A stretch of 20,876 bases of DNA, counting the filler, from Parasitella parasitica NRRL 2501 (Eukaryota; Fungi; Mucoromycota): NCBI GenBank assembly GCA_025201805.1. It is 3 parts of 3 records of this genome, joined end to end, with 100 filler letters (N's around TTAATTAATTAA, not from the genome) between each part and the next. Parts side by side here need not be neighbours in the genome. Positions count along the whole stretch, not along the records: positions 1 to 2,416 come from MU619274.1; 2 more parts are not named here. One strand, written 5' to 3'. The notes beneath the pieces were generated by a model that saw nothing but the letters and a program-made list of their open reading frames with translations, had not been told where the DNA came from and ran no database searches. This document shows positions 1 through 20,876 of the stretch, piece by piece. A program made the translations under genes and the position numbers. The first letter of the stretch is position 1. Each line of letters opens with the position of its first letter.

Positions 1-72
1 AAAACGAAGGAATCCTTCTAAATAAGGAAGGATTAACAGCCATCGTCAAAAAAAAAAACGAAGGAATCCTTT
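1..72 (+). repeat. Left array of a 54-bp tandem unit; inverted partner of 2312-2416 (TIR-like), truncated by window start
   Basis: cgaaggaatcctt recurs at 5 and 59 (period 54). Unit: cgaaggaatccttctaaataaggaaggattaacagccatcgtc-A11. The reverse complement of 1-57 is found at ~2345-2401. Confidence 0.9.
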
Positions 73-291
73 TAAGTTGTTCTGTTTGATAAACTAAAAC
101 ACTCTGAATAGTGTATACCCGCATATGAAAGAACTTTATTAAGGAGTTTTACAACACTAGGATTGGGTTACTTTAATATATGTACGATTCATGAGTGAAT
201 ATTTGGTACAAACAAGATATAATAACAGCCTGATAGGCATGGTAATAGCATAAAATAAAAAAAGAAGCTTTTCAACATACAAATATTAATA

Positions 292-2279
292 TCAGTATTG
301 TTCATCATCAGGGGGAATGTAGGTGCTACTGCTGTCATTGATAGAAGCTTGTGATCTATCAATGCCATATTGTTTTGCTTCAAATATACTTCTTACTGTT
401 TCTTCTCCTACCATCACCCTTCCAGCGTTCTCCTCTCTTAGAAGCCCTTCAATTTCGTCCTGTTCTTTCAAAAGTTGCTGTTAAATAATTTATTATTAGC
501 CATTGTGTCCATATATAAACACCGTCATCATATACATCATGATTACAATCGGGTCATATACATACCTCGAAATCTGAAAGCAACTCAAAGACATGAATCC
601 AGTTATAACGTTCCTGATAAGAAATCGGAATCGTAGCACTGCGTCTCTCTTCAAAAACGAACTTTTTATCTTTATCCATTGATAAAACCGACAAAGTAAT
701 CTTCCGCTTAATTACTTGAATGCTGATAGCCATGTATTTGACAAACGTTTCGAATCGAGCATTCTTCAAATCATATGCCTTTAATACAAGGATTGAGGTC
801 AAGATTCTAATCAATTTTAATGCGTCATCTTGTGTGTGGCTTTGATCTTCGTTTGCTCCGCCCGACGAAGCTTCAAAAACAACACGTTCATCATCCATAT
901 GACCGACTAAGGTTGAATAGCCAAGACCGTCAGCAAAACTAGAAGTTGCTCGTTGAATATCAATGGCTAAGAATAAAACCGTTTGTAAGCTTTTAATTGT
1001 CTTCTCGCACCTATAATATTACGATTAAGCACCAATGATTGGTTTCTGTGTTCAACAAAGCACTACTTTATTTGTATGACAACTTACCACTCGAAATGAA
1101 TATTTTGATGATGGTTTTCAAAAGCAGAAAAAATCGGTATCACCCTGTCAGCGAAAAAAGTTCTTTCATGATTAGAATATATTGGTGTTGTGCGGAAACA
1201 TTTGGATGAGAAGTCAAGAAGAGTATGTTTCACCATACGATAAAAATTTCGATTATCTTGAGTAGTGCTAGCAGGATCAAGATTTGGATAACCATATTCA
1301 AATAACTCAACATGAGTCTTACAAGACGAAAGAGCGTGCTTCAGGATATCAAAAATATTTGAGTGATGATCAATCATGGAAGAAATACTTTGTTGATTGT
1401 CTTGATGTGCTCGAACAACTGTGGCATCTTCTTCTGACATATCTTCAATGCTTTGCATTCTGAAAATATAATGCTTAGATAATTTCTCTCTATCTGCCTT
1501 TGATATTCTTGGAGTATTCAGTGGAATAACCTTAGTTGATAATGTTGTATCAAAGACGATAGTTTTTGATCCTCTTATAATTTTGATCTAAAAAAAAGAT
1601 ATAGACAATATTATGTGAGCAACTTGTACACTTGTTTTATTTTCTTTAACATGGCATCTATATACACACCTTTGTACTTTCAAAACTATTATCACTTGGA
1701 TGTTTGTAACTTGTTGGTGGTGTTGTTGTGACAGACGAAGGATTTGCGCTAGAAATAGGGGATACGAAGGTCGTGCCAGCAGTAGACGATGACGATATAG
1801 ATGGGTTGGAATCAGAGGATGAAGAAACTGGCAATGTTGAATTTGATGAAGGTATATTCAAGTGTGTATTGAAATGTGTTCTAAGACTATCAATACAAAA
1901 ATGAAGATCGTTGCAGATTGCACAAACAAATATTAACGAGTAGCGTAAATTTGGTTGCTTTTGGATAGTTGCTATAGAAATAAATTGATAACTGCCAAAA
2001 AAAAAAAAAGTGTCTATGAGTCAGCAAATAGGAAAAAAAAAAGCGAGAAAAAATTCTTACTAGTTGGAACCACGCGTTTCATTTTTGACTAGAGGATGTT
2101 GTGGAGGTAAGTTGGAAACTAATCAAGATTATAAAAATGTTAAAAAAATATTGTTTAAAGCATTTACACTCTTATATGAACATACCTTCGTGTTTTTTAA
2201 TATGACTATATAGTGTGGTGCGATTAGTCTTGTCTTCTTGACAGACATGGCAACGAAATGTACGCAATACACAATTCAT
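292..2279 (-). CDS. Spliced gene, ~534 aa: two C2H2 zinc fingers, Ser/Thr-rich linker, C-terminal PD-(D/E)XK (REase-fold, Crinkler CR-REase-like) nuclease-like domain
   Basis: Manual model: complement(join(292..477,566..1010,1088..1587,1670..1971 extended to 1991,2061..2118,2186..2279)), i.e. exons 2279-2186, 2118-2061, 1991-1670, 1587-1088, 1010-566, 477-292, total 1605 nt. All five introns are GT-AG, 67-88 nt, phase-consistent, with no internal stops. ZF1 = CHVC-x12-HIKKH; ZF2 = CAIC-x12-HFNTH. The C-terminal FEW|CEK...FADGLG...VVFEASSG...HTQDDALKL...SIQV pattern resembles fungal REase-fold proteins (recognised by eye). The model incorporates track ORFs 1658..1861, 1084..1458 and 554..898. 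Confidence 0.8.
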
Positions 2280-2311
2280 AAATTCAAGAGAAGGAATACT
2301 ACTAAAACAAG

Positions 2312-2416
2312 AAAGATTTCTTCGTTTTTTTTTGACGATGACTGTTTTTTTTTTGACGATGGCTGTTAATCCTTCCTTATTTAGAAGGATTCCTTCGTTT
2401 TTTTTTTGACGATGGC
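2312..2416 (-). repeat. Right array of the 54-bp unit, inverted relative to 1-72; runs into the gap
   Basis: T-run+gacgatggctgttaatccttccttatttagaaggattccttcg at ~2345-2397, the start of a further unit at 2398-2416, and a degenerate partial unit at 2312-2344 (aaagatttcttcg-T9-gacgatgactg). Confidence 0.9.
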
Positions 2417-2516
2417 NNNNNNNNNNNNNNNNNNNNNNNNNNNNNNNNNNNNNNNNNNNNTTAATTAATTAANNNNNNNNNNNNNNNNNNNNNNNNNNNN
2501 NNNNNNNNNNNNNNNN
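2417..2516. other. Artificial contig linker (44 N + TTAATTAATTAA + 44 N)
   Basis: Exactly 100 nt, with a central 12-mer giving stops in all six frames; identical to 16244-16343. Confidence 0.97.
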
Positions 2517-3204
2517 CTTTTTTCTTTCCTTTTTTTTTTTTACTTTCTACGTTATTACCTCATTTCTTTTTTAATCACCTCTGCTTATACTCACCTTAAA
2601 GCCAGTCATATCCTCACATATAACAAGCTTAAATCTGGTGATATACAACGCCTTCGAGCGATTCTGAAAGAAAAGGTCGCATGTCAAGCGGTGGCATTTT
2701 CGATGTGTGAGGATTGATCAAAAGCAAGGTTTCGCCAGAAATTGATTTTCTGTATCATAAACTCTTGGTTTATCTACAATATATCAATACATCTTTATGT
2801 CTGAATCTTTAATGGTAGATGCGAACTACTTTATCATTATTGATAATGATGATTGAGATCCAAAAGTGTTTACCTTCTCGTGGTGGATCTTGTCTAGTAG
2901 TATGTATACTTGTTAAAGTGGTATATACGAAGCTAAATAGCACTGTCTTCTATTTTTCAATAAAAAAAAATTTTTTTTTTCACATTATCTCTAACTTTAT
3001 AATTGTTTTACCAAAAGATCTCAAAAATAAACAAGCTGGAGTCCTTCTGGCTGTAAAAAGTCTTCTTGAGGCATGCATTTACTCTTTAAGCAATCTTTTG
3101 CTCTTTGAAACCCCAAAAATAAAGAAACATAAAACTAGACGATACACATGCAACTGGTTTTTGGAACCACAGATACACAGTATCTCTATACTTTAGCCTT
3201 CGCG

Positions 3205-5540
3205 AAAGACAGGGCCAATCTAATTTCTAGAATTTTAGTGCTATATTGAAAAAAATGCTTCGTGGCACCAAGACCACAAATATATTTGGCTTCTGCAATG
3301 GTTTGATTATTGCCACATATTGATCTTTCTTTATTCTGGCTCCTCTGACTCTATTGAAATTTTTAACTACATCCAAGGTAAGTGCATTGTCTCCACTGAA
3401 GCCGCCTGGATACTGCTTGAGCTTCCCACTCATAAGAATACCCCACTTATAGCATGCGTTTTGTCCACCTACGAAATGAGCATACAGTTTCTTTCGAAGA
3501 TGGCGATACTGGTGCTGAAATACCGGATGAAATGAGACGAAGTGTCGGTTTGCGCCTATTAATTGAAGGTTGAATCTCATATCGATTCCAATATTGACAC
3601 TGACATTCAAATAGAATTGTATAAAGACTTTTAGAAACCAGGACCAGCGCAATCCTGGCTTCCTTTCAATCTTTAATAAAGACCCTACGTTCTCCGTGAT
3701 ATAATCACTTGTAGTCTCTTTATTCAATTGTCTTTGGAAATAATCGTTATTCATATAACTCTCACTAAGCACAAGTATGCTTATGGCTTGGTTTAAATAT
3801 AAAAACTCATTTGTTGACTTTTAGGCATTGCAATTACCAAAAATTCTTAGCATAATATTGCGTTTACGAATGGTAATTACATGAATGAAATCAGCAATTT
3901 AGAGGCTTTCCGAATGGAAGGATGCAATATTGTGTCCCTACAATGAGCGAAAAGTTTTATTTGCGCCTGCTTTTGACGATCGCCGAAGATGCCACTTTAT
4001 TTGAGTACTTGAGAACTGTTGATGGCATTGGGTACCGACCATTCAAGGAAGCATATATGGCACCGGATTTGATACAGGACAGTTGCGACTGGATCAAATG
4101 CTTTTCTTGAAATAACAAAGACAGTGGGAGTTCCTTTTAGTTCTTCTGCCGATATCTCGTTAAGCAATGGCCAAGCTCTATTTTTTTCTTCAAGGACCTA
4201 GACAAGCCGACAAAACTTTTCTATACAACGCTCATTGCAGCTACTGGAGAAATAATCGCAATATTGGCGCATTTATAGCATCTACCGGAACTGCTGCTTT
4301 TTTGTTGCCATATAACCGTATCTCTCACTTTTTATTAATTTAAAAGCGCTACTTTGTTGCTGTTCTCCAACTCGATGTGCTCTTTCCCAATGCAAGACGA
4401 CATTGCTGATTTCCTGCACAGGATTGACTTTATTGTTTGGAAAGAGGTTTTTCTTCAACGTAGAAAGTACTTTGAAACCATTGATTGTTCGTTACGAGAC
4501 CTTGGTGGCGATGATTAAGAACTTTTTAGCAGATCTCCAGTTATTCTTGGAGGTGATTCTGCTCAAATACCACTAGTTTCTGCCAATGGTTCAAGGCAAG
4601 CTAACGTTAATCCGTCCATTAAGCAATCCTATCTGTGGCGGCATTTGCAAATCCTCAAGTAACGTCAATATGAGAGTGATAAGTTCCTTTCAAAAAGCAA
4701 ATTGTTCAAAATCTGGATAGAACAACGGTCATACAACCGCTATAGTCAGAGCAGAAGAGCTCCTATCGCTGAATAAATCTACAAGAAAAAGAGCTTGCAA
4801 CTTTTTGTCAACAGAGTGCATCCACAAAAAGCTTTGCAAAGCCCCATTTCTCATTTAGATGTTTTTTTTTTTCAAGTGTGTTATCTTGACAGCATTAAAC
4901 AGTACAGTTGCTCAAACCAGTCAAAAGGTTCTAAAGCGCTTTCCTGGTGAAACGGTCATATTGCTTGCTGTAAACAGTGCTGATGTTAAAAAATCTGGTG
5001 ATACTGGTATGCACAATGCAAATGGCTTTTCTACTTCCGAAGTGGTTTTAAATTCTTTAAACTCTGCAAGCAATGTTTCTACTGTCACTCTTGAAATGAA
5101 ATTGTGTACCTTTATCGTTCTCCTAAGATACTTAAACCCAGAAGACAGACTCTTTAATGGAACAAAGCCCAACATGAGTGATGTCTCAAGGTGCCATCTT
5201 ATACCAAGAGTCTCCATGTAGACGTTATATAGTTTTTATGCCTAGACATTTAAAGAAGGCAATCAAACTTTGCTTTTTTATGACTGTAAAAAATGCGTAG
5301 GGTCAATTTTTAAAAAAATTAGACATAGATCATCGCAAACTTGTGTTTGCGCACGGACATTTGTATGTGGCGTTTTTCAGGCCTACTGACGCTAGAAAAA
5401 AAAACGGTATTGCTTAATGAGAAAAACAATGATGAATATGGTCGACAACGTCGTCTATCATGAACTTCTTATCCAATCTTGTATCTCTGCTAAATTAACA
5501 ATAAGTCGTATCGTTGCTTAGCACTTTGTATAGCCTCTAC
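3205..5540 (+). pseudogene. Decayed Helitron Rep-helicase (PIF1-like) remnant
   Basis: Fragmentary motifs appear in Helitron order: DRANLISRI...NIFG (Rep), IFNYIQGKCIVSTEAAW, KFYLRLLLTIAEDATLFEYLRTVDG, degenerate Walker A FFLQGP..DKTFLYNA (~4185-4235), ASTGTAAFLLP, DFIVWKEV, VILGGDSAQI, SIKQSYLW, LLRYLNPEDRLFNGT, IPRV, VFAHGHLYVAF, NVVYHELL. Many stops and frameshifts. Confidence 0.88.
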
Positions 5541-6567
5541 CTATCTATTAAAATCTTAGTATAAGCAAGTCTCCTTGTATCTTTACATGGCCTCCACTAA
5601 ACTATGATGTAACCACCCTCTAAGAAAATAAAAATGTAATAATATTATTGTACATCAAATTTTTTCATATTAAATTCTTAATATATACAGTATAAGTGTA
5701 AATGGATAACGGTCGTCGTACCACTTATGATTAATAACTGAGACTAAGTTCATTGCTCATAAGTCTATTCGTTGGTGCAGCTGCCGCCCCAATAAAGATC
5801 TGGAACAGACTTTATTTTGTGTATAAAGTGGGATAACACATATACATGAATTCATTGCCATTTGTAAAAGCAAATTCATAACCCTGCAAAACAAAACGTT
5901 ACCGTTGTCGCATTCGAAATCTGATTTGTGATGGTTAATCGCAGTATGCATATACTTACATGATTAATTTGTTCTTGATAATCAATAACCTTGACTTGCA
6001 AAGAAATATGTGGCACTATATTTACTTCTAAAAGTTAGCGTTACACGGTAAACTCAAAGCTACCTACAGTAAATATGAAGCACTTGCAATTTTCAATAGC
6101 TTATGAAATGAAGTGTTGTAATATGCAATTCAATTTGATGAGTATAAGATAAAATGAATGAAAAATTTAAATTTTTACACATTTATGTCGCCTTTTTTTT
6201 ATCATTTTCTATCAAAAAAGCTTTTGATTCAATATTTAGATACTTTGCACCAGCAATACCTGCGGCAGTATGACGGCGCCGAATAAGGAGCGAAGGGAGT
6301 TTGGCAGCTAGTGCTGGAAGAAGAAAGAAAATAGAAAAGACTTTGACCAAAATCTAGTGTTTTCCAGATACAAAGCTTTCGCCTTACTGCCCAATCTATC
6401 CGCGAAAGTTCTGCTCGATTAAAATGCTTTCTACGAATTAGTCTCATGTACAATGACTCTGCACCATATTCATCATATAGCAGCTTACAAAAAAAATTCT
6501 TATTATTCATGAAGTAGGTAAAAAATAATTTAAACAGGTTTTATTAAAAAACATATAAAAAAAAAAT

Positions 6568-8490
6568 TTACTGGGCCTTGCGCCACGAGTGGGGCACAGC
6601 CATTGGCCGCAAAGCAGCAGCAAGAGAAGGACGAGAAACATCTGTCGGCCGATGGCTCGAGTGATCTGCAGCTATCGGCCGCGAAGCAGCTGCCGCAGGA
6701 AGACGAGAGACATCTATCGGCCGACGACGTGAGTGAGCTACCGAAATTGGCCGCGAAGCAGCAGCAAGAGGAGGACGAGAAACCTCTATCACCCGAGAAC
6801 CGACAGCAACAGGACAAGGAGCACGAGCAGGAAGCCAAGGAACAACTGCAGGGCGAGGCACAATCACTGGGCGAGAGACAAGCTCAGAAGAAGGCAGAGC
6901 CACAGGGCGGACGGAAACATATGGACGCGGGGCGCCAGCAGGAGAAACCCAGCAATTACCCCTGGCAGGAGCCACAATGCGAGCTGCTTTTAGCCTTGCC
7001 ACAAGCTTGCGCGCAATAAGACGGAGGCGACGGGCTACAGCAATGTCCCGAGTTGTTTTTACTACACGGCTGGGAGCTGGCATGCGAGGTACAGTAAATG
7101 TACGCTCCACAGCACGTGTAGGGCCGCGAGAAAGAGTACCAACGAAGACAAAAGCAACAGAAACACCGAAAAGAGCAGAAGAACCGGGAGGCGGAGCAGG
7201 CCAACGAAAGAGACCAGGCTTCACAACACCTGCAGCGCAGGCGGCACGAGCAAGACGACGAAGCTTGCTTGGCGAAGGCTTCTTCAAAACCTTCGCAGCT
7301 CTGGGAAAACCAGACACAGAAAGAGCACTGCCACCACCGCAATCAACACGACGAAGAGATCGACGTACTCCAGAAAGCATAAACTTTACGCCTTTGCCAG
7401 CATCAGAGACGAAAGAACAAGGAAATGCAAACATGCCACCAGGGAAAAACACATCAGACACAACAACAGGATCGCACATAACAGTTGGAGGTAACCTGAC
7501 ACCAAAAGGAAACGGAGCGACAAAGGGAGACATGACAGTAGGTGGCGACATCACAGCAGAAGGCACACGGACAAAAGGAGACATCATAGCAGGACGTGTC
7601 AAAACAACGTAAGGTGGCACACCGGCGAAAGGAGACATAGCTGCACGAGGCAACGGAGAAGCAAGAGGCGGCAAAACATCCAGAGACAATCGATACGCAT
7701 GAGGCAACGGAGACTCATCAAACGGAAAGGGAGAGTCAGGACGCTCCAGCACGTCACCGGGATATTCAATCCAAACATCCACAGGTGGCAATATGGTTAC
7801 GCCACTGTGAACAACACCAACATCAACACCAACACCAGACACCACAGAAACCCCAAACCTAAAGCCTGTGCCTGTGTTTCTGCCTACAGCAGAAACAAGA
7901 CGGCAAGCAACTGGCAACAAGGCAGCAGAGACACCACCACAAGCGGAAAAACCGAAACGAAACAGCAACGAAATCACAGTCTTTACGCCTCTGCTTGCGT
8001 TCCTGCCTACAGCAGAAACGAGGCGGCAAACAACTGGCAATATGGCATCCAAAAGCCGTAAAGAAAGAGGACGCAACACAACAACAGTTGAGCTACGGTC
8101 TGGATACCCAGTTATGGAGCCAGAGCAGCACGCAGAAGACAGAAAACCGGAAATAAACTTGCGGAGACAAGGAAGAAGGATCCAGCGCCATGCACGGAAA
8201 ACAGCGCAACGAGAGAAAATGCATACCTGATAGAGCACAAAACCAGTGCTTTCAGGAAAGCCTCGGAAGAGTACGCTCATCACAAAAGCCCAGAGGTTAA
8301 TGTTCAAAACAATGGTGTAAAGACCACCACTGTATTCTGATGGAAGCGGAGGGAGCGAAGGAAGTGCTTTTGTAAATAATGACCAAAGGAAAAAGATAGC
8401 GAAACAATCAAATATCATTGCAATTTCGTAAATAAAGGAATAAAGAGCAAAACATTGAGACGAAAAGAATTTGTTGCTTTGTACGCACAT
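6568..8490 (-). CDS. 640-aa low-complexity orphan protein (hydrophobic N-terminus; Pro/Val/Arg/Ser/Ala-rich repeats), copy 1
   Basis: 1923-nt ORF coinciding with a GC-richer island, with strong T-ending codon preference in this frame. The stop falls where composition turns AT-rich and is followed by AATAAA. No recognisable domain. Confidence 0.6.
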   Translation of the reverse strand: MCVQSNKFFSSQCFALYSFIYEIAMIFDCFAIFFLWSLFTKALPSLPPLPSEYSGGLYTIVLNINLWAFVMSVLFRGFPESTGFVLYQVCIFSRCAVFRAWRWILLPCLRKFISGFLSSACCSGSITGYPDRSSTVVVLRPLSLRLLDAILPVVCRLVSAVGRNASRGVKTVISLLFRFGFSACGGVSAALLPVACRLVSAVGRNTGTGFRFGVSVVSGVGVDVGVVHSGVTILPPVDVWIEYPGDVLERPDSPFPFDESPLPHAYRLSLDVLPPLASPLPRAAMSPFAGVPPYVVLTRPAMMSPFVRVPSAVMSPPTVMSPFVAPFPFGVRLPPTVMCDPVVVSDVFFPGGMFAFPCSFVSDAGKGVKFMLSGVRRSLRRVDCGGGSALSVSGFPRAAKVLKKPSPSKLRRLARAACAAGVVKPGLFRWPAPPPGSSALFGVSVAFVFVGTLSRGPTRAVERTFTVPRMPAPSRVVKTTRDIAVARRLRLIARKLVARLKAARIVAPARGNCWVSPAGAPRPYVSVRPVALPSSELVSRPVIVPRPAVVPWLPARAPCPVAVGSRVIEVSRPPLAAASRPISVAHSRRRPIDVSRLPAAAASRPIAADHSSHRPTDVSRPSLAAALRPMAVPHSWRKAQ

Positions 8491-8696
8491 CTGCTGCGAC
8501 TGCCATTCTGGACCGCAGCAGAAAATGTTCTTTTAGGATAGCTGCACAAACCATGGAGCATGACATCAATTTTGACCTTACTTAGTAGTCATTTGAAAGT
8601 CAACGCGACATTGCAAAGTATTTGAATACACAGTGAATTTCAACCCCTACTTAGCTCTAAACCGTCGTAGTACCTAAACTTGTGCAAGAGAAAATA

Positions 8697-10063
8697 CCGT
8701 GGATACGAATAAGTCTTGGTCATTTTTATTTTTTGTGTTTTTTTTTAATAATTTAACATAAATATAATCACTTCTAAACCTTGTATACAAAAATTTTGAA
8801 ACATACCCAACTATGACTCTCTTAGATATTACTAGCAAGAACTCAAAGTTCGCCAGCAACTGGACAATTACACTTGCGGTATGATTATCGGCAGAAAACT
8901 TGCGGGACAGAAGATTGAAGAAGATTGAACAAGAAATGAAGATCCCAAGATCTACCATTCACGATCGCATCAAAAGGTTTGAAAAAACTGGCAAGGGAAC
9001 CATTAAAGAACGTACGGGAAGACCTCTGAAGCTGTCTGAAAGCGATCAAAGAACTATGATCCGCAGTTTTAAGGATCAACCCTTTTTCCCTTTGGTCCAA
9101 CACAATGAACAATTGAAAGCCGCTGAGATCAACAGCCATCCTCAGACTTTCATCAAATATGCAGCCATGAATGTTTATGGTTCTTACTCACCAGCATATG
9201 TACCCAAGCTCAAGTCTTTTCATAAGATAAGGCGCCTTGTTTGGGCTAAAGACAAAGTAGATCGGGCTCCTGAACAGTGGAAGAGGGTAATTTGGTCTGA
9301 CGAGTCCAAATTTGATGTTCAGGGCAGCGATGGACGAGTCAGAGTAATCAGGAAAGAAGGAGAAAGATACCACCCAGACCATGAGTCAAACAAAATATGA
9401 AGTTTGGTAATGGTTCCATGATGATTTGGGAATGTTTTTGGGCCGGAGGGTTAGGGTCTCTTGTTATTATAAACGGCAAGATAAACCAGGATGCTTACAT
9501 CAACTTTTTGTCTGCCCACTTTCCCCCATATCTTGAAGAATTGACAACCGAGGAAAGAAAGGAGTTTATCATTCAAGAAGACGGTGCTTCGTGCCATACT
9601 GGCAATTATGCAAACTGGTACAAGAAGAGATGTAATATTGAGGGGCTCCAGTTTTGGCCCGCCCAAAGTCCTGATTTAAACACAATTGAACATGTTTGGG
9701 AATATATTGACAAGCGTATTGAAAGCAGGAGACATGAACCCAAGAATGTAGATGAATTAAAAGCAGCATTGCGTCAGGAATGGTATTCAATACCTGCATC
9801 ATTTTTAGAAAATTTAGTGAACAGCATGAAATCCCGCTGTTTGGCAGTTATCAAAGCCAATGGCGGTAATACCCGATACTAATGATCCTTTCTTTTTTTA
9901 TAGTCTTGAAATAAATATGTCAATCTTCTTAATTTCCAATTTCCAAACGAATCAAATAACCTTTGTTTAACATGTTTACTTGATCAAAGACTTAGTTTGA
10001 AATAACGGTAAAAAAACTGATGTTAAAAAAATAAAAATGACCAAGACTTATTCGTATCCACGG
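8697..10063 (+). mobile_element. Tc1-type (IS630-Tc1-mariner) DNA transposon, 1367 bp, 38-bp TIRs, TA-flanked
   Basis: TA(8695-96)+CCGTGGATACGAATAAGTCTTGGTCATTTTTATTTTTT (8697-8734), mirrored at 10026-10063+TA(10064-65). This resembles typical Tc1 termini (CAGTGG..AAGT.TT.GTCA). It encloses a transposase. The outer boundary is inferred from motif only, because the flanks are also mirrored. Confidence 0.8.
8813..9882 (+). pseudogene. Frameshifted Tc1-like transposase (HTH + DD35E catalytic domain)
   Basis: ATG 8813; RQQLDNYTCGMIIG; IPRSTIHDRIKRF; GRPLKLS; WKRVIWSDESKF; KFGNGSMMIWECF; IQEDGASCH; WPAQSPDLNTIEHVW; LVNSMKSRCLAVIKANGGNTRY*. Frameshifts near 8850, 8920 and 9385-9397. Confidence 0.93.
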
Positions 10064-10269
10064 TATTTTCTCTTGCACAAGTTTAGGTACTACGACGGTT
10101 TAGAGCTAAGTAGGGGTTGAAATTCACTGTGTATTCAAATACTTTGCAATGTCGCGTTGACTTTCAAATGACTACTAAGTAAGGTCAAAATTGATGTCAT
10201 GCTCCATGGTTTGTGCAGCTATCCTAAAAGAACATTTTCTGCTGCGGTCCAGAATGGCAGTCGCAGCAG

Positions 10270-12192
10270 ATGTGCGTACAAAGCAACAAATTCTTTTCGT
10301 CTCAATGTTTTGCTCTTTATTCCTTTATTTACGAAATTGCAATGATATTTGATTGTTTCGCTATCTTTTTCCTTTGGTCATTATTTACAAAAGCACTTCC
10401 TTCGCTCCCTCCGCTTCCATCAGAATACAGTGGTGGTCTTTACACCATTGTTTTGAACATTAACCTCTGGGCTTTTGTGATGAGCGTACTCTTCCGAGGC
10501 TTTCCTGAAAGCACTGGTTTTGTGCTCTATCAGGTATGCATTTTCTCTCGTTGCGCTGTTTTCCGTGCATGGCGCTGGATCCTTCTTCCTTGTCTCCGCA
10601 AGTTTATTTCCGGTTTTCTGTCTTCTGCGTGCTGCTCTGGCTCCATAACTGGGTATCCAGACCGTAGCTCAACTGTTGTTGTGTTGCGTCCTCTTTCTTT
10701 ACGGCTTTTGGATGCCATATTGCCAGTTGTTTGCCGCCTCGTTTCTGCTGTAGGCAGGAACGCAAGCAGAGGCGTAAAGACTGTGATTTCGTTGCTGTTT
10801 CGTTTCGGTTTTTCCGCTTGTGGTGGTGTCTCTGCTGCCTTGTTGCCAGTTGCTTGCCGTCTTGTTTCTGCTGTAGGCAGAAACACAGGCACAGGCTTTA
10901 GGTTTGGGGTTTCTGTGGTGTCTGGTGTTGGTGTTGATGTTGGTGTTGTTCACAGTGGCGTAACCATATTGCCACCTGTGGATGTTTGGATTGAATATCC
11001 CGGTGACGTGCTGGAGCGTCCTGACTCTCCCTTTCCGTTTGATGAGTCTCCGTTGCCTCATGCGTATCGATTGTCTCTGGATGTTTTGCCGCCTCTTGCT
11101 TCTCCGTTGCCTCGTGCAGCTATGTCTCCTTTCGCCGGTGTGCCACCTTACGTTGTTTTGACACGTCCTGCTATGATGTCTCCTTTTGTCCGTGTGCCTT
11201 CTGCTGTGATGTCGCCACCTACTGTCATGTCTCCCTTTGTCGCTCCGTTTCCTTTTGGTGTCAGGTTACCTCCAACTGTTATGTGCGATCCTGTTGTTGT
11301 GTCTGATGTGTTTTTCCCTGGTGGCATGTTTGCATTTCCTTGTTCTTTCGTCTCTGATGCTGGCAAAGGCGTAAAGTTTATGCTTTCTGGAGTACGTCGA
11401 TCTCTTCGTCGTGTTGATTGCGGTGGTGGCAGTGCTCTTTCTGTGTCTGGTTTTCCCAGAGCTGCGAAGGTTTTGAAGAAGCCTTCGCCAAGCAAGCTTC
11501 GTCGTCTTGCTCGTGCCGCCTGCGCTGCAGGTGTTGTGAAGCCTGGTCTCTTTCGTTGGCCTGCTCCGCCTCCCGGTTCTTCTGCTCTTTTCGGTGTTTC
11601 TGTTGCTTTTGTCTTCGTTGGTACTCTTTCTCGCGGCCCTACACGTGCTGTGGAGCGTACATTTACTGTACCTCGCATGCCAGCTCCCAGCCGTGTAGTA
11701 AAAACAACTCGGGACATTGCTGTAGCCCGTCGCCTCCGTCTTATTGCGCGCAAGCTTGTGGCAAGGCTAAAAGCAGCTCGCATTGTGGCTCCTGCCAGGG
11801 GTAATTGCTGGGTTTCTCCTGCTGGCGCCCCGCGTCCATATGTTTCCGTCCGCCCTGTGGCTCTGCCTTCTTCTGAGCTTGTCTCTCGCCCAGTGATTGT
11901 GCCTCGCCCTGCAGTTGTTCCTTGGCTTCCTGCTCGTGCTCCTTGTCCTGTTGCTGTCGGTTCTCGGGTGATAGAGGTTTCTCGTCCTCCTCTTGCTGCT
12001 GCTTCGCGGCCAATTTCGGTAGCTCACTCACGTCGTCGGCCGATAGATGTCTCTCGTCTTCCTGCGGCAGCTGCTTCGCGGCCGATAGCTGCAGATCACT
12101 CGAGCCATCGGCCGACAGATGTTTCTCGTCCTTCTCTTGCTGCTGCTTTGCGGCCAATGGCTGTGCCCCACTCGTGGCGCAAGGCCCAGTAA
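10270..12192 (+). CDS. 640-aa low-complexity orphan protein, copy 2 (mirror of 6568..8490)
   Basis: Identical translation to copy 1; TAG followed by a T-rich tract and AATAAA at ~12215. Confidence 0.55.
   Translation: MCVQSNKFFSSQCFALYSFIYEIAMIFDCFAIFFLWSLFTKALPSLPPLPSEYSGGLYTIVLNINLWAFVMSVLFRGFPESTGFVLYQVCIFSRCAVFRAWRWILLPCLRKFISGFLSSACCSGSITGYPDRSSTVVVLRPLSLRLLDAILPVVCRLVSAVGRNASRGVKTVISLLFRFGFSACGGVSAALLPVACRLVSAVGRNTGTGFRFGVSVVSGVGVDVGVVHSGVTILPPVDVWIEYPGDVLERPDSPFPFDESPLPHAYRLSLDVLPPLASPLPRAAMSPFAGVPPYVVLTRPAMMSPFVRVPSAVMSPPTVMSPFVAPFPFGVRLPPTVMCDPVVVSDVFFPGGMFAFPCSFVSDAGKGVKFMLSGVRRSLRRVDCGGGSALSVSGFPRAAKVLKKPSPSKLRRLARAACAAGVVKPGLFRWPAPPPGSSALFGVSVAFVFVGTLSRGPTRAVERTFTVPRMPAPSRVVKTTRDIAVARRLRLIARKLVARLKAARIVAPARGNCWVSPAGAPRPYVSVRPVALPSSELVSRPVIVPRPAVVPWLPARAPCPVAVGSRVIEVSRPPLAAASRPISVAHSRRRPIDVSRLPAAAASRPIAADHSSHRPTDVSRPSLAAALRPMAVPHSWRKAQ
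11977..12160 (+). repeat. Three imperfect 72-bp (24-aa) tandem repeats in the ORF C-terminus (mirror at ~6600-6783)
   Basis: VSRPPLAAASRPI / VSRLPAAAASRPI / VSRPSLAAALRPM begin at 11977, 12049 and 12121. Confidence 0.85.
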
Positions 12193-13219
12193 ATTTTTTT
12201 TTTATATGTTTTTTAATAAAACCTGTTTAAATTATTTTTTACCTACTTCATGAATAATAAGAATTTTTTTTGTAAGCTGCTATATGATGAATATGGTGCA
12301 GAGTCATTGTACATGAGACTAATTCGTAGAAAGCATTTTAATCGAGCAGAACTTTCGCGGATAGATTGGGCAGTAAGGCGAAAGCTTTGTATCTGGAAAA
12401 CACTAGATTTTGGTCAAAGTCTTTTCTATTTTCTTTCTTCTTCCAGCACTAGCTGCCAAACTCCCTTCGCTCCTTATTCGGCGCCGTCATACTGCCGCAG
12501 GTATTGCTGGTGCAAAGTATCTAAATATTGAATCAAAAGCTTTTTTGATAGAAAATGATAAAAAAAAGGCGACATAAATGTGTAAAAATTTAAATTTTTC
12601 ATTCATTTTATCTTATACTCATCAAATTGAATTGCATATTACAACACTTCATTTCATAAGCTATTGAAAATTGCAAGTGCTTCATATTTACTGTAGGTAG
12701 CTTTGAGTTTACCGTGTAACGCTAACTTTTAGAAGTAAATATAGTGCCACATATTTCTTTGCAAGTCAAGGTTATTGATTATCAAGAACAAATTAATCAT
12801 GTAAGTATATGCATACTGCGATTAACCATCACAAATCAGATTTCGAATGCGACAACGGTAACGTTTTGTTTTGCAGGGTTATGAATTTGCTTTTACAAAT
12901 GGCAATGAATTCATGTATATGTGTTATCCCACTTTATACACAAAATAAAGTCTGTTCCAGATCTTTATTGGGGCGGCAGCTGCACCAACGAATAGACTTA
13001 TGAGCAATGAACTTAGTCTCAGTTATTAATCATAAGTGGTACGACGACCGTTATCCATTTACACTTATACTGTATATATTAAGAATTTAATATGAAAAAA
13101 TTTGATGTACAATAATATTATTACATTTTTATTTTCTTAGAGGGTGGTTACATCATAGTTTAGTGGAGGCCATGTAAAGATACAAGGAGACTTGCTTATA
13201 CTAAGATTTTAATAGATAG

Positions 13220-15555
13220 GTAGAGGCTATACAAAGTGCTAAGCAACGATACGACTTATTGTTAATTTAGCAGAGATACAAGATTGGATAAGAAGTTCAT
13301 GATAGACGACGTTGTCGACCATATTCATCATTGTTTTTCTCATTAAGCAATACCGTTTTTTTTTCTAGCGTCAGTAGGCCTGAAAAACGCCACATACAAA
13401 TGTCCGTGCGCAAACACAAGTTTGCGATGATCTATGTCTAATTTTTTTAAAAATTGACCCTACGCATTTTTTACAGTCATAAAAAAGCAAAGTTTGATTG
13501 CCTTCTTTAAATGTCTAGGCATAAAAACTATATAACGTCTACATGGAGACTCTTGGTATAAGATGGCACCTTGAGACATCACTCATGTTGGGCTTTGTTC
13601 CATTAAAGAGTCTGTCTTCTGGGTTTAAGTATCTTAGGAGAACGATAAAGGTACACAATTTCATTTCAAGAGTGACAGTAGAAACATTGCTTGCAGAGTT
13701 TAAAGAATTTAAAACCACTTCGGAAGTAGAAAAGCCATTTGCATTGTGCATACCAGTATCACCAGATTTTTTAACATCAGCACTGTTTACAGCAAGCAAT
13801 ATGACCGTTTCACCAGGAAAGCGCTTTAGAACCTTTTGACTGGTTTGAGCAACTGTACTGTTTAATGCTGTCAAGATAACACACTTGAAAAAAAAAAACA
13901 TCTAAATGAGAAATGGGGCTTTGCAAAGCTTTTTGTGGATGCACTCTGTTGACAAAAAGTTGCAAGCTCTTTTTCTTGTAGATTTATTCAGCGATAGGAG
14001 CTCTTCTGCTCTGACTATAGCGGTTGTATGACCGTTGTTCTATCCAGATTTTGAACAATTTGCTTTTTGAAAGGAACTTATCACTCTCATATTGACGTTA
14101 CTTGAGGATTTGCAAATGCCGCCACAGATAGGATTGCTTAATGGACGGATTAACGTTAGCTTGCCTTGAACCATTGGCAGAAACTAGTGGTATTTGAGCA
14201 GAATCACCTCCAAGAATAACTGGAGATCTGCTAAAAAGTTCTTAATCATCGCCACCAAGGTCTCGTAACGAACAATCAATGGTTTCAAAGTACTTTCTAC
14301 GTTGAAGAAAAACCTCTTTCCAAACAATAAAGTCAATCCTGTGCAGGAAATCAGCAATGTCGTCTTGCATTGGGAAAGAGCACATCGAGTTGGAGAACAG
14401 CAACAAAGTAGCGCTTTTAAATTAATAAAAAGTGAGAGATACGGTTATATGGCAACAAAAAAGCAGCAGTTCCGGTAGATGCTATAAATGCGCCAATATT
14501 GCGATTATTTCTCCAGTAGCTGCAATGAGCGTTGTATAGAAAAGTTTTGTCGGCTTGTCTAGGTCCTTGAAGAAAAAAATAGAGCTTGGCCATTGCTTAA
14601 CGAGATATCGGCAGAAGAACTAAAAGGAACTCCCACTGTCTTTGTTATTTCAAGAAAAGCATTTGATCCAGTCGCAACTGTCCTGTATCAAATCCGGTGC
14701 CATATATGCTTCCTTGAATGGTCGGTACCCAATGCCATCAACAGTTCTCAAGTACTCAAATAAAGTGGCATCTTCGGCGATCGTCAAAAGCAGGCGCAAA
14801 TAAAACTTTTCGCTCATTGTAGGGACACAATATTGCATCCTTCCATTCGGAAAGCCTCTAAATTGCTGATTTCATTCATGTAATTACCATTCGTAAACGC
14901 AATATTATGCTAAGAATTTTTGGTAATTGCAATGCCTAAAAGTCAACAAATGAGTTTTTATATTTAAACCAAGCCATAAGCATACTTGTGCTTAGTGAGA
15001 GTTATATGAATAACGATTATTTCCAAAGACAATTGAATAAAGAGACTACAAGTGATTATATCACGGAGAACGTAGGGTCTTTATTAAAGATTGAAAGGAA
15101 GCCAGGATTGCGCTGGTCCTGGTTTCTAAAAGTCTTTATACAATTCTATTTGAATGTCAGTGTCAATATTGGAATCGATATGAGATTCAACCTTCAATTA
15201 ATAGGCGCAAACCGACACTTCGTCTCATTTCATCCGGTATTTCAGCACCAGTATCGCCATCTTCGAAAGAAACTGTATGCTCATTTCGTAGGTGGACAAA
15301 ACGCATGCTATAAGTGGGGTATTCTTATGAGTGGGAAGCTCAAGCAGTATCCAGGCGGCTTCAGTGGAGACAATGCACTTACCTTGGATGTAGTTAAAAA
15401 TTTCAATAGAGTCAGAGGAGCCAGAATAAAGAAAGATCAATATGTGGCAATAATCAAACCATTGCAGAAGCCAAATATATTTGTGGTCTTGGTGCCACGA
15501 AGCATTTTTTTCAATATAGCACTAAAATTCTAGAAATTAGATTGGCCCTGTCTTT
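13220..15555 (-). pseudogene. Decayed Helitron Rep-helicase remnant, mirror copy
   Basis: Reverse complement of 3205-5540. Confidence 0.85.
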
Positions 15556-16243
15556 CGCGAAGGCTAAAGTATAGAGATACTGTGTATCTGTGGTTCCAAA
15601 AACCAGTTGCATGTGTATCGTCTAGTTTTATGTTTCTTTATTTTTGGGGTTTCAAAGAGCAAAAGATTGCTTAAAGAGTAAATGCATGCCTCAAGAAGAC
15701 TTTTTACAGCCAGAAGGACTCCAGCTTGTTTATTTTTGAGATCTTTTGGTAAAACAATTATAAAGTTAGAGATAATGTGAAAAAAAAAATTTTTTTTTAT
15801 TGAAAAATAGAAGACAGTGCTATTTAGCTTCGTATATACCACTTTAACAAGTATACATACTACTAGACAAGATCCACCACGAGAAGGTAAACACTTTTGG
15901 ATCTCAATCATCATTATCAATAATGATAAAGTAGTTCGCATCTACCATTAAAGATTCAGACATAAAGATGTATTGATATATTGTAGATAAACCAAGAGTT
16001 TATGATACAGAAAATCAATTTCTGGCGAAACCTTGCTTTTGATCAATCCTCACACATCGAAAATGCCACCGCTTGACATGCGACCTTTTCTTTCAGAATC
16101 GCTCGAAGGCGTTGTATATCACCAGATTTAAGCTTGTTATATGTGAGGATATGACTGGCTTTAAGGTGAGTATAAGCAGAGGTGATTAAAAAAGAAATGA
16201 GGTAATAACGTAGAAAGTAAAAAAAAAAAAGGAAAGAAAAAAG

Positions 16244-16343
16244 NNNNNNNNNNNNNNNNNNNNNNNNNNNNNNNNNNNNNNNNNNNNTTAATTAATTAAN
16301 NNNNNNNNNNNNNNNNNNNNNNNNNNNNNNNNNNNNNNNNNNN
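16244..16343. other. Artificial contig linker (44 N + TTAATTAATTAA + 44 N)
   Basis: Same 100-nt structure as 2417-2516. Confidence 0.97.
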
Positions 16344-18149
16344 CAAGTGTCATAGTGGGTTTTTGAGAAACAGGGGAACAAAGTTTAGCGTAAAAAGACA
16401 AAATTGGCCCAAGCCTGTCGAATTCGAGCTTAAACACAACAGGGTTAATACCAGTAGGTGTACCAAAACGCGCTTTATTACTTTACTTAGAAACTTGAAC
16501 ATGGTTTAGTTGCAAAATAGGGTACTTGTTATAGGAGAATATGCTGTAAAATTTGGAAAATCTGCAAAATTTGGTTTTGGGAATATCTTAACAGCAAAGA
16601 TAGATATCGAGAATCAGAAGACGTGGTTATGTACAGTTATCACACTAGTATTAGCCTGTATACTTGGTTTGGACCTCAATTCCGTACCTAAAAATGACCC
16701 TGAAGATCGACCCAAAGTTGAAAACTGAAAGTTGAATATGAGGTTTGGGGTCCAAACATAGCAAAATTTGAGAAATGACCAGACGTGCGTAAAACTCGGA
16801 TATGTTGTAAAACGCTGCAAAAAAAGAAGTTTTTGGCTGAAGTTTGTGTCTCTATCGCTTAATAGTTTATGAAGATATTAGAGATTGTAGATTATGCTTT
16901 TAAGCGGGGAAAAAGATGATTGTCATGATTAGGTGGCATTTATTTTAACCAAAACATATAATTACATTTTAATAGCTTTTCAGGTCATATTTTTCAGCGT
17001 CTTGGCTATTGATTCATATCAAGACATAGCTAGATTTTTTATGGAGATTATGCTTTGCTTCTCAATTGAAATAGGTTCCTCACTGCTAAAGAGCCGTATT
17101 CGCAGTGGTAAATTCAAGCTCAGATATATGTTGCCATTGAAACTTGCGCACATCCCATTTTTTTTTGCCTTATATCATCTCCAAAATTAATTAGTATAAC
17201 TGTTGCATATGTTTCCCAAATGTTTTCTGTCAGTCTTTGCATTCTACATCAAATCATATAGGTTATTGGGCTTTAAAAACACTTTTTTTTAGCGTTTTAC
17301 ACAGACAAAATTATACAAGTAATTTCCAAATCTTACCCTAAAACATTGTCTTTATATGTTTTTTTTTATCTCTCAGCAAGAGTAACTGTATTATGGTTAA
17401 GCACATACACAATAGACGGAACCAAACAATATCCATAACATTTATACTACTTCCTACACATCAATATTTTGATCACATACATTCCCGTAGTCCTTAAGAA
17501 TTGTTTTGATATGAATTGCAGTAAATTTGAAAGATTTACGAAATAAAAAAAATATAAAAAATAAAAGCGATATGAAATTAAAATTATAATCAAGTTTGGG
17601 GTTCTTTATTATAAAAGTATACTGAGGTTTTATCTAGAGAAAAGCATATTAGTATTTATAGGATTTAAATTGTTGTATATCAGTTCCCATGGATGAAGCA
17701 TTGATCCGAGAGTCATTGCGTTAATTTGTCGTTGTTTAATTTTTAGGTTTTCAGGAGAAGCAAATTATGCTGAATGCTTTCACCATTGATGGAGATTTGC
17801 GTAACATTAGTTGGCCGTGTTAGGACGGCTATCGTCATACTTTAGTTATTGTGTTAAAGATATGCTTATCTAGAATGATGGGAAAAACTCATTGAATGAC
17901 GAGCTGCCATAATTGATATCTTTGCCATTATTATTCTTATTCTGAATGTTTATTATGTAAGGGAAAGCACTTTGATCAAGAGTGTTTTCCTTCACACGAC
18001 ATTCATTGATAAGGTCTTAAATTATATTTGTACCTCGATTTGATTTATATGACTTTATATGTTCTGCGAACTCGAATGGCATGAATTAACTATGTGTGAT
18101 ATTTGAGTCTTATTTTTTCAGTTATGCGCTTTTAGTTATACCATTCCAT

Positions 18150-18812
18150 TGCAACTTGAATCGTTTTTCAAGATCCTGTGTGGAAGCAGGCTACAATTCT
18201 AACGACACGTCTATTGCAGACGCATTTCTCAACGGCTTTCCAACTGACTGGCAAATCCAAATTACTGCTTTGCTGTGCAACACTTTCCCTGGTCAAGATT
18301 CTTGGACTACAAGCCAAGTTGCTGGTGCTGCCTCAAACATTTTGGGTAATGTCAAACGCCCTATTACTATTGTTGGTCGTGCTGGATCAAATGGCTCTGG
18401 CAATGTTAAAGGTGGCTTTTCAAGTGGTAAACTTGGTGGCCAAAGCTATCATGCAAAAACCAATGGCCTCAATCAAAGTTCTGAAAATACCTTTTCCCGT
18501 GATAAGGAAGGGGGAAAAAGGAATATTCCGTCCAGTGCAACAAAATCCACATTTTGTGTATATTGTGGAAAGCGCTGGATGGCCGGTCACTCGTGTCCAG
18601 AGTACTATGCTTCTAAAAAGGCTAATGGAGGCCAAAAGGCAATGATGCACGTCCTAAGCATTAAGAAAGTCAAGCATAATAAGAAAAAGAGGCACCAACA
18701 CTACCACTCCAAGAGAGACAACAATGTCAGGAAAGACAATAATGATAGAAAAGACAGCAGTGGACATGATGAAGAAACCAATTCGTTGTCAAGTTTACGA
18801 AAATCAAAATGA
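18150..18812 (+). pseudogene. gag C-terminal fragment
   Basis: RFSRSCVEAGY..IADAFLNGFPTDWQ (capsid C-terminal-like) and the CVYCGKRWMAGHSC knuckle typical of gypsy Gag. The N-terminal ~18 codons of the track ORF look non-homologous. Confidence 0.75.
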
Positions 18813-20070
18813 TTGTAAGTCTGAAAACAAAGATCAATCATTCAATTTAATAACACCTCTAGTTATCAATGCTATTAGGATAATCAGAAAGCTCGATCCT
18901 GGTAGTGATATTAGTATTATCAATAAGTCTGTGTTGAATAAAGATTTTTCAAAAAACATAAAAAATATTAGGTCTACGGGTGGCTACCTTATGTTTCTTG
19001 GCAATGATAAAAATGGCCAACCAAATAGCATTAAATGCATTGGTACAACTGAACCCATCACGGCTACATATATATTTTTTTTTAAATTGTGTTTATTGAT
19101 TGAGCCGCTTATTATAGGATATGAGTTCCTATCGAAGAGGCGGGTGCAATGCAGATAAATATAATGTTATAGATATAAATAATAATGATAAGAACAATAA
19201 AGAAGTTAGTGAGATAAGAAAAAAAAACTATTTTAAAAACAAGAAAACTAAAATGGCAATGCTAGCTACAGAATTGTATGGCATTGATCTTCCCCAATGG
19301 CCTGTTGGACAGAGGATTGGATACTAGCCAGAATTGTTGTAGGTACCATTGGCGTTTTAATAAAGATAAATCGCATATGAGCGAGCCAGAGTTAAGATAA
19401 AGAGATGAGGAGGATTTTGTATGCTTTGATACCGGTAAGTTGGCAATATACCAAATATCGGTAAAATCTAGGGACAAAAGAGCCTCTTTGATGTCGCTGA
19501 TAGTCGTAGTGGGCCACAGAAATTCAAAAATTACACCTTGCCAAACTTTTTCGTTGGTTGGACAGTGGAAAAAAAGATTTTGGGTTGAATCATTGACAGT
19601 AAGGCAGATTGGACAACGAGGAGAATCAAAAACTGCAGGCATAATGGAGTGCAAAAAACTGCGGTTTGGGATACTCCCAGCGATTAAGCAGTAAAAAATT
19701 ACATTTCTTTGAACTTTTGTAAGCGATAAAGACCAAAAAACTTTCCAGCGCAACGAACAGATATTCCGTAGCGCTAAAGGAGGAGTTACTGACGCTAGAA
19801 CAGACAACCGAAATGTTTTTGCAGAAGTTTTGGCATTACTGAATGATTGTCCGTCATGAAGTTTAAATTCGTTGGCAAAAGGAGCAAATGATACGGCCAA
19901 ATCTTCTAAAGGAGCAGGACTGACGGTTACATATATAAATGGTATATAATTTGAACATGCATTTGAAATCATCGAATTCAATGATACAATGGCAGAAGAA
20001 TTTGATATACTCTTGGGAGTTGACATCCTGCCTAAGCTTCGTATTTATTTAATTGGTGTCGCTCATTGCT
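18813..20070 (+). pseudogene. Retroviral-type aspartic protease split by LINE insertion (18813-19074 + 19938-20070)
   Basis: LDPGSDISII (DTG-like motif) lies before the insertion and FDILLGVDILPKL after it. Removing the insert and one TSD rejoins the frame (EPITATYI|NGI*FEHAFEII), leaving one stop at 19947. Confidence 0.8.
19075..19922 (-). mobile_element. 5'-truncated non-LTR retrotransposon (L1/Tx1-like LINE 3' end with zf-RVT), antisense insertion
   Basis: Minus strand: WKVFWSLSLT..QRNV..LI.GSIP..CPIC..DSTQNLFFHCP..KVWQ; true C-terminus after a frameshift, ...LWLAHMRFIF...CHTIL* at 19266; AATAAA at 19097-19092; A9 tail at 19083-19075. TSD acggctacatatata (19060-74) / acggttacatatata (19923-37). 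Confidence 0.92.
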
Positions 20071-20187
20071 GGGCTGATAATCGAGATAAAGAAAAGAGCA
20101 ACTCAAAAATATCAACTACGATGATGACAAGGCTTACAATCCTGAGGATGCAAATTATTGATCCCCAAAAGAGAGAGAGAGATCCTT

Positions 20188-20876
20188 ATGAAGCAAATTG
20201 AGGAAGCTCTGGAGGCGAACAAAAGTATACCTCCTGATGCCGTTTGTACTATGCCTGAAAGTGTGGTACACATTCCTATCTCATATCCCAAGGACTGCTA
20301 TGCAAGACAATATCCTCTTGCTATTAATGCACACAAAGAGATTGAAAAGCAAATCAAAGAATGGCTTGAATGCATAATCGTGGAAAGATGCAAACCTTCA
20401 TCTGTATTTTATTCTCCCTTTTTGGCTGTATTAGCAAAGAAGGATGAAAATAACAATGTTCCCAAGTTGCGAATCTGTTGCGATTTGCGCAAAATCAATG
20501 CTGCAATCGACAAAGATTATCATGAAAACCTCGCCATTCCAAAAGTTCAAGATATATTTGAAAGAGTCTCTTCTAGCGCTCGTATAATAAGTAAGATCGA
20601 TCTGCACCAGGTATACCATGCGTACGAAGTGCACATTGATTCACGTAATGCTTTAATATTTAGCCATAATAGACTTTTTTACGATTGGTGTCGTGCCCCA
20701 TTCGGATTGTCCTTTATGTCTTCAAAATTCGTCAAATGTATGTCTATTTTGCTCGAAGGCATTCGTCTTGAATTGCAACACAAAATGGAAAAGCTTGGAA
20801 AATTTCGCATCATGGACTCGTCACAAAAAGCTGGCAAGAGTCAACGTACCGTGTATGGAAGTGTCGAGTACTATTT
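20188..20876 (+). pseudogene. Ty3/gypsy reverse transcriptase, N-terminal part (frame open to window end)
   Basis: RQYPL..IEKQIKEWLE..SPFLAV.AKKD..LRICCDLRKINA..IPKVQDIFE..SKIDLHQVYH..WCRAPFGL..VEYY. Upstream frameshifts and a stop at ~20090-20185. Absent from the ORF track because it has no stop in the window. Confidence 0.9.

Follow-up and report, generated by a model that had tools for sequence, protein, structure and literature searches.

Positions 1 to 2416 of the window (the whole 20,876-nucleotide stretch of Parasitella parasitica NRRL 2501 DNA that was analyzed, filler included) hold an intact gene for a protein with zinc fingers and a predicted nuclease fold, situated between two inverted arms. 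With moderate confidence, we favor the reading that a Tc1/mariner composite or inverted duplication encloses the gene as cargo, in which case the gene would most likely be a passenger and not the driver of the structure. A preliminary description of this piece had made a weightier claim, that of a eukaryotic DNA transposon run by an enzyme with a restriction endonuclease (REase) fold; this was not borne out, and a known DDE element gives the real termini.

The gene lies on the minus strand and comprises six exons (Table 1), with a joined frame of 1605 nt that is free of stops and encodes 534 codons plus the stop codon. All five introns have GT-AG borders. A 1653-nt RNA contig from run X5 (organism A) matches the piece at 100% identity with zero mismatches, in blocks at 240-477, 566-1008, 1086-1587, 1670-1991, 2061-2118, and 2186-2274. 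It skips exactly the five predicted introns, the ends of which read CT..AC on the plus strand, and its 5′ end at 2274 is 5 nt short of the ATG (2279). As the contig aligns around them without a mismatch, the five introns are confirmed; the gene is real, spliced, and transcribed, and the intact, stop-free six-exon model of the preliminary description was upheld. The N terminus encoded by exon 1 is also conserved in Circinella, and the exon 4/5 junction splits the W of a WCE motif. Run X22, which carries the same species label, gave short contigs only, with differences that were all C>T or G>A, and it was considered both as a sign of RIP and as a sign that the locus is absent from another strain. 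The mismatch counts were 34 and 42, and the aligned regions contain exactly as many G (34) or C (42) bases; the library is therefore of the bisulfite type, so that neither reading was retained.

Table 1. Positions of the exons, conserved codons, and repeat units in the piece, counted along the window
Feature	Position	Strand	Remarks
Right arm, visible inner end	2345-2416		Full unit, followed by the start of the next unit (2398-2416)
Degenerate units by the ATG	2285-2305 and 2309-2342 (region 2285-2344)		
Exon 1	2279-2186	-	ATG at 2279-2277; first C2H2 finger at 2190-2258; RNA contig up to 2274
Exon 2	2118-2061	-	58 nt; reading frame and RNA contig
Exon 3	1991-1670	-	Second C2H2 finger at 1862-1930 and serine-rich linker
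Exon 4	1587-1088	-	Helical N-terminal part of the PD-(D/E)XK-like domain, with a conserved HERT helix
Exon 5	1010-566	-	Strands and helix at the core of the PD-(D/E)XK-like domain
Conserved codons in exon 5	D 929-931, E 872-874, S 866-868, H 836-838	-	
Conserved codons in exon 5 (continued)	D 824-826, K 815-817, R 641-643, P 626-628	-	
Exon 6	477-292	-	Stop codon (292-294) included
3′ UTR	240-291	-	End of RNA contig at 240
Left arm, visible inner end	1-75		Full 54-nt unit at 1-54 and partial second unit at 55-75

In the encoded protein, two putative C2H2 fingers are followed by a serine-rich, disordered linker and, at the C terminus, by a domain for which a PD-(D/E)XK (restriction endonuclease) fold is predicted. 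The pattern C-x2-C-x12-H-x3-H can be seen by eye in both fingers, with zf-C2H2_4 scores of 18.6 and 12.8 bits that lie under the 27-bit cutoff, and fingers occupy the same positions in paralogue L028 and in the Umbelopsis protein P0103. Fold and similarity searches used single exons and database homologues as queries. The AF2 model of P0103 has a pLDDT of >90 over residues 240-560. Using VIA-align, it was found to match the nuclease domain of DrdV (Z 9.2, rmsd 3.2, 141 aligned), as well as BpuSI (Z 8.3), HsdR, TT1808, NucC, and EcoRI, and a model of exon 5 alone (pLDDT 90.2) matched REase-fold proteins at Z 5-7, values of Z 5-9 being middling by the tool's own calibration. Foldseek comparison of the full-length model with the PDB gave no match at E ≤ 0.001, the sequence search of the PDB gave none, and Pfam scans returned only zinc finger and chance-level matches, with no model for the C-terminal domain. 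On the basis of the structure models, this domain is predicted to adopt the alpha-beta-beta-beta-alpha-beta core fold of PD-(D/E)XK enzymes. The family motifs E-R-T, WCE, D, ExS, H..D..K, and RSA..P are all retained in this gene, and the D of ADG and the E of FEASS are among the most conserved residues of the family, being present in 37 and 36 of 41 sequences, respectively. The canonical lysine of the (D/E)xK motif is replaced by S, and a K on the next helix is conserved in 39 of the 41. The earlier assignment of C2H2 fingers and an REase-fold domain, with the ADG and EASS residues expected in its active site, agrees with this prediction in the fold and in the conservation of these residues, and the likely molecular function would be zinc finger-guided, metal-dependent cleavage or binding of DNA.

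Relatives of the gene form a family of at least 567 representative clusters at 50% identity in early-diverging fungi (Mucoromycota and chytrids), listed in databases only as "hypothetical protein" (in Umbelopsis, Phycomyces, Circinella, Fennellomyces, Phlyctochytrium, and Borealophlyctis). The family has neither a name nor a Pfam model, and its N-terminal DNA-binding modules are interchangeable. A link to GCR1_C and Cryptons was considered from a Pfam GCR1_C match on Circinella P0018, which is confined to the first 38 residues; because these residues stem from ~200 nt inserted into exon 4, and the insert is a repeat of the P. parasitica genome, GCR1_C does not belong to the family. For a Phycomyces member labeled "Ndc10 domain-containing" in UniRef, Pfam gave no such domain, and a profile comparison with a PD..EVK-type open reading frame beside another Tc1 copy was not significant. 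Approximately 12 paralogues are present in the P. parasitica genome, which are only 24-36% identical (the best values being 36% for exon 5 and 29-30% for exon 4), and no recent near-identical copy of the gene was found in it. The inspected paralogues do not have the 54-nt inverted repeats described below, and no flanking inverted repeats were found around the Umbelopsis and Phlyctochytrium relatives. Tc1-like fragments are located near 5 of the 12 paralogue loci, in an arrangement that is never symmetric. A metagenome scan with the exon 5 protein gave no match.

Both ends of the piece carry the same 54-nt unit in inverted orientation, as had been described, with positions 1-57 and 2345-2401 being 100% complementary over 57 nt. 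On direct reading, every unit contains three GAAGGA/TCCTTC hexamers. Approximately 1.4 units are visible on the left and two plus degenerate copies on the right, where the partial unit runs into a scaffold gap; inverted units are thus present, but with so few of them visible the word "arrays" was generous. The depth of the unit in reads of organism B was ~4-6 times that of the gene body, and the arrays are therefore short. A single contig of organism B, a related organism assembled independently, covers 50-2402 at ~98.8% identity with the same layout, and consequently the inverted layout is no assembly artifact of the P. parasitica genome. The stop codon is 217 nt from the left unit, in line with the ~220 nt originally given, whereas the distance from the ATG is 6 nt to the degenerate unit at 2285-2305 and 66 nt to the first full unit, and not ~33 nt. 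The region that holds the degenerate units is probably the promoter region of the gene. Searches of the 32.8-Mb genome with the 75-nt end and with a 24-nt core (≤3 mismatches) recovered the unit only at the two ends of the piece, and the core had zero matches among JGI metagenome contigs. Similarity between the units and the complete Tc1/mariner copy L041 was not significant, suggesting from sequence comparison that they are non-Tc1 sequence inside the arms.

The piece is a contig flanked by scaffold gaps of 1110 N on the left (C38:62157-63266) and 1345 N on the right (C38:65683-67027). Sequences past the two gaps are reverse complements of one another and code for the last 124 residues of a DDE_3 transposase, with L004:7073-7444 matching Pfam DDE_3 (PF13358) at an E value of 2.6e-20 and 73 bits (cutoff, 28.6) and a complete Tc1/mariner copy matching it at 5e-27. 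The earlier remark that no DDE motif could be recognized holds inside the piece, but a DDE_3 transposase lies just past each gap. The flanking copies share 99% identity with one another and 97-98% with copies on C166 and C102, in a family with 43 matches in the genome, four of them at 97-100% identity. They bracket the cargo as the two copies of a composite do, one past each gap in inverted orientation, facing each other with their 5′ ends (heads) inward and the gene between them. Their outer ends read TA-CAGTTAGCGCAAC at L004 1639-1653 and the inverse at 7574-7588. The terminal inverted repeats (TIRs) have a CAGT-like start and repeated subterminal sites and are visible at the outer ends, the inner ends being in the gaps; the TA that flanks them is expected at any Tc1 end and hence is uninformative, proving no target site duplication of the composite. 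The junctions at which the units meet the Tc1 5′ ends also fall in the gaps, where the makeup of the arms is deduced from the gap sizes and the depth of an organism B contig. In L041, a complete copy of 1.56 kb, ~980 nt precede the break point, a length that takes up almost all of the gaps, and the organism B contig, of 2019 nt and at twice the body depth, extends outward from 2406 and fits an arm of ~2 kb. Each arm would thus be ~2 kb and the whole inverted-repeat structure ~6 kb, with outer limits at C38:61639 and C38:67588 and a unique center of ~2.3 kb; the piece comprises this center and the innermost 60-130 nt of the structure around it. The full gene-plus-arms structure is present at one locus in this genome.

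A rearranged, decayed pseudogene copy of the gene was identified in Rhizopus stolonifer. It is 83-88% identical in exons, introns, UTR, and 3′ flank, and the homology ends at position 74 of the piece, the inner edge of the 54-nt unit. Host genes at that locus are only 65-73% identical (histone H2A, 83%), the copy being 13-20 points higher, and they map to C106, C137, and C168 and not to C38, so the site is nonsyntenic. Adjoining the exon 2 remnant is a remnant of a Tc1 3′ TIR in the same relative orientation as in P. parasitica, comprising ~80 nt on one side only, so that a single end is recognizable; the body of the copy is inverted relative to an exon 2-3 fragment, and a recognizable 54-nt array is absent. 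That the R. stolonifer copy is far more similar than the host genes and lies at a different locus suggests that a unit of gene plus TIR moved between lineages, and it is plausible that the copy descended from the same composite. In Circinella umbellata, the 5′ half of the gene is duplicated head to head, with 93-98% identity, and the duplication is centered on the same AAGGAATCCTTC palindrome as is seen here. The core palindrome of the 54-nt unit is thus also situated shortly before the ATG in the Circinella homologue, as a 12-nt match that is not significant alone (E = 0.56). The gene shares 64-71% nucleotide identity with its Circinella counterpart and host genes share 67-79%.

Taken as a cargo gene within a Tc1/mariner composite or inverted duplication, the locus could have acquired its arms by the inverted duplication of a Tc1/mariner copy situated beside the promoter region with its repeats, through aberrant or alternative transposition or a second local insertion. 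From the center, each arm would then pass through a few 54-nt units into a complete Tc1/mariner (DDE_3) element with its 5′ end facing the center, and the outer limit on both sides would be the 3′ TIR of the element by a TA. A DDE transposase using the two outer TIRs could move the whole as a composite. We regard as doubtful the further step that the ~6-kb structure is a functional Tc1/mariner composite with an expressed cargo that crossed between the P. parasitica and R. stolonifer lineages; a bolder version of the composite reading would have the cargo nuclease itself promoting inverted rearrangements around the gene in three genomes. A possible but less likely explanation is that a resident host gene in a spot rich in transposable elements (TEs) received two local Tc1/mariner insertions or underwent a local inverted duplication, the structure never having been mobile as a unit, with the R. 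stolonifer similarity due to a separate transfer of the gene alone, to introgression, or to a mislabeled lineage. Consistent with this, the Tc1 family is young and multicopy, with 97-99% identity, the asymmetric Tc1-like fragments near the paralogues suggest that such genes tend toward TE-rich DNA, a single such locus exists in the genome, and the divergence from Circinella fits that of the host genes, as vertical descent predicts. However, both arms stop exactly at a Tc1 terminus and carry mirror-image 54-nt units, which two independent insertions fail to explain, and the R. stolonifer remnant again adjoins a Tc1 TIR, with identity that is uniform and exceeds that of the host genes.

Inverted rearrangements are found at all three of the loci concerned (the P. 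parasitica arms, the C. umbellata head-to-head duplication, and the R. stolonifer exon 2-3 fragment), and one protein combines DNA-binding fingers with a nuclease fold, as might be expected of a selfish homing-like nuclease whose fingers recognize the GAAGGA-type palindromes of the unit and whose cuts lead, by fold-back repair, to recurrent inverted rearrangements. We consider such an origin improbable, as the 12-nt motif match falls short of significance, the Umbelopsis and Phlyctochytrium relatives have no such repeats, and short palindromes can drive fold-back duplication without a dedicated nuclease. More improbable by far is an autonomous TIR transposon of a new class, as originally proposed, with the PD-(D/E)XK protein as its transposase and the 54-nt arrays as its ends. 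A DNA-binding module and a nuclease fold between inverted repeats, together with the similarity to R. stolonifer, which resembles horizontal transfer, would suit it, but the 54-mer is confined to one locus and recent copies of the gene are lacking in the genome, the dispersed copies with inverted ends looked for with both having not been found there. The paralogues are too divergent, family members elsewhere do not have flanking TIRs, and the R. stolonifer gene is accompanied by a Tc1 TIR remnant and by no recognizable 54-nt array. Nor are the arrays terminal, since the inverted repeat continues into the DDE_3 Tc1/mariner copies. The preliminary description had itself named as evidence against its proposal that the repeats might be those of a known DDE element or of two insertions, and the Tc1/mariner copies past the gaps come close to this. 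Its fallback, capture by another element, was nearer the mark, although that element is Tc1/mariner and not a foldback, CACTA, or MULE element.

The flanking copies share with Tc1/mariner (DDE_3) transposons the DDE_3 transposase, CAGT-type TIRs, TA flanks, and the occurrence of copies with 97-99% identity. Like the paired elements of a bacterial composite transposon, they enclose a cargo segment as two inverted copies; as a Tc1/mariner composite, the structure differs in that its arms additionally hold non-Tc1 54-nt units, and it may move as a whole unit. To our knowledge, cargo-carrying Tc1/mariner composites have rarely been described in eukaryotes. Among transposon superfamilies, Tc1/mariner is the one best known to transfer horizontally, and a gene between facing Tc1/mariner copies, with a copy in R. 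stolonifer that is too similar, is a candidate for cargo transfer by a fungal composite. Inverted duplication by alternative (reversed-ends or sister chromatid) transposition is documented for hAT and P elements, and the arms seen with Ac/Ds or P elements likewise are inverted, have a transposon terminus as their exact starting point, and take in neighboring host sequence; we know of no demonstration of alternative transposition for Tc1/mariner in fungi. TnsA of Tn7 is a PD-(D/E)XK-fold protein that joins a DDE protein in transposition. No sequence or operon-like relationship was found between it and the protein described here, whose gene and that of the DDE transposase are separate eukaryotic genes.

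The predicted core fold is held in common with type IIG/IIL and type I restriction enzymes (DrdV 7lo5, BpuSI 3s1s, and HsdR 3h1t) and with DUF820/TT1808-type proteins, as are a conserved acidic residue on the first helix, a D that starts strand 2, and an E on strand 3; Pfam and PDB sequence searches detected no sequence similarity between these nuclease domains and that of the gene. The restriction enzymes have D...ExK, whereas the fungal family has D...ExS followed by a conserved H..D..K helix, and its members are eukaryotic, spliced, and fused to C2H2 fingers or other N-terminal modules. Pfam scans of the family identified no NTPase, HTH, or kinase partner domain of the Crinkler type, and where Crinkler (CRN) effectors have a header, this protein has a pair of C2H2 fingers at its N terminus. 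With its confidently predicted nuclease fold, the family is a good target for biochemical characterization; CRN effectors likewise include eukaryotic REase-fold domains in lineage-expanded families, fungi among them.

The piece at positions 1 to 2416 corresponds to G000:C38:63267-65682 in the Parasitella parasitica NRRL 2501 assembly (32.8 Mb, 450 scaffolds). Rather than being a free-standing contig, it is internal to a 235-kb scaffold and is flanked by N-runs whose lengths (left, 1110; right, 1345) are estimates by the assembler; each end thus marks where assembly broke off within a repeat. The full 54-nt units at the two ends (within 1-57 and 2345-2401) are perfectly complementary; GAAGGA/TCCTTC hexamers occur three times per unit, and a pair of them makes up a palindrome. 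In a different organism (public read run X4, organism B), one contig spans 50-2402 at approximately 98.8% identity, so the layout of repeats and gene is real, and as the k-mer depth of the unit in that run was just ~4 to 6 times that of the gene body, there are few units per arm. Searches of the 32.8-Mb genome with the terminal 75 nt, and with a core of 24 nt allowing up to three mismatches, matched only the two ends of the piece, and the unit is unique to this locus within it.

The sequences beyond the two gaps are reverse complements of each other, share 99% identity over 500 nt, and code for the last 124 residues of a Tc1/mariner (DDE_3) transposase (Pfam E = 2.6e-20). Their outer ends read TA-CAGTTAGCGCAAC on one side and the inverse on the other, CCGCCCTTTGAG motifs recur subterminally, and the flanks outside these termini are unrelated to each other. 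The 5' halves of both copies are directed into the gaps, toward the piece. In a complete 1.56-kb copy on scaffold C166 (locus L041, the one read of the C166 and C102 copies), ~980 nt lie upstream of the break point, which would leave ~130 and ~365 nt in the two gaps for extra 54-nt units; no such unit was found within the complete copy. The gene would then sit between two mutually inverted sets of a few units each, with a minus-strand Tc1 copy outside the left set and a plus-strand copy outside the right set, giving a structure of ~5.9 to 6.3 kb edged by Tc1 3' TIRs and TA, for which the content of the gaps is inferred. A 2019-nt contig running outward from 2406 in X4, with a depth double that of the gene body, is as expected for a two-copy arm of ~2 kb. 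In the C166 copy, the reading frame shifts between the N-terminal and DDE parts (L041:1664-1793), through either a frameshift in the copy itself or an error in the assembly.

Three-frame translation and a splice-site model defined a six-exon gene on the minus strand, with GT-AG introns throughout (67 to 88 nt, GC content 19 to 31%) and joined exons of 1605 nt with a sole stop at the end. The five introns, for which confirmation by RNA-seq had been proposed, are exactly absent from a 1653-nt contig of public reads (run X5, organism A) that matches the piece with no mismatches; the gene is therefore transcribed and processed. This contig gives a 3' untranslated region of ~52 nt and at its other end stops 5 nt before the ATG, so the start codon is inferred; the ATG at 2279 is the probable start given an N terminus conserved in Circinella homologues, and the frame upstream of it is open up to the edge of the piece.

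Features of the piece and of the sequences across the adjoining gaps
Feature	Position	Strand	Basis
Exon 1	2279-2186	-	splice model
Exon 2	2118-2061	-	splice model
Exon 3	1991-1670	-	splice model
Exon 4	1587-1088	-	splice model
Exon 5	1010-566	-	splice model
Exon 6	477-292	-	splice model
Spliced contig X5	240-477, 566-1008, 1086-1587, 1670-1991, 2061-2118, 2186-2274		public reads
Left inverted unit	1-57		complementary to 2345-2401
Partial second unit	55-75		
Degenerate unit copies	2285-2342		
Right inverted unit	2345-2401		complementary to 1-57
Start of further unit	2398-2416		
Sequence left of left gap, including Tc1 3' part	L004 1393-2156		
Sequence right of right gap, including Tc1 3' part	L004 7028-7600		

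Exons 1 and 3 each encode a C-x2-C-x12-H-x3-H finger, both falling below the Pfam threshold for C2H2, with a serine-rich linker after the second; exons 4 to 6, searched singly, gave no Pfam match. Searching 1.84 billion proteins with a profile of the exon 5 regions from this gene and eight paralogues retrieved 567 representative clusters, of which 335 had E <= 1e-10. Full-length members (440 to 570 aa) contain no Pfam domains and are annotated solely as hypothetical proteins in Umbelopsis, Phycomyces, Circinella, Fennellomyces, and the chytrids Phlyctochytrium and Borealophlyctis; the ESM Atlas likewise places the family in Mucoromycota. The N termini of most members are without fingers, and two initial C2H2 fingers are also present in the Umbelopsis homologue P0103 and the paralogue on scaffold C105 (L028).

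An AlphaFold2 model of P0103, from a 41-sequence alignment, had pLDDT values above 90 over residues 240 to 560. Foldseek returned no significant match with this model, while VIA-align against 48,161 PDB representatives gave matches dominated by PD-(D/E)XK proteins: the DrdV nuclease domain (Z 9.2, rmsd 3.2, 141 aligned), BpuSI (Z 8.3), and HsdR, TT1808, NucC, SgrAI, EcoRI, NgoMIV, McrC, Can2, and Hjc, together with a human mitoribosomal protein chain (Z 10.5 and 9.7). Exon 5 of the piece alone (148 aa) folded at a mean pLDDT of 90.2 and matched the same proteins at Z 5 to 7. Conservation within the family is highest at E-R-T (first core helix), WCE (strand 1), D (start of strand 2), E-x-S (strand 3), H..D..K (following helix), and a later R-S-A..P, all retained by this gene. 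The predicted models thus support a restriction-endonuclease fold for the C-terminal domain, as proposed previously, including the D of ADG and the E of FEASS, albeit with middling Z scores and a serine replacing the canonical lysine; the encoded protein may be a nuclease. Approximately 700 nt upstream of the C166 Tc1 copy, an open frame (L041:2-340; G000:C166:20002-20340) shows a canonical-looking PD...GEVK...H..D..LKL pattern, with no Pfam match and no significant profile comparison with the gene family.

No recent copies of the gene were found in this genome; ~12 dispersed paralogues share 24 to 36% identity with it, and only over the exon 4-5 domain. The Umbelopsis and Phlyctochytrium homologues have no flanking inverted repeats. 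In Rhizopus stolonifer (GCA_977110985.1), a copy on a 4.97-Mb contig (L044:9316-11309), between a MutS homologue and a GT15 glycosyltransferase, is a rearranged pseudogene annotated as a 139-aa product: exon 1 is absent, exons 4 and 6 are frameshifted, exon 5 has a stop, and an exon 2-3 fragment lies inverted downstream of the 3' end. Identity to the piece is an even 83 to 88% over exons, introns, 3' UTR, and 3' flank and ends precisely at the left unit's inner edge (position 74). Host genes at that locus share 65% (MutS homologue), 70% (sterol methyltransferase), 71% (GT15), 73% (STE-type factor), 80% (MADS-box gene), and 83% (histone H2A) identity with their counterparts here, which map to C106, C137, and C168, not C38. 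Circinella umbellata is about as distant (host genes 67 to 79%), but its copy of this gene is just 64 to 71% identical; by this contrast, the R. stolonifer copy appears too similar for vertical descent, and it is at a nonsyntenic site. Horizontal transfer, in whichever direction, could account for this. The exon 2 remnant is joined directly to ~80 nt of an outward-pointing Tc1 3' TIR, as would be expected had a deletion taken out exon 1 along with the units and the greater part of the right-hand Tc1 copy. The R. stolonifer data hint, independently of the arm structure, that the gene and a Tc1 end may travel together.

We somewhat favor the gene being a passenger in a Tc1/mariner composite or inverted duplication, a structure that may have moved as a unit. 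Arms that carry mirrored non-Tc1 units and end exactly at a transposon terminus argue against two unrelated insertions and for a duplication tied to transposition, or a composite. A resident gene in TE-rich DNA is a less probable but serious alternative; Tc1-like fragments occur near 5 of the 12 paralogue loci in inconsistent arrangements.

That the gene is itself a selfish nuclease is speculative and improbable; the idea is prompted by inverted rearrangements surrounding it in three genomes, one of them a head-to-head duplication in Circinella centered on the core palindrome of the unit. Least credible is the autonomous transposon of the preliminary description, driven by the REase-fold protein with the 54-nt arrays as its ends: this mechanism requires ends that are terminal and recurrent, and the arrays are neither, while a DDE element provides true termini on both sides.

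Several further rearrangements and sequence variants were observed. In Umbelopsis sp. (GCA_025677805.1), a foldback-like structure of nested inverted repeats and 19-nt tandem units (L047:13502-14855) lies 3.4 kb downstream of a family member, unconnected with the gene boundaries. At 1665-1674, one copy out of two or more in run X6 (organism C) has an insertion with mutually inverted loose ends (AAAAGTACCCTAAAAATC... and its complement) and a reference overlap of ~10 nt at the exon 3/intron 3 border, which looks like a TIR element with a target duplication. Contigs from X22 were rejected as a hypermutated or absent copy, as this is a bisulfite-type library; conversion of 34/34 G or 42/42 C over 391-680 and 1012-1305, all CpG sites included, suggests that cytosine methylation is absent there in this sample. 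Metagenome contigs carry a frameshifted gene copy of ~95% identity, and genome runs under ten other organism labels contained 41 to 67% of the 31-mers, equivalent to ~97 to 99% identity; these organisms may simply be close relatives. The duplication in C. umbellata (GCA_025093555.1; L045:7417-9848) involves the 5' half of the gene (exons 1 to 4), with arms (7417-8520 and 8548-9848) 93 to 98% complementary around a 27-nt center containing AAGGAATCCTTC; the ATGs are ~20 nt apart, and one copy extends into the full gene, while the other leads to an annotated product of 548 aa. Exon 4 of the Circinella copy holds a ~200-nt insertion (L045:9900-10105) that codes for a GCR1_C-like peptide, matches repeats of the Parasitella genome at G000:C126:405-567 and G000:C101:119234-119396 with 75 to 76% identity, and misled the Circinella annotation; it probably derives from part of a different mobile element.
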